A stretch of 64,000 nt of DNA from Verrucomicrobiota bacterium (GTDB lineage: Bacteria; Verrucomicrobiota; Kiritimatiellia; RFP12; UBA1067). Below, piece by piece: positions 1 to 64,000 of the stretch. The stretch is taken from the NCBI GenBank assembly GCA_050874585.1, contig JBNMKZ010000008.1, forward strand, positions 344-64,343. The letters are read 5' to 3'. The translations under genes were made by a program, and so were the position numbers. The notes under the pieces were generated by a model. It was not told where the DNA came from. It was given only the letters and a program-made list of their open reading frames with translations, and made no database searches. Positions within the stretch are counted from its first letter, which is position 1. Every line of letters starts with the position of its first letter.

Positions 1-38
1 TGCTCGGGCGCACGTGCGAACCGTTCCGAAGTCCAGAC

Positions 39-2204
<2,166 letters not shown>

Positions 2205-5200
2205 CTACTGGATGAGCGTCAGGACACCGAAGGCACTCGGTGCCCAGGCGGGCGACAGCCCCATACCCCAGTTGATTTCGCCAAACGACCCGTCCTCATC
2301 GAGGTCGGTCAGACGCAGGGAAAGCCCGAGCCGTGCACCCAGTTCGGGCGAAAAGCCGGGAATCTCGCTCCACGGGATGCGCAGTTCGTACGTGCAGACA
2401 TCGCCGTCCTGCCGAATGGCGATCTCGTAGTTCGAGGAGTCCTTGGCAAGCTGTCCGCTCTTGAGTCCGCCCGAATGGGCACCGGGACGATAAAGCGTGT
2501 ACTTGCCCGAGCCACTGCCCGGATGGGCGGTCGAGAGATACCATTCGACGGCGCGTCCGTCCGTGCCCGGTACGCGGTTGCCCGGATGCAAGGCGAGGGT
2601 AATTGCATCACCCTTGTTGGCATCGCCGTCCTTTCGGACAACATGGCTGTTGTCCTTCACCCGTGCGGAAAAATAGAGCGAGTCCTTGTCCCACGCGAAG
2701 TAGGCGACACCCGACAGATTCTGGGGTGTCCATTTGTAGTTCGCCCCCGGTTTCACCTGGTTCTCGCAGAGAAGCGGAATCGTGCAGGTCGCCTCCTCCC
2801 AATCCGAGAGATCGCCATCCACCGCAATCGGCTCCTTCACCTGGTCCGCCTCCGCCGCGAAATCCGTTCCGTCATAGACGGTGACGCGGATATTGCGGTA
2901 GAGGGCGAGCGACTTGCCGTCCGGGCCGGGCCGCCCCGTTCCCACGGGCGAGAAGGTCGCCTTCACGTCGTCCGGCTCGGTGGCGCGGCGCTTTGAGAGG
3001 AGCACCCAGCCCTTTGCCGTCTTCGGTGCGGTGAAGACCCCGAGCATGTGGCTCTCCTTGTAGGAGCCGTCCTTCTTCGTCACGCCGAGGTTGGAGCCGC
3101 AGTACATCATGTCGGGCCAGACCCAAGCCGTGTAGAGATACTCGCGTCCGGGAGCTGGCAGGGCAATCTGCTGGTTGACGCTCATGTAGCCCTTGGCGTT
3201 CTCGAACGCAAGGGCCTCGCCATCCATACCGGGATCGCTCGCCTTCACGCCCTTGGTCGCGGCGATATTCTTCAGCGCGGCGCGTCCATTGAAGTTCCAG
3301 CCCATCTTGCCGTCCGCAAAATCTCCGTTCGTCAGCAGGTTGCCGAGCAGGTCGGGGCGCACCGTCTCAAGCGTAAACTCCCGCTCGTAGGAGACGCTCG
3401 GGTTCTTCCACGTCATCAGCACCTTGCCGGACTTGACGCGTGAACCAAGCTTGCCCGCGTCAAATGTCAGGAACTGCGACTCGCCCGACTTGAGGGCAAT
3501 CTTCTGCGCCGCGAGGGACTTGCCGCCCAGCGAAACCGAAACGCTCCCCGCGAGTGCCGTGGACAGGGGATTCCGGACACGGACATCCACGCGAGCCGCC
3601 GCCCCTGAGACGCATCGGACGCTCGGCTTCGGTGTCAGCGCATCCTGTCCGCCAATCGAAAGTGAACAGGTCGCCGCCAGCGGCTCCAGGTCAAAGCCCT
3701 CGACAATCACGGGAATCGGCTTTGCCGCGATGCGGATGAAGCCGCCCTCCGTCTTCGCCCTGCGCTCGTTGCCCTGGTAGTCCGTCACCCGAACCGCCGC
3801 GCTCCCGCCGACGGGCAACGACACATTGACCGGCTCGGCGGCGAGAATCTGCGCCGAGGCCGAGTAGTGCGATGGCTTCTCGCACCCCTCCGACTCGCTC
3901 ATCACATAGGCCAAGCCTTTGCCGTCCGTCCGACGGAAGAGATAGACAATTGCGCCCGGCGACAGGTAGGCCGCGCCCACAGGAGTTGAACCGCCCAGTT
4001 TCGATGCAAAAACCGCGAGGGTCGCCAGCACAGGACGCGGCGTGTAGTCGTCGAGCAGGTATGTCCAGTTGCCCGGTGCATTTGCCTCGCCGCCGAAATA
4101 GGTCACGGCCTTCGCCCCCGCCACGAACTCGCCCGGCCACTGCCGCAGGAGGTACGAGCACTGCGTCACCGAGCAGTAGAGTTGCTCCAGGGGGGACATC
4201 TTCCAGACGGAAATGCCGCGTGCGGACTCGTTGTCCCACACTTCCTCGCATCCACCGGCCTTCGCATCGCGAATCGCTTCCGCCACGCTACCATACGATC
4301 CGTAGTGGACAGGCAGGACATCAATCGCATCCAGCACACCGCCGCGGATGACATCCAGCCGGTAGCTACGCGGCCAGAGTCCGCCCGCCATTTGGACACG
4401 GGCCGTTGGGTCGACTTCGCGCAGGACCTTCGTCCCGATGCGGCAGAACTTCACATAGTCCTCCACCGGGTGCTTCGTCTTGTCGCCTTGCGAAATCTCG
4501 TTCAGCCATTCAAAGCCCCAGACCTTCCCCTTGCAGGCGGATGCAATCTGCCGAATGGACTCCTCCCACCCCTTCTCGTCAAATGGGAACGGACAGTAGC
4601 CCGGCGCATGCACATCATCCGGCATTGCCCATTCGGGCGCACCCGTCAGCAGAACCCATGGGCGGATGCCTTCCGCATTGAGGCTATCCAAAGTCTTGAG
4701 GAGCGGCTCCATCACATAAACGCCGCGTCGGGGGTTCAGATCCGCCCATCCCGTGAAGAGACGGCAATACCCAAAGCCAAGTTTTGCTGCGATTTGAGCC
4801 TGACGCGGATTGCGGATGTTCGTACAGGCAAGGGGCGGACGCGTGCCACCGAGCACCTTGCCCAGATTGGGAATGATTGCGAACGCCGCCGCATGGCGCA
4901 CATCGTTTCCGTTCTTATCCGTCATCAGGGCCTCCAGCAACATTGTGCCGCGTCGATTGAGTTTCGGCAGCGGAATCTTGACGGAGGTACCGGGCGCACC
5001 GACGGTCAGCCGCCGCGTGAAGCATGCGACCTCGTTGCTCTCGCAGTCGTAAACCGTGAAGTCGACATCTTTCACCGTCTTCGGCGCGTCAATCGTCCCC
5101 CAGTGGAGGTTCACAACCGGCGTTTCGTCGTAGGTGTAGACCCCGCCCACCGCATCGGACTGCAGGCGGAAGCCCTTCGTGTCGGGCACAAGATCAGGTC

Positions 5201-6839
5201 CGCCCGTACGCACTTCCCACGGCCATTCCTTGCCGTCGCAACCGACGAACTTCGCACGGAAGGCCACCTGATTACGTTCGCCGAAACTGTTCTTGCCGGG
5301 TTCGCAGACGAACTCGATTGTCCCGTCCCCCGGCTTGATTTTCTTCGTCTGCCGCCAGAGTCCGTAGATGAAGATGTGCTGGCTCGACTTGTTCACAACT
5401 CCGTCCGGGTTGTCAATCCACGGTCCGAGAGGATCCATCATCAGCGTCGTTCCGTCCCCCCAGTCATCGGCCGCATCGAGATGATACCGGACTTTCACCG
5501 TGAACTTCTCGCCCGAACGAACTTCCTTCACATCGAGGGGAAGGAACTGAAGCCAGCTCTTCTTGAAGGTGACGGACGCGGGCCTTTCCCGTGCCACGGC
5601 GGCGGCCACCTCGGCGGCGGAAACGACGAGCGGAATCTGCGGCGGCCAGGCGTTCCAGCCCTTCTTGCTCCATTCGCCGTTCGGCGCGGCGAAGACAACC
5701 GGCACGAGCTTCGCAACGGTCGGACTGTTCTTCGCCGTGAAGGAGAAGACGGAGGTCTCGCCCACCGCCTTCGGTGCCTGCGCGGGCCGCCACTCGTAAA
5801 TGCCGCCCCACGAATTCGGCTTCTTCACACAGTGTGCATGGACGGAAAGGTTTTCGCCGGCGGGCAACGACTTCTTCAGCGTGACGCGAATCTGATATCC
5901 CTGCCCCGCGCTCACGCTCTTCGGCGATTCCACCGTACACCAATCGAACTCCGTCTTTTGGTACTCGACGGGCTCCGTCGTCTGCGCGGCGGATGCGGAG
6001 GGGGAAACTCCGGCCCCCGACACCTTGATCTTCGCGGGCCACGCCGTCCACCACTTCTTGTTCCAGTCGCCGTTCGGCGCGGCGAACACGACCGGCACGA
6101 GCTGGCCGAGGTTCGGCTTCGCCTTCGCCGTGAACGCGAACACAGTCGCCTCGCCAACCGGCTTCGGGGTCTGCGCGGGCCGCCACTCAAAGAGTCCGCC
6201 CCACGAGCCGTCCGCCTTCGTGTGCTGCATGTGAACCGACAGGTTCTGCCCCTCGGGCAACGCCTTCTTCAGCGTCACCTTCACCCAGTACCCCTTGCCC
6301 GCCTCCACGCTCCCGGGTGTCTCAACCGTGCACCAGTCAAACTCCGTCTTCTGCATCCCCGAAGGTGCGGCGGAAGCACCACTGGCGGAGGCCGACGGCG
6401 CGGCAGTTCCGCCCGCACTCACCTTGATTTTCGCGGGCCATGCCGTCCACCCCTTCTTCTCCCACGCGCCGTTCGGCGCGGCAAATACGACCGGCACGAG
6501 CTGTCCGAGGTTCTCCTTCGCCTTCGCCGTGAAGGCGAAAATCGTCGCCTCGCCGACCGGCTTCGGGTTCTGCGCAGGCCGCCACTCAAAGAGTCCGCCC
6601 CACGAGCCGTCCGCCTTCGTGTGCTGCATGTGAACCGACAGGTTCTGCCCCTCGGGCAACGCCTTCTTCAGCGTCACCTTTACCCAATACCCCTTGCCCG
6701 CCTCCACGCTCTCGGGTGTCTCAACCGTGCACCAGTCGAACTCCGTCTTCACATTCGCCGCCTGCGCACGGCCAAGGCCCAGCAGGGCGACCGCCACAAG
6801 AACGGCCCGCCGAATCACTCCCTGTCCTTTCATTTTCAT
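2205..6839 (-). CDS. Large secreted glycoside hydrolase (clan GH-A, GH39/GH5-like) with N-terminal repeats and a C-terminal CBM9/DOMON-like domain
   Basis: Start moved to MKMKG (AAGGAGG upstream; 6833 is an alternative); signal peptide; WGFEWLNE and VWDNE putative catalytic glutamates; IAVDGDLSDW...YELRIPW CBM9-like motifs. Confidence 0.75.
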   Translation of the reverse strand: MKMKGQGVIRRAVLVAVALLGLGRAQAANVKTEFDWCTVETPESVEAGKGYWVKVTLKKALPEGQNLSVHMQHTKADGSWGGLFEWRPAQNPKPVGEATIFAFTAKAKENLGQLVPVVFAAPNGAWEKKGWTAWPAKIKVSAGGTAAPSASASGASAAPSGMQKTEFDWCTVETPGSVEAGKGYWVKVTLKKALPEGQNLSVHMQHTKADGSWGGLFEWRPAQTPKPVGEATVFAFTAKAKPNLGQLVPVVFAAPNGDWNKKWWTAWPAKIKVSGAGVSPSASAAQTTEPVEYQKTEFDWCTVESPKSVSAGQGYQIRVTLKKSLPAGENLSVHAHCVKKPNSWGGIYEWRPAQAPKAVGETSVFSFTAKNSPTVAKLVPVVFAAPNGEWSKKGWNAWPPQIPLVVSAAEVAAAVARERPASVTFKKSWLQFLPLDVKEVRSGEKFTVKVRYHLDAADDWGDGTTLMMDPLGPWIDNPDGVVNKSSQHIFIYGLWRQTKKIKPGDGTIEFVCEPGKNSFGERNQVAFRAKFVGCDGKEWPWEVRTGGPDLVPDTKGFRLQSDAVGGVYTYDETPVVNLHWGTIDAPKTVKDVDFTVYDCESNEVACFTRRLTVGAPGTSVKIPLPKLNRRGTMLLEALMTDKNGNDVRHAAAFAIIPNLGKVLGGTRPPLACTNIRNPRQAQIAAKLGFGYCRLFTGWADLNPRRGVYVMEPLLKTLDSLNAEGIRPWVLLTGAPEWAMPDDVHAPGYCPFPFDEKGWEESIRQIASACKGKVWGFEWLNEISQGDKTKHPVEDYVKFCRIGTKVLREVDPTARVQMAGGLWPRSYRLDVIRGGVLDAIDVLPVHYGSYGSVAEAIRDAKAGGCEEVWDNESARGISVWKMSPLEQLYCSVTQCSYLLRQWPGEFVAGAKAVTYFGGEANAPGNWTYLLDDYTPRPVLATLAVFASKLGGSTPVGAAYLSPGAIVYLFRRTDGKGLAYVMSESEGCEKPSHYSASAQILAAEPVNVSLPVGGSAAVRVTDYQGNERRAKTEGGFIRIAAKPIPVIVEGFDLEPLAATCSLSIGGQDALTPKPSVRCVSGAAARVDVRVRNPLSTALAGSVSVSLGGKSLAAQKIALKSGESQFLTFDAGKLGSRVKSGKVLMTWKNPSVSYEREFTLETVRPDLLGNLLTNGDFADGKMGWNFNGRAALKNIAATKGVKASDPGMDGEALAFENAKGYMSVNQQIALPAPGREYLYTAWVWPDMMYCGSNLGVTKKDGSYKESHMLGVFTAPKTAKGWVLLSKRRATEPDDVKATFSPVGTGRPGPDGKSLALYRNIRVTVYDGTDFAAEADQVKEPIAVDGDLSDWEEATCTIPLLCENQVKPGANYKWTPQNLSGVAYFAWDKDSLYFSARVKDNSHVVRKDGDANKGDAITLALHPGNRVPGTDGRAVEWYLSTAHPGSGSGKYTLYRPGAHSGGLKSGQLAKDSSNYEIAIRQDGDVCTYELRIPWSEIPGFSPELGARLGLSLRLTDLDEDGSFGEINWGMGLSPAWAPSAFGVLTLIQ
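5640..6749 (-). repeat. Three intragenic ~110-aa tandem domain repeats (period 399 and 393 bp)
   Basis: KTEFDWCTVE..WRPAQ..LVPVVFAAPNG occurs three times; 6022-6350 and 6421-6749 are near-identical DNA. Confidence 0.95.
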
Positions 6840-6853
6840 CTCCCTCCTTCGGA

Positions 6854-9034
6854 TTAGCGGATAATCAGCCTGAAGCCAATCGTCTTCTGCGACTCGTAGC
6901 ACCCAATGTCAATCGTCTTACCGACCACACGCGGCAATCCCTCGAAGTCAACGGACGAAAGCGACAGCCCCGCCGTCACACCCTTGTCCATCAGGAGACC
7001 GCCCACTTTTGGACGATAGTTGCCCGCCGCATAATTGGCGAACATCTCGTCCACCGTCCCCACGCGGCAGGTGCCGTTGATCGGCTCCGCGTCATCCGTC
7101 ACGCAGTTGAGGAACGAGCTGGCATACGTGCCCGACCACGCATTGGTCGAAGCACCGCCCGTCGTACGCGTTCCGGCCATCACGCAATTGACCACACGCG
7201 CATCGCCATGCGAACTCCGAACGGCGGCGACAAGGCCCGTATGGCAGTTGTTCACAATCGTGCAATTGACGAGCGACCCCTGAAGGACGCGCACGACGCT
7301 CTTGTCTTTGGCCGCCGGGTATTGGTATGTTCCCTCCGCCGCGTTTCCGACAATCAGAGAATTGGCAACCGTACCCCGCGCGACATACGCGGCAATACCA
7401 TCCGTTTCACTTCCCGCCTGCCATCCGAATGCGCAATCTTCAATCCTGCAATGTGTCACGAGGGCGTTCGCGTCGTTCAAGTAAACACCGCCGCCGCGTC
7501 CATTCCAAGAACGAACCATTCCCGACCTAATCCAGCAGTTGGAGACAACGCCGCCAGCCGCGCCAATGGAAATATTCCCCCCCTGAGAATAGGAGGTGCC
7601 CTTCTCAATCGTCAGGCCCGAAACGTGCGCACTTGCATTGCGCAGGATGAACACTCGATGATCCTTATCTTTTTCCTGCGCTTCCTTGACATTTCGAATC
7701 GTCACGTCCACCGGATTGCCCGTTGTGCCAACGACTGCAATCGCATTCGTCAGCGTCATTTCCTTCGTGATGGGATAGACCCCCGGGCGAACGAAGACCG
7801 TTCCACCCAATTCGCCGAACGTCGCGTCGAGATAATCAATCGCCGCTCCAACCGTCTGCTTTGGGTCAAACTCAGTAAAGCCCGCGTTTTCGTCCGAACC
7901 GTTCGGATCCACATAAAGCGTGTTGTTCGCCTGTGCCGGAACAAAGACGGCGCGCAGACTCTTCGGTCGGTCACACCGGACTGAAATTGTCGTCGCCGTC
8001 ACATCGTCAAGCCCCCCGGTGTCGCCCTGCCAGGTGTGGAAGCGGAAGCCCGCGTTCGGAATCGCCCGAAGCGTGAGAAAACCGTTCTCCGCACACCACC
8101 CCTCGTCGGGGACGTTCACGTGCCCCTCGCCCGCCACCGCAACCTCAACCTTGTTTGAGACGACGAACTGCCACTCCCACATGCACACGCCGCCCGGATA
8201 GTCGAATTGCGCGACATTTTGCGTCCCCGAACCGAGCGCATTCCACTTCGTCGCATCGGCGACATCTCGTTGGGAGGCGCGCCAACCAACGCACCCGGCG
8301 ATCTGCTTTCCCTCCGTCAGCACAATCGGCGTTTCGATTGAGAGGTTGCAGACCTGCCCACTTTCCACCTCCATGATTCCGTAGGCGGGCGTGGGTTCGC
8401 CGTACTTCTCCGGCGTTCCCGTCACAAGCAGAACATTCCTGTCGATGGAGAACAGTTCCAGTTCCTGGATGACGATGTAGCCATCGCCACTCTGCGGACT
8501 CACCAGACGAAGACGGTAGAACTTGTAGGCCGTCAGGTTGGGGAACTCAAAGTACCGCGCCTCAAGTCCGTCCCACTTCTCCGTCTCGTTTTCCGAATCG
8601 AGAACCTCCCACGAACCGTCCGCTCCCGTCTGCGATCCTTCAAGGTGGAACGCCTTGGGAGATCGCTCCTCGGGGGAATGTCCATCCTTGTGCTGGTTGT
8701 AGATCCGGTAAGCGTTCACGACCTGCGGGGTCTTGAATTCGTAGACGACCCACACCGGTTTCGCGTTGCCGCCAAAGCGATGGCCGTTATCAATGCCGGT
8801 CGTCGACGTCGGCACGTCACCAATGATGTCAAACGCCATTGCGCCGTTGCTATTGTTGAGGTTGTCGTTTCCCGTGATGCTGGCGCGATTCTCAAGATCA
8901 TCCGTCAAGTCGACGAGTGTCACACCAACCGGTTCCGTCGTTCGGGCGGCAAAAACGCTTCCGCACACGGCTGCGAAGGCCATGCCCGATGCAATTACCC
9001 GACAAGTCAATCTGATAGAGATTCTCATGTGCAT
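6854..9034 (-). CDS. Secreted protein: discoidin/CBM32-like domain, InlB-B-like repeat, right-handed beta-helix, C-terminal GFRLIIR
   Basis: Signal peptide; SPKAFHLEGS...YKFYRL (F5/8-type C); AIPNAGFRFHTWQGD; LYVDPNGSD; IDIGCYE. Confidence 0.75.
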   Translation of the reverse strand: MHMRISIRLTCRVIASGMAFAAVCGSVFAARTTEPVGVTLVDLTDDLENRASITGNDNLNNSNGAMAFDIIGDVPTSTTGIDNGHRFGGNAKPVWVVYEFKTPQVVNAYRIYNQHKDGHSPEERSPKAFHLEGSQTGADGSWEVLDSENETEKWDGLEARYFEFPNLTAYKFYRLRLVSPQSGDGYIVIQELELFSIDRNVLLVTGTPEKYGEPTPAYGIMEVESGQVCNLSIETPIVLTEGKQIAGCVGWRASQRDVADATKWNALGSGTQNVAQFDYPGGVCMWEWQFVVSNKVEVAVAGEGHVNVPDEGWCAENGFLTLRAIPNAGFRFHTWQGDTGGLDDVTATTISVRCDRPKSLRAVFVPAQANNTLYVDPNGSDENAGFTEFDPKQTVGAAIDYLDATFGELGGTVFVRPGVYPITKEMTLTNAIAVVGTTGNPVDVTIRNVKEAQEKDKDHRVFILRNASAHVSGLTIEKGTSYSQGGNISIGAAGGVVSNCWIRSGMVRSWNGRGGGVYLNDANALVTHCRIEDCAFGWQAGSETDGIAAYVARGTVANSLIVGNAAEGTYQYPAAKDKSVVRVLQGSLVNCTIVNNCHTGLVAAVRSSHGDARVVNCVMAGTRTTGGASTNAWSGTYASSFLNCVTDDAEPINGTCRVGTVDEMFANYAAGNYRPKVGGLLMDKGVTAGLSLSSVDFEGLPRVVGKTIDIGCYESQKTIGFRLIIR

Positions 9035-9191
9035 ACCTTTCGTTTACTCTTCACCTGGCCGTTCCCAAGTTCAATTGAATTATAGCCCATTTTCCCCTTC
9101 CCTCGCAAGAGTAAATATGCGACGCGATACGATTGCACTTTCGCGACACATGTGCATGGGTCGTGCAACCCAATCGTCATCTCCAAGGCAT

Positions 9192-9237
9192 AAAAGAAGG
9201 CGCGGCGGACAGGCAAAACGCCATCCGCCGCGTCTCT
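9192..9237 (-). terminator. Rho-independent terminator of htpG
   Basis: Stem aggcgcggcgga/tccgccgcgtct with a U-rich tail on the minus strand. Confidence 0.65.
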
Positions 9238-9266
9238 CACGAACGGGACTCATCGCCCCGCGTCGA

Positions 9267-11156
9267 TTACTTCATCATCAAGTCGGCGAGAAGCTTCGCG
9301 AAACGGGCACCGTCCTCAACGGGCGAACCCTCCGCAATCAGTGCCGCGTCATAGAGCAGTGCCACGGCATCGGCAAACGCCGAACCCGACAGCCCCTTAA
9401 TCTTCGCCACGAGCGGATGCGTTGCGTTGATTTCGAGGATGCGCTTCTCTTCCGGCACATTCTCCTTCATCGCTCGCATCATGCGCACCATGGACGGCGG
9501 GAGGGCGTTCTCCTTCGCAACCAAGCAGCAGGGCGAATCGGTCAGGCGCGTCGAAACGCGCACGTCGGAGACCTTGGACTCCAGCTCCTTCTTGACGGAC
9601 TCCAGGAACGGCTTCAATTCCGCCGCAGCCTTCCCGATCGCCTCCTTCTCGGCCTTCTGTTCTTCTTCGCTACCGAAGGTGACATCACCCTTCGCAATGT
9701 CGACGAACTTCTTGCCGTCGAACTCGCGGAGCGATTCGGTCAGGAACTCGTCAACCGGGTCGACGAAGAGGAGCACGTCGCACCCGTGCTTGCGGGCGGC
9801 CTCCAACTGCGGGGCCTTGCGGGCATCTTCCTCCCGTTCGGCCACGAGGTAATAGATGTCCTTCTGATCCGTCGCCATGTCCTTGACGTAATCCTCAAGG
9901 AAAACCGTCTTGCCAACATCGCCGCGTGCAGTCGGGTACTTGATGAGTTTCTTGATGCGATCCGCGTTGGCGTAGTCCGTATGGACACCTTCCTTCAGCA
10001 CCGTGCCGAAGGCCCGCCAGAACTCGTCGTAACGCTTGGCGTCCTTCTTGAGCGTCTCAAGCGTCGAGAGAATCTTCGACGTGACCGCACTCTTGATCTT
10101 GGCGATGATGGCATCGTCCTGAAGCATCTCGCGGGAGACGTTCAGCGGCAGGTCGGCGCTGTCCACGACACCCTTCACGAAGCGAAGCCAGTTCGGCAGA
10201 AGCATCTCGATGTCATCGCCGATGAAGACATTGCGCACATAGAGCGAAAGCCCACGCTTCTGCTGGGGCATGAAGAGTTCCATCGTCGCCTTCTTCGGAA
10301 TGAAGAGCAGGGCCTTGAACTCCACCTGTCCCTCGCCGGAAAACGGAATCGTCTCAAACGGCTCGTCCCAGTCGTGCGTCAGGTGCTTGTAGAACTCGTC
10401 ATATTCCTCCTTCTTCACGTCCTTCTTCGGGCGCTTCCAGAGGGCGGTCATCGTGTTGAGCGGCTTCTTCTCGTCCTCCTCACGACGCTTGCGATCCTCG
10501 TCCTTCGCATCCGCCGGAACGTCAATCTGGCGGAACGTAATGGGATAGGCGATGAAATCGGAGTATTTCTTCACGAGCTCGCCAATCCGCCACTTGTCGA
10601 GGTACTCGACCTGGTCGTCGCGCAGGTGGAGCATGACGCTCGTGCCGTACTCGTCCCGCGTCGAATCGGCGATTGTGTAGTCGCCACCCATGTCGGACTC
10701 CCACTGGAACGCGGCATCCTGCCCGCGCTTCTTCGAGACAACGCGCACCCGGTCGGCCACCATGAATGCCGCGTAGAAGCCAACGCCGAACTGGCCAATC
10801 AGTTCGGGAAGGTTTTCGCCACCCTTCTCCTTCAGGGCCTGACGGAACGCCTTCGTGCCCGAACTGGCAATCGTCCCGAGGTTCTTCTCAAGATCCGCCG
10901 CGTCCATGCCCGTGCCGTTATCGGCAATCATGAGCGTCTTGGCGGACTTGTCGACCGCGATTTCAATCTTCCAGGTGGGATTGTCCGCCACAAGCGACTT
11001 GTCGGTCAACCCGAGGAACTTGGCGCGGTCAATCGCGTCGGACGCATTGGAAATCAGTTCACGAAGGAAGATTTCCTTCTTTGAATACAACGAATTGACA
11101 ACGAGATCGAGCATTTCTGCAATCTCGGCCTTGAATGCATGAGTCTTCGTTTCCAT
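9267..11156 (-). CDS. htpG: Chaperone HtpG (Hsp90)
   Basis: YSKKEIFLRELISNASDA, IGQFGVGFY, DLPLNVSRE, ILEINATHP. Confidence 0.98.
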   Translation of the reverse strand: METKTHAFKAEIAEMLDLVVNSLYSKKEIFLRELISNASDAIDRAKFLGLTDKSLVADNPTWKIEIAVDKSAKTLMIADNGTGMDAADLEKNLGTIASSGTKAFRQALKEKGGENLPELIGQFGVGFYAAFMVADRVRVVSKKRGQDAAFQWESDMGGDYTIADSTRDEYGTSVMLHLRDDQVEYLDKWRIGELVKKYSDFIAYPITFRQIDVPADAKDEDRKRREEDEKKPLNTMTALWKRPKKDVKKEEYDEFYKHLTHDWDEPFETIPFSGEGQVEFKALLFIPKKATMELFMPQQKRGLSLYVRNVFIGDDIEMLLPNWLRFVKGVVDSADLPLNVSREMLQDDAIIAKIKSAVTSKILSTLETLKKDAKRYDEFWRAFGTVLKEGVHTDYANADRIKKLIKYPTARGDVGKTVFLEDYVKDMATDQKDIYYLVAEREEDARKAPQLEAARKHGCDVLLFVDPVDEFLTESLREFDGKKFVDIAKGDVTFGSEEEQKAEKEAIGKAAAELKPFLESVKKELESKVSDVRVSTRLTDSPCCLVAKENALPPSMVRMMRAMKENVPEEKRILEINATHPLVAKIKGLSGSAFADAVALLYDAALIAEGSPVEDGARFAKLLADLMMK

Positions 11157-11166
11157 AGTGGTTGGT

Positions 11167-11316
11167 ATTATATCACAAACCGCAAGCTCGGGGGCTTGCG
11201 CGGCGGCTCGCCCGATCCGGACAGGCCGACCACAGGCACCACGCGGCAGAATGGTCTTGCCGGCCTGCCGTCCGACAGGCCATCGAAACTGCCGCGCTTG
11301 CGCCTACACAACGCCT
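11167..11316. repeat. Dispersed GC-rich intergenic repeat, copy 1 (abuts htpG promoter)
   Basis: 11186-11215 is identical to 52316-52345; 11219-11316 is similar to 52518-52616. Confidence 0.9.
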
Positions 11317-11323
11317 ACAAAAT

Positions 11324-11400
11324 GATGCGCACGACAAGTCCGACTCGTGCGCATCCCAGACATCTGTCATGCGCACCACACAACGCCGCGATGCGCACGA
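11324..11400. repeat. Four TGCGCA-core units at exact 22-bp period
   Basis: TGCGCA starts at 11326, 11348, 11370, 11392; units 1 and 2 form the inverted repeat gatgcgcacga/tcgtgcgcatc. Confidence 0.8.
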
Positions 11401-11407
11401 CGGCGCG

Positions 11408-14400
11408 TCACTCGATGCGCAAGGCGCGAAGGCGCACCCCGGCACGCTGGGAGCCAAACGGCCTGAACTGCAAGTTGATGCGGGTAATCGCAACCGCGTC
11501 ACTTGCGACGAGCCTCCTCAACGGAATACGAATCGCCTGCCAAGTCGTCGGGTCCGCGTCGACTTGCGCCCCCCGATAGGCCACATACGCGCCCGACTTC
11601 TCTTCACCGTCCGCCGTCCGATAGCCGAACAGGAACTGCGGAGTCGCTGCAGGCTGCGTGGCCGCTCCGGCGGATGTCTCGCCCAAGTTGACTTCCACGA
11701 CAAAGCTGCGGTTCGTCACATCGTCCGCCGTCAGAGGAATCGCCTGGCGCAAGGCGGACGTGTTGCCCGCCCAGTCGGAGGAGGCATCCGAGACCAGGAC
11801 ATCCACGACCCCGTCCTTCACCACCGTCTTGATTCCGCCCCAATTGACAAAATTCAGGTTATCCTCCGCAAAACCCGCAACGAACGGGTTCTCCGACGGC
11901 ATCTCAAGCGACAGCGCGGCAATCATCACGCCCTTCGTCTTCTCTTCAAACGAGACCGAGGCGATGGACTTGCCGGATTGCGGATTGCCGCGCCGCGCCA
12001 TCCAAAGCGTCTTCCCGGCATGATTGCGCCAGCCGACCAACTGGCGGTCATTCGGCTCTGCAAAATCAAGCGCGGCAGAAGTTCCGTCCGCATAGTTCAG
12101 GCGGACGGTGAAAAGCGATCCCTTCGCTCCATCGGGAACCGCATAGAGGACATGGACGGCATTCGCCTTGCCCTCGCTCGGGACAGTGATTGCGCCCCGG
12201 TCAAGGCCGATGCCCGAGCGTCCGTCATTCTGGTCAATGCGAATGAACTCGAACGGAATGCCCTCGCAGACCTGACGACCCCATGGAATCTTCCCGAAGA
12301 CGTCCTCCAATGCCACATTGGCTGCGCGGCTCAAATCCACGAGCCGCACGCTTGCCGAATCGACCCAATAGGCATCCGTCGAGGCATCGGGACGATTCGC
12401 GGCAATCCAGTCCGAAAGTCCGGCGAGGAACTTTGCGGGGGATTCCGGCTCCTGGGCGAGGCGACGGGGCGATCCGCGCAGGACAACCGGCTCAAAGGGC
12501 AGCAACTTCACCAGCAATTCGCCCGCATCCGTCCGCGTCACGCCCATGCGGGTCGAGACATCCACCCATCCCCGGCAGTCCGCACCGACGCTCTGCGGCT
12601 TCAGGCGAATGGCGCGCGGCGCAAGGCCATGGTTGATGAGGATGAAGCCGGCGCCCCGCGCATTCCGCGCCGCCGCGCACTCGACATCGGGCAACTCCTC
12701 CCCGCTCCGGGCATCCGTAATGAGGCAGGATGGGACAATGCCAAGCCCTTCGGCGACCCGGCGGTAATAGACGGCCGCCTCACGCGCCGCCAGGCGACGG
12801 GGAAGGTGGATGAGATGACCGCGTCCAAGCGGCTGGTCCCGTCCCGTCACAAAGGCGGACGAATTCTTCTCGCCCCATTCCGTCAGGTCCAGCTTGTTCT
12901 CGACGGTCAGGAGCGTACCGCCCTTCTCCACCCAGCGGCGCAGGCGGTCGTTCGTTTCGGGGAGCGTCGCGTCCACGCCTGCCGCGACAAGGAGTTTGAC
13001 ATTCTTCAGGTGCCGCGCATCGAGCTGTTCCTCATAAACGACCTTAATCGGCAGTCGGGCGGCCAGCAGAGCCAGCACCGCCTCACGCGTGTAGGTTGCG
13101 TTCGGGTGCTTTTCCGCACGATCGAGGCGTTCCGTCGGCTGGGAGATAAGGACGGCAATCGAATTCGTCAGGCCGCGAAAACGCGGCGTAAAGAGATCGT
13201 TCACGAGGGCAACGTCCCGCGCCGCATCCTTGATGCCGGCAAAGGCCTTCGGCTTGACCGCCGCCGGATTGAGACATTCATAGGGCAGGACTTCGGCCAA
13301 AATCTGCGGTCCGTTCGGCTTCTTCCAGGTCCCATCCCTGCGTGAACGCCGCCCCCACTTAAAGTAGTAGAAACCATTGATGCCGCGAGCATACTCCTGA
13401 AGAATCGCCGCACGGTGATAGGAGCGCGTCGCCCCGAGATAGGTCTCGCCATCCACAATTGGACGATTCCCGGCAATGGCGAGACAGGCCAGCACCTCAT
13501 AGGGGCCGCCTCCACCTGTCGGGGTCATGACAATGTCCGTCGTCTCGTTGGCGAGAAGTGGATTCACGAAGCCGAAGCCAATGCCCAGCGGCTGGAAGCA
13601 GGTCCGCGCCTCGGGGTCGACCTCACGGAGGGCCTCCTTGCCGCGTTTCATGCCTCGGGCGAAGATCCGCTCATTGAACTTGATGCGGGCGACTTTCCGT
13701 GCCGCCGGCGGGGCATCCGCCGGGATGGACGCGGCAAATTTCTCAAACAGCTTGTCCGCAAGAGGCGTGTCGTCCTCGTACGTCGGCTCATTGAAAAGCT
13801 CGTAAACCATCGGCTTCACGCCATGCTCACGCAGTTCCTTCGCGCCACTCTGCCACATCTCCTTATAGAGGGTAAAGCCCTCTTCCGAAATCAGCGAATA
13901 GGGCATAAAGTGGCAGGAACCGTGCGAAAAGGCATCCTTTGACGGTGGACGGCTGGGGTCGTAGGTCAATCCGCCATGCGACCAACCGGCGCACGTGAAG
14001 TCAACGAAGACCGGGAGTCCGCACTTGTAGTAGCCGTCGGCACACGCCCAGTCCAACTGCGCCCCGGCCTGCCAGAACCACCTCTCGGGACGATACTTGC
14101 GCAACCACGAGACGGAGACCTCACCGCCGGAGGCATTGAACCCAAGGCGATCGAACTGCTCACGGGTCGGCGGCTTCTCGTAAAGCCACTCCCAACCGGG
14201 AATGTTCATGAAAAACGGCTCATATTCACTCAGACTGGGCACACCGTAGATGATGTTGCCGAACAGGAAAAGCGGCCGTCCGTCCTTCTGAAAACCTCCG
14301 CCCGCCGAAAAGGTCACGGACTCATCCTTCGACACCTGCGCCTGCGCGGCACCAGACACCGACAAAACTGAGAAGGATGAGAGAAAAAGAAGCAAAACGC

Positions 14401-14443
14401 ATAGAAAGCGCCCCATTCCAAGATTGCCATTCGTCTTTCGCAT
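11408..14443 (-). CDS. Secreted GH42-like (beta-galactosidase-like) glycoside hydrolase
   Basis: Signal peptide; YELFNEP and IVDGETY motifs; trimerisation-like domain (LRRWVEKGGTLL). Confidence 0.65.
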   Translation of the reverse strand: MRKTNGNLGMGRFLCVLLLFLSSFSVLSVSGAAQAQVSKDESVTFSAGGGFQKDGRPLFLFGNIIYGVPSLSEYEPFFMNIPGWEWLYEKPPTREQFDRLGFNASGGEVSVSWLRKYRPERWFWQAGAQLDWACADGYYKCGLPVFVDFTCAGWSHGGLTYDPSRPPSKDAFSHGSCHFMPYSLISEEGFTLYKEMWQSGAKELREHGVKPMVYELFNEPTYEDDTPLADKLFEKFAASIPADAPPAARKVARIKFNERIFARGMKRGKEALREVDPEARTCFQPLGIGFGFVNPLLANETTDIVMTPTGGGGPYEVLACLAIAGNRPIVDGETYLGATRSYHRAAILQEYARGINGFYYFKWGRRSRRDGTWKKPNGPQILAEVLPYECLNPAAVKPKAFAGIKDAARDVALVNDLFTPRFRGLTNSIAVLISQPTERLDRAEKHPNATYTREAVLALLAARLPIKVVYEEQLDARHLKNVKLLVAAGVDATLPETNDRLRRWVEKGGTLLTVENKLDLTEWGEKNSSAFVTGRDQPLGRGHLIHLPRRLAAREAAVYYRRVAEGLGIVPSCLITDARSGEELPDVECAAARNARGAGFILINHGLAPRAIRLKPQSVGADCRGWVDVSTRMGVTRTDAGELLVKLLPFEPVVLRGSPRRLAQEPESPAKFLAGLSDWIAANRPDASTDAYWVDSASVRLVDLSRAANVALEDVFGKIPWGRQVCEGIPFEFIRIDQNDGRSGIGLDRGAITVPSEGKANAVHVLYAVPDGAKGSLFTVRLNYADGTSAALDFAEPNDRQLVGWRNHAGKTLWMARRGNPQSGKSIASVSFEEKTKGVMIAALSLEMPSENPFVAGFAEDNLNFVNWGGIKTVVKDGVVDVLVSDASSDWAGNTSALRQAIPLTADDVTNRSFVVEVNLGETSAGAATQPAATPQFLFGYRTADGEEKSGAYVAYRGAQVDADPTTWQAIRIPLRRLVASDAVAITRINLQFRPFGSQRAGVRLRALRIE

Positions 14444-14450
14444 GGGTGGA

Positions 14451-14569
14451 AGTATACCATACCCCTTCTCAAGGGGTCAAGGGTGCCCGCACGCAGAAAA
14501 GCAAGCTGTTGATGCGTATGGGGGCTTGCTTCCGCCAACCGAACGGGGGCGGGTAGAATATGGTATAAT
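14451..14569. promoter_or_regulatory. Divergent extended -10 promoters
   Basis: Minus: TGGTATACT (14451-14459) 7 nt before ATG 14443. Plus: TGGTATAAT (14561-14569) 7 nt before ATG 14577. Confidence 0.7.
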
Positions 14570-14576
14570 AAGCCCA

Positions 14577-15602
14577 ATGCAGATGCCTGAATACAAGATT
14601 GGACGAACCGTATTCGGAAGCGAGGCCTCCATTGCCGCCGCCTACGAATCGTTTCGTGAACAGGAAATTGACGAGATTCGCCTTGCCGACAACCGCGCTT
14701 CGCCTTTCCCCGCCAAGCGCATCACACTGGCCGGCGAAGCCTCCGTTGCCGGTGTCGGCACCTTCAAGGGCAGCGAGAAACAGGTCCTGACATTCGCGCC
14801 AAGCGAGCGTCCCGGCTGGTGGATTCGCCGCATGGACCATCCCGAGCAACTGGATACCCAGGTGGACATCTCCAACCTCTGGACGAGCGCACAGAACCTC
14901 GTGCTCCGCTCGGGCAGTCCGCACAACTACCTGCGCATGGTCGAGCACATCATCGCCCTCAAGGCCGGTCTCGGGCTGGACGACATCCTGCTGAAGGTCA
15001 AGAGCGGCGACCCGCCCCTCTTCGACCAGTCCTCGTTGCCGCTCATCAAGGCCGTCGACCACGCAAAGACGATTGCTCGTGAAACTGCCGCGACCTATGT
15101 CACGGTCAAGGAGCCTGTCGCCTTCGGCGGAAAACGCGGCGATTTTCTGCTCTTTTTCCCAGCCAAGGAGGGCGAACGCAATCTCCGAATCGACTGCGCC
15201 ATCTCCTGGAACACCGTCATCGGCAAGCAGCGCGTCCTTTTTGACGTGACGCCCGAGACCTTCCGTTATGCCGCGCTCGCCCGGACGAATGCCACGCACC
15301 GCCAGTACGTGCTCGCCAAGACCGTCGGCAAACTTTTTGCCGCGACGCGGAACTGGGGCTACAACGAGAAGAACATCCTCATTCACGGCCCGCGCAAGTT
15401 CTATACGGAGCCGCGCTTCCCCGTCAACGGCAAGTTCCTCGAACCCGTCTGGCATCGGGCGACGCTGGATCTCATGGCCGCGCTCTCGCTGACTGGCGCG
15501 GACCGCTTTGTCGGCACGGTCGTCAGCTACCGCGCAGGGCACACCCTTGATTGCGACGCCATTCGCGCCCTCTACAGAAACAACCTGATATGCTCAATCT
15601 GA
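14577..15602 (+). CDS. lpxC: LpxC-like UDP-3-O-acyl-GlcNAc deacetylase (divergent)
   Basis: VAGVGTFKG, MVEHIIAL, DPPLFDQSS, ALART, HRATLDL, YRAGH correspond to LpxC motifs; start chosen from the promoter. Confidence 0.7.
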   Translation: MQMPEYKIGRTVFGSEASIAAAYESFREQEIDEIRLADNRASPFPAKRITLAGEASVAGVGTFKGSEKQVLTFAPSERPGWWIRRMDHPEQLDTQVDISNLWTSAQNLVLRSGSPHNYLRMVEHIIALKAGLGLDDILLKVKSGDPPLFDQSSLPLIKAVDHAKTIARETAATYVTVKEPVAFGGKRGDFLLFFPAKEGERNLRIDCAISWNTVIGKQRVLFDVTPETFRYAALARTNATHRQYVLAKTVGKLFAATRNWGYNEKNILIHGPRKFYTEPRFPVNGKFLEPVWHRATLDLMAALSLTGADRFVGTVVSYRAGHTLDCDAIRALYRNNLICSI

Positions 15603-16405
15603 AACTTACGCGCCCACTCATCGTCTTCGACATCGAGTCGACCGGGACATCCCCGCGCCGCGATCGCATCATCGAACTCGCGGCCATCAAGGTCATGCCC
15701 GACGGAACCGAAGTCCCGATGTGCTGGCTCCTGAACCCGACCATCCCGATTCCGCCCGAGACGACGGCCATTCACGGCATCACGAACGAACTCGTGAAGG
15801 ACTGCCCGACATTTGCGGATATGTCGAAATGGATTTTCGACTACTTCAAGGACTGCGACCTCTCGGGCTTCAACTCGGACCGCTTTGACATTCCGATCCT
15901 TGAGGAGGAGTTCGCCCGGTGCGGACTGAACTTCGCCTCCTCCACACGCAAGCACGTCGACGTGCAGCGCATCTATCACCGCAAGGAACCGCGCGACCTC
16001 ACCTCTGCCGTCAAGTTCTACTGCAACCGCCCCCACACGGGCGCACATGGTGCCGAGGCGGATACACGTGCCACGCTGGACGTGCTGAAGGCGCAACTTG
16101 AAAAGTACGACGACCTGCCGAAGTCGGTGGACGAGATGGACGAATACCTCGTGCCGCATGATCCGCTGAACGCCGATCGCCAGGGCATGCTGCGCTGGAA
16201 GGACGGGGAACTCTGCATCAACTTCGGCAAGAAGAAAGGCGAACCCCTTCGGCGCATGATGCTGAACGAGCCAGGCTACCTGCGTTGGATTGTCAAGGGC
16301 GACTTCGACACCGACGTGCGGATGATTGTGCAGGATCTCGTCGAGAACGGACGGCTTCCGCCCATTCCTCCCGAGGCACGAAAGCCGACCACGCCATCCA
16401 AGTGA
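15590..16405 (+). CDS. DEDDh 3'-5' exonuclease (DnaQ/epsilon-like)
   Basis: VFDIESTG, GFNSDRFD, AHGAEAD; C-terminal NFGKKKG. Confidence 0.9.
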   Translation: MLNLKLTRPLIVFDIESTGTSPRRDRIIELAAIKVMPDGTEVPMCWLLNPTIPIPPETTAIHGITNELVKDCPTFADMSKWIFDYFKDCDLSGFNSDRFDIPILEEEFARCGLNFASSTRKHVDVQRIYHRKEPRDLTSAVKFYCNRPHTGAHGAEADTRATLDVLKAQLEKYDDLPKSVDEMDEYLVPHDPLNADRQGMLRWKDGELCINFGKKKGEPLRRMMLNEPGYLRWIVKGDFDTDVRMIVQDLVENGRLPPIPPEARKPTTPSK

Positions 16406-16410
16406 GAGGG

Positions 16411-16437
16411 AAGTGCCGCCGGATTCCGGCGGCACTT
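16411..16437 (+). terminator. Perfect 12-bp hairpin after the exonuclease gene
   Basis: aagtgccgccgg-att-ccggcggcactt; weak U tail. Confidence 0.55.
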
Positions 16438-16548
16438 TGACTTCACCCACCTTTCTATCGCGGCAGTTTTCGCCTGAACCTATTGCCGCGCCGAGAAAAC
16501 CGGGGAGCGACATTTCCCATAAAATTGGGGCTTTTCCACATTCCCCCC

Positions 16549-16577
16549 TTGCCAAAACCCGAAAAACTTGGTACATT
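16549..16577 (+). promoter_or_regulatory. Sigma70-type promoter of HU gene
   Basis: TTGCCA-17 nt-TACATT with TG extension. Confidence 0.6.
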
Positions 16578-16631
16578 ATGCACCAAACACAAGGGAAGTG
16601 TTCTCTTGTGATACAAAAAGGATCAAGAACA

Positions 16632-16955
16632 ATGGCTAAGTGTAAGAAAGAAGTCCCGACCACCAAGAGTGGTATTATGGCCGCGCTCGCCGAGGCCGCT
16701 GGCATCACCAAGGCCCAGGCCGTGACAGCCTATGAGACGCTCATCGGTCTCGCCTACGAGGGTGCTCGTGCGAACGAGAAGGGTTGGGTCATTCCTGGCC
16801 TTGGCAAGCTCCTCATCAAGAAGCAGGGTGCGCGTAAGGTTCGCAATCCGCAGACGGGCGAGGAAATCAAGAAGCCCGCGTGCAAGGTCGCGAAGTTCCG
16901 TCTCGCGAAGGCCGCGAAGGACGCCCTTGTTCCGCCGAAGGCCGCGAAGAAGTAA
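16632..16955 (+). CDS. HU family DNA-binding protein
   Basis: IPGLGKL...ARKVRNPQTGEEI...AKFRLAKAAKD. Confidence 0.93.
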   Translation: MAKCKKEVPTTKSGIMAALAEAAGITKAQAVTAYETLIGLAYEGARANEKGWVIPGLGKLLIKKQGARKVRNPQTGEEIKKPACKVAKFRLAKAAKDALVPPKAAKK

Positions 16956-16973
16956 TTCGCCTTTGAGCACGAG

Positions 16974-17012
16974 AACTGGCGCGGACTCCAAGGGGGTGCG
17001 CGCCAGTTTTTT
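16974..17012 (+). terminator. Rho-independent terminator of HU gene
   Basis: aactggcgcg...cgcgccagtt followed by a T run. Confidence 0.8.
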
Positions 17013-17070
17013 ATTGCCCAACCTACCATGAGACGGCCCAACTATCAATGATGGACACTCATCCTCACGC

Positions 17071-18060
17071 TCAAGATTTAATCGCCCCTTTCCATCCGCG
17101 ACCAATGACGAGAGGCAACAGCCAAATCCAATGAGGCGCAAAGATCCAAGGTTCAGACATACCCCAGCCGATGGCAAAGTGAATGCCAACATCCACTGCA
17201 AGATATGAAGCATACGTAATTACCAATGGGTATTGGCGGGAACGAATTAACTTAGAGAGGCCAAAAAGTGCCGCAGGATAAACAAGGCAAGCCTGAACAA
17301 GCCCTACCGGACGGATAAAAAAGCCATAGAATTCGGTGGCAATATGACGATTTTCCGGAATCCAAGAGAGCGTTGCGGTAATCCCAGACCCAATGCCGCG
17401 ACCTGTTAGATAGGCACGAACAGCAAACGAACCAACCCCCAGGAGCACAAAACAAACTGCGGCACCCACAATCTTCGCAATCTTTTTCCAATCACCACAA
17501 GTCGCCACATAAGCCAAAATGGGCTTGACTCCATTCGTCAGCGTAATCAATCCATTCAATACGGCCAAGACGCACACCATGACTGGAAAGGCATAATGTC
17601 CCCAGCGTTCCGTCACATATCGTCCATCTGTCATCGTATAAATACTTCCGACAAGTACGAACTGCGCCAGCGGAAAACTCTCCGGAATCCCTGCGATGAG
17701 CCAAGTAGTTGGAAAACTCAGCCAAACGATGAACCCAATCCAGCCCGCCATTCGCCAGATGAGCCAAGCTGTCGCCGTCGCAACCGCCGGCATCACAAGG
17801 AGATAGGCTTCATTCCAAATATGCTGCAACACAACCAAGGGCGAGGCAACGATCCCGAGTCCCGGGTGACGAAATCCAAAGTAGCCAATCCACCGCCAGT
17901 CACTAATCTGCTCGACAAAGGCCCGATAATCCCAACCCCAGACTTCATCCAGCCTATGTGCGTTCACATACCCACGTAGCACCACGGCAAAAGCCACAAA
18001 TGCCGCGTAGATACCAATCCAAACAGCCGCCATCCAATGGAATTGTCGCTTCTGATACAT
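17071..18060 (-). CDS. Polytopic membrane protein (DUF6080-like, possibly GT-C fold)
   Basis: Many TM segments; FRHP, PESF, TLTNGVK and IFAPHW motifs recalled from DUF6080 proteins. Confidence 0.55.
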   Translation of the reverse strand: MYQKRQFHWMAAVWIGIYAAFVAFAVVLRGYVNAHRLDEVWGWDYRAFVEQISDWRWIGYFGFRHPGLGIVASPLVVLQHIWNEAYLLVMPAVATATAWLIWRMAGWIGFIVWLSFPTTWLIAGIPESFPLAQFVLVGSIYTMTDGRYVTERWGHYAFPVMVCVLAVLNGLITLTNGVKPILAYVATCGDWKKIAKIVGAAVCFVLLGVGSFAVRAYLTGRGIGSGITATLSWIPENRHIATEFYGFFIRPVGLVQACLVYPAALFGLSKLIRSRQYPLVITYASYLAVDVGIHFAIGWGMSEPWIFAPHWIWLLPLVIGRGWKGAIKS

Positions 18061-18131
18061 GAATCAATAACTCATTTCAGAATTGCCAAATTTGGATAAC
18101 ACTGGAAATAATAAAGAAGCCATGAAGAATT

Positions 18132-19094
18132 TTATATCTGCGGAATAGTCTCTCGCAGGGCTTCACAAAGGCTCTCGACGCACCCGCTTCGAAAGAGCCT
18201 AATAGTTCCTGGGTACCGATTCGCAACAGCGACAACTCCCGGATTATCGCTCGCCACGATCGGTCTTCCCAATTGTAAGTATTCAAATAATTTGAGCGGA
18301 TAATTCCATTTCAAACTCGGAACCGATAGGTAAGGAACAAGCAAGGCGCGGCATTCCCGTAGCCGCGCAAACGCCTCTTGTTGGGTCAAGCGACCCGCAA
18401 AGGTCACGGCCTCGCTTACCTTCACCGACGGTGGATTGCCAATCCAAAGACAACTCACGCCACCCATTCGCCGTAGGGCTTCCGACACCAGAGGTCCACC
18501 CTTAGCCCAAGTCCAATTGCTCAAGACACCAATATCATACCTGAGACAAGGCGAATTTTCAATTTTAGTTGGACAAAGATCCCTAAACGCGTCCTGCATT
18601 CGAAGTTCAACCTGTCCCGGAGAAGGATGATACCCTATCTCCTCCAGAAGACCTGGATGAATGTTAAGAACAATTCGATCTGCCGACAGAGCCAATCGCC
18701 GCCACATCCAATCAATCAATCGGCGCAACCACCGATAATGGTCGCGATACCCGAGACTTGGAGGATCCCAGAGAAACATCGTCCATGCGCACCCCTTGCG
18801 ATGTTTCAACTGACGCGCCAAGAAAAGACAAGGAAAGTCAAATCCGGTGAAAAGTACCGTATCCTTGTCAACAATCCTCTCCAACAAATGAAAAAGAGAC
18901 CCAAAAGAATGATAGTAAACAATGCGAGAACAGCGCACGGCAATCGAATCCGGCACCTGGGAATCAGCAGGCACACACAAGGTTGTCTTATAGGAAGAAA
19001 CAACCTCAAGTGGCTTCAGATAGACATTCGCATGAGGTGTAATCCAACTTGCAGACAAGTTGCTTCGTGTAATATAGACCGCCCGACGGTTCAT
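18132..19094 (-). CDS. Glycosyltransferase (GT4/GT-B)
   Basis: PLKLFEYLQLGRPIVASD; ATGA overlap with the upstream gene sets the start. Confidence 0.85.
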   Translation of the reverse strand: MNRRAVYITRSNLSASWITPHANVYLKPLEVVSSYKTTLCVPADSQVPDSIAVRCSRIVYYHSFGSLFHLLERIVDKDTVLFTGFDFPCLFLARQLKHRKGCAWTMFLWDPPSLGYRDHYRWLRRLIDWMWRRLALSADRIVLNIHPGLLEEIGYHPSPGQVELRMQDAFRDLCPTKIENSPCLRYDIGVLSNWTWAKGGPLVSEALRRMGGVSCLWIGNPPSVKVSEAVTFAGRLTQQEAFARLRECRALLVPYLSVPSLKWNYPLKLFEYLQLGRPIVASDNPGVVAVANRYPGTIRLFRSGCVESLCEALRETIPQI

Positions 19095-19948
19095 CGTATA
19101 CCCTTTACATTCGGCCAGCTTGGATTCTTCCCATAACGTCCACCCCGCGTCAATAGATTCCAGATAGCATTGAACGGCGGGCACCCCCACCATCTCATTC
19201 GATAGAATAGGGTCACTTCCAGTTTTCGCAAAACACTTGCCCGAATATTTGGCACGAGCAACCCATTCGGCAACAGCGTCTGAGTCGCGTCAATACAATG
19301 CGGCGCAAAGGAACGCAGGCCATTTTCCGCCAAATTCTGCCGCGCTGCGTCGCCCGAGCACACAGTTCGCCGCCCTCCTGCAATATGCCCATAATCATGA
19401 AACTGATGCTCCACCCGAACGAAATAACTCGCATCAATAACAGGGACTCGTTTCCGCAGGCAATAGGCAACCAGTGCACTGTCGCAGTAGGATCGACCCA
19501 TCACAACGGGCGGCAAATCGCGAAATAGACCTCGTCGGAACAAAAAATAATCCATTCCGCATGGTCGGTGCAAACATTTTTCGCCATCCTTCGTGCGATC
19601 AATACGCTGCCCTGTCAGCAAAAAATCCCCCTGTGGCATCGCTTCACACACTTTCAGAAGCGAACCGTCAAACAGAAGATCGCCATTCGAATAAAGGAAC
19701 AATTCCGATTCCGTATGCGTGAACAACCATTTCACCATCGCATTAAATGTGGGGACGCGTCCATTTCCCGGCAGAACCACCGTCCGCACATCTAATCCCA
19801 AGTCTTCCGCCCCACACGCGGATGTCTCAAAATTCAAGATCTCAACGCCGGGGAAGAACTCCCGCCAATTTGCAAGGGCCTTTCGTTGGACATCCCCAGC
19901 AACCCCCATTGGCGGTTTAAGTGATGTGAAGATGACAAGCCTCATCAT
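19091..19948 (-). CDS. Putative GT-A glycosyltransferase-like protein
   Basis: YSNGDLLF, GMDYFLF, VEHQFHDY; position in the locus. Confidence 0.6.
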   Translation of the reverse strand: MMRLVIFTSLKPPMGVAGDVQRKALANWREFFPGVEILNFETSACGAEDLGLDVRTVVLPGNGRVPTFNAMVKWLFTHTESELFLYSNGDLLFDGSLLKVCEAMPQGDFLLTGQRIDRTKDGEKCLHRPCGMDYFLFRRGLFRDLPPVVMGRSYCDSALVAYCLRKRVPVIDASYFVRVEHQFHDYGHIAGGRRTVCSGDAARQNLAENGLRSFAPHCIDATQTLLPNGLLVPNIRASVLRKLEVTLFYRMRWWGCPPFNAIWNLLTRGGRYGKNPSWPNVKGIR

Positions 19949-20737
19949 TCAATTCTCCCCGAGGGGTTCATCCCTGACTGGACGACGGAAAATCTGCACA
20001 CGAACAAACTCCAACAAGAGAATCGCCGCCGCCCTCGGCACACACCACATGTTGCGCCTAAAAGTGCGACGGCCGCCTGACACGAGCCGCCAAAGCCAAC
20101 AAAGCCCCGCCCGATGAATCCATTCGGGCACCTGCGGAACACGCCCCGTATAAAAATCAAAAACCGCACCGACAGGTAACAGCACGGGGACGCCAAGCTC
20201 GTGCAGATGCCGCGCACACCACTTCTCCTGCTTCGGGCTACCCAATGCCACCCACATGAAGTCCGGTTTGGCGGATGAAATCAACTCCTTCTGCCGCGCC
20301 CACTCTTCGGGTGTCACTTCCCCAAATGGCGGCGTATAGGCTCCTACAATCTGCGCCCCCGGAAATTGCCCTCGCATCTTCTCGGCCAATTCTGCCGCGA
20401 CACCGGGTCCTGCACCATAAAAGAAGTGCCGCCAGCCTCGTTTCACACCAAAGGAAAGTGCCTTGGGGAATACATGTGGTCCTATCACTCGTTCCGGCAA
20501 GCGTCCACCGCAAATCCGTGCCAGCATTTTCGTCACTTGCCCGTCCGCCAAGACAGCATCCGCCCGCCTGTAGGCAAGGGCAAGTTCTTCTTCCTGCCAA
20601 CCATGCGCAAGACCATTCGCATCGCAAAAACACGCAAAATGCACGCGCCCATCCTGTCGCCATTCATCCATTGCCGCCAGCAACTCTTCGTAGGTGCACG
20701 CAGCGACATCCCATTTATGTAAAGTTATCTTCTTCAT
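19949..20737 (-). CDS. WecB/TagA/CpsF family glycosyltransferase
   Basis: VLADG, ERVIGP, VALGSPKQEKW, VGAVFDF. Confidence 0.93.
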   Translation of the reverse strand: MKKITLHKWDVAACTYEELLAAMDEWRQDGRVHFACFCDANGLAHGWQEEELALAYRRADAVLADGQVTKMLARICGGRLPERVIGPHVFPKALSFGVKRGWRHFFYGAGPGVAAELAEKMRGQFPGAQIVGAYTPPFGEVTPEEWARQKELISSAKPDFMWVALGSPKQEKWCARHLHELGVPVLLPVGAVFDFYTGRVPQVPEWIHRAGLCWLWRLVSGGRRTFRRNMWCVPRAAAILLLEFVRVQIFRRPVRDEPLGEN

Positions 20738-20765
20738 CTTACCACTCTTCCTTCTTGATGCGGTG

Positions 20766-21269
20766 CTACTCTTTAACAATAATCCGCCACGACCCTCGCG
20801 TTCCACCGACCCGCTCGACGATTTCCTTAGCCTTCAGGGCGGAAAATTGCTTATCAAGCGTATTTTTCCTGATTCCGAGCGATTCCGCCATCTTCCGAAT
20901 GGAAATCTTCGGATCTCGCTTCAGAATTTCACAAATCCGCCGTTGTTCACCTGGCAGGGAGCCCAATGCATTGTCCCCCCTATTGTCCCCCCTATTGTCC
21001 GTAGCCTCCGAAACCGCCGCCCGACGTCTGATGACCAAGCGAATGGCATTTCCAAAATCGGCGACCTCCAATGTACCAAGCCCCGCCTCTCTGACTGCCC
21101 GCTGAACACGCAACAGCCCACTCCCCCAGTTCTCGATGAAAAACATATAGGCAAAAACTGCCGCGATGACCTTGTTTCGACATTCCGAATGGCCGACAAT
21201 CACCTCGTTCGGAACGCGCTTGAACTCAAGTTCGGCCGTTTCACCGCGTCGGATATCGTCAATCAGCAT
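20766..21269 (-). pseudogene. Internally deleted AlbA_2/HATPase/HTH (RecG-C-like ATP-binding regulator) gene
   Basis: GETAELEFK (AlbA_2 start) joins directly to SECRNKVIA..IENWGSG and a C-terminal HTH (IERVG..GSW type). Confidence 0.65.
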
Positions 21270-21771
21270 GACACACCCCCGTCTTTTTGCGCAAAACCAA
21301 CACATCCAAACGGCGCATTCTGCCGCGCAACAAACTCATTGAGCGAAAGCGCCACCACATCAAGGCCAATCGCCAAAAATTGCGCCATTGCACGCAGAAG
21401 CGCGGCAGAAATCTTCCTTTCACCAACTTTCACGCACTTATTATACACTAATCCGCGAAACCTCACAATCGCGAATTTTTGAGAATCCTAAAGTTCAAGT
21501 TTAGAATCCTCAAAATCAACCGTCTTCACGACTTCCTTCTTTTCAATCAGCACCCGACTGAGTAGCCGTACTGCCCACGAAACGAAATCACACGACACGT
21601 CAAATTCTATTCAAATGTGAATAGCTCAAGTTTGAATAGGTTTTGATTCGGCCGGTAGACAAGTTGTGCACTCCTCGCGAGTCCGCAGGCCTCTCTGATT
21701 GTAGAAACAATTAAACTTCCGCAAAAAGAGTTACTCCCGCCAATCATCCGTTATCAACACGATTAGCCCTT

Positions 21772-23046
21772 TCATGCACCCATAAGGATGTCTGGCTCAA
21801 GCAAGAATGGAATGACTCCAACAAAGACAACACCTTCCGCATTTTGCCAAAGTCGCTCGTTCCCTCCCGTGATGACGATGCGGCGAAAGAAGTCATCCGC
21901 CTTTCTAAACGGACGAATTTCACTCGCAAGTTTCCCATGGTCATCAATGTTTAAGGCTGACTGAATGTAGACACGTCTGAACCCGCTATTAACGACAAAA
22001 TCAATCTCAAGTTCCTTGCGGACGCTCTTCCCCTTCTCGTCTTTCTCCACTGTCTGCACAACACCAACATCAACGCTGTACCCACGACGCAGCAATTCGC
22101 AATAAATCACATTCTCCATCAAATGAGTCCGCTCAATTTGCCGAAAATTGAGTCTCGCGTTTCGCAGCCCCGTGTCAACGCAATAGTACTTGGCCGCACC
22201 TTCGAGATACTTTCGCCCCTTCACATCATAACGCAAGGTTTTCTCAAATAAGAAAGAACGGCACAGAATCTCCAGATAACGCGCAACGGTCTGCGGACAA
22301 GCCGACAATGCCGCCGTTGTTGTCAGAGTATCCGAAATGCGCTTGGCATTGGTCAACCCACCGATGGCAGTTGAAATGACATCACAAACGGCACCAAGGG
22401 CCACTTCGTTCTTTAACGAATACCGCTCCACAATATCCGCGAAATAGACGCGCCCAAACAAACTTTTGAGATAAGATTCACGCGAACGCTGGTCGGGCGA
22501 CAAAACTGCCAATGGCATCCCGCCCCAGACAAGATAATCCTCCCACGCATCGGACTTTTCCTTTCCGCCAATCTGGTAATACTCCGCAAACGAAAGTGGC
22601 CACAGGCGAATCACGGTACCCCGATCTCGGAAATTCGTCGCAATATCTTCGGACAGCATTTCCGAATTGGAACCCGTCACATAGACATCCGCCTTTTTCA
22701 TCAATGTCGTCAGAACATCATAAAATGTTACGCCATCTCCCTCAAGCGGCTTGCACTCTTGAATCTCATCAATAAGTACGTACATCTGTCGCCCATCAGA
22801 AAGCAACCGTTCCTTGACATATAACGAAAGCGCACGCGGATTGCGCAGAAATTCAAATTCGTCCTCATCAAGCCGAACCTCAATAATCTGCTCGTCGGCA
22901 ACGCCCGCTTCGCGCAGATAGTCCCGGAAGATATTGAAGAGAAAGTAACTCTTTCCACAACGCCGAATGCCAGTAATCACCTTCACAAGGCCATTCAGCA
23001 TAAATTTTCTAATCTGGTCAAGATAGAACTTTCTTTCGATTCTCAT
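21772..23046 (-). CDS. AAA+ ATPase (AAA_14 + DUF4143 type)
   Basis: GIRRCGKS, LIDEIQ, VTGSNS, KYYCVDTG, EIDFVV. Confidence 0.92.
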   Translation of the reverse strand: MRIERKFYLDQIRKFMLNGLVKVITGIRRCGKSYFLFNIFRDYLREAGVADEQIIEVRLDEDEFEFLRNPRALSLYVKERLLSDGRQMYVLIDEIQECKPLEGDGVTFYDVLTTLMKKADVYVTGSNSEMLSEDIATNFRDRGTVIRLWPLSFAEYYQIGGKEKSDAWEDYLVWGGMPLAVLSPDQRSRESYLKSLFGRVYFADIVERYSLKNEVALGAVCDVISTAIGGLTNAKRISDTLTTTAALSACPQTVARYLEILCRSFLFEKTLRYDVKGRKYLEGAAKYYCVDTGLRNARLNFRQIERTHLMENVIYCELLRRGYSVDVGVVQTVEKDEKGKSVRKELEIDFVVNSGFRRVYIQSALNIDDHGKLASEIRPFRKADDFFRRIVITGGNERLWQNAEGVVFVGVIPFLLEPDILMGA

Positions 23047-23894
23047 TCTTAAATATTCCGTAGAAATCTACAAAACATTCAAATGACACCACATCTCATC
23101 GCCTCCCGTCAACCCCGCCACACCAAGCATAGACACTCCCAACTAACGAAACATGGATATTATGCCATATTTAGCGCATCAGAAACGAAAGAATCAAAGA
23201 TTATTTATCGAAATTGAATAATTATTCACCCACCATTAGCCTTCATGCGTTTTTCCCGTCGCCTCAAGACCTGTGCCGTCCGACCCGACACCCCCACCTG
23301 CGTCAAAATAAGCACGCCAGCCATTCTTATTCCTCCATTTTTGTCGAAATAAGAAAAAAACGGTCTCCGCAAATGCTTATTTCAACACGCGGCCGATCTC
23401 ACTGCGGCAAAATGAAAAACAAAAACCTCTCGCGCCAGCAAAAGCACATTCAGCGAAAGAAGCGTCTCTTCATTTTGCTGCGCTCAGGCTCTTGTGGCTC
23501 GCATATCACCGCGCCTCGCCCTGCGCCGTCCGCGCCGTCGCCCACGCGGGATTCTGCACCCAGCACTCCACTCGTGGGCACGGCTCATCCGCGAATGTCC
23601 CTCGCGAATCGGCTTCCTCATGAGAAAATCTGCAAATATCCGCTGCTGACGAACCATCATCAGCGTCTTCGGCCCCTTCAGTCCGTTGCCCTCGTGGCCG
23701 TACTTACGCACACGCTTCAACTCGCAGAAAAAGCGGAAATTGGCTGTCCGGGGGGCCTGCGCGAGACGAAGGTCTGGCCAACTCTCCACTATAGCCAAGA
23801 CGACAGATTGCGTTTCCACATCTGAACCTGCGGAAACGTCGACAAAATGACAATAGCACATAGGCAGAAATGGCCCCGAACAGGCAAACCGAAA

Positions 23895-23974
23895 ATGATG
23901 CTGTTCTCCAACACGGGAGACGCTGTTCTCTCGATCGGGAGAACAGCGTCTCTTGATTGAGAGAACAGCGTCTC
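23895..23974. repeat. Four 14-bp GAGA-N6-TCTC units at exact 22-bp period, in mixed orientation
   Basis: Units at 23895 (degenerate), 23917 gagacgctgttctc, 23939 and 23961 gagaacagcgtctc. Confidence 0.9.
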
Positions 23975-24212
23975 TCGGTCAGGGAGTCATCCGTCCCACA
24001 CACATAGGGAGAATTCCATGTCCCCTTCTCCTCTCTATATAGGGCAACGACACGCCCACCTATTTGATTGCACACAAGACAAGGACTCTTACGCTTCCCC
24101 GGTAGCCACATTGTCCCATCACCATCCGTTCCACCGACAACCCGTCCCTGCAAGGGACCGGCGAAGGACTCCACCATGTAACGGAATCGACACTTGTCGC
24201 GACTTCAGAAAC

Positions 24213-24249
24213 GGTGGGTCTCGTGAATGCAAAATCACCGAGACCCACC
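24213..24249. repeat. REP-like hairpin
   Basis: ggtgggtctcg-tga..tca-c-cgagacccacc. Confidence 0.7.
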
Positions 24250-24313
24250 CCCACGGAAGCGCGGCGCGTGCCGCGCACGTCGGGATAACCAACAACAAGA
24301 AAGGAAACAACAA

Positions 24314-25039
24314 ATGACAAGCAAACCCAAACTCAAGTACCGGATCATCCCCGGCAAAAACCCCCACACGGGCATCGCCCTCCTGCGGCCAATCATCGCC
24401 GAGCGCGAGACCCTGCGCACCGACCAGGTCGTCGAGTACGCCCTCAAGGCCGGCTACGTGCGCGGACAGTTCCACGACATGCGCGGCGCACTCAACGGCT
24501 TCATCGAGGCCATCCAGCAGCTCGGCCGCGACGGCAAGAGCGTCAACCTCAGCGACTGGCTGCGCATCCACGGCGAGCTCACCGGCTCGGTGGACGCCAC
24601 GCGCCAGCTCGGACCGAAGAACGGCTACAAGGTCGTCATCTCCCCGCTCAAGGAGCTGAAGCGGTCCGTCTCGGACTTCAGCTGGACGAACGTGGACGAT
24701 CCGGCGGCGGCCGTCAAGGTGGACCACGTGTACGCGGCGGGCTCCAGCGCGGACGGCGTGGTCGAGAAGTCCAAGCGCATCGTGGTGAACGGGCGGAACC
24801 TCGCGTACGACGCGGCGCTCGGCGACCAGGTGGTCATCGCGTGGACGGACGCGGAGGGCGAGGCGCAGAACGCGGCGCTCACGCCGGTGGAGTCGGACGC
24901 ATACCGCATGGCGTTCGAGTGGCCGGCATCGCTGAGCGAGCTTGAGAGCGGCGCGGCGCTGACGCTGACCTTCACCCTGCACGGCGGCGTGAAGGACTCT
25001 CCCGCCCAAATCGTCGTCAAGAAGCTGACGCTCGGCTAA
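24314..25039 (+). CDS. HU-like DNA-binding domain protein with Ig-like C-terminal domain (DUF4469-like)
   Basis: AAGGA RBS; GKSVNLSDWLRI HU-like segment; IVVNGRNL Ig-like motif; very high GC at third codon positions. Confidence 0.7.
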   Translation: MTSKPKLKYRIIPGKNPHTGIALLRPIIAERETLRTDQVVEYALKAGYVRGQFHDMRGALNGFIEAIQQLGRDGKSVNLSDWLRIHGELTGSVDATRQLGPKNGYKVVISPLKELKRSVSDFSWTNVDDPAAAVKVDHVYAAGSSADGVVEKSKRIVVNGRNLAYDAALGDQVVIAWTDAEGEAQNAALTPVESDAYRMAFEWPASLSELESGAALTLTFTLHGGVKDSPAQIVVKKLTLG

Positions 25040-25064
25040 CGAATGCAAAATTAACCAATGGGCG

Positions 25065-25107
25065 AACCTGCCTCGCTCGCGTTGTCAAGGCGCGAGTGAG
25101 ACAGGTT
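25065..25107. terminator. Imperfect hairpin between convergent genes
   Basis: aacctgcctcgctcgcg...cgcgagtgagacaggtt. Confidence 0.55.
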
Positions 25108-25156
25108 GACAGGGGGTTTGTATCCCTTTCCCAATTCTGATCACCCCACTTCGGCT

Positions 25157-26437
25157 CTAACCCTCTAATATTTCCCCATACGCACTCATCAGTTGGTCAA
25201 CCACCGTCTGAGGATTGTAACGGCGCAAAGCCGTCTCATACGCATTTCTTGCACAGTTCCGTGCAAAGTCCCTATCCGAAAACAGTCGGTCAATTGCCGC
25301 CGCCAGTGATGCGGGATCTCCACTCGGGACAAGAAGCCCCTCCTTGCCATTCTCCAGAAGTGAAGGAACACCACCGACATAGGTCGCTACACTCGGCACT
25401 CCGCTCAACATCGCCTCTCCCAGTGAATTCGGGCTATTCTCAATCATTGACGGCAGAACAAAAATCTCGGACTGCGCAAGTTCCTCTGCTACCGCTTGAT
25501 CTGAAAGACTCGGCAGCAAGCGAACATTATCACAAAGGTCCAATCGCACAACCTCTGACCACAAAAAATCATCGTACTCACCACGTCGGAGTCTGTCGAA
25601 AATCCCCCGTACCGGCAGAATTTTCTTTCCTGCCGCAATCGTTAGCCGAATGTCCCCGTACTTCGACTTCAATGCCGCAACCGCTCTCAGCAGCCAATGC
25701 CCCCCCTTCAGGGGATAAGAAACAGCCGCCGAGCAATAGATGGAGTGAGGAACGATGCTGTCCTCATGCCTGTTATTTGAATAGAACGGAGTCCGCAGTA
25801 CTTCACCAACCTCGTGATAGACCGCTGAAGGACAGAGGTAGTTAACCCATGCGCGATCCCATTGTGTCCGCCCCAGATAATGCCTGAAATTCGCAAAACA
25901 ACGTCGCTCACCAACACCACCACGCTCTTCGCGCCAAATTCGTGCAATATCGGACACCTTCGTAAGCCCCAGCCATTTGCGCAACACGAAACGATGGCGA
26001 GCCAGTTCCTCCTCCGAAAGCCCACCCATATAATGCGCACAGTAACCCAAGATAATTCCCTGGACGGAAACCACGCGTTTTACATTCCCCCAAACCCAGC
26101 CGGGCATCGCCGCAAAAACACCCTCCGTACCATGCACATGAACTAAATTGGGTTTCTCTTCTGCAATACAGGCCTGAACGGCATGCGCGAATGGCGCTGA
26201 CGGAAGTCCCGCAAGGCGATTGTAGCGGAAAGTTCCAAGGGAGATGTACTTTACTCCGCCAATAGACCTGACAGTACGTGCGGAACCTTCGCTTGCAATT
26301 ACCAGTTCCAAGGATGGCTGATAGTTCCGAAGTGCTGAAACAAGAGCAGGAAGCCACCCATTTATGTTCTTTTGCTCCGCACCAAGCACCTCCGCAAACT
26401 CAGGCAACATAATACTAGTGAACCAAAGCACCTTCAT
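25157..26437 (-). CDS. Glycosyltransferase family 4
   Basis: VHVHGTE, PSMIENSPNSLGEAM. Confidence 0.92.
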   Translation of the reverse strand: MKVLWFTSIMLPEFAEVLGAEQKNINGWLPALVSALRNYQPSLELVIASEGSARTVRSIGGVKYISLGTFRYNRLAGLPSAPFAHAVQACIAEEKPNLVHVHGTEGVFAAMPGWVWGNVKRVVSVQGIILGYCAHYMGGLSEEELARHRFVLRKWLGLTKVSDIARIWREERGGVGERRCFANFRHYLGRTQWDRAWVNYLCPSAVYHEVGEVLRTPFYSNNRHEDSIVPHSIYCSAAVSYPLKGGHWLLRAVAALKSKYGDIRLTIAAGKKILPVRGIFDRLRRGEYDDFLWSEVVRLDLCDNVRLLPSLSDQAVAEELAQSEIFVLPSMIENSPNSLGEAMLSGVPSVATYVGGVPSLLENGKEGLLVPSGDPASLAAAIDRLFSDRDFARNCARNAYETALRRYNPQTVVDQLMSAYGEILEG

Positions 26438-27633
26438 TTCTCTACCTCCCGATAGATCGTCATCAACTGTTTATAGTTCTGTTCGGGCGAAAAGCGGTTT
26501 TCGTAATCTTCCCGTGCAGCGCAACACATCCGTCGATAGTCTGCTTCGCCCAAACGAACCATCCGAAGCAAGGCCGTAGCAAGAGCTGGCGCATCTCCAG
26601 CCTTAAAGACAAAACCTGTTCGACCATCCTCAACTAAACTTGACAATGCACCAAGATCAGACACCACACAGGGAGTCGCTGCAGCAAACGCCTCTAGAAT
26701 CGTCATCGGCATTCCCTCGTAGCACTCACTCGGCAAAACACATACACGAACCATCGCCAATTCTTTCCGCACTTCCGCATTGTCCCTTCTTCCCCAAAAC
26801 TCAACAGGAAGACCCGTCGCCAATCGTTCATAAGAGGAACGGCAATCACCATTCCCGATAATGACCAACTTGGGGCACTCTCCTGCCAGCACTCCACGCC
26901 GCCATTCAACTAAAACAAGTCGCCACGCCAAAATCAATGTCTTCAATCCCTTCTCATCACTCAATCGGCCCACATAGAGAACCACATTTCTACGCAACGC
27001 TTCGTCATTCGGGCAAGGGGCTGACATAACGAAATTTGACTTTATTCTCATCTTCTCTGAAGAAAGGTTAGCACTCATCATCTGCTTCTGAAACTCACTA
27101 AATACAATAAAACGCGACACCCATCTCGCAACAAATAGACGATAAAGCGCGATAGAAAGGGAAATTGGCAATGTGGCCAAAAAACTCTTCCGATAGCACC
27201 GATGTCGCAATCCTGGGCATACGCTTTGCCCCCTTATACAAAGCGTACAGATGGAGCCATCCCGCATCGGAATCCCTGCCGCACAGACAAGCCGATAGTT
27301 GTGAAGGGTCATCACGACAGGCGCAAGTTTAGCCACCGCACGTACTGTCCAAAGGCTGATTAATGGGAATGTGTTGTGAAAGTGAACGATGTCAGGCCTG
27401 AATGCACGGCACTGTCGCGCCAGCGCTCGGGCGGCGAACGGATTGCAAATCGTGCTAAACGCGCCAACAATTTTCCCCCACAACCCCCTCCCGCGTATCG
27501 TATCCGAATGCCGCGTAAATGTCTGAACCTCGTGCCCATGCGCCCGTAACAGATCGCGTTCCGCCTCAAAGACGACATTTTCCCCCGACGGCGCAGATGT
27601 CCCGTAGTAGTTATGGACAAGAAGTATGCGCAT
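26434..27633 (-). CDS. Glycosyltransferase family 4
   Basis: HNYY..SGE, YVGRLSDEKG, YEGMPMTILEAF. Confidence 0.93.
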   Translation of the reverse strand: MRILLVHNYYGTSAPSGENVVFEAERDLLRAHGHEVQTFTRHSDTIRGRGLWGKIVGAFSTICNPFAARALARQCRAFRPDIVHFHNTFPLISLWTVRAVAKLAPVVMTLHNYRLVCAAGIPMRDGSICTLCIRGQSVCPGLRHRCYRKSFLATLPISLSIALYRLFVARWVSRFIVFSEFQKQMMSANLSSEKMRIKSNFVMSAPCPNDEALRRNVVLYVGRLSDEKGLKTLILAWRLVLVEWRRGVLAGECPKLVIIGNGDCRSSYERLATGLPVEFWGRRDNAEVRKELAMVRVCVLPSECYEGMPMTILEAFAAATPCVVSDLGALSSLVEDGRTGFVFKAGDAPALATALLRMVRLGEADYRRMCCAAREDYENRFSPEQNYKQLMTIYREVEK

Positions 27634-28177
27634 CACTCAAAATCCTTGAAATATCCACGCACCGCACCATATTTGGCATGGACAACACCTGGATTGCCAA
27701 CCACAACAGAATGGTCTGGCACATCAAAGTTGACGAAAGCACCCGGGCGATGAAAACATCATTCCCGATTGTGACACCACCGCAAATGGTGGCATTTAAG
27801 CCCACGACAACAAAACGCCTCAATTTCGGGACACCCTTTCTTTTGCCAGTTCGAATATCACCCAGTGTAGAGCCTTTAAAGAGCAGACAATTTCCTTCAA
27901 TCACGACCTTGCTATTGACAGTGATTCCATAAGCATGACCAAGGACTACCCCCCCCCCTATTCTACTAGAATACTTCATCTCTATTCCACGCCGACGCGA
28001 CATCAGCAGAAAGAGGAATCGCGCAAGGCCTGCCCATCTCGCTTCACCAAGACGGCCAAAATAAATCATCAACCAGGACGCCTGCGTCAAGATGCGCCAA
28101 ATGCTCCGAAACCTCAATGGTTCATTTAGGGCTAGTTCATAATCCTGCCGAAATTTTGGTGGAACCAATCTTATCAT
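27611..28177 (-). pseudogene. Hexapeptide O-acetyltransferase (CysE-like) with a frameshift near 27746
   Basis: IGGGVVLGHAYGITVN, ICGGVTIGNDVFIA; the conserved tail PGAFVNFDVPDHSVVVGNPG lies in another frame. Confidence 0.8.
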
Positions 28178-29271
28178 TTCCTTTCAGCCTCCCAAGCCCA
28201 TTCCTGTACCGATGCACGAAGCCGATTGGAAACCAAAGAGCCCGATGACCTCCCAAGAGCCAATACACGCTTCAATTTTATGGAAAAGTCTTGCACATCT
28301 CCAGTCCTGAAAACAGCTCCGTTCCTTTCCGTGATGAGGTCTTTTGCCCCCACTCTATCCGAAACAAGGCACGGAGTCCCCAATTGAAGCGCTTCGCCGA
28401 CAACCGCACCGTAGGGCTCGTACCAACTCGGCAAGACAAGGCAATCGGCCATGGACATCATTTCATAAACGCCACGGCCCTCCCTTCTCCCTGCGAAGAA
28501 GATATTCGCCATCCGCAATTGGGCCGCCGTTTTCTTGAGACGCTCTTCCAGGGGCCCGCTGCCAACAATCACAAGGGCAATTTCAGTTGAACCCCCAAGT
28601 CTGCCAAGTTGAGTCAGGAGCCAATCGACACCCTTTTCCACCACAAGACGCCCGACAAACAAGACGACCTTCGAAAACTGATGGGTGCTCTTCTGCCGCC
28701 ATTTCACTCCAGCCAGGACAGCCGTTTTGGCCTCCGCCCGAATCTCCGCCTCCTCGTGCAGGATTGGGACGACATGATACCGAATCCTCGCACCTTTCGG
28801 CGTGATGGATTCATAAGCGATCTTCGTCTCCTCATTTGTCAGGATTATCCCATCCAACAACCGGATGAAGATCCAGCGCAGGAACGCCTTAAGACCGCTT
28901 CGCGCCCTGAACATCTCCAAATTGTCATCTGACAATGTATAGAGCTTGAATCTTCTGCGGAAGAAAAACCGATATAAGGCCAACGAAATGGTCACCAAAC
29001 TGTATTCGCACCCGAGAACAATGTCGGGGTTCGTTTTTCTCACCTTTCGGATGGCCCCAATCCGATAGCGCCGGCCGCGCCATGTCACTCCCCGCAGCAG
29101 GTATGAGACCCGGCATCTCAGCCTTTTGACAAGGTGCTCTTGATTGAACTTCTGGTTCAGCAGATTCGTGTCAAACAACATCAGTTCCACATCAAAAAAA
29201 CCAGCGAGTGCATTGAAGAAATCAATGCGATACGGTGCCAGCGCCTGATGAAAGACAAGCAGTCTCTTCAT
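28174..29271 (-). CDS. Glycosyltransferase family 4
   Basis: LAPYR, FVGRLVVEKG, EPYGAVVGEAL. Confidence 0.92.
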   Translation of the reverse strand: MKRLLVFHQALAPYRIDFFNALAGFFDVELMLFDTNLLNQKFNQEHLVKRLRCRVSYLLRGVTWRGRRYRIGAIRKVRKTNPDIVLGCEYSLVTISLALYRFFFRRRFKLYTLSDDNLEMFRARSGLKAFLRWIFIRLLDGIILTNEETKIAYESITPKGARIRYHVVPILHEEAEIRAEAKTAVLAGVKWRQKSTHQFSKVVLFVGRLVVEKGVDWLLTQLGRLGGSTEIALVIVGSGPLEERLKKTAAQLRMANIFFAGRREGRGVYEMMSMADCLVLPSWYEPYGAVVGEALQLGTPCLVSDRVGAKDLITERNGAVFRTGDVQDFSIKLKRVLALGRSSGSLVSNRLRASVQEWAWEAERK

Positions 29272-29278
29272 GTCGCCA

Positions 29279-30157
29279 TCATCTCCCTCTACACGACTCA
29301 GGGCCAAGCCACCAAGCGTAATGACAACCTAAGCCATGCGTTGGATGCCGATCCTTCTCGGGTGGCAGTTTCCGATAGTCCCATTTGTAATACTCGTTCC
29401 TAAGAAAAGCATCAACATCGCACGGAACCACAATTTGCCGACCATCAAATTCAGCTGCGCACCCAGTCCCCCAAACCTCACGCTTGAGAGGCGCACGGCG
29501 AAAGACATTGAGAGAGGAACATGCCCTCCCTGTATAATCGGATTCGTCAAATCCATAGTGCCTGAGCAATCTCTCACAATATGCCAAGCATCTTCGTTGA
29601 TTCAACCACGGGAAAACAGCCGAAAGAAGGAATCCCAAAATCCACGCACAACGCCCTCTTCTTGTCTGGCTCAAGAACCGTGTGCATCGAAACCGAACCA
29701 CGCACGCCATGAAAGAAGACACACAAGTTATCTTCCATTTATCCCAAAAGCCCGTCGGATACCCGTCAATTGGAAACACATCAACAAAGAGTCCGTTGCT
29801 GAGCGTAAATTCCAGAGATTTTTCAATTGAACTGACCTTCTCTTCCCGGAGATCCTGAACCTTACCAAAAAGATAAATAGCATGCGACTCGTCCCGATAA
29901 TCCCAAAACCTCAGATGCTGCGGCAATTCCGCATTCGCAATCTTTCGGAATTTCTCATAATCTGGACGCGGCATGGAAATATCTATATCATCGTCCCAAG
30001 GGATGAAACCTTTATGTCTGACAGCCCCTAACGCCGTTCCGTCAGTCGCATAATAACGCAACCCATGCCGATTGCAGATTTTTACAATCTCGGAGTATAT
30101 TTCCAAGCCTGCGTTCCAAAGGGGACGCAATCCAAACGGATCGTCTGATGATCTCAT
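29279..30157 (-). CDS. licD: LicD family phosphotransferase
   Basis: GTALGAVRHKGFIPWDDDIDISMPR, VDVFPID. Confidence 0.93.
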   Translation of the reverse strand: MRSSDDPFGLRPLWNAGLEIYSEIVKICNRHGLRYYATDGTALGAVRHKGFIPWDDDIDISMPRPDYEKFRKIANAELPQHLRFWDYRDESHAIYLFGKVQDLREEKVSSIEKSLEFTLSNGLFVDVFPIDGYPTGFWDKWKITCVSSFMACVVRFRCTRFLSQTRRGRCAWILGFLLSAVFPWLNQRRCLAYCERLLRHYGFDESDYTGRACSSLNVFRRAPLKREVWGTGCAAEFDGRQIVVPCDVDAFLRNEYYKWDYRKLPPEKDRHPTHGLGCHYAWWLGPESCRGR

Positions 30158-30588
30158 TTAGCCGCAACCCTCTCTTTCAACTGCGAAGTCGAAATCCCCT
30201 TTGTGTAGGGTAGATATTCAATTGACACCCCCAACAGGGCGAAATCCTTCTCGGTCTTCAAATAACGAGCAGAACCCTTCCAGTCATCACCTGAGAAAAG
30301 GACATCGAATCCGAAACGCTTTTGCGCCAACAACTTGTCGTCCGTCTCCTGAATTGAGACAAGTTGCGCATCATCAACAACTTTCAAAGCTTTCAACATA
30401 CGCACACGGTCTTCGGCTGGAACCACCGGAATTTTATGCTTGACATCGTGCACATAAGTATCATCACAAACACCGACAATTAGACACTCACACATTGACT
30501 TGCATCGCTCAAGGAGATTCAAGTGTCCAACATGGAGCAAATCAAAAACACCACATGTATACCCAACTTTATATTTTTTCGACATCAT
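30154..30588 (-). CDS. tagD: Glycerol-3-phosphate cytidylyltransferase-like
   Basis: GVFDLLHVGH, GDDWKG, YTKGISTS. Confidence 0.85.
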   Translation of the reverse strand: MMSKKYKVGYTCGVFDLLHVGHLNLLERCKSMCECLIVGVCDDTYVHDVKHKIPVVPAEDRVRMLKALKVVDDAQLVSIQETDDKLLAQKRFGFDVLFSGDDWKGSARYLKTEKDFALLGVSIEYLPYTKGISTSQLKERVAAK

Positions 30589-30632
30589 GGAACCTCCATC
30601 CTATCTTTTCTTAACGCGAAACACCATTTCCC

Positions 30633-31481
30633 TCACTTCACAATCCTTGGACGGGCCCTCCTCTTCCAGAAAGCCCAATGCCGAGGAAAAATCACATGGA
30701 TATGCTGCTGAAACAAAATGCGCATGGCATACACTATGCCAAAATGGCGCAAATTGTACCTGAAAAAGACAAAAGGCTCGGGGCCGCCAATTGGCGAATA
30801 GAGGTTCTTGAGCCGACGAACGAATGGAACTGTAGCATCCATCCAGGGGGCGATTTTTTTCCGATCATCGCATATCCCAGCATAAGAAGGCATCTGATAC
30901 ATTCTAATGCCTTTCGAATAGGCGCGATAACCATAATCGAAATCACCTAAGGCATGTGTAAAATAGGCTGGAAAGTTTCCCAAAACACGAAAGACGGATT
31001 GCGGAACCCAGACAAAATTGCCATTAATTGTATGCACGGATTCCCACTTTCCTGACGGATCGACCAAGTGCCGCGCAGCATTGCGGCCCGCATAAGTCGT
31101 TCGATTCTCATACGGGGACATCGTCGCTCCAACCAACAATGCATCACGAAGATAGGGGCTTGAAAACAGAACCTTAAACGCATCCTCTCTTAAATATGTA
31201 TCATCATTCAGCCAAAGATAACCATCGTAGGCAATACCGCTTGCAATCGCCACACTCCATGCTCGTCGCATTCCACCACACCAGTAGTCATGGCCCGATC
31301 CTCGGATTACGCGCACACTGGGATAAGCCGTCTTCACCCGATCGCCAGTCCCGTCCGTGGAAGCGTCATCATTCAGGTAAACCGACACGTCAAACCCTTC
31401 GGCCGCACGAAAGAGATGCGCGAGACACGACAAGGTCGTCTCCACACGATTAAAGCATGTCATCAAGACTGCAACTTTCAC
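30633..31481 (-). CDS. Glycosyltransferase family 2
   Basis: DDASTDGT, WLNDDT, GDFDYG. Confidence 0.93.
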   Translation of the reverse strand: MKVAVLMTCFNRVETTLSCLAHLFRAAEGFDVSVYLNDDASTDGTGDRVKTAYPSVRVIRGSGHDYWCGGMRRAWSVAIASGIAYDGYLWLNDDTYLREDAFKVLFSSPYLRDALLVGATMSPYENRTTYAGRNAARHLVDPSGKWESVHTINGNFVWVPQSVFRVLGNFPAYFTHALGDFDYGYRAYSKGIRMYQMPSYAGICDDRKKIAPWMDATVPFVRRLKNLYSPIGGPEPFVFFRYNLRHFGIVYAMRILFQQHIHVIFPRHWAFWKRRARPRIVK

Positions 31482-32899
31482 GCCACGCTCCCTTCACATT
31501 GCAATGATTCAACTCCAGCACGCCAACAGCCTCCCAATAGCGCATAAAAAACTGGCCCGAACGCCAGAGTCACTGGATAATGTCCCGTATGCCCACCTAT
31601 TATCCCGTGCGTGATACAAACAGAGAGGACGACAACAACCGCCGCGTTATTGCACCCCGTCAGAATGGTTCTATTTTCTCGTCGACAAAAATACCACAGA
31701 AATAAAAGATAAAGGCCCAACCCACCATAAAAACCAAAATGCCTGAGCAAATGCAGCATCGTATTGTGCGCGTCCATCAACATCACCTTATCAACATATC
31801 CCTTCCCCTCTTCATAAACCACCGCCTCCGCAAAAGGTTTGACATCTATCCAAATGGGATTGCGATGCATTTGATCCTTGATGGCCTCAATGTTGAAAGC
31901 CCATACGCTAGCCCGATCATCAACAGCCTTTCGCTGCAATTTAATCATAAGTGAATTAAAATCCGTCACTTTCAGTTCTGAATAGGATCCCATACCAGCA
32001 TTAATGTTTCTATACCTCTCAACAAGCATAGGCGACAGAAGAACAATACCGCACGAAACAACAAAAAACACAAGCGGATTCAGCCTTCGACAGAAACTCG
32101 GCATCCGTATAGTTATAAACACAAAGAAAAATGATAAAAACATCAGTCCAATACATGTGAATGTCAAATCATAGCGTAGAATCTTGAGAAAATCCAATGC
32201 CAAAATAAGACAAGACAATCCCGCCAAAAGACCAATTTTCCGCAGTTCCCTGGATTTCCGAAAAATAAAATAGGAAAATGTTGCCGCGCAAATCGGAATT
32301 GCCAGAAATACCTGCCTCGTAAAGAGACCTTTTCCAGCATCCTCCGCCATTGTCGCATCCCGTTCAACACCAACAAATGAGACAAGAAACACCAAGAATA
32401 ACGACCAATAAAATAAACCTTTTAAAAATGTCGTGCCCATTCGCCGAATGCACAAAACCGCCCAAAAAGCACAGGCAAACATAAAGTATGTTCCAAAACC
32501 AGATGCTAAATCGCCAACACCAACCAAATACGACACCATCTGCGTCTTTTGATAAAAATACCAAATGAAAAACGGCGATAAACAGAGGTAAAGCCACCAA
32601 ACGCCAAATAGCCCGTACCGCCTCAATTGATTCATATGGAACAGAACATAAAAGAAACAGGCGGTGCAGAAAAACAGTCGCAAAGGAGAGGAGTACGCCA
32701 GAATGATAATAATCGGAAGCAAATACTGAGACTTTGGCCTCAAGGTCAAGAAGAGTAGGTAAGGCAACGCAAGCAACCCTGCATATCCGTTGATGAAATT
32801 CAACGGCACACTCGCCAGCGCAAGAAGCGTATGGAAAACAAAGGAAGAACGCTCCCGCGCTGTATAATCTTCACAAATTTTAAGTTCATCAAATCGCAT
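31478..32899 (-). CDS. wzy: Probable Wzy polymerase / O-antigen ligase-like membrane protein
   Basis: About 11 TM segments; DRASVW...AHNT..GFYG; start uncertain. Confidence 0.65.
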   Translation of the reverse strand: MRFDELKICEDYTARERSSFVFHTLLALASVPLNFINGYAGLLALPYLLFLTLRPKSQYLLPIIIILAYSSPLRLFFCTACFFYVLFHMNQLRRYGLFGVWWLYLCLSPFFIWYFYQKTQMVSYLVGVGDLASGFGTYFMFACAFWAVLCIRRMGTTFLKGLFYWSLFLVFLVSFVGVERDATMAEDAGKGLFTRQVFLAIPICAATFSYFIFRKSRELRKIGLLAGLSCLILALDFLKILRYDLTFTCIGLMFLSFFFVFITIRMPSFCRRLNPLVFFVVSCGIVLLSPMLVERYRNINAGMGSYSELKVTDFNSLMIKLQRKAVDDRASVWAFNIEAIKDQMHRNPIWIDVKPFAEAVVYEEGKGYVDKVMLMDAHNTMLHLLRHFGFYGGLGLYLLFLWYFCRRENRTILTGCNNAAVVVVLSVCITHGIIGGHTGHYPVTLAFGPVFYALLGGCWRAGVESLQCEGSVA

Positions 32900-32934
32900 A
32901 CGCCACAATTTCACATTTACATCGCAATGGAAAA

Positions 32935-33258
32935 CTATTCCTTGGCTTCCCCTTGGCAATGTTCACGAAACTCTTTCACATAGTCATTCAACGCCCTCAA
33001 TTCACTTCTGACGGACACAACTAAAGCCGACGCGGCACCCACCTTTATCTCCGATTCAAGAATCGGCCCACCAACGCCAATCCCGCTCAGCGACACCAAT
33101 CGCCGAACATACCACGACAGCATTTTTGCTATCGACACAAGAATGGTTGATTTGTCCGCACCATTGACACAAACGATTACATTAAGGCGATGCGTGAATG
33201 ACAAATCCAATTCGCCAAAACGCCGAAAGCGCACCGATTTTAATCGTTTTACAAGCAT
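32935..33258 (-). pseudogene. 5' remnant of an ABC/SMC-type AAA ATPase (PtuA-like)
   Basis: FRRFGELDLSF..LNVIVCVNGADKSTIL with a decayed Walker A; only 107 aa. Confidence 0.7.
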
Positions 33259-33372
33259 ATTAACTTTTCTCAGCAGAAACCAATCGCAAGCGCATATATT
33301 ATATCACATTCCGCCCTTTAACAGACGAACAGCTCCTCCTTCACGCCAAGAGGTTGCCAAGGGGCATTATGT

Positions 33373-34587
33373 TCAACGGCTATTATACCCCCCCCCCCCC
33401 ATCAAATTAAATAATTTATACCACATTTTCTTCACATTATCAATTGAATACAGCTTCGACTTCCCATGCGCCGCCCGTGCCATCTGATGCCGTAATTGAC
33501 AATTGTCCATCAGTTCTTTCAAGGCAGAGACAAAAGCCCGCTTAGCAAAATGACGAACAACTCGTCCATTGACACCGTCGTCAATCATGTCGCTTGCAGC
33601 CGCAAATGAATCATACACCACGGGTACGCACCCCTGACGCATGGACTCACCCACGACCATGGGCCATCCCTCAAAGTCTGATGCCATCACAAAAATTGAC
33701 GCGTCTCGATAATAATCGGATACCTCCCGATGGAAGCCCTCGAACCGAACGCCGCGTATCCGCCGTTGGGAAACGATATGTTCAAGCGAAGGTCGTTCAT
33801 CGCCATCACCGACAATTACAAACTCCCAGTCCATATACCGTTCGCACAGTTCACGCCAAACATTCAGCAGACGGTCAACACCCTTTGTTCCAATCAGCGA
33901 CCCGACAAAAAGAATCTGCTTCTTTTTGCCCGAAAGAACCAAGTCGCCAGACGCGGCGTCAATCATGTTTGGAATGATATGCAGTTTTGACAGCCTTTTT
34001 GTCCCTACCAATTCATGGATGCGTCGTCGATAGTTTTTTGAAAGAATGACATAGGCATCCACATGGTCAAAGATCTCTTTTCGCCGGCTGGATTCGTAGC
34101 GGAAACGCGACCACAACAAGTACGGCCGCAAGACCAACAAAACAAAACGCTTGGCAATCTCAATGGGCGAGAGCGGAATCCGTCGACGACCAGGGGAAAG
34201 ACGCGGCATCGAATGTTCCGCGGCGCAGATTCCACTTGAAACCTTCTGTCCCCGCCCTTTTCTTGCCCTCCACTCTGCGACGGCACGAAAAAGAATACCC
34301 TGAATATTGGCATAGGAATCCTGAAAAAGGATGTAATCGGGGCTAAACTCATCAAGCAGATGCCCCAACGCCCGACAGTTGGACTCCGAATCGCGATTCT
34401 TCTCTGGCAGTTCGCGCCAAACCACATTTGGGTGCAACCGCTCAAGCAAATCCGTGCCATCCTTGTGAACCAGCGAGACGATTGCCACTTGATGTCCATC
34501 TTCGGCAAAGGCGTTGGCAAGCGTCGTCGTCACCGTCTCAATGCCGCCAAATGCGGGATACTGATGTTGGTAGAAAAGAATGTTCAT
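33373..34587 (-). CDS. Glycosyltransferase family 4
   Basis: GGIETV, SDFEGWPMVVGESM. Confidence 0.92.
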   Translation of the reverse strand: MNILFYQHQYPAFGGIETVTTTLANAFAEDGHQVAIVSLVHKDGTDLLERLHPNVVWRELPEKNRDSESNCRALGHLLDEFSPDYILFQDSYANIQGILFRAVAEWRARKGRGQKVSSGICAAEHSMPRLSPGRRRIPLSPIEIAKRFVLLVLRPYLLWSRFRYESSRRKEIFDHVDAYVILSKNYRRRIHELVGTKRLSKLHIIPNMIDAASGDLVLSGKKKQILFVGSLIGTKGVDRLLNVWRELCERYMDWEFVIVGDGDERPSLEHIVSQRRIRGVRFEGFHREVSDYYRDASIFVMASDFEGWPMVVGESMRQGCVPVVYDSFAAASDMIDDGVNGRVVRHFAKRAFVSALKELMDNCQLRHQMARAAHGKSKLYSIDNVKKMWYKLFNLMGGGGYNSR

Positions 34588-34638
34588 CTGCCGTCCTTCC
34601 ATGCCTTAATCTTACATTTCCGTATCCTGTCCATCCTA

Positions 34639-35748
34639 TCAATTATTTGTCTTCAACGCCTGTTGCAGGAACTCTTCTCCCCTAAGCGACTTGGCCTGAA
34701 GTTCCCGATCAATTCGGCTCCAATCCACCGAATCCGCCAATTTCACATCCTGTGCCCTGAAAACAGCAGAGGATTCAAGCCCCGTTCCATCCAAGAGGGT
34801 CCGCATCCGTGCATCAGTTACTTTGCCGTTCAACGCCACCACGAACGGGCGGTGGTAAATAAGCGAAAAAACAACACCATGAAAGGAGTTGGTTACCACA
34901 AGTTCTGCATGGCGCATAAACCACAGCCACTCAGACGGACCCATCGCCGTCACGCGGCGAGCCCGCCCGGGCCAGTACCATCGCGCTAACTGTCCCCCCA
35001 GAAGATGAACGACAGGCAGCTCCCTTTCTGCACCAATCTTCAAGGCCGCATCTTCAGCCCATGGGTGTCCGCAGACCGTATAGACGGCAATATATTTGAC
35101 TGGCAGCGCGAAACGAGGATTCCGCTCAAGGCGTATGTAGGCCTCTCGCGGCAAAAGAAGCGTCGGATCGCAGACGACCGTCGCCTCACGTCCGCATAAG
35201 CGTTTTACGATTGCCGCACCCTGCGGCTCCCGCACCGAAACCGCATCAAACTTCGAGAGCCAACCAGACATATTGCACTCCTGCTCGGACGTAAAATCCT
35301 CCACGCCAAAGCTTGGCGCATAAGAAATGCGTTTGACTCCCTGCGAGGCAGTTGCAAGGAAATAAGTTTCATCGCCCTCGTTGATATTTGGATTCCACAC
35401 CATATCGCTCCCCGTAATCAAGTGCGTATAATCAAGCATGGGCAAGTCTTCTTTGCGGACAGCCCTCCCAATCTTCATGCTCTTGCGCAAGAACCGACGA
35501 TACAACGAACGGCGATACGATTCAATTCCAAATGTTAGAACAAATGTGCGAAGACTACGGTAAAGCGAACCAACGAAGTGACGAAAACTATCCAGCCGGA
35601 TTCTGTATTTGTTTGGCCAGCCAATCTTCCCATAATTGACGAGAGACGCGTCAAATCCCTGTGTGCGCAAATACTCCTGTAAGGCCCATGCCTGCAGTGC
35701 CGCCCCCACATTCAGCGAGTGATGAAATGTAAAAATCCCGATTTTCAT
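34639..35748 (-). CDS. Polysaccharide pyruvyl transferase family protein
   Basis: NVGAALQ, GSDMVWN, SYAPSFG, SVRE, DPT, TNSFHG. Confidence 0.92.
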   Translation of the reverse strand: MKIGIFTFHHSLNVGAALQAWALQEYLRTQGFDASLVNYGKIGWPNKYRIRLDSFRHFVGSLYRSLRTFVLTFGIESYRRSLYRRFLRKSMKIGRAVRKEDLPMLDYTHLITGSDMVWNPNINEGDETYFLATASQGVKRISYAPSFGVEDFTSEQECNMSGWLSKFDAVSVREPQGAAIVKRLCGREATVVCDPTLLLPREAYIRLERNPRFALPVKYIAVYTVCGHPWAEDAALKIGAERELPVVHLLGGQLARWYWPGRARRVTAMGPSEWLWFMRHAELVVTNSFHGVVFSLIYHRPFVVALNGKVTDARMRTLLDGTGLESSAVFRAQDVKLADSVDWSRIDRELQAKSLRGEEFLQQALKTNN

Positions 35749-35770
35749 TGCAATATCCTTACAGGAACCC

Positions 35771-36730
35771 CTATCTACCCAATATCCTTTTGAAAAGATT
35801 TTTCAGTCGACCGACAAGCCATTCAGTCCTTAAATGCATCAGTCCATATTTCTTCACCAGCGCCCCAAATTCCAATTGGGCGACATCTGCATTGAACTCG
35901 CCCCACCTCTTGGGCAACGATGGGGATTCAAAATAGGGGCGATTGTGTGCGTGTATGATAGACTCGTCGATCGCAGAGTTCTTGCATCCGCATGTCTCAA
36001 ACGCAGCAAGACCTCGGCTGTTGTGGCAGACAACAAGAGACAGTCCATTCCTTTTTATCACATCAGGAAGTTCTTGAGTTTCACACCCCCACCCATCGCC
36101 CAGCGTCAAGTCAGACGGGTGATTTTTGCCGCGAAAAGGACAGCTGAAGCAACACTTCCGAAAGCCTAATGTCGAATAGAACACCTGGGCATAAGGATCA
36201 AAGAGACTCAATTGACGCGAAACACGGCCATCCGCCCACTGGTAACTGTAGTAGGTCTTTCTTCCCCAGCCATGCTGCTTGTCGCGAGGATTGACAGAGA
36301 CAAGGCGTTTCCCCTTTCGTGCTTCCAGCCAGCGCACATATTTGAGCCAGAGGCTTTGGGGTGGCGCCCCAAAGCAGACGAGATCTACCAAAAGAAGATT
36401 GGCATCACTGGCGAATCGCTTACGCATTGCCGCGCATTGGCAGGGCGTGCCCGTGAAAAGGACTCGCCGACCATTCGACAATGCAGATGCAATCCTGTCG
36501 TAGACACTTTTTGAAATTACCCCGAAAGCATACTTGACACCACGCATCGGCGCAATGTCTTCCAAGGCCTCTGCCACTGCGTGATGAATTGCCAAATCTT
36601 CCGCATAAACGGCCCCGACAACCAAACCGGCTGATGCGATGACGCGTTCAGCCAACGCAGAGAAAACTCCGCCAGACGTGCTTTTAAGCACAACCTCCCG
36701 ATTTGGATTCCACGCAACGAACGCCTTCAT
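35771..36730 (-). CDS. Coenzyme F420 hydrogenase beta subunit (FrhB)-like protein
   Basis: STSGGVF, GTPCQ, DLVCFG, CFSC, DLTLGD. Confidence 0.88.
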   Translation of the reverse strand: MKAFVAWNPNREVVLKSTSGGVFSALAERVIASAGLVVGAVYAEDLAIHHAVAEALEDIAPMRGVKYAFGVISKSVYDRIASALSNGRRVLFTGTPCQCAAMRKRFASDANLLLVDLVCFGAPPQSLWLKYVRWLEARKGKRLVSVNPRDKQHGWGRKTYYSYQWADGRVSRQLSLFDPYAQVFYSTLGFRKCCFSCPFRGKNHPSDLTLGDGWGCETQELPDVIKRNGLSLVVCHNSRGLAAFETCGCKNSAIDESIIHAHNRPYFESPSLPKRWGEFNADVAQLEFGALVKKYGLMHLRTEWLVGRLKNLFKRILGR

Positions 36731-37740
36731 CGCCTAACCATCCTTTTAAGACGAACCCGAAGATTCTGAAGGGAATCCAAGACCTTCAAAGCCCAATAGC
36801 AATTGTGATGATAATAAGCCCCATAAAACAAGCCAAAAAGTGGACCGCATAGACCACCCGCAGGAACGAGGGAAATGCCCATAACATCCTCTGCCTCACG
36901 AATGGCGGCCGCGATCATCTTGCGATTGCCCTTCGCGGACTCCGGCTGATGCACCCATTCCATCAGGTGGGACGAGACATGACTCCTAATGCGCATAACC
37001 GCGATTTCAGCCGCTCGCTTGTTTGGAAACCTATCCTTTGCATACTCAAACCACTGTACACACTCCTGGAGAAAGCGCACATTCTCTTCTTCCGTTACTC
37101 TCTTTCTAAAAGAAGAAGTCTCGCTCATTCGATAGTAGTAGCCATCGTATTCACACTGAACCCCCACCCGGACATTGAGAAGCGCGTAAAGGTTGAATAT
37201 GCCGTCCTCATAGATACGCATCCCTTCAGGGAATCGAACATTTTCTGAAAGAACAGCCTTCCGATAAAAGTTCAGAACCGTCAACCCCCGATTTAAGACA
37301 CTCCAGAAATAGATATCAGCCCCCTGATAGGTCTGACAGTGCGCCGGCTTCACGTATTCGTTAAACTTTGCATCGCGCCGCAACCTCATCTTCACAATAT
37401 CAGCATGCGTCGCCTCAAATGCATCTGCCGCCGCCTTTAGCCAATCTCTTCCAAGAACATCATCTGCATCCACAAAGCCGATGTAATCGCCCTTCACTCG
37501 CGACAACCCATTATTCCGCGCAATTGACACGCCAGCATTCAGCTGGTGAACCACACGGATGCGAGCATCGTGCGCGGCATATTCGTCAAGTATTCGTCCA
37601 CTCCCATCCGCAGAACCGTCATCCACACAGATGGCCTCCCAATCCGTGAATGTCTGTGCCAAAAGCGAATCCAAGCACTCGCGCAGGTATTGCGCCACAT
37701 TGTAAACCGGAATGACAATTGAGAACAGTGGATTCTTCAC
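36727..37740 (-). CDS. Glycosyltransferase family 2
   Basis: SIVIPVYNV, VDDGSAD, FVDADD; GTGA overlap sets the start. Confidence 0.93.
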   Translation of the reverse strand: MKNPLFSIVIPVYNVAQYLRECLDSLLAQTFTDWEAICVDDGSADGSGRILDEYAAHDARIRVVHQLNAGVSIARNNGLSRVKGDYIGFVDADDVLGRDWLKAAADAFEATHADIVKMRLRRDAKFNEYVKPAHCQTYQGADIYFWSVLNRGLTVLNFYRKAVLSENVRFPEGMRIYEDGIFNLYALLNVRVGVQCEYDGYYYRMSETSSFRKRVTEEENVRFLQECVQWFEYAKDRFPNKRAAEIAVMRIRSHVSSHLMEWVHQPESAKGNRKMIAAAIREAEDVMGISLVPAGGLCGPLFGLFYGAYYHHNCYWALKVLDSLQNLRVRLKRMVRR

Positions 37741-38894
37741 TCTCTTTCCTCCACCAATCCCAACACCGACCCAAGCCACTGAAGCGACTCCTTACGCCGC
37801 ACCGACATTCGTTCATCCACGGAGTTCCAGTCAATTGTCGTTGATAGGCTTTCTAACATCTCCTCGGACCCAAGCCGCCAATCAACCCAACGATTCGCCA
37901 AGCCAAACGACTGCATAAGCTCCTTCTGGCGCAAATTCTGGTCTGTACCCGCTGGACAATTCTGTTGAATGGAGAGAAAGTTCTTGTGGTAGGTCATCGC
38001 GAACACTGAACCATGGTAGGAGTTGGTGATGAAGGTGCTCGCATCGTCAAGTGCCCGCAAGAACTCGCTCGGGGAGAGGACAATTCGGCATTCAGAAGGT
38101 AGCACTCGCTCCGTCCCCTGTATGCCCACGACCTTCAACTCACATCCCATTCGCTCAGCCAACCGCTCGTATTTCTCAAGACTCAAATCCTCCCTTCGGG
38201 CAATGTTGACAAGATAGCAAAACATCGTCGGCCGCGTAAAAATCGACTTCCGACTCTGAATGTCACGGAAGTCGGACACTGTCAACAATTGGACAGGATC
38301 CGCAACCTGCCGGACATCAGACCCAACTGGAGCCAGTCCTCGAGCAAACGCAACACCCTCAGATTCCCGCAGCCCCAATGCCGTAAATCGTTTCAGTCGT
38401 TCCGCAAGAACGGCTTGCCAATCGGTATGGGCCTTCAGTTGCATCCAATCCGTGCTGGCTGCATAGGTAATTAGCGGGTTGTTCGTCGGCACCTCGCACA
38501 ACCATCGCTGGGGCGTATCTCGACAAAACACCTGATCTCCGCCTCGAACTCCCATCGTCTCCGCGTCAAATAGGGGCTTCTCGTAGAGCTGTCCGATAAG
38601 CCCCTGATAGTCCCTCACAAAAAGACTCATTGCCCGATTGCGCAGTCTCATCTGCTCTGTCTTCAGCCGACACTCAGAATCCCTGCGCAGGAACCAGTAC
38701 AGTGGTCGGAGAAAATCGACCAAGCACTTTGAAATCCGTTGCACAAGCGGTCGCCTCTCTTCTGGCGAGAAAACACGAAATGGGCGGCATCCAAACCCCT
38801 TCAGCACCTTCCTCAATGCATAGTGCTGAAAGAACGAACCATAATTGGACAGCAGATAATACTGACTAATTGTCGCTATTGCTACCGTTCTCAC
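37737..38894 (-). CDS. Polysaccharide pyruvyl transferase family protein
   Basis: NYGSFFQ, GGDQV, LRE, DPV, TNSYHG. Confidence 0.85.
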   Translation of the reverse strand: MRTVAIATISQYYLLSNYGSFFQHYALRKVLKGFGCRPFRVFSPEERRPLVQRISKCLVDFLRPLYWFLRRDSECRLKTEQMRLRNRAMSLFVRDYQGLIGQLYEKPLFDAETMGVRGGDQVFCRDTPQRWLCEVPTNNPLITYAASTDWMQLKAHTDWQAVLAERLKRFTALGLRESEGVAFARGLAPVGSDVRQVADPVQLLTVSDFRDIQSRKSIFTRPTMFCYLVNIARREDLSLEKYERLAERMGCELKVVGIQGTERVLPSECRIVLSPSEFLRALDDASTFITNSYHGSVFAMTYHKNFLSIQQNCPAGTDQNLRQKELMQSFGLANRWVDWRLGSEEMLESLSTTIDWNSVDERMSVRRKESLQWLGSVLGLVEERE

Positions 38895-39910
38895 TTGACC
38901 TCCACAAAGATGTCATTCATGCTTTTGCGCGGCGAGGAAGCAATTTGAAAACTTTCTGGCGCACGCCCGCACGACAGAATGACGGCAATTAACTCATTTG
39001 GCGGCAATCCCAAAACCTTATGCGCAGCCAAATCATTTTCTGGAGGAACGGACCAGTTCAGAATGCAGTGCGCAATCTTGTGGTAATGAAGCGAATAGCA
39101 GAGGTTCATCGTGAAGATTCCAGCGTTCGTATAGAGGTCATTACGCTCTTCAGGCCATCTGTTCCCGCAGAGGTCGGCCGTCACTACGAGAAGTTTGTCT
39201 GCATCATGCCCAAACCCCCGATTGCCATTCTGTAATGCGAGAATTCTGTCCCGAATCTCGTGATTTGAAACGCAGTAGACTTTAACAAATTGTCTATTAC
39301 AGGCAGATGGTGCCGTCATCGCAAGTTGAACGGCCTTTTTGACTTCCTCAATCTCAATTTCGCCATCGTAATGACGCGATGTGTGGCGCGAAGCCGCAAA
39401 TATGGGAAATGGCGAATCGTTGTATGCGAAGAACTCTTCACGCGTCATTTCAATTTGCCGCGCTGGCACAACGCGGGGCCGATTTTCGCAAAAGAACCGA
39501 ATCTTTCCCCAATAGGATTTATCCCTTGACATATCAAATGCGCTTGACGCATGAAGTTCATAATATTCCTTGACACATCCAACCGCATGACTAACCTGTT
39601 CTTCTAAGACACCAAATGTGCGCTCAAACTCCTCAATTCGTTCAATGAGGCCAAGAACCGCCGCATGTCCAAAGTCCAAATGCCTATGCGGCATGGTCAA
39701 TCCCTTTTCAAGGACATGATAGGCCATAATAATACGCGCCAAAGCGGCATCCTTGCGCTCCGGATGAAAGCATCCCGCATACTTGACAAATTGGCGACGG
39801 TCATAAGAAAACAGTTTCCGAGTCCGTATGCATGGCAATTTCCTCAATTTCCGGATTCCCCGAACGAGAATAACCAAAGGGTACAACACTATTTTAAGAT
39901 ATTTCTTCAT
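38891..39910 (-). CDS. Nitroreductase family protein
   Basis: SRHTSRHY, APSACNRQ. Confidence 0.88.
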   Translation of the reverse strand: MKKYLKIVLYPLVILVRGIRKLRKLPCIRTRKLFSYDRRQFVKYAGCFHPERKDAALARIIMAYHVLEKGLTMPHRHLDFGHAAVLGLIERIEEFERTFGVLEEQVSHAVGCVKEYYELHASSAFDMSRDKSYWGKIRFFCENRPRVVPARQIEMTREEFFAYNDSPFPIFAASRHTSRHYDGEIEIEEVKKAVQLAMTAPSACNRQFVKVYCVSNHEIRDRILALQNGNRGFGHDADKLLVVTADLCGNRWPEERNDLYTNAGIFTMNLCYSLHYHKIAHCILNWSVPPENDLAAHKVLGLPPNELIAVILSCGRAPESFQIASSPRKSMNDIFVEVK

Positions 39911-39915
39911 TTCGC

Positions 39916-41463
39916 TTACAGCCGCTTCAACACTTTTGCTATTCTTGTTCTCAAGAATTCGCGTTCTCGCAAATCCAAAACAAAAAATAATATCAATGGA
40001 ATCAGAACAACTTCAACAAAAACCGTCGTCACACAGATCCGCAGAAAAGAGGGTTGCATAAAGAAACTAGGAATTCGTCCAATGGCAAGCGATACTGCAC
40101 TTACGCCAAATATCGGAAACAATATGCGGAAGAACCAATATCTGGGTGAAATTCTTAAAAGTATCTTCACAGCCACAATACGAACCAGTACGACCAACAC
40201 CAGAGTTGAAAATAGTGCATAGCCAACCGAATAAATTCCAAGCCCACATTTCATCATAACCCAAGCAATGGGCAAGGTCAAGATGAAACTAAGACCGACA
40301 AGGAACTGATACCAAGCAATTTTCCCATTGGCCGCAACGACAACCCAATGGCCAGTTGTCATATTCTCCAGGATCAGGACAATCATCAGCCAAATACTGA
40401 GCCCGCCAGCACAGTTCGGTGGACTCTTCAACCAAATACGCATAACCTCGTCAACTTCAAGAGCAAGCGGAATCGCCAATGGCAAAATCAATACCGCGCC
40501 AAACTTACATGTCATGTGCACCAGCGAGATCATCCGTCCACGATCTTCCGCCCCCCTTGCATTCGTAATCGCTGGCATAAACGCCCCAACCATGGCACTT
40601 GCAAGCGTTTGTGTATGTCCAGCGATTGATGTCGAAACCGTCATCGTTGCATTAAAAATAGGTCCCAACATCTTGTTAACGAGGACAGACAGTCCCTGAC
40701 TCTTCAACAAATTTCCAAGTGCACCAAAAAAATTCCACCCCGCATAGGAAAGAAGTTGCCGAATATCCATCCAATTAAACAAATGGTGAGCCAAAAGCCG
40801 ACATTCTCGGAAAAGCATACAGGCCCGCACAGCAATAATCAGCGAGGGAACAATGGAGAGAAGACATGACCAAAATGCAAATCGCGCCAGCCACACTCCT
40901 GGATGAGTAACCATGTAGAAAAGGAAAAACGCATTCAACGTCGTTGTGACAAATGAATAAATAGTAAGTTCGGCTATGTACTGCTTAGCCGTATACATAG
41001 CATTAAATGGCACACACACCATACCAAGAAAACAAGAAAGACAGACAAAGCGAAAAACCCAGACACAATCTGCCACCCGATCAACAGGAATGGTCAAATA
41101 ATAGCGTACGCACCAAACGCCCAAAGGATAGCCAATTGCCATTAAGGCAAGCGGAAGTAGAGCGTGAATTGAAACGGCCACCGTAAACCAGCGACGGCAC
41201 TCTCTTAGACCATCAACGGCACAACCCTTCTTTTGCGCCGCACCAACCGAAAATGCATAAAACCGACCTATTGAAGTTGCCAATATGGAATTAAGGAATG
41301 CAATAAAGACCGTCAATCCACCGACAACGCCATAAAGTCCATAGTCAACTTGCCCCAGTGCCTGCAAAGCCCACCGTGCGGTAAAGAGTCCAATCACCAG
41401 CGCATAAAGCGACCGTCCATAGGTCGCAACAATATTCAGGAATATACGCTTATTGGGGGACAT
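39916..41463 (-). CDS. wzx: Wzx-type polysaccharide flippase
   Basis: LGQVDYGLYGVVGG; many TM segments; first gene of the glycosyltransferase run. Confidence 0.85.
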   Translation of the reverse strand: MSPNKRIFLNIVATYGRSLYALVIGLFTARWALQALGQVDYGLYGVVGGLTVFIAFLNSILATSIGRFYAFSVGAAQKKGCAVDGLRECRRWFTVAVSIHALLPLALMAIGYPLGVWCVRYYLTIPVDRVADCVWVFRFVCLSCFLGMVCVPFNAMYTAKQYIAELTIYSFVTTTLNAFFLFYMVTHPGVWLARFAFWSCLLSIVPSLIIAVRACMLFRECRLLAHHLFNWMDIRQLLSYAGWNFFGALGNLLKSQGLSVLVNKMLGPIFNATMTVSTSIAGHTQTLASAMVGAFMPAITNARGAEDRGRMISLVHMTCKFGAVLILPLAIPLALEVDEVMRIWLKSPPNCAGGLSIWLMIVLILENMTTGHWVVVAANGKIAWYQFLVGLSFILTLPIAWVMMKCGLGIYSVGYALFSTLVLVVLVRIVAVKILLRISPRYWFFRILFPIFGVSAVSLAIGRIPSFFMQPSFLRICVTTVFVEVVLIPLILFFVLDLREREFLRTRIAKVLKRL

Positions 41464-41485
41464 GGTTCACGCTAAACTGAAGACA

Positions 41486-42835
41486 TCAGAATTCTGCCGC
41501 CAACTTGTAGAGATAACTGTCCGTCATTCCAACCACAAAATCAAACACAGCATGAGCCCACCAATCAGATCCTTCGCTCATATTGCTTACATAGTAAGAT
41601 TCCCCGCCCCATGCCAATGTCACCAACCGCTGACATATGAACGGTAGATCCCGATAGTCCACAGGATCTCTTTTAGCCTTAATGGAGGTAAGGAACTGCA
41701 AATATTTCCCGAAAATCCGTTCGAACTGCCCATAGGCTCCAATTTCGGTAATCACCTTCCTTCTTTCCGAAAAAATGCTGTCATATCGAATCTTAATCTG
41801 CGCCAGAACTCCACTCCACTTACTATCTATCGCACTCCGCAAATCACCTTGGAAATTCCCCGCAACAATATCGTCGTAGCGCCGCTCAAAAACTGCAGCA
41901 AACTCGTTTATTAGATCGCCAATTGCCTTAGCCTTAATCCGTTGCAACGACACACCTTTCAACTTCTGACAACAATCGAACGACATCCCGTCCATCAGCA
42001 ACTGCTTGACCTCATTCTCGTCCATAATTCCCATAATGACCGCATCTTCAAAATCACTGATACGATAACAAATGTCATCCGCCGCTTCTGTGACATACGA
42101 CAACGGATGCCGTTGACCACTCTTCAAGCCAAGTTGCTCCCACAGCGACTTGAAAATTGCCTCCTCAGAAGAGAATGCGGCACTTTTCTTCTTTTGACGA
42201 CCCTCCTCACTGTTGGTCGCAAAAGGATATTTGACCAGCGCCCCCAAGACGGCTACCGTCAACTTGTAGTAACACGTCTCACGCGGCTTTGGATTAACAG
42301 CCATGCGAAACGCCTGTGCGTTGCCATCAAAATACATTAAATCATTCAGCACCGGCTTCCCACACAATTTCGCAATTAACTTTTTATTTTGACTCTGTGA
42401 GGCCCACGCACGTATCGCATCTTCTCCTGCATGTCCATAGGGCGGATTCCCTATATCGTGCATTAAACCTACCGCTTGACAAATCCAGCCAATCTCATTG
42501 ATTTGAGTTTCCGACTGCAAGTCCCCTTTGCTCTTCAAGATAAAAGTCGTAACCTTCTTACCCAATTCAGATGCTACATACCCGACCTCTGTCGAATGTG
42601 TCAACCTATTATGTATATAATCTACATCTGCAAAAGGATGAACTTGCGTCTTGCCCGCAAGCCTACGAAAAGGTTGAGAGAAAACAACACGGCCTATATC
42701 GGCTTCAAATGGACTGCGCCCTTCCTGAACACGAGAATCCGAGAAACCATAGTTGTCGCTTTCTGCATCATCCTTATCAAATCGTTTGGAAGAAAGCCAC
42801 TTATTCCACAAATCCTTAAATTCGCCGTATGCCAT
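41486..42835 (-). CDS. dgt: dGTP/dNTP triphosphohydrolase (HD superfamily)
   Basis: FRRLAGKTQV, HNRLTHS, HDIGNPPYGHAGE, DGNAQ, EAADDICY, GMTD. Confidence 0.93.
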   Translation of the reverse strand: MAYGEFKDLWNKWLSSKRFDKDDAESDNYGFSDSRVQEGRSPFEADIGRVVFSQPFRRLAGKTQVHPFADVDYIHNRLTHSTEVGYVASELGKKVTTFILKSKGDLQSETQINEIGWICQAVGLMHDIGNPPYGHAGEDAIRAWASQSQNKKLIAKLCGKPVLNDLMYFDGNAQAFRMAVNPKPRETCYYKLTVAVLGALVKYPFATNSEEGRQKKKSAAFSSEEAIFKSLWEQLGLKSGQRHPLSYVTEAADDICYRISDFEDAVIMGIMDENEVKQLLMDGMSFDCCQKLKGVSLQRIKAKAIGDLINEFAAVFERRYDDIVAGNFQGDLRSAIDSKWSGVLAQIKIRYDSIFSERRKVITEIGAYGQFERIFGKYLQFLTSIKAKRDPVDYRDLPFICQRLVTLAWGGESYYVSNMSEGSDWWAHAVFDFVVGMTDSYLYKLAAEF

Positions 42836-42847
42836 AACCTAACCACC

Positions 42848-43030
42848 TCATCCCTTCATATCACAATCTAACAGCCACCTTCCCAAACCGTTCCAGCCAA
42901 TCACTTCGTGTAATATTCGGCCCCTGCCAACGCCATTCGCACCGACGAGGATGCAGAGATTCGGGATATTCCTCATCTCCGTATCCTTGAAGGAACGAAA
43001 GTTGCGCAATCTAATCGACTCAAGCCTCAT
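42848..43030 (-). pseudogene. 5' remnant of an AAA ATPase
   Basis: MRLESIRLRNFRSF...LVGANGVG, homology lost within Walker A. Confidence 0.7.
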
Positions 43031-43198
43031 TCTGTCTATATCACCAAAAAGCGAAAACAGTAAGTATTATATCATATTATTTGCCGCGACATTTGATTGG
43101 GAATTCAAACACGGCAATTCCGCGGTGCGTCATGCCCGGTTCGTCAAGTAGAAAGTGCACCCTGCAATTGACGGAGTCGCGCATAATCGTGCGCGGCC

Positions 43199-44700
43199 CA
43201 GTTTGTCAAATAGAAAGTGCACCCTGTAAGTAGCTGGGTGGTTTTTGGTTTGCCAAATACTGTGCACTCATTTTCTTCTCTTCGAAATGCTGATTCCAAT
43301 AAGAGATGTGAGTGTGCGTTGCCCCACTCTTGGATGGGCGGGGAACGGGCGTCCCCGAAGGGGCGCCGCGAAGCGGCGAGCCCGCCCCCGCCCATCCAAG
43401 AAACCTTTTCTCGTGTTTTGCTTTCGCCGCGTTGTACCTCTCCTGGATACGCTTTATTCTGGCGAGCTTGCGTTTGATCTTGGCCAGAAGGTCGATTCCG
43501 CAGAGTCTGGCCTTGCGTTTTTCGAGAGCATGTCTTTCTTCGCTGGAGAGGACGTTCTCTTCAAGCAGCCTCTGGTACGGCGTCTTCGGATTGTCGTAGG
43601 CGCATTTATAGCCCTTGCCGTCGGTGCGCTTCCCCTTGGAGACGAGCATCTTGCATGGGCAGAAGAAGTTTCGGAAGTCTGACCACATCTCGCAGAGTTC
43701 GAAGAGGTCCTTCTCCAGATCTGGGCAGTCGAGCCTAATCTCTCCGAACAACTGCCTGCCCGACGCCCCGTTTTTTTCTTCCACATGCGCATTGTCGTTG
43801 CACTTCCTCGGGCGCGAACGCCACACAAACGGAGCGCGTCTCATCGTCCCGAGGAACGCCATCACATGATGGTTCAGTATCTCGCCGCCATTGTCGGAAT
43901 GCAGTGACGTGAAGCAGAATGGGAACCGCCCCATGTTGCGCCGAAGCGCCACAAGCGTGGTGTGTTGCGCACGATTCCATGTCGGAGACAGCTCCTCCCA
44001 CTGCGTCTTCCTGTCCGTGCAGTTTAGTATCCAGAAGAAGTTGTCGGCGCTGTCCCCTCCGCCGAGGGCAAGTGTGTCAGCCTGAACGTCGCCGGGCGGG
44101 ACTTTGCAGGCCATGACCTTCTCTCCTGACGCACAGGGCACCAGGTCCTTGATCTCATTGCCATTGTTCCTGCCGGACCGCTTGTTGACCTTCGACCACC
44201 CGAGTTTGACCCGGACCTCTCCGGACAGCGCGCGAGACATCGTCCGGTCGCTCATCTTCAGCAGCAGCTCTCTTACGTGGCCATTGACTACGGCGACATG
44301 TGACGAATACTCGTCCAGCCGCATTCCGATCTGAACCTTGAAGTATGGTAGGCATGGGCATCCGGCCTCGATCCATACGGCCTTGAGGACATCGACGACC
44401 TCGGCCGTGTAGGTCTTGCCTCGCCCCCTGCGCTCCCGGTACTCGATATTCCCGCTGAGAAGCTTGATGACGTATTTGCGAGTCAGCCCGACGGTCTTGC
44501 AGATCTCGTCGAGCATCTTGTGCTTGCCGCTCTGCGTCTCGCCTAGGTAATCATCCCGCTTGCGCAGGATGTACTCCTTGATTGATCTTCTTGACATTGT
44601 GTTCATGCCTCCATTGTATCCGGTGCACAGTATTTGGCAAACGGGCTATGCCAAGATCTGAGCCCTTCTTTGGTTGGGTGCACACTATTATGGCAAACTG
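43199..44700 (-). mobile_element. Insertion sequence with rve-type DDE transposase and multiple terminal/subterminal inverted repeats
   Basis: Perfect 20-bp IR 43248-43267 / 44623-44642; outer imperfect IR cagtttg(43199)...caaactg(44700); exact ends uncertain. Confidence 0.8.
43206..44606 (-). CDS. DDE transposase (integrase core domain)
   Basis: VQADT, HSDNGGE, NDNAHVEEKN, KTPYQR. Confidence 0.9.
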   Translation of the reverse strand: MNTMSRRSIKEYILRKRDDYLGETQSGKHKMLDEICKTVGLTRKYVIKLLSGNIEYRERRGRGKTYTAEVVDVLKAVWIEAGCPCLPYFKVQIGMRLDEYSSHVAVVNGHVRELLLKMSDRTMSRALSGEVRVKLGWSKVNKRSGRNNGNEIKDLVPCASGEKVMACKVPPGDVQADTLALGGGDSADNFFWILNCTDRKTQWEELSPTWNRAQHTTLVALRRNMGRFPFCFTSLHSDNGGEILNHHVMAFLGTMRRAPFVWRSRPRKCNDNAHVEEKNGASGRQLFGEIRLDCPDLEKDLFELCEMWSDFRNFFCPCKMLVSKGKRTDGKGYKCAYDNPKTPYQRLLEENVLSSEERHALEKRKARLCGIDLLAKIKRKLARIKRIQERYNAAKAKHEKRFLGWAGAGSPLRGAPSGTPVPRPSKSGATHTHISYWNQHFEEKKMSAQYLANQKPPSYLQGALSI

Positions 44701-44777
44701 CGGCGGCAAAAAGTGCCGCGGTGCCGCCTTGTTTTATCCGACCCAATCTGTTATACTATCTCCTCAACCAATCAATC

Positions 44778-47510
44778 GTGGGAATTAGACGCTATTTTCT
44801 TGGGATTTTTGCAGTATTTCTGCTCTGCTCTGCCGCGCTTCCGGCCGAGACGCTTGTGCGTACCGCCTACTATCTTGAGCCGGGGCTCTGCGAAAAGATG
44901 ATGGACGGCTCCTACACCGGTGCCACCATTGAATATCTCTCCCTTCTTGCCAAGCAGAACAACTGGAAGATTTCGCCCGTCTTCTGCACCTATTCCGAAG
45001 CCCTCGACAAGCTTGAACGCGGCGAAATTGATCTCCTCGGTGGCGTTATCGACTCCTTCGAGAACCGAAAGCGGTTCGCCTTCACCAGCCAGTCAACGGG
45101 CCTTTACAATCCCCACCTGTTCGTGCACGTCAACTCGCGGCGCGTTCCTAGTCGGCATGAGACCTGGAACGGCATCGAAATCGCCCTTGGACACGACCCC
45201 GAGGCCGAAAAGATCCTCACGGACTACCTAAAGGAACAGCACATCAAGTATAAGCTACGGTTCTTCAGCAGCACGTCCGAGGCTCTCACGTCATTCCTCC
45301 ATGGCCAGTCTGAGGCAATCTTCGCCCCCGGCGTCCGCGACCTTCTCTCGGCACGAAGGCTCGTTTCTCTGCCAGGAAGTCCCCTCTATTTTTGCACGCC
45401 GCGTACTCGCTCCGACCTTCTCAAGCAGCTGGACGAGGGATTGCGCCGCATCAAGAGCAAGGACCCCAACCTCGGCCGACGCATCTACTACGACCACTTC
45501 CCGGTCAATCCCCATAATGAGATTGACTTCTCTTCCGAGGAACGCAACTGGATAAACGCCCGAATCGCCGCGAAAAAGCCGATTGTTGTCGACCTGATGC
45601 CTGGCGTCCTTCCTTTCACCGGGTGGAATGAGAAGGAAGACCGCCCCATTGGGCTCGTCAGCGATACGCTTCGGACCATCGGAACGATGACCGGGCTGAC
45701 CTTCAAGTTCCTCAAGCCCACCGACATTGAATCCGCCCGTTCACGCTACCTCCACCGCGAAGTCGACTTCTGGGCGGCCCTGGGATCGGATACGGATGAC
45801 CTGCCAGGCTTCTCCGGCGGCATTTCCATCGCCATTTTCCCCCATGTACTCCTCACCCGTCGCAATGCGCCCGAGCCCGACTGGTCGACGATGCGCCTCG
45901 GAGTTCCGTCCTGGGATCCGCGCTGGCAGGAAAGCTACCGGGGTTCAGGTGTCAAGAACATTGTGCCTCTTCAGTCCCTGCACGAGGCCCTTGAGATGCT
46001 CAACAACGGCGAACTTGATGCCTCGGCCGCCGCCCTGCCGCAGGCCATTCTTGTCAGCCAGCAACTGCACATGCTTCACAAGCTCAACTTTACATCGGTC
46101 AAGACGCGGATGCCCCACCTCCAGCGCATCGTGCTCACTCCGGCGGCCGGCATCAATCCCCTGCTCATCTCAATCATCTCCAAGTGCCTCAACGCGTTCT
46201 CGGAAGGTGAAATCTCGTCCCTCACCTACCACGCCGTCTCAGAGTCCATGCCGATTACGATTCTCTCGGATACAGAGTGGATCATCATCGTGTCGGTCCT
46301 CGCCCTTCTGGCCATCGCCGTCAGCATCGGCATCTCCATGTTCTTCAACATCCGCCTCTCCCGAGCACTCGTGCGTGCCCAGGCCGGCGAACGCGCCCGA
46401 ACGAACTTCCTCGCTACGATGTCGCACGAAATCCGAACGCCCCTGAACGCCGTCATCGGATTCGCGGAGTTCCTTTCGTAGCCCAACCTGACCGACAACA
46501 ACATCAAAACGTATGCCAATGGCATCTTCCGCTCATCCCATGTCCTGCTTGACCTTATCAACGATGTGCTCGACCTCTCCAAACTTGAGGCCGGCAAGGT
46601 CAACCCGCGTGAGGGAATCACGGACTTCTCATTGCTCAAGCGCGAATTCCTGACGATTTTCGCGTCAAAGGTTCGCACACAGGGCATCAACTTCATCTTT
46701 GATCTACCTCACGACTTCCCCCTGCTGAAGATTTCGCCCATGCACCTGCGACAGGTTCTTCTGAACCTGATTGGAAATGCCGTCAAGTTCACGCACAAGG
46801 GATTCGTGACCTGCACCGTTCAGCTCAACCACACGACGGCGCAGGGCGGCGACCTCGTCATCACGGTCTCGGATACCGGCATCGGCATTTCGCCCGACCG
46901 TCTGGAGTCCATCTTCAATCCGTTCGCCCAGGACATTTCTATGCGCAGCGGACGCGTCTACGAGGGCACGGGACTTGGCCTACCCATCGTCAAGCGCATC
47001 GCCGAGGCCGCTGGTGGAACCGTCTCCGTCACATCCATCCCCGGAGCCGGCGCGACCTTCCGCGTTGCCATTCCGCAGGTGGAAATCGCCCACGACGCAA
47101 AGGCCAAGGTTGAGCAGACGGCGATACCCGACAACGAGAAACCTCTCTCGATTCCCGAGTCGGCGCTCCTGGTCGATGATGTCCCTCTGAACCTGACGAT
47201 TCTCCGCGAGCACATGAAACGGCTCGGAATCAAGAACATCCTCACGGCGAAATCGGGCAAAGAGGCCCTTCAGGTGCTGGAAACGCACCCCGTCGAGATT
47301 CTGCTCACCGATGTGTGGATGCCCGAGATGGACGGACTGAGCCTCGCCAAGAACCTTCGCCAGAATCCCAAGTTCGCCAAACTCCGAATCGTCGCCGTCA
47401 CAGCCGATGTCGGTGCCAGTAGCGAGTTTGACATGACGCCCTTTGATGCCATCCTGACGAAACCCGTCACCCGCGACAAACTACCGACCGTCTGTGGCCT
47501 GCCCACCTGA
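44778..47510 (+). pseudogene. Hybrid sensor kinase (periplasmic binding domains-TM-HisKA-HATPase-REC) interrupted by in-frame TAG at 46479-46481
   Basis: MSHEIRTPLN..EFLS*PNL..DLINDVLDLSKLE continues in the same frame; NLIGNAVKFT, GTGLGL, LTDVWMPEMDG; probable GTG start 44778. Confidence 0.85.
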
Positions 47511-47512
47511 AT

Positions 47513-49036
47513 TCAGGGACTGAGCAGCGCCTCGCGCATCTCTGGAATTCGAAAGGCCTCGACGGGCACAACGCCTGGCACACACCCCGGATAATCCTTT
47601 CGGAAAGCCCCCGTCGCCAAATAGTCCATCAGCCGCCTCACAGTTGGATTCGCCATGTGGTCAACCACCGTCCTGACAGGTTCCGGAGGCTGAAAGCGCG
47701 GCGTTCGAAACCAGACGGGGTTCGTGATGGCGCACTGCCGAATGCGCTGCTGAGCCTTGAACGCGTAGTCCCCATCCATCTCGCCGAAGCACCGGGCGAC
47801 GAGATAACCACCCGCGTCAGTACCCCGGACATCCCATTCAATCGTGCCCCCGGCGAAATCGCGGACGACGGCGAGAACTTCGCCTCCCCTCCCCACGAGC
47901 TCGACACGAGAGAGCCGCGACTCGCTCCGCGCCGGATAGGCGACGACCTTCACCACATGGCGCACATCCGCCCCCGAACGAAGCTCATCTCCCTGTGGGT
48001 GATTGTCCACCGAAAGGAAGAGTAACGGACCCGACGACATCGTGTGCCGCGCCGCTCGGAATTCGCGGATGAGATCCTTCTGTTTCAGAGGCACGGGGAT
48101 TCCCGTCGCCGGCAGGACATTGAACAACGCCGTATCGCGTCCCGTTATGTTGTGCCCGATTGAAATGTCGAGCTCCGAGAACCCGGGCACACGATAACCG
48201 AGGTCGAGCAAGGCGAACCACAGGGCCTGGTAGTCACGATGATAGGCATCGTATCCCTGCACGGTCAGCCCGTCCAAGTACCCATCCTCCAACAGCTGAG
48301 GAACCATTTCCGCCGCGATATTCGTGACAAATGGGCCGTTTGGATCACCGTTCGTCGTCCACCAGCTCGTCGGATGCGCCCAGATGCACAGCGCACCGCC
48401 CGCTCGCTGCTCATCGACGACCGCCCGGTAAGTCCGCCGCTTGTGCGGGCCGCCCGCCACCGTATTCGTCTCGGCCGTTGCATCATCAAGCGCGGAGTAC
48501 CAGACCGGGCGATCCTGATTGTAGTCGTGCCAATTGGGGACGACGACGCGGAATCCGATATGCCACAGATGCCCATAGCGCGACTTCGGCGTTTCATTGT
48601 CCACATAGAAGAGCGTCCGATTGCCCGGATAGTCATTTGCCGCCTGAATCACCGCCTCAATCTCGGCGGAATTGAAGGGACAGTCCGTGGCCTTGCCCGC
48701 GAAATAGAGATCGCGGAGTTCGGTCTCATAGTGCCGCGTCATTGCCGCGTTCGCGACGGACCACGGGCTGCCCAGTCCCATGGCGGCGACCTCGTTGCGC
48801 TCGGCCCACTCGTGCAACCGCTCGTAGGTTGTCTGCATACTGACACCGGGCTTGCGACAGGTGTGGGAATGCCCGGCGACCTTCAGGACGGCGGGTGCAT
48901 TTGTCCCTGTCGTCGTACGAACCAGTGTCACTGTCGGCAGGCGCGGCGTTCCGTCGGCTCGTCCGACCGCATCCGAAGCCCCGACCGAGGCGGCCACGGA
49001 CACGACCAAAAGCGCAAACAAGGGGCTTTTTCTCAT
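47513..49036 (-). CDS. Secreted PHP-like metallohydrolase (CehA/McbA-like)
   Basis: Signal peptide; GHSH, YGH, WAHP, SSGP, AITNPVW. Confidence 0.55.
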   Translation of the reverse strand: MRKSPLFALLVVSVAASVGASDAVGRADGTPRLPTVTLVRTTTGTNAPAVLKVAGHSHTCRKPGVSMQTTYERLHEWAERNEVAAMGLGSPWSVANAAMTRHYETELRDLYFAGKATDCPFNSAEIEAVIQAANDYPGNRTLFYVDNETPKSRYGHLWHIGFRVVVPNWHDYNQDRPVWYSALDDATAETNTVAGGPHKRRTYRAVVDEQRAGGALCIWAHPTSWWTTNGDPNGPFVTNIAAEMVPQLLEDGYLDGLTVQGYDAYHRDYQALWFALLDLGYRVPGFSELDISIGHNITGRDTALFNVLPATGIPVPLKQKDLIREFRAARHTMSSGPLLFLSVDNHPQGDELRSGADVRHVVKVVAYPARSESRLSRVELVGRGGEVLAVVRDFAGGTIEWDVRGTDAGGYLVARCFGEMDGDYAFKAQQRIRQCAITNPVWFRTPRFQPPEPVRTVVDHMANPTVRRLMDYLATGAFRKDYPGCVPGVVPVEAFRIPEMREALLSP

Positions 49037-49062
49037 CGGGGACCCTCCCTCGTCCCTTTGGA

Positions 49063-49818
49063 TTAGGCAAGAATCAGCGTCAGAAGGCCCACGATTGCGC
49101 AATACGGGCCAAACAGCCAAAACCAGCGACCTTTCAGCGACTTCAGAAGCAGTTTCAAGGAAAGGTAGCCGACCACGGCCGCCAGCAGGCATCCGTAGAT
49201 CGTCAGTCCCCAGCTGACCTCAGTCGTCGCAGCGGCGGCATCACCCGCCTTCAGGATTTGCAGAAGTGCCGCGCCAGCGATGGGCGGTGCCGACATCAGG
49301 AACGAGAACTCGGCACTCTTCTCGGCTTCAACGCCGCTCGCCCGCGCCGCCGCCAGCGTCATGCCGCTCCGCGAAACGCCGGGCAGGATGGCCACCGCCT
49401 GGGCAAGACCCATCAGAATCGCCCGGCCAAACGAGACACCCTTCTCGCCCTTGCGCAGAAAGCGGGTCGCCGTCAAAACAATGCCCGTAAAGATGAGCGC
49501 ACCGCCCACCATCTTTGGCTCGGCAAAGGCCGTCTCAAGCTGATCCTTGAAGAGCACCCCGACCGCTCCTGCCGGAATCGCGCTCACAATCACCTTGAGA
49601 AGGTAATCCCACTCAAGGTTCTTGACGATTCGGTAGATAATCTTCCAATAAAAGGCGAAAATCGCAAGAAGTGTGCCCACATGAAGAAAGATGTCGATGC
49701 GCATTCCCATTTCCTTCATGCCAAGGAGGGACTTGCCGAGGACAAGATGTCCCGAACTTGAAATGGGAAGGAACTCGGCGATGCCCTGGAGAATGCTCAA
49801 CAGCGTGACTTCTATCAT
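49063..49818 (-). CDS. uppP: Undecaprenyl-diphosphate phosphatase
   Basis: QGIAEFLPISSSGH, PGVSRSG, EFSFLM. Confidence 0.96.
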   Translation of the reverse strand: MIEVTLLSILQGIAEFLPISSSGHLVLGKSLLGMKEMGMRIDIFLHVGTLLAIFAFYWKIIYRIVKNLEWDYLLKVIVSAIPAGAVGVLFKDQLETAFAEPKMVGGALIFTGIVLTATRFLRKGEKGVSFGRAILMGLAQAVAILPGVSRSGMTLAAARASGVEAEKSAEFSFLMSAPPIAGAALLQILKAGDAAAATTEVSWGLTIYGCLLAAVVGYLSLKLLLKSLKGRWFWLFGPYCAIVGLLTLILA

Positions 49819-49869
49819 ACTTCCTTACTCCTTATGTGGATAGTGAGAGAAACGGGTGCCGTCCATCTC

Positions 49870-51057
49870 CTATCCGATGGACGACGAGACCTTGAAGACG
49901 GCCATGAGAATGGCAATCGCGACAAAACCGACGGCACAGGCAATCAGGACGATGAGCATCGGCTCAAGGGCGTTCGTAAAGGAGGTAATCTTGCGGTCCA
50001 TCTCCTTCTGATAGCGCTTGCCGATGTGCTCAAGCGAGGCCGGCAAGTCACCCGCCTGCTCACCGACCGCCAGCATATCGGTCATCATGCGCGGGAACAC
50101 GCCCGAAGATGCCAACGGACCCGAGATGGATGTGCCGTCCGTCACCCGCTTCCGTGCATTCGCCAATGCCTGCGCGATGACCGCATTGCCGCACGTCTCC
50201 TCGCAAATCTTCAACGCCTGAAGGACGTTAACGCCATTCACCAACAGCGTCTTCAGCGTATAGGCAAGCGACGAATAGGCCCCCGTCGCCACAATACCCG
50301 AAACGAGCGGCATCCGCAACTTCCAGCCGTCGATTTTCAACCGCCCGGCATCCGTCTTGCACCACCGCCTGAACCACAGGAAGAACAGGGCCAAGGCGAG
50401 GGCAATCGTCCACCCGTAGTGAATCGTGAAGTCGCTCATCCCCAGCAAAATCCGCGTCGGTGTCGGCAGCGACGCCCCCATGGACGCAAAGACCTTCTCA
50501 AACTGGGGGATAATCCAAACCATGGCTCCGATAACCGCCGCGATACCGACGACGAGGACGACAATCGGATAGGAAAGCGCACTCTTGATCTTGCCGCGCA
50601 TATTGTCGTAGCGCTCGTAGTGGTCGCTCAACCGACGCAAGACCTCCACCATCGCACCCGAGGCCTCACCGGCGCGAATCATGCTCGAATAAAGCGGCGG
50701 AAACGTCTTCGGATGATGTGCGCACGCATCGGAGAAACTTTCGCCGCGCACAATCCGGTCGCAGAGATCCTGGCTGATGTACCGCTGGGCACTCGCCTCC
50801 TCCCCCTGATTCGCCAGGGCACGAAGGGCCTGACCCAGCGTCATGCCCGCCTCGATGAGGTCGGCAAGTTCGGACGTGAAGAGCAGGACCTCCACGCTCT
50901 TCATGTCCGTCTTCTGCGAGGAGCCACCGATTTGCATCTTCCAGATGGACGTCGGCTTGGATCCCGCAGCGTCAGAGGATACGAAAGCGGGCGCGGCGGA
51001 TGCGGCAGGTCGCCCTGCGCCGTCCGCCACCGTTCCTTTCCGCTTCGCGTATCCCAT
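49870..51057 (-). CDS. pilC: Type II secretion F / PilC platform protein
   Basis: MIRAGEASG, ALSYP, VGEQAGDL, LEP. Confidence 0.88.
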   Translation of the reverse strand: MGYAKRKGTVADGAGRPAASAAPAFVSSDAAGSKPTSIWKMQIGGSSQKTDMKSVEVLLFTSELADLIEAGMTLGQALRALANQGEEASAQRYISQDLCDRIVRGESFSDACAHHPKTFPPLYSSMIRAGEASGAMVEVLRRLSDHYERYDNMRGKIKSALSYPIVVLVVGIAAVIGAMVWIIPQFEKVFASMGASLPTPTRILLGMSDFTIHYGWTIALALALFFLWFRRWCKTDAGRLKIDGWKLRMPLVSGIVATGAYSSLAYTLKTLLVNGVNVLQALKICEETCGNAVIAQALANARKRVTDGTSISGPLASSGVFPRMMTDMLAVGEQAGDLPASLEHIGKRYQKEMDRKITSFTNALEPMLIVLIACAVGFVAIAILMAVFKVSSSIG

Positions 51058-51065
51058 TGCGCACC

Positions 51066-52232
51066 CTACTTCACAATGCGCACGCGAATAACCGCCGCGC
51101 TCGCCTCAAGGGCCTTGACGACTTCCGCCGGGACGACCGTGTCAGTGTCAATCAGCGTGTAGGCGAAGTCCCCACGGGACTTGTTCGCAATCGCGTCGAT
51201 ATTGATCTTGGCGTTGCCCAGAATCGACGTGAACGTGCCCAGCATGTTCGTCTCGTTCTTGTGGCAAATGGCAATGCGGCAGGCCTTGTTCGGCTTGCCA
51301 AGCGAGCAGGCCGGATAGTTCACCGAATTGACGATGTTGCCGTTCTCAAGATAGTCGCGCATTTCCTTGACGGCCATGACCGCGCAATTGTCCTCGGCCT
51401 CCTCGGTCGATGCGCCGAGGTGCGGAATGACGATGCAGCCTTTCTGGCCCGCCGTCGTCGCATTCGGGAAGTCCGAGACATACCGACGGACCTTGCCGGA
51501 CTCAAGCGCCGCCAGCATGTCCTTCTCGTTGACCAGCGCATCGCGAGCCGCGTTGATGATGATGACACCATTCTTCATCATGGCGATCGCCTCGGCATTG
51601 ATCATACCCTTCGTTGTCTCCAGTGCCGGCACGTGAATCGTGATGAAGTCGCAGGCCTCATAAATCGACTCGACATTCTTGCAGTGCTTGACGGCGTGGT
51701 CGAGGTTCCAAGCCGCGTCGACCGACAAGTAGGGATCGTAGCCATAAACTTCCATCCCGAGGCTGACGGCCGCATTGGCGACCTTCTGGCCAATTGCGCC
51801 CAGCCCGATGACACCGAGCTTCTTGCCCTGGATCTCCGTCCCCGCAAAGGCCTTCTTCGCCTTCTCGGCCGTCTTGTTGATCGCCGCGTCGGCCGCATTC
51901 GTCTTAACCCACTCGATGCCGCCGATGATGTCGCGACTCGCCAGCAGCATCGCGGCAATGACGAGTTCCTTCACGCCGTTCGCATTGGCCCCCGGCGTAT
52001 TGAAGACAACAATGCCCTTCTTCGCGTATTCGGCATGGGGAATGTTGTTCACGCCCGCACCCGCACGGGCAACCGCCAGGAGGTTCTCGCCAGGGACGAG
52101 TTCATCCATCTTCGCCGAGCGGACAAACGCGGCATCCGCCTCCGCAAAGTTCGCCGTCCGGGCATAGTTATCGGGTAGGTTCTTCAGCCCCACATCCGCA
52201 ATCGGATTGAGGCACGTGTACTTGTAGTTCAT
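51066..52232 (-). CDS. serA: D-3-phosphoglycerate dehydrogenase with ACT domain
   Basis: RAGAGVNNI, GLGAIG, PHLGASTEEAE, C-terminal ACT. Confidence 0.92.
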   Translation of the reverse strand: MNYKYTCLNPIADVGLKNLPDNYARTANFAEADAAFVRSAKMDELVPGENLLAVARAGAGVNNIPHAEYAKKGIVVFNTPGANANGVKELVIAAMLLASRDIIGGIEWVKTNAADAAINKTAEKAKKAFAGTEIQGKKLGVIGLGAIGQKVANAAVSLGMEVYGYDPYLSVDAAWNLDHAVKHCKNVESIYEACDFITIHVPALETTKGMINAEAIAMMKNGVIIINAARDALVNEKDMLAALESGKVRRYVSDFPNATTAGQKGCIVIPHLGASTEEAEDNCAVMAVKEMRDYLENGNIVNSVNYPACSLGKPNKACRIAICHKNETNMLGTFTSILGNAKINIDAIANKSRGDFAYTLIDTDTVVPAEVVKALEASAAVIRVRIVK

Positions 52233-52295
52233 CATTTTGTCTTTCTTCCGTAGAATTTATCATGGAATTTGCCGTCACGAATGACGACGGACGAT

Positions 52296-52780
52296 ATTAT
52301 ACCACAAAACCGCCTGCTCGGGGGCTTGCGCGGCGGCTCGCCCGACCCGGATGCGGCGACGATCTCGCGACGCCTTTCGCGCTTAGACAAGCAGCTTCGC
52401 TGAGCCTGCCCTGCCTCGGCGGTTATCACTGGCTTCGGACGGAGACCTCTCCTACGGCTGCGAGTCGCACCGCACCTCTCGTGCGACCGCCGCGCGCACC
52501 CCCTCGCCCGAGAAGAAGGACAGGCCGACCACAGGCCGGGACGCGGCAGATGGTTTTGCCGCGCCTGCCGTTCGGCAGGCCATCGAAACTGCCGCGACTG
52601 GGCCTACACAACGCCTGCGCGGTGGGGCTTCTCTCCGCCCTTCTGCGCTCCGCCGCTCCCAAGCGGGGTTCCCCGTTTTGCCGCGCCTGCCGCGCGCACC
52701 CCCTCGCCCGAGAGGAGGAACAAGGCCGACCACAGGCATCCCGCGGCAGTGGGTCTTGCCGCGCCTGCCGTCCGGCAGGC
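52296..52780. repeat. Dispersed GC-rich repeat, copy 2, with internal 200-bp-period duplication
   Basis: Matches 11167-11316; ccgcgcgcacccctcgcccgaga-like block at ~52490 and ~52690; aggccgaccacaggc twice. Confidence 0.9.
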
Positions 52781-52904
52781 GCATCCGCCCACTCGCCCCT
52801 AATCGAACGATTCGTGCGTTAAACGCAAAATTTCGACGAGCGAACGGCTTCGCGGCGGATGCTCATGGGCAAGGCCCCGACGCGGCAAGGGCAACCGCCG
52901 CGCC

Positions 52905-52986
52905 TCCCGTGCCCATCGCCCGGAGACTTACTGGGCAGTAAGTCCAAAGTTACTGGGCAGTAAGTTTTCTTCCGATGGGCACGGGA
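52905..52986. repeat. Four 14-bp units at 22-23-bp period
   Basis: IR tcccgtgcccatcg (52905) / cgatgggcacggga (52973) enclosing ttactgggcagtaa at 52928 and 52950. Confidence 0.85.
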
Positions 52987-53165
52987 AATTGCCGCGATGC
53001 GTACGCGGCGCACTTCTCCTGCGCACGACAGGAAATTCCGATAAGCATCCGAGGGAATGCGCCTACCCACGAGCCGAACCGGCCCTCCCCATCGGACTGG
53101 AAACTGACGGGCAGGAACAGTCGGTGCGCGGCGGATTGCGCTCCCAAACCGCCGCGTTGCGAAAC

Positions 53166-53762
53166 CTATTCCTCCGTGCCGTCCGTCAGGCGGTAGCCTT
53201 CGCCGCGGACGCTCTCAATGGTGAGCCCCCTGCCCAGTTTCTTGCGCAGGTTGGCAATCGTCTGGTCGACGGTCCGCGTCGTTCCGTAGTAGTCGAATCC
53301 CCAGGCCTCGTTCATCAGCGTCTCCCGCGAGACGACCGCGCCCGGTTCCGCCGTCAAAAGCCCCAAAATCTTCAGTTCACGCGGCAAAAGCCGAACCGAT
53401 GTCCCATCCGCCTGAATCACGGCCATCCGCGCAACATCAACCTGCACCGGTCCAATGGACCATATCTCCCCACCCGTTTCAAGGACGGAAAGTCCGCCGT
53501 CACCATCCTTGACCTCCACACGATACTTCGCCGACTGGAGCAGGTTCACCAGCCGCGAACGGGCCGCCCCGTCCTTGCCGACGACGACGACCTTTGGAAA
53601 CCTCAATAAACGCACGACACCGAGAATCGCCACAAGGGCAACTCCCGATGTCGCGCAATAGATGCAGCAGCACGTCAGGCAGGTGCAGGGGAAGCTACTG
53701 CACAACCATGAATCGGTCGTGCAGCAGTGCTGAGCCAACGCCAGAAGTGCCGCGAGCATCAC
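53166..53762 (-). CDS. Membrane-anchored OmpR/PhoB-type winged-helix protein with Cys-rich N-terminus
   Basis: LLPRELKIL..VSRETLMNEAWG..TRTVDQTIANLRKKL..ESVRGEGY; N-terminal 9 Cys then a hydrophobic helix. Confidence 0.8.
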   Translation of the reverse strand: MMLAALLALAQHCCTTDSWLCSSFPCTCLTCCCIYCATSGVALVAILGVVRLLRFPKVVVVGKDGAARSRLVNLLQSAKYRVEVKDGDGGLSVLETGGEIWSIGPVQVDVARMAVIQADGTSVRLLPRELKILGLLTAEPGAVVSRETLMNEAWGFDYYGTTRTVDQTIANLRKKLGRGLTIESVRGEGYRLTDGTEE

Positions 53763-53765
53763 CTG

Positions 53766-53948
53766 TTACTTACCACATGCGCAGTTGGTGGTGCAGGTGC
53801 AGGTCGCCTGACCGCATCCGCATTCACACGCCTGACCCGGCGTGCAGTTCTTGCAGCACGCCTTCTTCGGCGCGACACACGAACAACAACCGGCGAGAAC
53901 CGCCACCACTCCGGCGACAAGCGCCGCGACAATTGCACTCTTCATCAT
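53766..53948 (-). CDS. Small Cys-rich (metallothionein-like) lipoprotein
   Basis: AAGGAGG RBS; lipobox LAG-C; 13 Cys in 40 mature residues; TATACT box at 53988-53993. Confidence 0.75.
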   Translation of the reverse strand: MMKSAIVAALVAGVVAVLAGCCSCVAPKKACCKNCTPGQACECGCGQATCTCTTNCACGK

Positions 53949-54037
53949 TTTCAGCCTCCTTTGGCCTTAATCGTTTAACTGGCGCATAGTATAGCGAAAC
54001 CGCGTCCGCGAAGTGTCAGACGAATGTAAAACTTTGC

Positions 54038-55084
54038 TCAGACGATAATGCCTCCGCAAAGGACGGCATCGTCCTCCGCCCCATAGAAGACGGCACTCTG
54101 CCCAGTTGCGATGCCCATGATGCCCTCGGACAGCGAACAGTGCGCACCACGGAGAACGGCCGGGACGAGCCGCCCGGCACTGCGCACCTTGACGCGGCAT
54201 GGAATTGCCTCCTGCGTCGGTTCCGCCGCGCCCCAGTTCATCTCCGCGACATCAAGCGAAGTGCGGACGGCCTCGTCGGCCCGCCCCACGACGACGCGGT
54301 TTCGACATGCGTCCACGTCTATGACATAATAAGGTTCGCCCGCCCCACCGATGCCAAGGCCCTTGCGCTGTCCGATCGTGTAGTGCCAGAACCCAAGATG
54401 ATGGCCGAGGACGCGTCCGTCCGTCGTCACGATGTCGCCCGGACGATCCGCCGCGCCAATCAGCTCGTTCACGTCACCCGCATAGAAGTCCTGCGAGTCC
54501 GGCTTATCCGCCGCATTCAGCCCATGGGCACGAGCAATCGACCGAACCTCGGCCTTCGTCAGTTCACCCAACGGAAAGACCTGCCGCGCCAGCTGCTCCT
54601 GCGAAAGGCGATAGAGAAAATAGCTCTGGTCCTTCGCCTCATCCCGTGCACGGAGAATCGCCCACCGTTCGCCGCGCCGCTCGACACGCGCATAGTGCCC
54701 CGTGGCGAACTTGTCGAACGAAAGCCCCGCCTCAGCGGCCAAACGCGGCAGAAGACCGAACTTCATCAGCGCATTGCACCGGACACAGGGATTCGGGGTT
54801 CTGCCCGAGAGGTAGGTCTCGCGAAAATACGAGACGATGGCCCGATCGTACTGCGCGGCACAGTCGAAGACCTGGTAGTCAATGCCAATGGCCTTTGCAA
54901 AGGCCGCCGCACGCTCGATGTCCTCCTTCTCTCCAGCCCCGAAACAGGCATCACGCGGGCCGCCGCGATACTGCCCGCGCCACAATTTCATCGTAATGCC
55001 GATAACATCGTGGCCCTGCTCCTTCAGGAGTAGGGCCGCGACGCTTGAATCGACACCGCCGCTCAGTCCGACTGCGACTTTCAC
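54038..55084 (-). CDS. mnmA: tRNA 2-thiouridylase
   Basis: SGGVDS, TPNPCVRCN, ATGHYA, KDQSYFL, YTIGQRKGL. Confidence 0.96.
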   Translation of the reverse strand: MKVAVGLSGGVDSSVAALLLKEQGHDVIGITMKLWRGQYRGGPRDACFGAGEKEDIERAAAFAKAIGIDYQVFDCAAQYDRAIVSYFRETYLSGRTPNPCVRCNALMKFGLLPRLAAEAGLSFDKFATGHYARVERRGERWAILRARDEAKDQSYFLYRLSQEQLARQVFPLGELTKAEVRSIARAHGLNAADKPDSQDFYAGDVNELIGAADRPGDIVTTDGRVLGHHLGFWHYTIGQRKGLGIGGAGEPYYVIDVDACRNRVVVGRADEAVRTSLDVAEMNWGAAEPTQEAIPCRVKVRSAGRLVPAVLRGAHCSLSEGIMGIATGQSAVFYGAEDDAVLCGGIIV

Positions 55085-55101
55085 CGCGATGTCACCTTCC
55101 G

Positions 55102-55986
55102 TCAGAACTGGTACTGGACCGAGAAGACCGCACCCGAACCGACACCCAGCTTCTTCGTGTTGCCGTTGCGGTAGAAGTGATCCTTGTTGCCCGTCTCGGC
55201 AAATGCCGCGACCAGCGTCAGGTTCTTCGTCACGAACCAGGCCACGTGCGCATCGTAGTAGTCGTGGTTGCGGATGTCGTCGCCGACGTTCACGCCCTGC
55301 TTGTACTCAAGACCGATGGCAATGTTCTCGGCAGGGAGGATGTCGATGTTGCCGAAACCGGCCACGCCATACTTGTTGTGACCGACCACGCCATTCACAA
55401 CCTCGTCCGACACGAGAAGACCAGCCGAGAGAAGGACGGGAACCGGCGTCTGGGTGATCAGCTTCGAGGCCACGATGTAGCCGTCCACGCCATTGTCGCG
55501 CAGGCCGAGAGCCTTGACCGTATCCGAGTCCGTGTACTTCCAGACACCGCCGATGGCGATTGCCGGAATCCAGGCCGTATCAAAGGCGTTCTCGTCGAGG
55601 ATGCGCAGCTTTGCGCCGATGTTGTGGGTGTTAATCGAGCCGTCGCCATAGCGATGAGCATCGACAAAGCCGTAGCCGTAGGAAAGCTCAAGGCGCTGCG
55701 CAACGGTCAGCGCGGCGGAAGCCGCCCACCAGTTGATGCCCGCATCACCGAGATTGACGTACCATCCGCCAACCTGCGGCTTCGAGACGATTTCATTCAG
55801 GTTGCTCGTGCTCGATCCCTCCCACGGCAATCCGGCCGTGTAGGCCAACGGGTTGAAGGCGATACCGCCCGTACCCTGCAGGTTGTTGAGCGGCACGCCC
55901 GCCTGCGCCGCGACCGCACCCAGCGTCGCAGCGGAAATGAGAAGCGTCCGAACCAGTGAGAATCCGTTTTTCTTGTTGATGTTCAT
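55102..55986 (-). CDS. Outer-membrane beta-barrel protein (DUF3034-like)
   Basis: Signal peptide; NLQGTGG, GLEYKQ, AHVAWF; terminal VQYQF beta-signal. Confidence 0.65.
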   Translation of the reverse strand: MNINKKNGFSLVRTLLISAATLGAVAAQAGVPLNNLQGTGGIAFNPLAYTAGLPWEGSSTSNLNEIVSKPQVGGWYVNLGDAGINWWAASAALTVAQRLELSYGYGFVDAHRYGDGSINTHNIGAKLRILDENAFDTAWIPAIAIGGVWKYTDSDTVKALGLRDNGVDGYIVASKLITQTPVPVLLSAGLLVSDEVVNGVVGHNKYGVAGFGNIDILPAENIAIGLEYKQGVNVGDDIRNHDYYDAHVAWFVTKNLTLVAAFAETGNKDHFYRNGNTKKLGVGSGAVFSVQYQF

Positions 55987-56101
55987 GCGTGTTATCCCTT
56001 TCTACCCTACTCGTTCAGTAGGTTTTGTTTCCTTTGAAAAGCCCGCTTTCGCGGGCAAAGTATGGGCCGCCCCGACCTGGAACGGCCCCGTTGAACAATG
56101 G

Positions 56102-57388
56102 TTAGATGAGTGCGAGCGCCTGATCGAGGTCCGCGATAATGTCGTCGATGTGCTCGATGCCAATCGACAGACGGATCAGTTCGGGCGCAAGGCCCGCCGC
56201 ACGCTGCTGTTCCTCGGTGAGCTGGGAGTGCGTCGAGGAGGCCGGGTGAACCGACAGCGACCGCGCATCACCCACGTTCGCGAGCTGCGTGAAGAGATTG
56301 AGGCCGTCCACGACCTTGATGCCCTCCTGCACGCCACCCTTCACGCCAAAGACGACCATGCCGCCCTGACCGTTCGGGAGATACTTCTTCGCGAGGTCGT
56401 ACGAGGGGTCGCCCTCCAGGCCCGGATAGCGAACCCACGCCACCTTCGGGTGGTTCTTGAGGAACTTGGCCACCGCCAGCGCGTTGGACGAGTGCCGCGC
56501 AATTCGGAGCGGCAGGGACTCCACGCCCTGGAGGAAGATCCAGTTCGCATCCGGCGACAGCGTCGGCCCCTGGTTGCGAAGGCCGACCGTGCGCAGGCGG
56601 GTAATGAAGGCGAGAGGACCCGCCAGCTTGGACCAGACCGCACCATGGTAGCCCCGGTCAGGCTCGTTGTAGAGCGAGAACTTCGGATCCGACCAGTCGA
56701 ACTTGCCCGCGTCAATCACGACGCCGCCGATGCCCGCACCGTGGCCGCCAATCCACTTCGAGAGCGAGTGGATGACGACATCCGCGCCGAATTCAATCGG
56801 GTGCTCAAGGATCGGGGTCGAGAATGTCGCGTCCACGACCAGCGGGAGGTTGTGCTTCTTCGCAAGCTTCGAGTAGGCCTCGATATCCGCAACGTCAAGT
56901 CCGGGGTTGCCGATCGTCTCGACGAAGATGAGGCGGGTCTTCTCGTTGATGGCCGCCTCGGCCGCCGCGATGTCGTTCACCTTGACGAACTTCGCATGGA
57001 TGTTGTTCGACTGCGGAAGGATCACGTCAAACTGCGTGTAGGTTCCGCCGTAGAGGTTCGAGGCCGCGACGAACTCCTCGCCCGAGGGGACGATGTTCGT
57101 AATCGTGAAGTAGATTGCCGCCGTACCCGAGCTCAGCGTGATAGCCGCCGCGCCACCCTCAAGGGCCGCCAGGCGCTTCTCGAGCACGTCCTCGGTCGGG
57201 TTCATCAGACGGGCGTAGATGTTCGCCGCCTTCCGCAGGGCAAAGCGATCCGCACCATCCTGTGCATTCTTGAAGTTGTAGGCCGTCGTACGGTAGACGG
57301 GCACCGCCGTCGAATCCGTCGCAGGGTCACCATTCCATCCCGCGTGAACCGCGAGCGTCTCTGCATGCTGCTTTACTTCAGTACTCAT
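56102..57388 (-). CDS. metY: O-acetylhomoserine aminocarboxypropyltransferase
   Basis: IYARLMNPT, HSLSKWIGGHG, LANVGDARSL..HPASSTH. Confidence 0.93.
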   Translation of the reverse strand: MSTEVKQHAETLAVHAGWNGDPATDSTAVPVYRTTAYNFKNAQDGADRFALRKAANIYARLMNPTEDVLEKRLAALEGGAAAITLSSGTAAIYFTITNIVPSGEEFVAASNLYGGTYTQFDVILPQSNNIHAKFVKVNDIAAAEAAINEKTRLIFVETIGNPGLDVADIEAYSKLAKKHNLPLVVDATFSTPILEHPIEFGADVVIHSLSKWIGGHGAGIGGVVIDAGKFDWSDPKFSLYNEPDRGYHGAVWSKLAGPLAFITRLRTVGLRNQGPTLSPDANWIFLQGVESLPLRIARHSSNALAVAKFLKNHPKVAWVRYPGLEGDPSYDLAKKYLPNGQGGMVVFGVKGGVQEGIKVVDGLNLFTQLANVGDARSLSVHPASSTHSQLTEEQQRAAGLAPELIRLSIGIEHIDDIIADLDQALALI

Positions 57389-57450
57389 GTGGATTCCTCC
57401 TTCTTCTTTCGTCAATTCTCTATCTTATACCGTGTTCGTTCACCGACCGA

Positions 57451-58371
57451 TTAGGCGAAGAGCCAGGTCGAGAGGTAACGCTCTCCCGTATCCGGCAGAA
57501 GCGCGACAATCGTCTTGCCCGCATAGGCTGGGTCCTTCGCCAGTTCAAGTGCCGCCCAAAGCGCCGCGCCCGACGAGATGCCGACCAGCAGGCCCTCCTG
57601 CGCCGCCGCCGCACGTGCCGTGCTGCCGGCGTTGTCCGCCGAAACCGTAATCACCTTCGTGATCAGGCTCGTGTCGAGCACTTTCGGAACAAAGCCCGCG
57701 CCGATGCCCTGAATCTTGTGGGGACCGGGCTTGCCGCCCGAGAGGACGGGGCTCGTATCAGGCTCGACCGCGTAAATCGCAACATTCGGATTCTTCTCAC
57801 GCAGGTACTTGCCCGTGCCCGTCAGCGTACCGCCCGTACCGACACCCGCGACAAACGCGTCGACCTGGCCATCCGTGTCGGCCCAGATTTCGGGACCGGT
57901 CGTGATGTGGTGGTAGGCCGGATTCGCCGGGTTCTCGAACTGCTGAAGGATGATGCCGCCCTTCGAGTCGCGCAACTCGTTCGCCTTCGCAATCGCACCC
58001 TTCATTCCGTCGCTGCCCGGGGTGAGGACGATTTCCGCGCCATACGCCGCCGCGAGTTTGCGACGCTCGATGGACATCGTCTCGGGCATCGTGAGGATGA
58101 GGTGGTAACCGCGCACCGCGCTCACGAGGGCCAGGCCAACGCCCGTGTTGCCGGAAGTCGGCTCGATGATCGTCGCGCCCGGCTTCAGGATTCCATCCTT
58201 CTCCGCCTGCTCGACCATCGCGAGAGCGATGCGGTCCTTCACGCTTCCGCCGGGGTTGAAGAACTCAACCTTCACGAGCACGCGGGCACCGCCCTTGTTC
58301 AGCTTGTTGGAGATCTCCACGAGCGGCGTACCGCCGACCTTCTCCAGAACCGTCTTTGCAATCTTCGACAT
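57451..58371 (-). CDS. cysK: Cysteine synthase A
   Basis: NPGGSVKDR, PTSGNTG, GVGTGGT, HKIQGIG, DTGERYLST. Confidence 0.97.
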   Translation of the reverse strand: MSKIAKTVLEKVGGTPLVEISNKLNKGGARVLVKVEFFNPGGSVKDRIALAMVEQAEKDGILKPGATIIEPTSGNTGVGLALVSAVRGYHLILTMPETMSIERRKLAAAYGAEIVLTPGSDGMKGAIAKANELRDSKGGIILQQFENPANPAYHHITTGPEIWADTDGQVDAFVAGVGTGGTLTGTGKYLREKNPNVAIYAVEPDTSPVLSGGKPGPHKIQGIGAGFVPKVLDTSLITKVITVSADNAGSTARAAAAQEGLLVGISSGAALWAALELAKDPAYAGKTIVALLPDTGERYLSTWLFA

Positions 58372-58449
58372 CTTCAAATTCCTTTCGTTTTTTCCTTGTT
58401 CCCCTTCCTGGCGGGCCATACACTACCTACTCAGTAGAGAACGGCACAT

Positions 58450-58479
58450 ATTATAGCACGCGCCGACGACGAAAGTCAA
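58450..58479 (-). promoter_or_regulatory. Sigma70-type promoter of cysK
   Basis: TTGACT-18 nt-TATAAT with TG extension. Confidence 0.75.
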
Positions 58480-58581
58480 CCACGAGAGTAGTATTATTTT
58501 AAGTTTCTTTCATCTTTCGCCATTCGAGCGCGAATCCATCGTAAAATGATGAATTACCAAAACGGAATAACGACCAAATAG

Positions 58582-58749
58582 ATGCCGAACGCCCCCTTTC
58601 AGTCCTCCGAAGCCCCCGCCTTGCCAAATGATAACGATGTCCAGTTCGTCACGATTCTCTTCTCCGCCATCGTCTTCCACGAGAAAGTGACGAGGCGATT
58701 CGCACTCGGCCTGACGATCTTTCTCGTGGGCACGCTCCTCATGCTGTAG
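58582..58749 (+). pseudogene. C-terminal remnant of an EamA/DMT-type transporter
   Basis: Manual translation: ...FVTILFSAIVFHEKVTRRFALGLTIFLVGTLLML*. Confidence 0.55.
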
Positions 58750-58813
58750 CACCACAAACGGCAACCGGCGCATCCAGCCCCACGCAAGGGACCAGTTGTG
58801 ATAAAATATGGGC

Positions 58814-59413
58814 ATGGAAAGACAGATTCTACAAGTTGGAACCTTTGAGGTAAACTGCGTTCTTCTCGCCCAGCACGGGCGGGCCTGGATTGTCGACCCC
58901 GGCGCAGATGTGGATCGCATCGCGGCACTTTTGAAGGAACGGGCTCTCACGCCCGAACTCATCCTCCTGACACACGCCCACTTTGACCATGTCGGCGGCG
59001 TGCCCGACCTCCAGCGGCGTTTTCCCGGCCTCCCCGTCTACATCCATCCGCTGGATGCCCAGATTCTCGCCCATCCCCTCAACGCGTTCCCCCCGGACTA
59101 TCCGCCCATTTCCGAACCGAGCAACATCCGTGACTGCCGCGACCTTGAGGGCGTGACGGTCATCGAAACGCCCGGCCACACGCCCGGCGGATGCTGCTAC
59201 TACTTCCCGGAAGACAAGCTTCTTCTCTCGGGCGACACGCTGTTTGCCGGTTCAGTCGGTCGCACGGACTTCCCCGGCGGCGACATGCCGACGCTGATGA
59301 AGTCCCTTGAAAAACTTGCCGCGCTCCCCGATGAAACGCTCGTCATCCCCGGACACGGTTCGCAGACGACAATCGGACGCGAAAAGCGCGGCAATCCCTA
59401 CTTTGCCCGATAA
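58814..59413 (+). CDS. MBL-fold metallohydrolase (glyoxalase II-like)
   Basis: THAHFDH, TPGHT, SGDTLF, PGHG; TGaTAAAAT 6 nt before this ATG. Confidence 0.92.
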   Translation: MERQILQVGTFEVNCVLLAQHGRAWIVDPGADVDRIAALLKERALTPELILLTHAHFDHVGGVPDLQRRFPGLPVYIHPLDAQILAHPLNAFPPDYPPISEPSNIRDCRDLEGVTVIETPGHTPGGCCYYFPEDKLLLSGDTLFAGSVGRTDFPGGDMPTLMKSLEKLAALPDETLVIPGHGSQTTIGREKRGNPYFAR

Positions 59414-59438
59414 ATTCCATCTGGGACAAATCATCAAG

Positions 59439-59474
59439 ACGAAGGGAGGACGCACCTGCGCCCTCCCTTCGTTT
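59439..59474. terminator. Hairpin between convergent genes
   Basis: acgaagggagg...cctcccttcgt. Confidence 0.65.
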
Positions 59475-59497
59475 ACGGAACCCTCCATCCGCCCGCA

Positions 59498-62400
59498 TTA
59501 GCGGACAATCAGCCGGAAGCCACTTTCGAACCGAAGGTAGCCGTTCGCGTCAATCGTGACGGGCTTCCGAACGCCACTCGCGCTCTCGTAGCGAATCTGC
59601 ACCAACTGGTCGGCCGTCAACGCATCGGCACTCGTTCCAATGCGAATCGAGCGCGACTTCGCCTGCCCGCGAATGGTCAGCGTGGCATCCGATGCCCATG
59701 CGACGGATGCCGAATCCTCAAAGGCAATGCACCCGCCCTCGGCGACCTCAATGGCCGAATCGCCGCCGACCAGGAGCGCACCGAGTTTGCCCGCACAAGT
59801 CGAACCAAGCCGAATCGCACCCGCGTCAATCTTGAAAACGCCCTGCGGCTCATTGTGCGTCGCCGCCGTGAGAAGCATCGTCCCCGCGCCCGTCTTCCAG
59901 ACACCGCAGTTCTCGCGCAAGGCCTCGCCCTGATAAAGGTTTACGCCCTCGCGGTCAACGATCGGCGACTCCAGCGTGAAATCGACCGCCGCGTCACCCG
60001 TCACATCCGCCACGATGAACTTGACGCCCATCTTGTGGTTGGCCGCCGTTGCGGGGGCCTGGTAGCCAACCATCATGTCCTCCGCCGCGAAGGTGCTGGG
60101 ACTCGTGCCGCCGACATTGACGAAACTCCAGTTGTCGTAATAGTCCTTGAAACCGACACCCACCCGCGAACCCGTGAAGGTCGCGCCATCGCTCATGTTC
60201 AACAGGTAGACAATCGGATAGGAACTCGCCGTATTCTCGTTCGCCACCGCGCCACCGACAAGATACCACGGCTTGGAAACGCCCATGGCCGAGGGGTGAG
60301 CGAGGCGGACAAGACCGTCAGCATAGACGTAAATCGGGCCGCCCCCACTACACGGACCCCAATAACCATAGGTCTCGCCAATCGAGAGGTCACCACCGGC
60401 GAGGACCTTCGTGCCCGCGCCACCGGTAGGCAATGTGTTATAACCCGAAGCCGTCGCCCGCCCCGAGACATTCAGTTCCCAGTCATGCCCCTTGTTCGCG
60501 GTCAGCTTAACGCCTTCTCCCGAGATGAGGACGCGTCCCGAACCGACATTCGTGAGCGACCCCTTGACCTCAATCGCCGCCGTCCCCGCCAGCTCGAAAA
60601 GTGCACCCGAATTGACCGTGACATTCTCCGAAAAGGTGCCGCCGCCCAGCGTACCCGTATCAACAACACGAAAAGCACCAGCCTCCAGCGTATACCCCCC
60701 CCCCCCAGAGATGGCACAATCGCCCGCAATCTCTACGGCCATCTCCGTCGGAATCGCCCCCTTGAGCGAGCACGCGAAGTCATACATCGCAACCCAGTAA
60801 TTTTGAATCTGGACATTCTCATCGCACAGGTCGCACCCGAAGTCACGACGGAATTCATAGGCATCAAAGTCGCAGTCCCAGGTCGTCTTCTCACCGTGGA
60901 CAAGGCACCCATAAATCGCACCCCCCAACGCATCCTTGACATAGATGACGGACGCATAAATGCCGTCCGCCTTCTGCTGGAGTTTCACCTTCACGGCGGT
61001 AATGACCGTACCCTCAGCCTCCGTCGTCAAGGCCTTGAGCAGAAAGGTCACCGAATCCGTCTCGGGATCATACGTCCAGTTGTAGATGCCCTCCTTGTTC
61101 TGGACGACATCGTTGTTGACGCGCCGTGTGCTCTTGCTTCCCCAACAGGTATCCAGCGCGAAACTGAAGCTTTCGATATTGGCAAGCTTGGCGGCGGCGG
61201 GGAGAATCTTACGAGTTTCGGTGCTCACCATGTAGACGGGACTCGCCAGTTTCAGAACCGCGTCACTCGATTCGCCGATGGCCTGCGAATAACCCGCACT
61301 TCCGCCGAGGGCATTCTCAAACCGAAAAACGCCATTCGCGCCGAAGCGCACGCCTTCGCCCGTCGTAAACGTCAACGAGTCGCCCGTGAAGACGACTCGT
61401 TCAGCAGTTGCGACATTCAGAATCTTCGCGACACTTTTTTCACCAACGACCGCAACGGTCGATGAGTTAGGAAAAACGGCAATCGATCCCGCCTTCCAGG
61501 CGGTTGCAACTCCATCCTCCGTGAACCAATTCAGCGTCCCGTCATCCCAGACCCCGCTGGCTCCGCCGCCCCAGATGAGCGCATCCTTCCCTTTCGGGAA
61601 ATAGGACGATTCAATCGCATCCTGCACCTCGGCGGGAACGCCCGCCAGGGCGTAGGTCGCCGTCACCGTGAGGTCTCCCGTGACGGCATTGAAAGGCTGG
61701 TCCCAAGCGCGAAAAGCGCCGCCCTTGTAAGTCTTGCCCGTCATGTCAGGTGCCGTCGCCGATGCGCCCGTCTTGACATAGACAACCGCGAGTTCCGTGC
61801 CATCGGCATCCACGAACGTCACCTTGCAGAGTTTCTCGTAAAGTGCCGTCACCGTGATGTCCGACAGGACCTTCATCACGCCCTTATCCCATCCCGTAAA
61901 GGCATAGCCCTCGTAAGTCGGTGCGGCAGGTGCCAACGCGGCGAGATCGAGCGTACCAACATTCGCCTCAACCGTGCCAACCGTCTCGCCGTCCTTTCCC
62001 ACGTAGGTCACCGTCACCTTGGCATCGGCATAAGACACTTCCCACACCGTCAGCTTCACGTTGTTCAGGCACACCGCCATCCAGGCGGTCGAGTTGGCGA
62101 GATCTTCCGGCGTCGTGCGATAGTCCGCCGCAACCGTGTCCGCCGCCGCCGTGTCGCCATTGAACCCGTAGGCCTTGTCGTACGGATAAAGCGCATACAC
62201 AACCTGTCCATAGACATCCGCACCGACCTGTGTCAGTTCAAGCTTGGTCGCCGTCAGCAGGCTCTTGCCCGCGCCCCCCTTCGCCTGGAACTGACACGTC
62301 AGCGTGGTCCCATCGTTCTCATAGTAGTAGATGCCGGCCTTATCCGCACCCGCCGCGCAGCATTCGTCCAGCACCCAGGTTGTCGGGTTCGTCCCCGCAT

Positions 62401-64000
62401 TCCGTTCGTCAATATGCAGGGTGGAGTAGTCGGCCGAAAGGCCGATGACATTCTCCAACTTGACACCCGTGAACAGCAGTTTCTTCTCGCCCTTGAGAAT
62501 CGTCGCCGATTCGGCCGTCTTCTCAACCGTCTTGGCGGTGGCCCCCGCCAGACGGAAAAGATACCCGTCGTCGTCCACCGCCAGCACGGCCGTCGGATCG
62601 TCCTGAATCGAAATCGCCGCGAGTTGCGCACTCGAAAGTCCATTCGCATCCGTGCCGATGCGCACATCCCCGACCTTGGGTGCGCGGGCAAGCGTCAGGT
62701 GTCCGCCCCAACTGGCCGACGCGGACGCGGCAAACGAAACCGCCGCGCCGTCGGCGATGTCGAGCGTCGAATCGCCCTTCACGACCAACGCACCGAACGT
62801 CGCCTTGGCCGTTGACGGGAACACGACCGTGCCCGCCTGCAGGATGAGCGCGGCAGTCGGCGCGACCGTCTTGCCGCTCGACAGCGTCAGCTTGTCCGCT
62901 CCCTTCTTGAGGAAGCCGAACATCTCGGGCGAATTGACACGAATCTGGCTCGCCTCTTTCGCCGTCAGAGGTGACGCGACCGTCAGCGGTCCGTCGCAGA
63001 TGAACCTCAGCTGAACGGGGTACACCGTCGCATCCGGCGAAAACCCGAGGCGAATTTCATCAAAGTCGACGAGCGACTCCTCCGTCCCCGTCTGCCACAG
63101 GAACGACCCGGAGTACTGGGCCGTATCCGAACCGTTGTAATAGGCGTTGTTGCCAGCCTCCATCTTGCGACCGGTCAAGTGGGCACCGTTGGAGAGGTGG
63201 ACCTTATAGAGGATGTTGCCCCACCCGTCGTACTCGTTCACGAGCGTGCCGCCCTCGACACGCGTCGGCTTGTAGATGCCCATGGACGAACCGGTCGTCA
63301 GCTTCAGCGTGCCGCCCTTCTCGACGTGGATGTCGCCGCCCGCACCCTGCGGGCCCCAGGCACCGTAAGTCGCACCAATCGAGAGCTCGCCACCGTCCAA
63401 GATTCGCGTCGCGCCCGCACCGTCCGTCAGGCAGTTGTAGGTAGCCGGCTTCGTCTGCGCCTTGCCGGAAATGGCAAAGTCAATGGCCTTGCCATCCAGG
63501 TTCAGCGTTGCCGTCGAGCCGGCGGCGAGCCGAATCCGTCCACCATTCGCCGTGGTGAGCGAAAGTGCCGAGCCATCAATCTGAAGATCCTGCCCCTCTA
63601 TAACCGCCTCACCGAAGTTGACGTTCACGGGCACCGTCGGCAATGTCGGGAAGACAATCCTCCCCGATTTCACGGACGCGTCACCCGCCACCGTCGTCAC
63701 CGACCAGCCCGCGCCAATCGCATTCTCAAACCGCACCGCCGCATCACGCTTGAAGACAATCGTTCCTGGATAATTGAACGAGATTGCATCCCCCTTGAAG
63801 GTCACATCGCCACCGACGGAAACGGACGAGACCTCCTTCGGCCCATTGAGCGTCAGTTCGGCCGTCTCATTCACAACAAGTGTCGCCCGCGGCGTCCAGC
63901 CGGCGTCATCGTCCGCCCATGTGCCCGAGGCCCCCTTGGTCCAGACATACTCACCATGGCTGACAATTTCCTCCATATTCGGAAGGGCGCGGCAGATGGC
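59498..64000 (-). CDS. Large surface/secreted protein (autotransporter-type beta-strand repeats, InlB-B-like repeats, C-terminal GFRLIVR); 5' end outside window
   Basis: KTGAGTMLL and KKGADKLTL repeats; EGYAFTGWD; frame stays open to the window edge. Confidence 0.8.
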   Translation of the reverse strand, partial: AICRALPNMEEIVSHGEYVWTKGASGTWADDDAGWTPRATLVVNETAELTLNGPKEVSSVSVGGDVTFKGDAISFNYPGTIVFKRDAAVRFENAIGAGWSVTTVAGDASVKSGRIVFPTLPTVPVNVNFGEAVIEGQDLQIDGSALSLTTANGGRIRLAAGSTATLNLDGKAIDFAISGKAQTKPATYNCLTDGAGATRILDGGELSIGATYGAWGPQGAGGDIHVEKGGTLKLTTGSSMGIYKPTRVEGGTLVNEYDGWGNILYKVHLSNGAHLTGRKMEAGNNAYYNGSDTAQYSGSFLWQTGTEESLVDFDEIRLGFSPDATVYPVQLRFICDGPLTVASPLTAKEASQIRVNSPEMFGFLKKGADKLTLSSGKTVAPTAALILQAGTVVFPSTAKATFGALVVKGDSTLDIADGAAVSFAASASASWGGHLTLARAPKVGDVRIGTDANGLSSAQLAAISIQDDPTAVLAVDDDGYLFRLAGATAKTVEKTAESATILKGEKKLLFTGVKLENVIGLSADYSTLHIDERNAGTNPTTWVLDECCAAGADKAGIYYYENDGTTLTCQFQAKGGAGKSLLTATKLELTQVGADVYGQVVYALYPYDKAYGFNGDTAAADTVAADYRTTPEDLANSTAWMAVCLNNVKLTVWEVSYADAKVTVTYVGKDGETVGTVEANVGTLDLAALAPAAPTYEGYAFTGWDKGVMKVLSDITVTALYEKLCKVTFVDADGTELAVVYVKTGASATAPDMTGKTYKGGAFRAWDQPFNAVTGDLTVTATYALAGVPAEVQDAIESSYFPKGKDALIWGGGASGVWDDGTLNWFTEDGVATAWKAGSIAVFPNSSTVAVVGEKSVAKILNVATAERVVFTGDSLTFTTGEGVRFGANGVFRFENALGGSAGYSQAIGESSDAVLKLASPVYMVSTETRKILPAAAKLANIESFSFALDTCWGSKSTRRVNNDVVQNKEGIYNWTYDPETDSVTFLLKALTTEAEGTVITAVKVKLQQKADGIYASVIYVKDALGGAIYGCLVHGEKTTWDCDFDAYEFRRDFGCDLCDENVQIQNYWVAMYDFACSLKGAIPTEMAVEIAGDCAISGGGGYTLEAGAFRVVDTGTLGGGTFSENVTVNSGALFELAGTAAIEVKGSLTNVGSGRVLISGEGVKLTANKGHDWELNVSGRATASGYNTLPTGGAGTKVLAGGDLSIGETYGYWGPCSGGGPIYVYADGLVRLAHPSAMGVSKPWYLVGGAVANENTASSYPIVYLLNMSDGATFTGSRVGVGFKDYYDNWSFVNVGGTSPSTFAAEDMMVGYQAPATAANHKMGVKFIVADVTGDAAVDFTLESPIVDREGVNLYQGEALRENCGVWKTGAGTMLLTAATHNEPQGVFKIDAGAIRLGSTCAGKLGALLVGGDSAIEVAEGGCIAFEDSASVAWASDATLTIRGQAKSRSIRIGTSADALTADQLVQIRYESASGVRKPVTIDANGYLRFESGFRLIVR

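Follow-up and report, generated by a model that had tools for sequence, protein, structure and literature searches.

A two-gene module encoding a small cysteine-rich lipoprotein and a membrane-anchored regulator of the OmpR/PhoB type was found on the reverse strand of the analyzed 64,000-nucleotide stretch of DNA (the window), at positions 53166–53948. The module probably senses an extracytoplasmic thiol-reactive signal, a soft metal for example, and induces itself. The best explanation, to which we give slightly less than an even chance, is an autoregulated and kinase-independent envelope sensor composed of two translationally coupled genes, which would respond to a thiophilic signal and include a metallothionein-like buffer.

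The lipoprotein precursor of 60 amino acids is encoded by the first gene of the pair (53766–53948, reverse strand), and a Shine–Dalgarno sequence AAGGAGG (53955–53961, reverse strand) was read 6 nt 5′ of its ATG. As the initial annotation correctly stated, the regulator gene (53166–53762, reverse strand; 198 amino acids) begins 3 nt past the lipoprotein gene: the sequence reads TAA stop, CAG, and then the GTG-ATG of the regulator. The GTG start is located at 53762; the alternative ATG at 53759 is the start adopted by database cluster P0001. The gene mnmA lies upstream of the module; on the downstream side come dispersed repeats and then a 2-hydroxyacid dehydrogenase gene. No histidine kinase gene adjoins the module in the window, as was noted initially, or among the printed same-strand ORFs covering approximately 1.2–1.5 kb in nine related loci; a distant orphan kinase would have no target because the regulator has no receiver. 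Many spurious ORFs are present on both strands of this high-GC window. In a search of Rfam with positions 52000–54300 the only matches were two to microRNAs, both below the threshold, and we regard them as chance.

The regulator carries nine cysteines at residues 12–36 (HCCTTDSWLCSSFPCTCLTCCCIYC), in the N-terminal segment where they were originally reported. They form the pattern CC-x6-C-x2-FPC-x-C-x2-CCC-x2-C over residues 13–36 (53655–53726, reverse strand), predicted to be periplasmic and situated at the membrane surface. Seven cysteines and an F-P pair (C13, C14, C21, F24, P25, C26, C28, C31, and C33) were invariant in 18 sequences with 48–81% identity, and C32 was retained in 16 of the 18. 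In the AF2 model the cluster is coil, and the N-terminal 55 residues have a pLDDT of about 50. A single transmembrane helix is predicted at residues ~29–53 (53604–53678, reverse strand; AF2 helix at 34–53, best 19-residue window at 29–47), and the hydrophobic helix proposed earlier is thus present, one helix being predicted in each of the 18 family members. The insertion energy summed over the best 19-residue window was −0.7 to +1.3, with a Kyte–Doolittle mean of 1.9–2.4, in 18/18 members, and the second-best hydrophobic segment had an insertion energy of +2.5 to +8.9. By insertion energy (about 0) the helix is marginal. In all 18 members the N-tail is neutral or acidic and the C-flank of the helix basic, with 0–2 K/R residues in the tail versus 2–4 beyond the helix; the tail would be periplasmic and the winged helix cytoplasmic. 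No signal peptide accompanies the tail with its nine cysteines, and the translocation of such a tail is an assumption. We also considered the N-terminus of the regulator as a lipoprotein signal peptide and rejected this assignment: a basic n-region is missing, and the residues preceding CC (AQH, ADG, AAN, ADR, and others) form no lipobox.

The helix is followed by a cytoplasmic linker of predicted β-α-β(-β) structure (residues 57–96; 53475–53594, reverse strand; AF2 and hhalign), which in the AF2 model comprises a strand at 57–62, a helix at 66–77, and strands at 81–86 and 92–96 (pLDDT 61–73). About nine linker residues (KDG.GGLSV) are missing from more distant relatives. The truncated receiver-like stretch of the initial annotation is reduced to a possible remnant of β5/α5: hhalign places the linker helix (residues about 66–79) on α5 of ordinary response regulators, with their linker afterwards, but no Response_reg (PF00072) match was obtained for the regulator at E ≤ 1, and residues 55–96 contain no conserved Asp or Lys and no phospho-acceptor site. 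An assignment of residues 57–86 to receiver β1-α1-β2 was rejected because the profile alignment sets the helix on α5.

Residues 97–193 (53184–53474, reverse strand) constitute the OmpR/PhoB-type winged-helix DNA-binding domain, identified by Pfam PF00486, hhalign, Foldseek, and AF2 in agreement with the original assignment. The match to Trans_reg_C (PF00486) covered residues 120–192 and profile positions 1–77 of 77 (E 2.5e-21; 76 bits versus the cut-off of 26.2), hhalign against 24 response regulators assigned the winged helix a probability of 99.9, and Foldseek matched the effector domains of PhoB, YycF, and SaeR, which ranked on top, and of CssR (TM(target) 0.75–0.91). The AF2 model of the domain (pLDDT 80–91) shows the OmpR/PhoB fold, in which an N-terminal β-sheet and three helices are completed by a hairpin wing at the C-terminus. 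Ordinary response regulators align only to residues ~100–193 of the protein. Having neither a receiver nor an adjacent kinase, the protein is not a two-component response regulator; it corresponds to a transmembrane transcription regulator (TTR), which the available part of PMC10269533 defines as a single protein combining a DNA-binding domain with one or more transmembrane regions, and the helix is predicted in 18 of 18 members. The domain make-up and the helix prediction support the earlier view of a one-component, membrane-anchored regulator with a domain order opposite to that of ToxR/CadC. Because both the receiver domain and the kinase are lacking, the Cys cluster itself would be the input.

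The precursor encoded by the first gene has an n-region MMK, a hydrophobic core, and a lipobox LAGC. Bacterial lipoproteins are recognized by a Sec-type signal peptide ending in the lipobox [LVI][ASTVI][GAS]C together with a processing enzyme; the precursor conforms to this pattern, LspA (PF01252, E 1.2e-34) is encoded in the genome of the host, and lipidation is predicted. A lipobox of the form [LVIF][AV]GC was seen in 12 of the 13 distinct lipoprotein family sequences. All cysteines of the precursor belong to the mature part, which has 40 residues including 13 Cys (32.5%), so that 12 thiols in 39 residues remain beyond the lipidated Cys. Neither aromatic residues (F, W, or Y) nor His occur in the mature peptide, and CC, CxC, and CxxC motifs are present. 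Eleven cysteines (C22, C24, C32, C35, C41, C43, C45, C50, C52, C56, and C58) as well as T36, G38, G44, and Q47 were invariant in six aligned sequences of 50–78% identity. By composition, the mature peptide conforms to the definition of metallothioneins in section 4.3 of PMC7558416; these are small molecules that lack aromatic residues and carry about 30% Cys arranged as CxC, CC, and CxxC. As part of the whole best explanation, and with the same somewhat less than even confidence, we regard it as a lipid-anchored extracytoplasmic peptide of metallothionein-like composition with putative metal binding.

Database searches placed the lipoprotein in no described family. No Pfam or NCBIfam relative, including any metallothionein family, was found at E ≤ 1, its profile had 0 matches among PDB sequences at E ≤ 10, and ESM Atlas gave only unnamed clusters (best score 0.87, under the 0.9 level). 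The lipoprotein motif was not seen inside longer proteins among 8000 candidates, which is weak evidence. Neither of the two proteins matched a metallothionein, MerT/MerP, or metal-sensor family. Both were also compared with PADLOC (0 families) and PHROGs (only the winged-helix family phrog_731), and the module had no blastn match among plasmids and phages; nothing in these results points to an origin in a defence system, phage, or plasmid.

A candidate operator of 18 bp, TTTACA-N6-TGACAC, was found at 54013–54030 (reverse strand); it repeats T(T/G)ACA directly with a period of 11 bp, a layout to be expected for a tandem dimer of the OmpR/PhoB type. The box, with the consensus TTTAC(A/G)-N6-TGACAC, precedes every copy of the module (10/10, the window and nine related loci), and the sequence surrounding it is not conserved among the loci. 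A −10-like hexamer, TATACT (53988–53993, reverse strand), was read 19 nt downstream of the TGACAC half-site. The same hexamer is present in L005–L008, with GATAAT in L010 and L012, CATACT in L011, and GATACT in L013. A spacing of 19 nt was found in all six copies counted (the window, L006, and L010–L013). An exact match to the box occurs once in the 2.47-Mb genome of the host. Five other module-bearing genomes contain six exact matches, five of them at the module promoter, and the reversed-pattern control gave 0; the sixth, in G401, falls within an ORF and seems fortuitous. This near uniqueness of the box at the module points to autoregulation, and the regulator may bind the box. A consensus sigma-70 scan detected no promoter upstream of the lipoprotein gene, as would be anticipated if the promoter depends on an activator and has no −35 hexamer at 17 nt.

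Conservation of the gene pair and of the cysteines, proposed initially as a check, was confirmed by comparison with related sequences. The lipoprotein gene is located directly upstream of the regulator gene in eight of the nine related genome loci, with a gap of 3–12 nt or a 4-nt overlap, and seven cysteines of the regulator are invariant throughout the 18 sequences; since the Cys pattern and the pair are maintained across relatives of 48–81% identity, they are beyond chance. The two proteins diverge in step, the identities of lipoprotein and regulator being 78% and 72% to L006 and 52% and 48% to L010. The remaining locus, L009, is a decayed remnant: its box and leader persist, but the lipoprotein gene is gone, as is the middle part of the regulator, and this combined loss fits a joint function. 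The flanking genes vary among the loci. To the order cysK-metY-mnmA ahead of the module, given in the initial annotation, a 294-aa DUF3034 protein encoded between metY and mnmA must be added; moreover, the association with these genes is limited to the window and one 97%-identical locus, and the other seven loci have unrelated neighbours, so conservation does not extend to this neighbourhood. In five congeners, the 1.5-kb flanks of mnmA contained none of five queried window proteins (serA-like, regulator, lipoprotein, DUF3034, and metY-like), and therefore the insertion boundaries of the module could not be drawn. In the nine related loci, the neighbours of the module show no recurrent metal transporter or other metal gene, nor is there a recurrent redox gene such as one for a peroxidase or thioredoxin.

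The distribution of the module is narrow. The family comprises four real clusters among 1.84 billion representatives, and the module was found in two of 401 sampled genomes of the class and in none of eight sampled congeners; every named host is a Kiritimatiellia MAG from gut or faeces. Deletion variants (P0018 and P0127) occur. Since the module is rare and often lost, its function is dispensable. Two candidate relatives were not counted: P0129 (733 aa), a hit of the N-terminal profile, is an artefact of tandem repeats, and P0130 (94 aa, E 3.3e-4), with a similar C-x-C-x2-CCC followed by a helix and without a winged helix, is too weak a match.

According to our proposed mechanism, a tail of about 30 residues would hold the conserved Cys cluster at the periplasmic surface of the membrane and would be joined through one helix and a short linker to the cytoplasmic winged helix. 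The ligand would be thiophilic and most likely one of the soft metal ions, for example Cu(I), Zn(II), or Cd(II); it would bind or bridge the tail thiols of two regulators and thus alter their association, bringing the winged helices onto the T(T/G)ACA direct repeat near the −35 position; with the repeat occupied, the operon would be activated. The induced lipoprotein would then buffer the same ligand outside the cytoplasmic membrane, providing feedback on the sensor. We infer the identity of the signal as well as activation, rather than repression, of the module operon; a soft metal is a guess from composition alone, and an oxidant seems less likely. Contact between the lipoprotein and the regulator may also take place; the predicted complex of regulator residues 1–56 with the mature lipoprotein had a score of 0.02 and a partner pLDDT below 50, values that speak neither for nor against contact. 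DsbA (DSBA), DsbB, and VKOR were not found in the 91%-complete genome of the host, and the same searches were positive in 3–8 of 14 control genomes; exported thiols may consequently stay reduced.

Several other explanations were weighed against this metal-responsive circuit. The same architecture could respond to oxidation, with O2, H2O2, HOCl, or disulfides oxidizing the tail to intra- or intermolecular disulfides and the lipoprotein serving as a sacrificial thiol buffer in a strictly anaerobic host without Dsb. We consider this unlikely, even though it agrees with the gut or faecal origin of the named hosts and with the apparent lack of DsbA, DsbB, and VKOR, and has precedents in RitR (PDB 5u8m, among the fold matches), an OmpR-family protein with lost phosphorylation and Cys redox sensing (PMC5965902), and in the functional periplasmic disulfide of the ToxR-like CadC (PMC3096576), as far as these sources were available. 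A thiol switch takes one or two cysteines, whereas the seven invariant cysteines in CC/CxC/CCC arrangement and the 13 of the partner resemble multi-ligand thiolate clusters, and recurring redox genes such as those for peroxidase or thioredoxin are missing beside the module. Cluster-ligating Cys-rich N-termini are common among cytoplasmic regulators, and the N-terminus might accordingly not be translocated at all: the cysteines would then reside in the cytoplasm or the bilayer and hold an Fe-S or polymetal cluster (cf. FNR, WhiB-type, and CopY/Ace1-type proteins), the helix would serve for dimerization or peripheral attachment, and the lipoprotein would be a regulated product only. The marginal insertion energy, the poorly modelled N-terminal region, and the missing signal peptide speak for this possibility; still, we find it quite unlikely in view of the Kyte–Doolittle means in all 18 members, the basic flank on the C-side only, and the Cys-rich chemistry shared with the exported partner, for which one common compartment is the most economical solution.

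We rate as very unlikely a further reading, in which the lipoprotein would be a structural or surface peptide knotted by disulfides (for instance an adhesin, immunity factor, or signalling peptide) and would stabilize or gate the regulator in the manner of ToxS/TcpH/VtrC, the true signal being some unrelated ligand. According to the available parts of PMC9214523 and PMC7496328, periplasmic partners encoded in the same operon are well established for transmembrane regulators, and translational coupling suggests co-production in fixed proportion, but no disulfide oxidase was found in the host genome, the regulator has no periplasmic domain past the Cys tail of about 30 residues to receive another ligand, and the mature peptide lacks the hydrophobic core residues typical of folded knottins. 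The initial annotation had itself allowed for ordinary response regulators among the homologues and an unconserved N-terminal fusion relic, to which an erroneous ORF call or a fortuitous Cys-rich frame may be added, given the numerous spurious ORFs of this GC-rich DNA. These possibilities are refuted, with a probability close to nil: the Cys motif is invariant down to 48% identity, all the full-length relatives carry the cluster and none has a receiver domain, and the pair, together with its promoter box, is conserved although the genomic surroundings differ.

In comparison with known systems, the envelope sensor that we favour shares with ToxR, TcpP, CadC, and VtrA an OmpR/PhoB winged helix on a single membrane helix, with no kinase and with sensing and output in one polypeptide. 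In contrast to ToxR, CadC, and TcpP, with their N-terminal winged helix and folded C-terminal periplasmic domain, the regulator has a reversed order with the sensor tail and helix at the N-terminus; instead of a folded periplasmic domain it has only the tail with at least seven conserved Cys, and there is no sequence relation to ToxR-like receptors outside the winged helix. In NlpE-Cpx, an envelope lipoprotein with Cys motifs is known to report to an OmpR-family output, and in MerP/MerT a thiophilic metal is passed on by pairs of vicinal Cys located within or close to a transmembrane helix; unlike NlpE-CpxAR and MerP/MerT, the module has no kinase and no transporter, and with no homology detected (no Pfam match at E ≤ 1) the likeness is an analogy only. 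The co-transcription of a membrane regulator with a small extracytoplasmic partner recalls ToxR/ToxS, TcpP/TcpH, and VtrA/VtrC, whereas here the partner is an upstream-encoded Cys-rich lipoprotein of 40 residues, too small for the lipocalin-like fold of VtrC/ToxS, and its interaction is putative. TTRs are widespread (50,302, ~56% of them single-pass; PMC10269533), and the ToxR/ToxS-type cassettes are fast-evolving and patchily distributed (PMC9214523), according to the available parts of both sources. RitR of Streptococcus (PDB 5u8m) likewise belongs to the OmpR family, has lost the phospho-acceptor chemistry, and uses Cys as input, but it is cytoplasmic, with a complete (pseudo-)receiver fold and a single Cys (available part of PMC5965902), in contrast to the membrane anchor and multi-Cys cluster that replace the receiver here. 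Metallothioneins (SmtA/BmtA, MymT, and fungal Cu-thioneins) resemble the lipoprotein in being small, about one third Cys, free of aromatics and His, and rich in CxC, CC, and CxxC arrays; the lipoprotein differs from them in being exported and lipid-anchored and has no sequence match to any metallothionein family. The available part of PMC7558416 ranks metallothioneins among cytosolic Cu-binding proteins and describes no lipoprotein form, and the searched literature naming both metallothionein and lipobox contained no lipoprotein thionein, judged by titles and abstracts.

A bolder version of our explanation is doubtful: metal bound to thiolates (or a disulfide relay) would be shared directly between the vicinal cysteines on the outer face of the sensor and the metallothionein lipid-anchored to the same membrane surface, so that the occupancy of the buffer would set its own transcription. 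This would be an undescribed type of envelope sensing, in which the lipoprotein would be the first metallothionein of this extracytoplasmic kind and the regulator the first TTR using a membrane-proximal Cys cluster as its whole sensor. The very narrow distribution and frequent loss of the module limit the weight of the finding. If our reading is true, the module would be close to the smallest conceivable envelope sensor-effector circuit, with about 260 codons, one promoter, and no kinase; being apparently self-regulating only and having a defined 18-bp box, it may be portable to a laboratory host as a compact biosensor. A Cys cluster at the membrane surface would be a sensing principle unrepresented among the characterized transmembrane regulators, and the lipoprotein effector would bring metallothioneins to the bacterial cell envelope. 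The module would also add a function to the phylum Kiritimatiellota, whose gut members are uncultured.

The regulator gene and the lipoprotein gene preceding it form a genuine conserved two-gene system. Both were encoded on the minus strand: the 60-aa lipoprotein precursor at 53766..53948 and the 198-aa regulator at 53166..53762, the latter beginning with GTG-ATG after the TAA stop of the lipoprotein gene and the triplet CAG. The pair, this 3-nt gap, the 9-Cys segment, the hydrophobic helix, and the winged helix were all found in the window, and no kinase gene adjoined the module there; thus, the initial annotation described the module and the architecture of the regulator correctly.

The lipoprotein ORF reads as a textbook lipoprotein precursor (MMK, a hydrophobic core, LAGC, then 39 residues), and signal peptidase II was found in the genome of the organism. 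The mature protein contained 13 Cys in 40 residues, with neither aromatic residues nor His; 11 Cys as well as T36, G38, G44, and Q47 were invariant in six aligned sequences (50–78% identity). Its family comprised only 12 clusters in a large protein database, and no relatives were identified in Pfam, NCBIfam, PDB, PADLOC, plasmids, or phages.

The regulator started with a short apolar stretch (residues 1–11), followed by the 9-Cys segment (residues 13–36), a hydrophobic helix, and a small beta-alpha-beta unit. Its C-terminus matched Trans_reg_C (residues 120–192, E 2.5e-21, 76 bits against a cut-off of 26.2). Response-regulator models of NCBIfam matched only with their last ~100 positions, far below their cut-offs (the best, CseB, 72 bits against 350), and no match to Response_reg was obtained at E ≤ 1. 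Outside the winged helix, no relatives of the regulator were found in the collections searched for the lipoprotein. Of 2485 candidates drawn from 5.8 billion protein clusters, 115 matched at E ≤ 1e-3. The first 24 (P0001–P0024) bore PF00486 alone; 15 of them spanned 91–99% of the query at 46–98% identity, and the other nine were shorter or partial (30–74% covered). From P0025 onward, the matches were mostly ordinary response regulators with PF00072, aligned at the winged helix alone (30–65% of the query).

An alignment of 18 full-length family members (48–81% identity to the window protein) demonstrated that C13, C14, C21, F24, P25, C26, C28, C31, and C33 were invariant; C32 was retained in 16 of the 18, and position 23, Ser in the window, was an additional Cys in most members. 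This pattern, seven Cys plus F24-P25 kept throughout, argues that the N-terminus is under strong constraint, and it runs counter to the possibility raised in the initial annotation that the homologues are ordinary response regulators with an unconserved N-terminal fusion. Among 1.84 billion representatives, a profile restricted to the first 88–96 residues, with the winged helix left out, matched six proteins: four family members, one tandem-repeat artefact, and one weak 94-aa protein. The family is, hence, very small. The 94-aa protein (P0130, E 3.3e-4) carried a C-x-P-C-x-C-x2-CCC segment, then a hydrophobic helix and R-x-F-P-K, with no DNA-binding domain or Pfam family. It may represent the Cys-cluster anchor in a free-standing form, or the resemblance may be due to chance.

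In an AlphaFold2 model built on the 18-sequence alignment (mean pLDDT 70.6), a helix (2–10) preceded the Cys segment (11–33), which was unstructured with pLDDT of about 50, and a second helix (34–53). A strand (57–62), a helix (66–77), and two strands (81–86 and 92–96) followed with pLDDT of 61–73, and the winged helix was modelled confidently (80–91). The effector domains of PhoB, YycF, and SaeR ranked highest in Foldseek. In profile–profile alignment with 24 ordinary response regulators, residues 68–195 aligned with their positions 112–229 (probability 99.9): helix 66–77 was the counterpart of receiver helix alpha5, the remainder corresponded to the linker and effector domain, and nothing corresponded to receiver beta1–alpha4. 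The regulator therefore looks like an OmpR-family protein whose receiver was swapped for a Cys-rich membrane anchor, save for a possible beta5/alpha5 stub; the receiver-like stretch proposed earlier is at most this marginal remnant. As judged from its sequence, such a protein cannot undergo canonical phosphorylation.

A simple hydropathy analysis identified one membrane-competent segment at about residues 28–50 in all 18 family members (Kyte–Doolittle mean 1.9–2.4, summed insertion energy −0.7 to +1.3); the second-best segment had an insertion energy of +2.5 to +8.9 and so is not a second span. K/R numbered 0–2 in the tail of 27–31 residues before the helix and 2–4 in the 15 residues that follow it. 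Because the winged helix must reach DNA, we infer that the sole workable topology has the tail outside and the C-terminus inside; the CCC triad would then sit at the helix's outer end.

Winged-helix relatives were encoded in 404 of 408 candidate stretches (GTDB, one genome per species); among the best 80 of the 404, only nine loci (L005–L013) matched upstream of the winged-helix region. Eight of their record titles named Kiritimatiellaeota or Kiritimatiellia, and the ninth read "bacterium" only; among the eight were MAGs with the labels Hadza or Nepal and one of horse-faecal origin. The Cys-rich lipoprotein ORF lay directly upstream of the regulator in eight of the nine, separated by 3 or 12 nt or overlapping it by 4 nt (ATGA/GTGA), an arrangement indicating that the two genes are translationally coupled. 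The two proteins diverged in parallel between loci. In the ninth, L009 (4890–5400), the lipoprotein gene was deleted exactly, and the regulator, read from an upstream ATG, lacked ~50 middle residues; this is a decayed copy with both partners damaged. An in-frame deletion gave rise to the 97-aa protein P0127, found on eight contigs, in which residues 1–35 of the lipoprotein precursor run on into the final ~62 of the winged helix, another sign of frequent breakage of the module in natural populations. Regarding distribution, the N-terminal module was found in 2 of 401 sampled genomes of the class, this organism included, and in none of eight other sampled genomes of the genus, each at least 90% complete; it therefore belongs to the accessory genome, with a patchy occurrence and frequent losses.

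Flanking genes, named from ORF translations only, varied by locus (glutamyl-tRNA synthetase, glycoside hydrolases, a carbonic-anhydrase-like protein, and others). Upstream in the window were genes of MnmA, a DUF3034 protein, a MetY-type enzyme, and a CysK-type enzyme, as initially annotated except for the DUF3034 gene, which had been omitted (55102-55986, minus strand; 294 aa, signal peptide, domain E 7e-23). Since mnmA preceded the pair in the window and the 97%-identical L005 only, the suggested link with cysteine and sulfur metabolism is not a conserved association. Downstream, 930 bp without a credible gene preceded a 2-hydroxyacid dehydrogenase gene. This stretch (52240-53165) consisted of two dispersed-repeat families, element A (about 52294-52700, within which ~200 bp are duplicated in tandem) and element B (about 52770-53160, with an inverted repeat at 52905-52986 with 37-nt arms), the latter ending a few bases from the regulator stop codon. 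The repeats had 78 matches (71–100% identity) on many contigs of the same genome, several at contig ends, and no Rfam family; in appearance they resemble MITEs or REP elements.

A candidate operator, TTTAC(A/G)-N6-TGACAC, was found upstream of every lipoprotein gene (at 54013..54030, minus strand, in the window) and in the L009 remnant, where the -10 element and leader were also intact. A hexamer (TATACT, GATAAT, CATACT, or GATACT) followed exactly 19 nt past this box in the sequences counted; the surrounding sequence was otherwise unalignable between distant loci. In the box, T(T/G)ACA is repeated directly at a period of 11 bp, and the whole occupies the place of a -35 element. Tandem OmpR/PhoB-type dimers use this geometry, and the PhoB–pho box complex (1gxp) was among the Foldseek matches of the regulator.

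We failed to find DsbB, VKOR, or DSBA in the 91% complete assembly; the same searches were positive in 6, 3, and 8 of 14 control genomes, respectively. This suggests that this Kiritimatiellia lineage is without the usual periplasmic disulfide-forming machinery, and therefore exported cysteines may remain reduced in this presumably anaerobic gut organism, as extracytoplasmic metal-thiolate or thiol-switch chemistry would require. A thiophilic ligand could bind or bridge the tail thiols at the outer membrane surface; given that both proteins carry multi-Cys arrays (CC/CxC/CCC), a soft metal, e.g., Cu(I), Zn(II), or Cd(II), is favoured. Binding would alter how the regulator molecules associate; their winged helices, in the cytoplasm, would then sit on the direct repeat and switch on the operon, and the lipid-anchored thionein-like peptide would build up and buffer the ligand, resetting the sensor. 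We consider this whole chain of events tentative, at a little below an even chance.

An identical circuit responding to oxidants would draw on the same conserved thiols, and we regard it as unlikely. Still less probable is an Fe-S or metal cluster in the cytoplasm or membrane, with the Cys-rich tail left untranslocated instead of placed outside as predicted. Slightly more doubtful again is a disulfide-knotted lipoprotein serving as a ToxS/VtrC-like co-component for an unrelated signal, which would place disulfides in a lineage where DsbB, VKOR, and DSBA were not found. That the pair is an artefact or relic is hardly credible and is refuted by conservation.

Membrane-tethered one-component regulators are a recognised and widespread class, one survey counting 50,302 in 9,673 genomes, 56% of them single-pass (PMC10269533); unlike them, the present regulator has a reversed domain order and no folded sensor domain, and it offers no candidate input other than its conserved multi-Cys tail. 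RitR, an OmpR-family protein reported to have given up phosphorylation for Cys-based sensing (PMC5965902), was among the fold matches (PDB 5u8m); here, in contrast, the receiver is deleted, not degenerate. Operon-encoded periplasmic co-components are reported for ToxR/ToxS and VtrA/VtrC (PMC9214523), whereas the partner in our module is a lipoprotein of metallothionein composition. Metallothioneins appear among cytosolic Cu-binding proteins in passages of a review (PMC7558416), and a full-text search of limited coverage for "metallothionein" with "lipobox", judged by titles and abstracts, returned no description of a lipoprotein thionein. The module falls within the broad kind that these regulators make up, yet differs from them in every particular.

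The exact box pattern occurred once in the 2.47-Mb genome of the organism; one mismatch added two further matches, against two for a reversed control pattern. Five other module-bearing genomes contained six exact matches (control, none), five at the module and the sixth within an ORF. On the simplest reading, the regulator would control hardly anything beyond the operon that encodes it and the lipoprotein, which would make the lipoprotein the effector and, possibly, also a sensing partner.

Follow-up and report, generated by a model that had tools for sequence, protein, structure and literature searches.

The periplasmic metal sponges known so far have Met and His as their ligands. SilE and PcoE, which are accompanied by SilRS and PcoRS, and CusF are periplasmic Cu/Ag binders found beside envelope-sensing systems of the OmpR family, and the export of a further protein, Csp1, is Tat-dependent. 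The smtA gene adjoins its own dedicated regulator gene, smtB, in which respect it resembles the locus described here. ToxR and CadC are membrane-bound one-component regulators of the winged-helix (wHTH) type. Bacterial metallothioneins are described as rare, and are placed in the cytosol, in those passages of the review PMC7558416 that deal with them, in agreement with a sequence-only reading of the present DNA which had called the characterised ones cytoplasmic. The same review, where it treats copper storage, presents Csp1 as a Cys-thiolate Cu(I) store acting outside the cytoplasm (PMC7558416). OmcA, which comes from a PVC-group bacterium, is likewise a lipoprotein of small size and rich in Cys (PMC2811131).

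The locus described here lies in a window of 64,000 nucleotides (ie the whole stretch of DNA that was analysed) and consists of a gene for a small Cys-rich lipoprotein followed by one for a regulator that is predicted to be membrane-anchored. Its features are collected in Table 1. The lipoprotein shares with SmtA/BmtA and MymT a small size, a very high Cys content, CxC and CC motifs and a scarcity or lack of aromatics. SmtA, however, is a His-containing zinc-finger fold, whereas the lipoprotein has no His, carries an SPII signal and is predicted to have a lipid anchor; there is no detectable sequence similarity to the SmtA/BmtA families with the Pfam profiles, and the regulator paired with smtA is of the ArsR type, compared to an OmpR type, predicted to be membrane-anchored, here. 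The nearest system in terms of its logic is SilE/PcoE, a small, largely unstructured periplasmic metal sponge which is under the control of an OmpR-family regulator encoded next to it. SilE, PcoE and CusF are soluble, have Met and His as ligands and come with a full kinase and response regulator, whereas here the proposed ligands are Cys only, a lipid anchor is predicted, and sensor and DNA-binding domain would be parts of one protein. Csp1 folds as a four-helix bundle and forms tetramers, in contrast to a 40-residue lipopeptide without a confident fold. OmcA is constitutive, structural and disulfide-linked, with OmcB as its partner, whereas the present gene is patchily distributed, apparently regulated, and found in a genome with no disulfide-forming enzymes detected.

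The regulator would resemble ToxR and CadC in having a single helix that ties an OmpR-type winged helix to the inner membrane, and in using Cys on the outer side of that membrane for sensing. In ToxR and CadC the wHTH domain is N-terminal and a folded periplasmic domain is C-terminal, an arrangement that is not found here. The order is reversed: a Cys cluster of ~27 residues is followed by the predicted helix at residues 28-52, a putative receiver remnant and a C-terminal wHTH domain at residues 119-191. Compared to the OmpR/PhoB family, the C-terminal winged helix is present and the receiver is not.

The mature lipoprotein has the low mass, the high Cys content, the CC, CxC and CxxC motifs and the absence of aromatics by which metallothioneins are operationally described in the corresponding passage of PMC7558416. 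On its composition the peptide can be classed as a metallothionein; judged by its sequence, it appears to belong to no known metallothionein family. The literature was searched for an exported, periplasmic or lipobox-bearing bacterial metallothionein, and for any metallothionein in the Kiritimatiellota, and none was found in either case.

Table 1. Features of the lipoprotein and regulator locus, in window coordinates (- = minus strand)
Feature	Position	Strand	Basis
Cys-rich lipoprotein gene, 60 aa + stop	53766..53948	-	ORF listing, selection, family conservation
Signal peptide, codons 1-20	53889..53948	-	within lipoprotein gene
Lipobox, codons 18-21	53886..53897	-	within lipoprotein gene
Mature peptide C21-K60	53769..53888	-	within lipoprotein gene
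RBS AAAGGAGG	53955..53962	-	6 nt 5' of lipoprotein ATG
Cys-cluster wHTH regulator, membrane-anchored (predicted), 197 aa from ATG 53759	53166..53759	-	Trans_reg_C, coding statistics, AF2
Regulator residues 12-35, CC-x6-C-x2-FPC-x-C-x2-C-x-C	53655..53726	-	12-sequence alignment
Regulator residues 28-52, predicted single membrane helix	53604..53678	-	AF2 helix (DSSP), pLDDT <55
Regulator winged-helix DNA-binding domain (Trans_reg_C)	53187..53405	-	Pfam + AF2 pLDDT 83-91
Putative operator, direct repeat TTACAT (54029..54024) + TGACAC (54018..54013)	54013..54029	-	sequence conservation
-10-like hexamer TATACT	53988..53993	-	19 nt downstream of TGACAC

The lipoprotein gene and its product

The sequence-only reading had claimed a gene with an LAGC lipobox at 53766..53948, and an ORF of 60 amino acids is found at exactly this position, on the minus strand. 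Selection acts in its frame. When the gene was compared with a 78%-identical orthologue in genome G028, pS was 0.498 and pN was 0.146, and the other five frames over the gene had either stops or a pN at least as high as pS (the window's own genome, G000, against G028). Since purifying selection is confined to the annotated frame, the ORF is no by-product of a genome with 59% G+C, and on these sequence comparisons it is confirmed as a real, constrained protein-coding gene. The translation begins with MMK, continues with 17 hydrophobic residues and includes the lipobox L18-A19-G20-C21. In the 40 residues of the mature lipoprotein, which starts at C21, 13 Cys (32.5%) were counted by eye, and this recount agrees with the number given earlier, as does the absence of aromatics. 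The Cys are arranged (again by eye) in CC pairs at 21-22 and 31-32, in CxC motifs at 22-24, 41-43, 43-45, 50-52 and 56-58, and in a CxxC at 32-35. The mature peptide contains 4 Lys and 1 Glu and is devoid of F, W, Y, H, M, L, I, D and R. The strong ribosome binding site claimed for the gene is AAAGGAGG, 6 nt before the ATG, and either the same sequence or the equivalent GAAAGGA is found 5' of the lipoprotein gene in all the orthologous loci inspected.

The 2.47-Mb genome G000 was screened for ORFs with an SD and a lipobox; the screen was crude and used a PROSITE-like lipobox rule. Among the 103 candidates obtained, the lipoprotein ORF had the highest Cys fraction, 0.325. The runner-up had a Cys fraction of 0.167, in a spurious-looking tail of 12 residues.

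The N-terminus has a positively charged n-region, a hydrophobic h-region and a lipobox of the form [LVI][ASTVI][GAS]C within the first ~35 residues. An (A/V/S/T)GC lipobox is kept in all the relatives listed, with the sole exception of G221, where VVCAC fits only a relaxed rule. Lgt (PF01790) is matched twice in G000, with 187 and 80 bits, and LspA (PF01252) once, with 120 bits. An SPII-type signal and lipobox in almost every relative, coupled with the presence of genes for Lgt and LspA, speak for the export and lipid anchoring that had been suggested earlier. From the sequence, the conclusion that the protein is exported by Sec/SPII and anchored by lipid is well supported, and the lipidation itself would be on C21.

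The family appears to be tiny and previously unannotated, and it occurs in uncultured gut Kiritimatiellota. When 1.84 billion cluster representatives were searched exhaustively with an HMM, 12 matched at E <= 1e-3. Nine matches were retrieved: eight proved to be genuine small relatives, and the ninth (P0133) a product of fusion or deletion. A further HMM match (P0003) is a truncated, near-identical copy. With the long proteins P0131 and P0132 left out, approximately nine relatives are counted among the 1.84 billion representatives. Three near-identical entries, P0003 among them, were found in a word-indexed search of 5.8 billion proteins. The short lipoprotein is present in 12 of the 221 genomes of the same GTDB family, ie eight from genus g1 (including the window's), three from g19 and one from g182. 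A thirteenth genome of that family, G106, was matched through a long variant of the lipoprotein.

Conservation of the Cys had been named beforehand as a test of the gene. In ten family members, with identities of 47-85%, seven Cys columns are invariant (C32, C35, C41, C43, C45, C50 and C52) and three are nearly so (C21, C24 and C58). P37, G38, Q47 and K60 are invariant in the ten members as well, and the core motif of the family is CC-x(2,3)-C-[TKV]-P-G-x-x-C-x-C-x-C-x-Q-x-x-C-x-C. The Cys module is present in two copies in a metagenomic relative, P0130.

No family match to the lipoprotein was found in Pfam, NCBIfam or the PDB. No metallothionein family was obtained when eight short and seven long members were run with hmmscan against Pfam-A at E <= 10, and neither the short nor the long lipoproteins had any similarity to HMA, YHS or other metal-binding families at E <= 10 in Pfam and the PDB. 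Chlam_OMP3 (PF03503) was absent from the Pfam matches of the lipoprotein at E <= 1, and the best match in a genome-wide search with PF03503 (E 0.44) was on another contig and not at this locus. Weak matches from the genome searches were also screened, and none of the 18 loci had a lipobox with a Cys-rich ORF. The AF2 prediction for the lipoprotein had a mean pLDDT of 54.8 and no confident fold, and the ESM Atlas matches were to unnamed clusters only, with scores below 0.9.

The coupled regulator

The coupled regulator, which the sequence-only reading had passed over, is the more unusual half of the locus. In addition to the start given in Table 1 there is an alternative one, GTG 53762, which lies 3 nt past the lipoprotein stop and gives a reading of 198 amino acids. 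In that reading, residues 120-192 at the C-terminus match Trans_reg_C (PF00486) with an E of 2.5e-21. Pfam gave no Response_reg match for the regulator. The acidic pocket positions are occupied by G-K, ie the protein has no receiver with a phospho-acceptor Asp. The first 52 residues are almost chargeless and contain nine Cys. The pN/pS ratio is 0.36-0.62 for the N-terminal part, compared to 0.20-0.32 for the remaining gene. The N-terminus is thus conserved at the protein level, ie this part is coding. C12, C13, C20, F23, P24, C25, C27, C30 and C32 are invariant in 12 sequences with identities down to 49%.

The AF2 model has a short helix (residues 2-13) that leads into the Cys loop; a second helix, of 25 residues, spans 28-52, a beta-alpha-beta stub spans 56-85, and the winged helix that comes last is confident. 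The N-terminal part is predicted with low confidence (pLDDT < 50). The predicted membrane helix is uncharged up to R50 and runs into the R/K-rich sequence RLLRFPK, from which, by the positive-inside rule, the N-terminus would be outside and the wHTH domain inside. The beta-alpha-beta stub is, on the evidence of the model, a receiver remnant. When residues 1-60 of the regulator and the mature lipoprotein were submitted together to complex prediction, the score was 0.03, to which no weight is given either way.

A terminator-like hairpin at 53656..53612, in the codons for the membrane helix, had looked compensatory between G000 and G028. It was rejected as a conserved RNA, the covariation given by RNAalifold being +0.86, with many broken pairs, in eight loci. 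An Rfam match to mir-305 at the same hairpin, with 24 bits against a gathering score of 66, was attributed to chance.

Promoter region and putative operator

The TTACAT/TGACAC direct repeat begins 7 nt past the stop of mnmA, and its two halves are 11 bp apart, start to start. It is present in all eight of the regulator-bearing loci examined, which come from three genera (G115 was left out), and is missing from both of the regulator-less loci examined. The composite motif is unique within the G000 genome. Winged helices of the OmpR/PhoB type bind tandem repeats one helical turn apart, and for this reason the 11-bp repeat is read, by analogy, as the probable operator of the regulator.

The -10 box claimed earlier for the gene corresponds to the hexamer TATACT at 53993..53988, which is kept in relatives; a generic sigma-70 promoter scan called no promoter there. 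TATACT is invariant in four g1 loci, and in the g19 and g182 loci its place is taken by GATAAT, CATACT or GATACT plus a TGn extension. The distance between the -10 hexamer and TGACAC was always 19 nt in the loci compared. The 90 nt immediately 5' of the lipoprotein gene are conserved despite differing upstream flanks.

Gene coupling and neighbourhood

A full-length regulator is found in 9/221 genomes of the family, and there is one fragment in addition, in G116. All nine full-length regulators lie directly 3' of a short lipoprotein gene, and none was found without the lipoprotein. In g19 and g182 the lipoprotein stop and the regulator start share nucleotides (ATGA or TAATG), and in g1 they are separated by 3-15 nt. 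Only G000 and G221 had a full-length regulator when 401 genomes, sampled evenly from the class, were searched. The lipoprotein occurs without the regulator, behind other promoters, in three of its 12 genomes (G036, G061 and G140), and the stand-alone gene in G036 has its own RBS and a hairpin after the gene. From these genomes the dependence appears to be one-sided, ie the regulator needs the lipoprotein and the reverse does not hold. Since the lipoprotein persists without the regulator, it presumably does something by itself, beyond acting as a co-sensor.

The flanks vary from locus to locus. They include mnmA (in G000 and G115), HipA (G028) and YoeB/RelB (G118), and also proA and O-acetylhomoserine sulfhydrylase; toxin-antitoxin genes are among the neighbours at some loci. 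When the loci were compared by Pfam, no metal efflux or uptake gene was found as a conserved neighbour, and Pfam searches with the ORFs of at least 90 aa at eight loci found no radical-SAM, cyclase or ABC-export gene beside the lipoprotein. The module (window 53166-54040) and the long cassette described below were compared by blastn with a plasmid collection, where only generic response-regulator similarity was obtained.

A sister cassette with a longer lipoprotein

The long lipoprotein has about 80 amino acids, with at least 20 Cys and one His, an FTGC or FAGC lipobox and the same GCC-x-C start as in the short family. It was found in 16/319 genomes of the order, 15 times complete and once cut by a contig end. 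All 16 genomes belong to the same family, and it was found in 0/98 genomes of 11 other families. In each of the five long loci examined, the lipoprotein is followed by a membrane protein of 158-166 aa and then by a response regulator with a receiver and a winged helix. The membrane protein has HisKA without an ATPase domain detected by Pfam, and the outer loop of this sensor carries C-x10-CxCGC plus a His. The promoter of the long cassette has the same repeat, TTGACATTCGTATGACA, in G076 and G106, and the wHTH domain of the short-locus regulator is 48% identical to that of the long-cassette response regulator.

Over 1.9 kb, the long cassettes of one g1 and one g19 genome are 96.7% identical in DNA, the similarity ending just upstream of the promoter. 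Such an identity between genera, with such an end-point, points to a recent horizontal transfer of the long cassette. The short and the long cassette were never found in one genome; fewer than one overlap would be expected by chance, so no weight is given to this observation. An accessory trait, for stress or resistance, is consistent with the patchy spread of the short lipoprotein (12/221), the toxin-antitoxin neighbours and the 96.7% identity that the long cassette shows across genera.

Thiol redox enzymes and LolA in genome G000

DsbA, DsbB and VKOR were not found in the draft genome G000, which is 91% complete, by searches that matched 8, 6 and 3 control genomes, respectively. A DsbD_TM match, ie a reductant channel of the DsbD/CcdA type, was obtained in G000 with 93 bits. 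With such a channel present and the oxidising enzymes not found, it is more likely that exported thiols stay reduced than that they are disulfide-bonded, as judged from absent matches in a draft genome. LolA was not found in G000, and neither was OmcB (PF03504), whose profile matched none of the control genomes either.

Interpretation

The sequence-only reading had proposed that the lipoprotein is an exported, lipid-anchored metal or sulfur buffer, and this is partly supported here. The reading we favour is that the locus is an autoregulated envelope thiolate buffer for soft metals, and we judge this to be close to an even chance but somewhat below it. The product of the first gene would be exported by Sec/SPII and lipidated on C21, and the lipid would tether an unstructured peptide of 39 residues and 12 thiols to the periplasm-facing membrane. 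The thiols would remain reduced, reductant import being present and a disulfide-forming pathway undetected, and would bind soft metals as thiolate clusters, Cu(I) first and then Zn(II), Cd(II), Ag(I) or Hg(II). The peptide would thereby be a lipid-anchored periplasmic metallothionein. The product of the second gene would be a one-component regulator with an OmpR-type response regulator as its ancestor, the receiver having shrunk to the beta-alpha-beta stub and its place having been taken by a Cys cluster at the N-terminus and a membrane helix. On the outer side of the inner membrane, this Cys cluster would sense the ligand that the lipoprotein binds. Sensing of the ligand would favour binding of the winged helix to the 11-bp-spaced T[TG]ACA[CT]/TGACAC repeats before the promoter, so that the regulator sets the transcription of its own operon and keeps buffer and sensor in fixed proportion.

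Soft metals, with Cu(I) first, are favoured because the CC/CxC pattern is that of metal-thiolate clusters, and because bacteria pair periplasmic metal sponges with envelope sensors of the OmpR family (SilE/PcoE). The buffer role is strengthened by a regulator with an invariant Cys cluster, by a sister sensor with C-x10-CxCGC, and by the finding of a reducing pathway and no oxidising one. The identity of the ligand, the binding of metal and the sign of the regulation are all predicted here, and an all-Cys chemistry would serve the sensing of oxidants, sulfide or electrophiles equally well. The locus could accordingly be a thiol redox or sulfur module of a strict anaerobe, with the lipoprotein as a sacrificial or carrier thiol pool (for oxidants, poly- or persulfide, or electrophiles) and the Cys cluster of the regulator as a redox switch. 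The data are the same as those for a metal buffer, ie Cys-only chemistry and a Cys sensor at the membrane, and the DsbD-type channel could re-reduce the thiols. Sulfur genes are also found near some of the loci: mnmA adjoins the locus in G000, with O-acetylhomoserine sulfhydrylase at a distance of 2 kb, in G140 the same sulfhydrylase family is directly downstream, and two GCS2 glutamate-cysteine-ligase-like genes flank the long cassette of G106. However, these neighbours are not conserved, there is no thioredoxin-fold or rhodanese partner in the module, and dense CxC and CC with Gly and Lys, without aromatics, is the pattern of metal-thiolate clusters and not that of catalytic redox pairs. We regard such a module as unlikely. 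It is less probable again that the lipoprotein is a signalling accessory and not a buffer, ie that it either presents the ligand to the Cys cluster of the regulator or inhibits this cluster, in the manner of NlpE/Cpx or ToxS/ToxR. The genes are tightly coupled and the regulator is never without the lipoprotein, the Cys-rich segments of the two proteins would come together on the outer side of the inner membrane, and retention in the inner membrane is compatible with LolA not being found in G000. A pure accessory would nevertheless be expected to decay, whereas the lipoprotein persists without the regulator, and with different promoters, in 3/12 genomes.

The layout of the lipoprotein, a lipobox with a short Cys-rich tail, is that of chlamydial OmcA, which also comes from a PVC-group bacterium, and would suit a small structural lipoprotein of the envelope that is cross-linked by disulfides. 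We consider this very improbable, as Chlam_OMP3 matches neither the protein nor the locus, DsbA, DsbB and VKOR were not found, a presence in 12/221 genomes is too patchy for a core envelope component, and the gene is wired to a sensor-regulator. Being small, Cys-rich and immediately upstream of a regulator, the ORF might also be taken for a RiPP or bacteriocin precursor, for a leader peptide that senses the cysteine supply for the regulator, or for a spurious ORF. No maturase or transporter is a conserved neighbour, however, and the N-terminus is a canonical SPII signal instead of a leader. Selection on the non-Cys positions too (P37, G38, Q47 and K60 being invariant), and the survival of the gene alone with its own RBS and following hairpin in G036, also count against these readings, to which we give the least credence of all.

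If the soft-metal buffer is taken together with the sister cassette, a broader proposal can be made, although it is tentative and in our judgement rather more probably wrong than right. Gut Kiritimatiellota would carry mobile, self-contained cassettes for envelope metal homeostasis, not described before, in which a lipid-anchored periplasmic metallothionein is paired with a thiolate-based sensor. In one version the sensor would represent a new class of transcription factor, a response regulator from which the receiver is gone and which has acquired, at its N-terminus, a membrane helix and a Cys cluster that is extracytoplasmic or intramembrane. The sister cassette, with its HisKA-only sensor, response regulator and the same operator, would be the evolutionary precursor. 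If this is true, a DNA-binding protein reads extracytoplasmic metal occupancy directly, without phosphotransfer, and the regulator would be a compact new route by which chemical signals from outside the cytoplasm reach DNA. A lipid-anchored sponge with Cys only would, if true, mean that strict anaerobes with a reducing envelope buffer Cu(I)-like metals at the point of arrival. Sensor, promoter and effector together form a unit of under 900 bp, which is ready-made for testing.

The sister cassette

A longer family of Cys-rich lipoproteins is found at the five loci examined (L060, L076, L079, L083 and L084) in a cassette of its own. A lipoprotein of about 80 residues, containing at least 20 Cys and a single His, is followed first by a membrane protein of 158-166 residues and then by a complete response regulator of the OmpR type. 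In the membrane protein a HisKA domain is present, an ATPase domain was not detected by Pfam, and the outer loop bears the motif C-x10-CxCGC. Upstream of the cassette lies TTGACAT-N4-ATGACA, the same repeat that precedes the short lipoprotein operon.

The cassette DNA is 96.7% identical between genomes of two genera, G014 (g1, locus L076) and G588 (g19, locus L079), and the similarity breaks off just upstream of the cassette promoter. From this comparison the whole cassette looks to have been moved recently by horizontal transfer. No match to it was found in the plasmid collection.

Locations of features (G, genome; C, contig; L, locus)
Feature	Location	Strand	Remarks
Long cassette	L083:1494-2911 (G076)
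Long cassette	L060:6789-8200 (G106)
Long cassette, compared DNA	L076:7-1897; L079:6-1896
GCS2-type gene pair	L060:4074-6585 (G106)		divergent from long cassette
Two Lgt paralogues and DsbD/CcdA-type protein	C47:11003-11755; C41:21526-22215; C46:10135-10713 (G000)
DUF3034 protein (porin-like) and O-acetylhomoserine sulfhydrylase	window 55102-55986 and 56102-57415	-	DUF3034 protein has signal peptide; both genes upstream of mnmA
Direct and inverted repeats	window 52480-52990		regulator-serA gap
37-nt palindrome	window 52905-52986		regulator-serA gap
20-pair hairpin, then T-rich stretch	window 53612-53656	-	within regulator membrane-helix codons
L088 exported protein	G034:C142:24666-24869		SPI-type signal (AFA-QE), then repeated CxCKAGAPCICG units
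L089 exported protein	G523:C61:4074-4307		lipobox, Cys/Lys-rich stretch, long PAPKA-type repeat tail

Thiol, sulfur and envelope genes

At L060 the long cassette is accompanied by two neighbouring genes of glutamate-cysteine ligase family 2 (GCS2), which at this one locus suggests a possible tie to the synthesis of low-molecular-weight thiols. A sulfhydrylase of the family encoded in the window is also found in genome G140, with the short lipoprotein gene directly upstream of it. The genome of the window (G000) encodes the two Lgt paralogues and the DsbD/CcdA-type protein listed in the table, and no match to DsbA, DsbB, VKOR or LolA was found in this 91%-complete assembly. Its envelope appears to be reducing.

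Repeats, a fusion and further exported proteins

The gap of about 900 bp between the regulator gene and serA contains G+C-rich direct and inverted repeats, among them a 39-nt unit present four times and the palindrome. These look like REP-type intergenic elements, and no Rfam family matched them. Changes in the hairpin inside the regulator gene look compensatory within genus g1; across genera there was no support for it (covariation term +0.86).

In P0133, a metagenomic protein of 97 residues, the short lipoprotein makes up residues 1-35 and is fused in frame to the regulator's C-terminal winged helix, which accounts for the rest. The fusion stems either from a deletion that arose naturally across the operon or from an artefact of assembly. 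Two more exported Cys-rich proteins, L088 and L089, are encoded in the same bacterial family.
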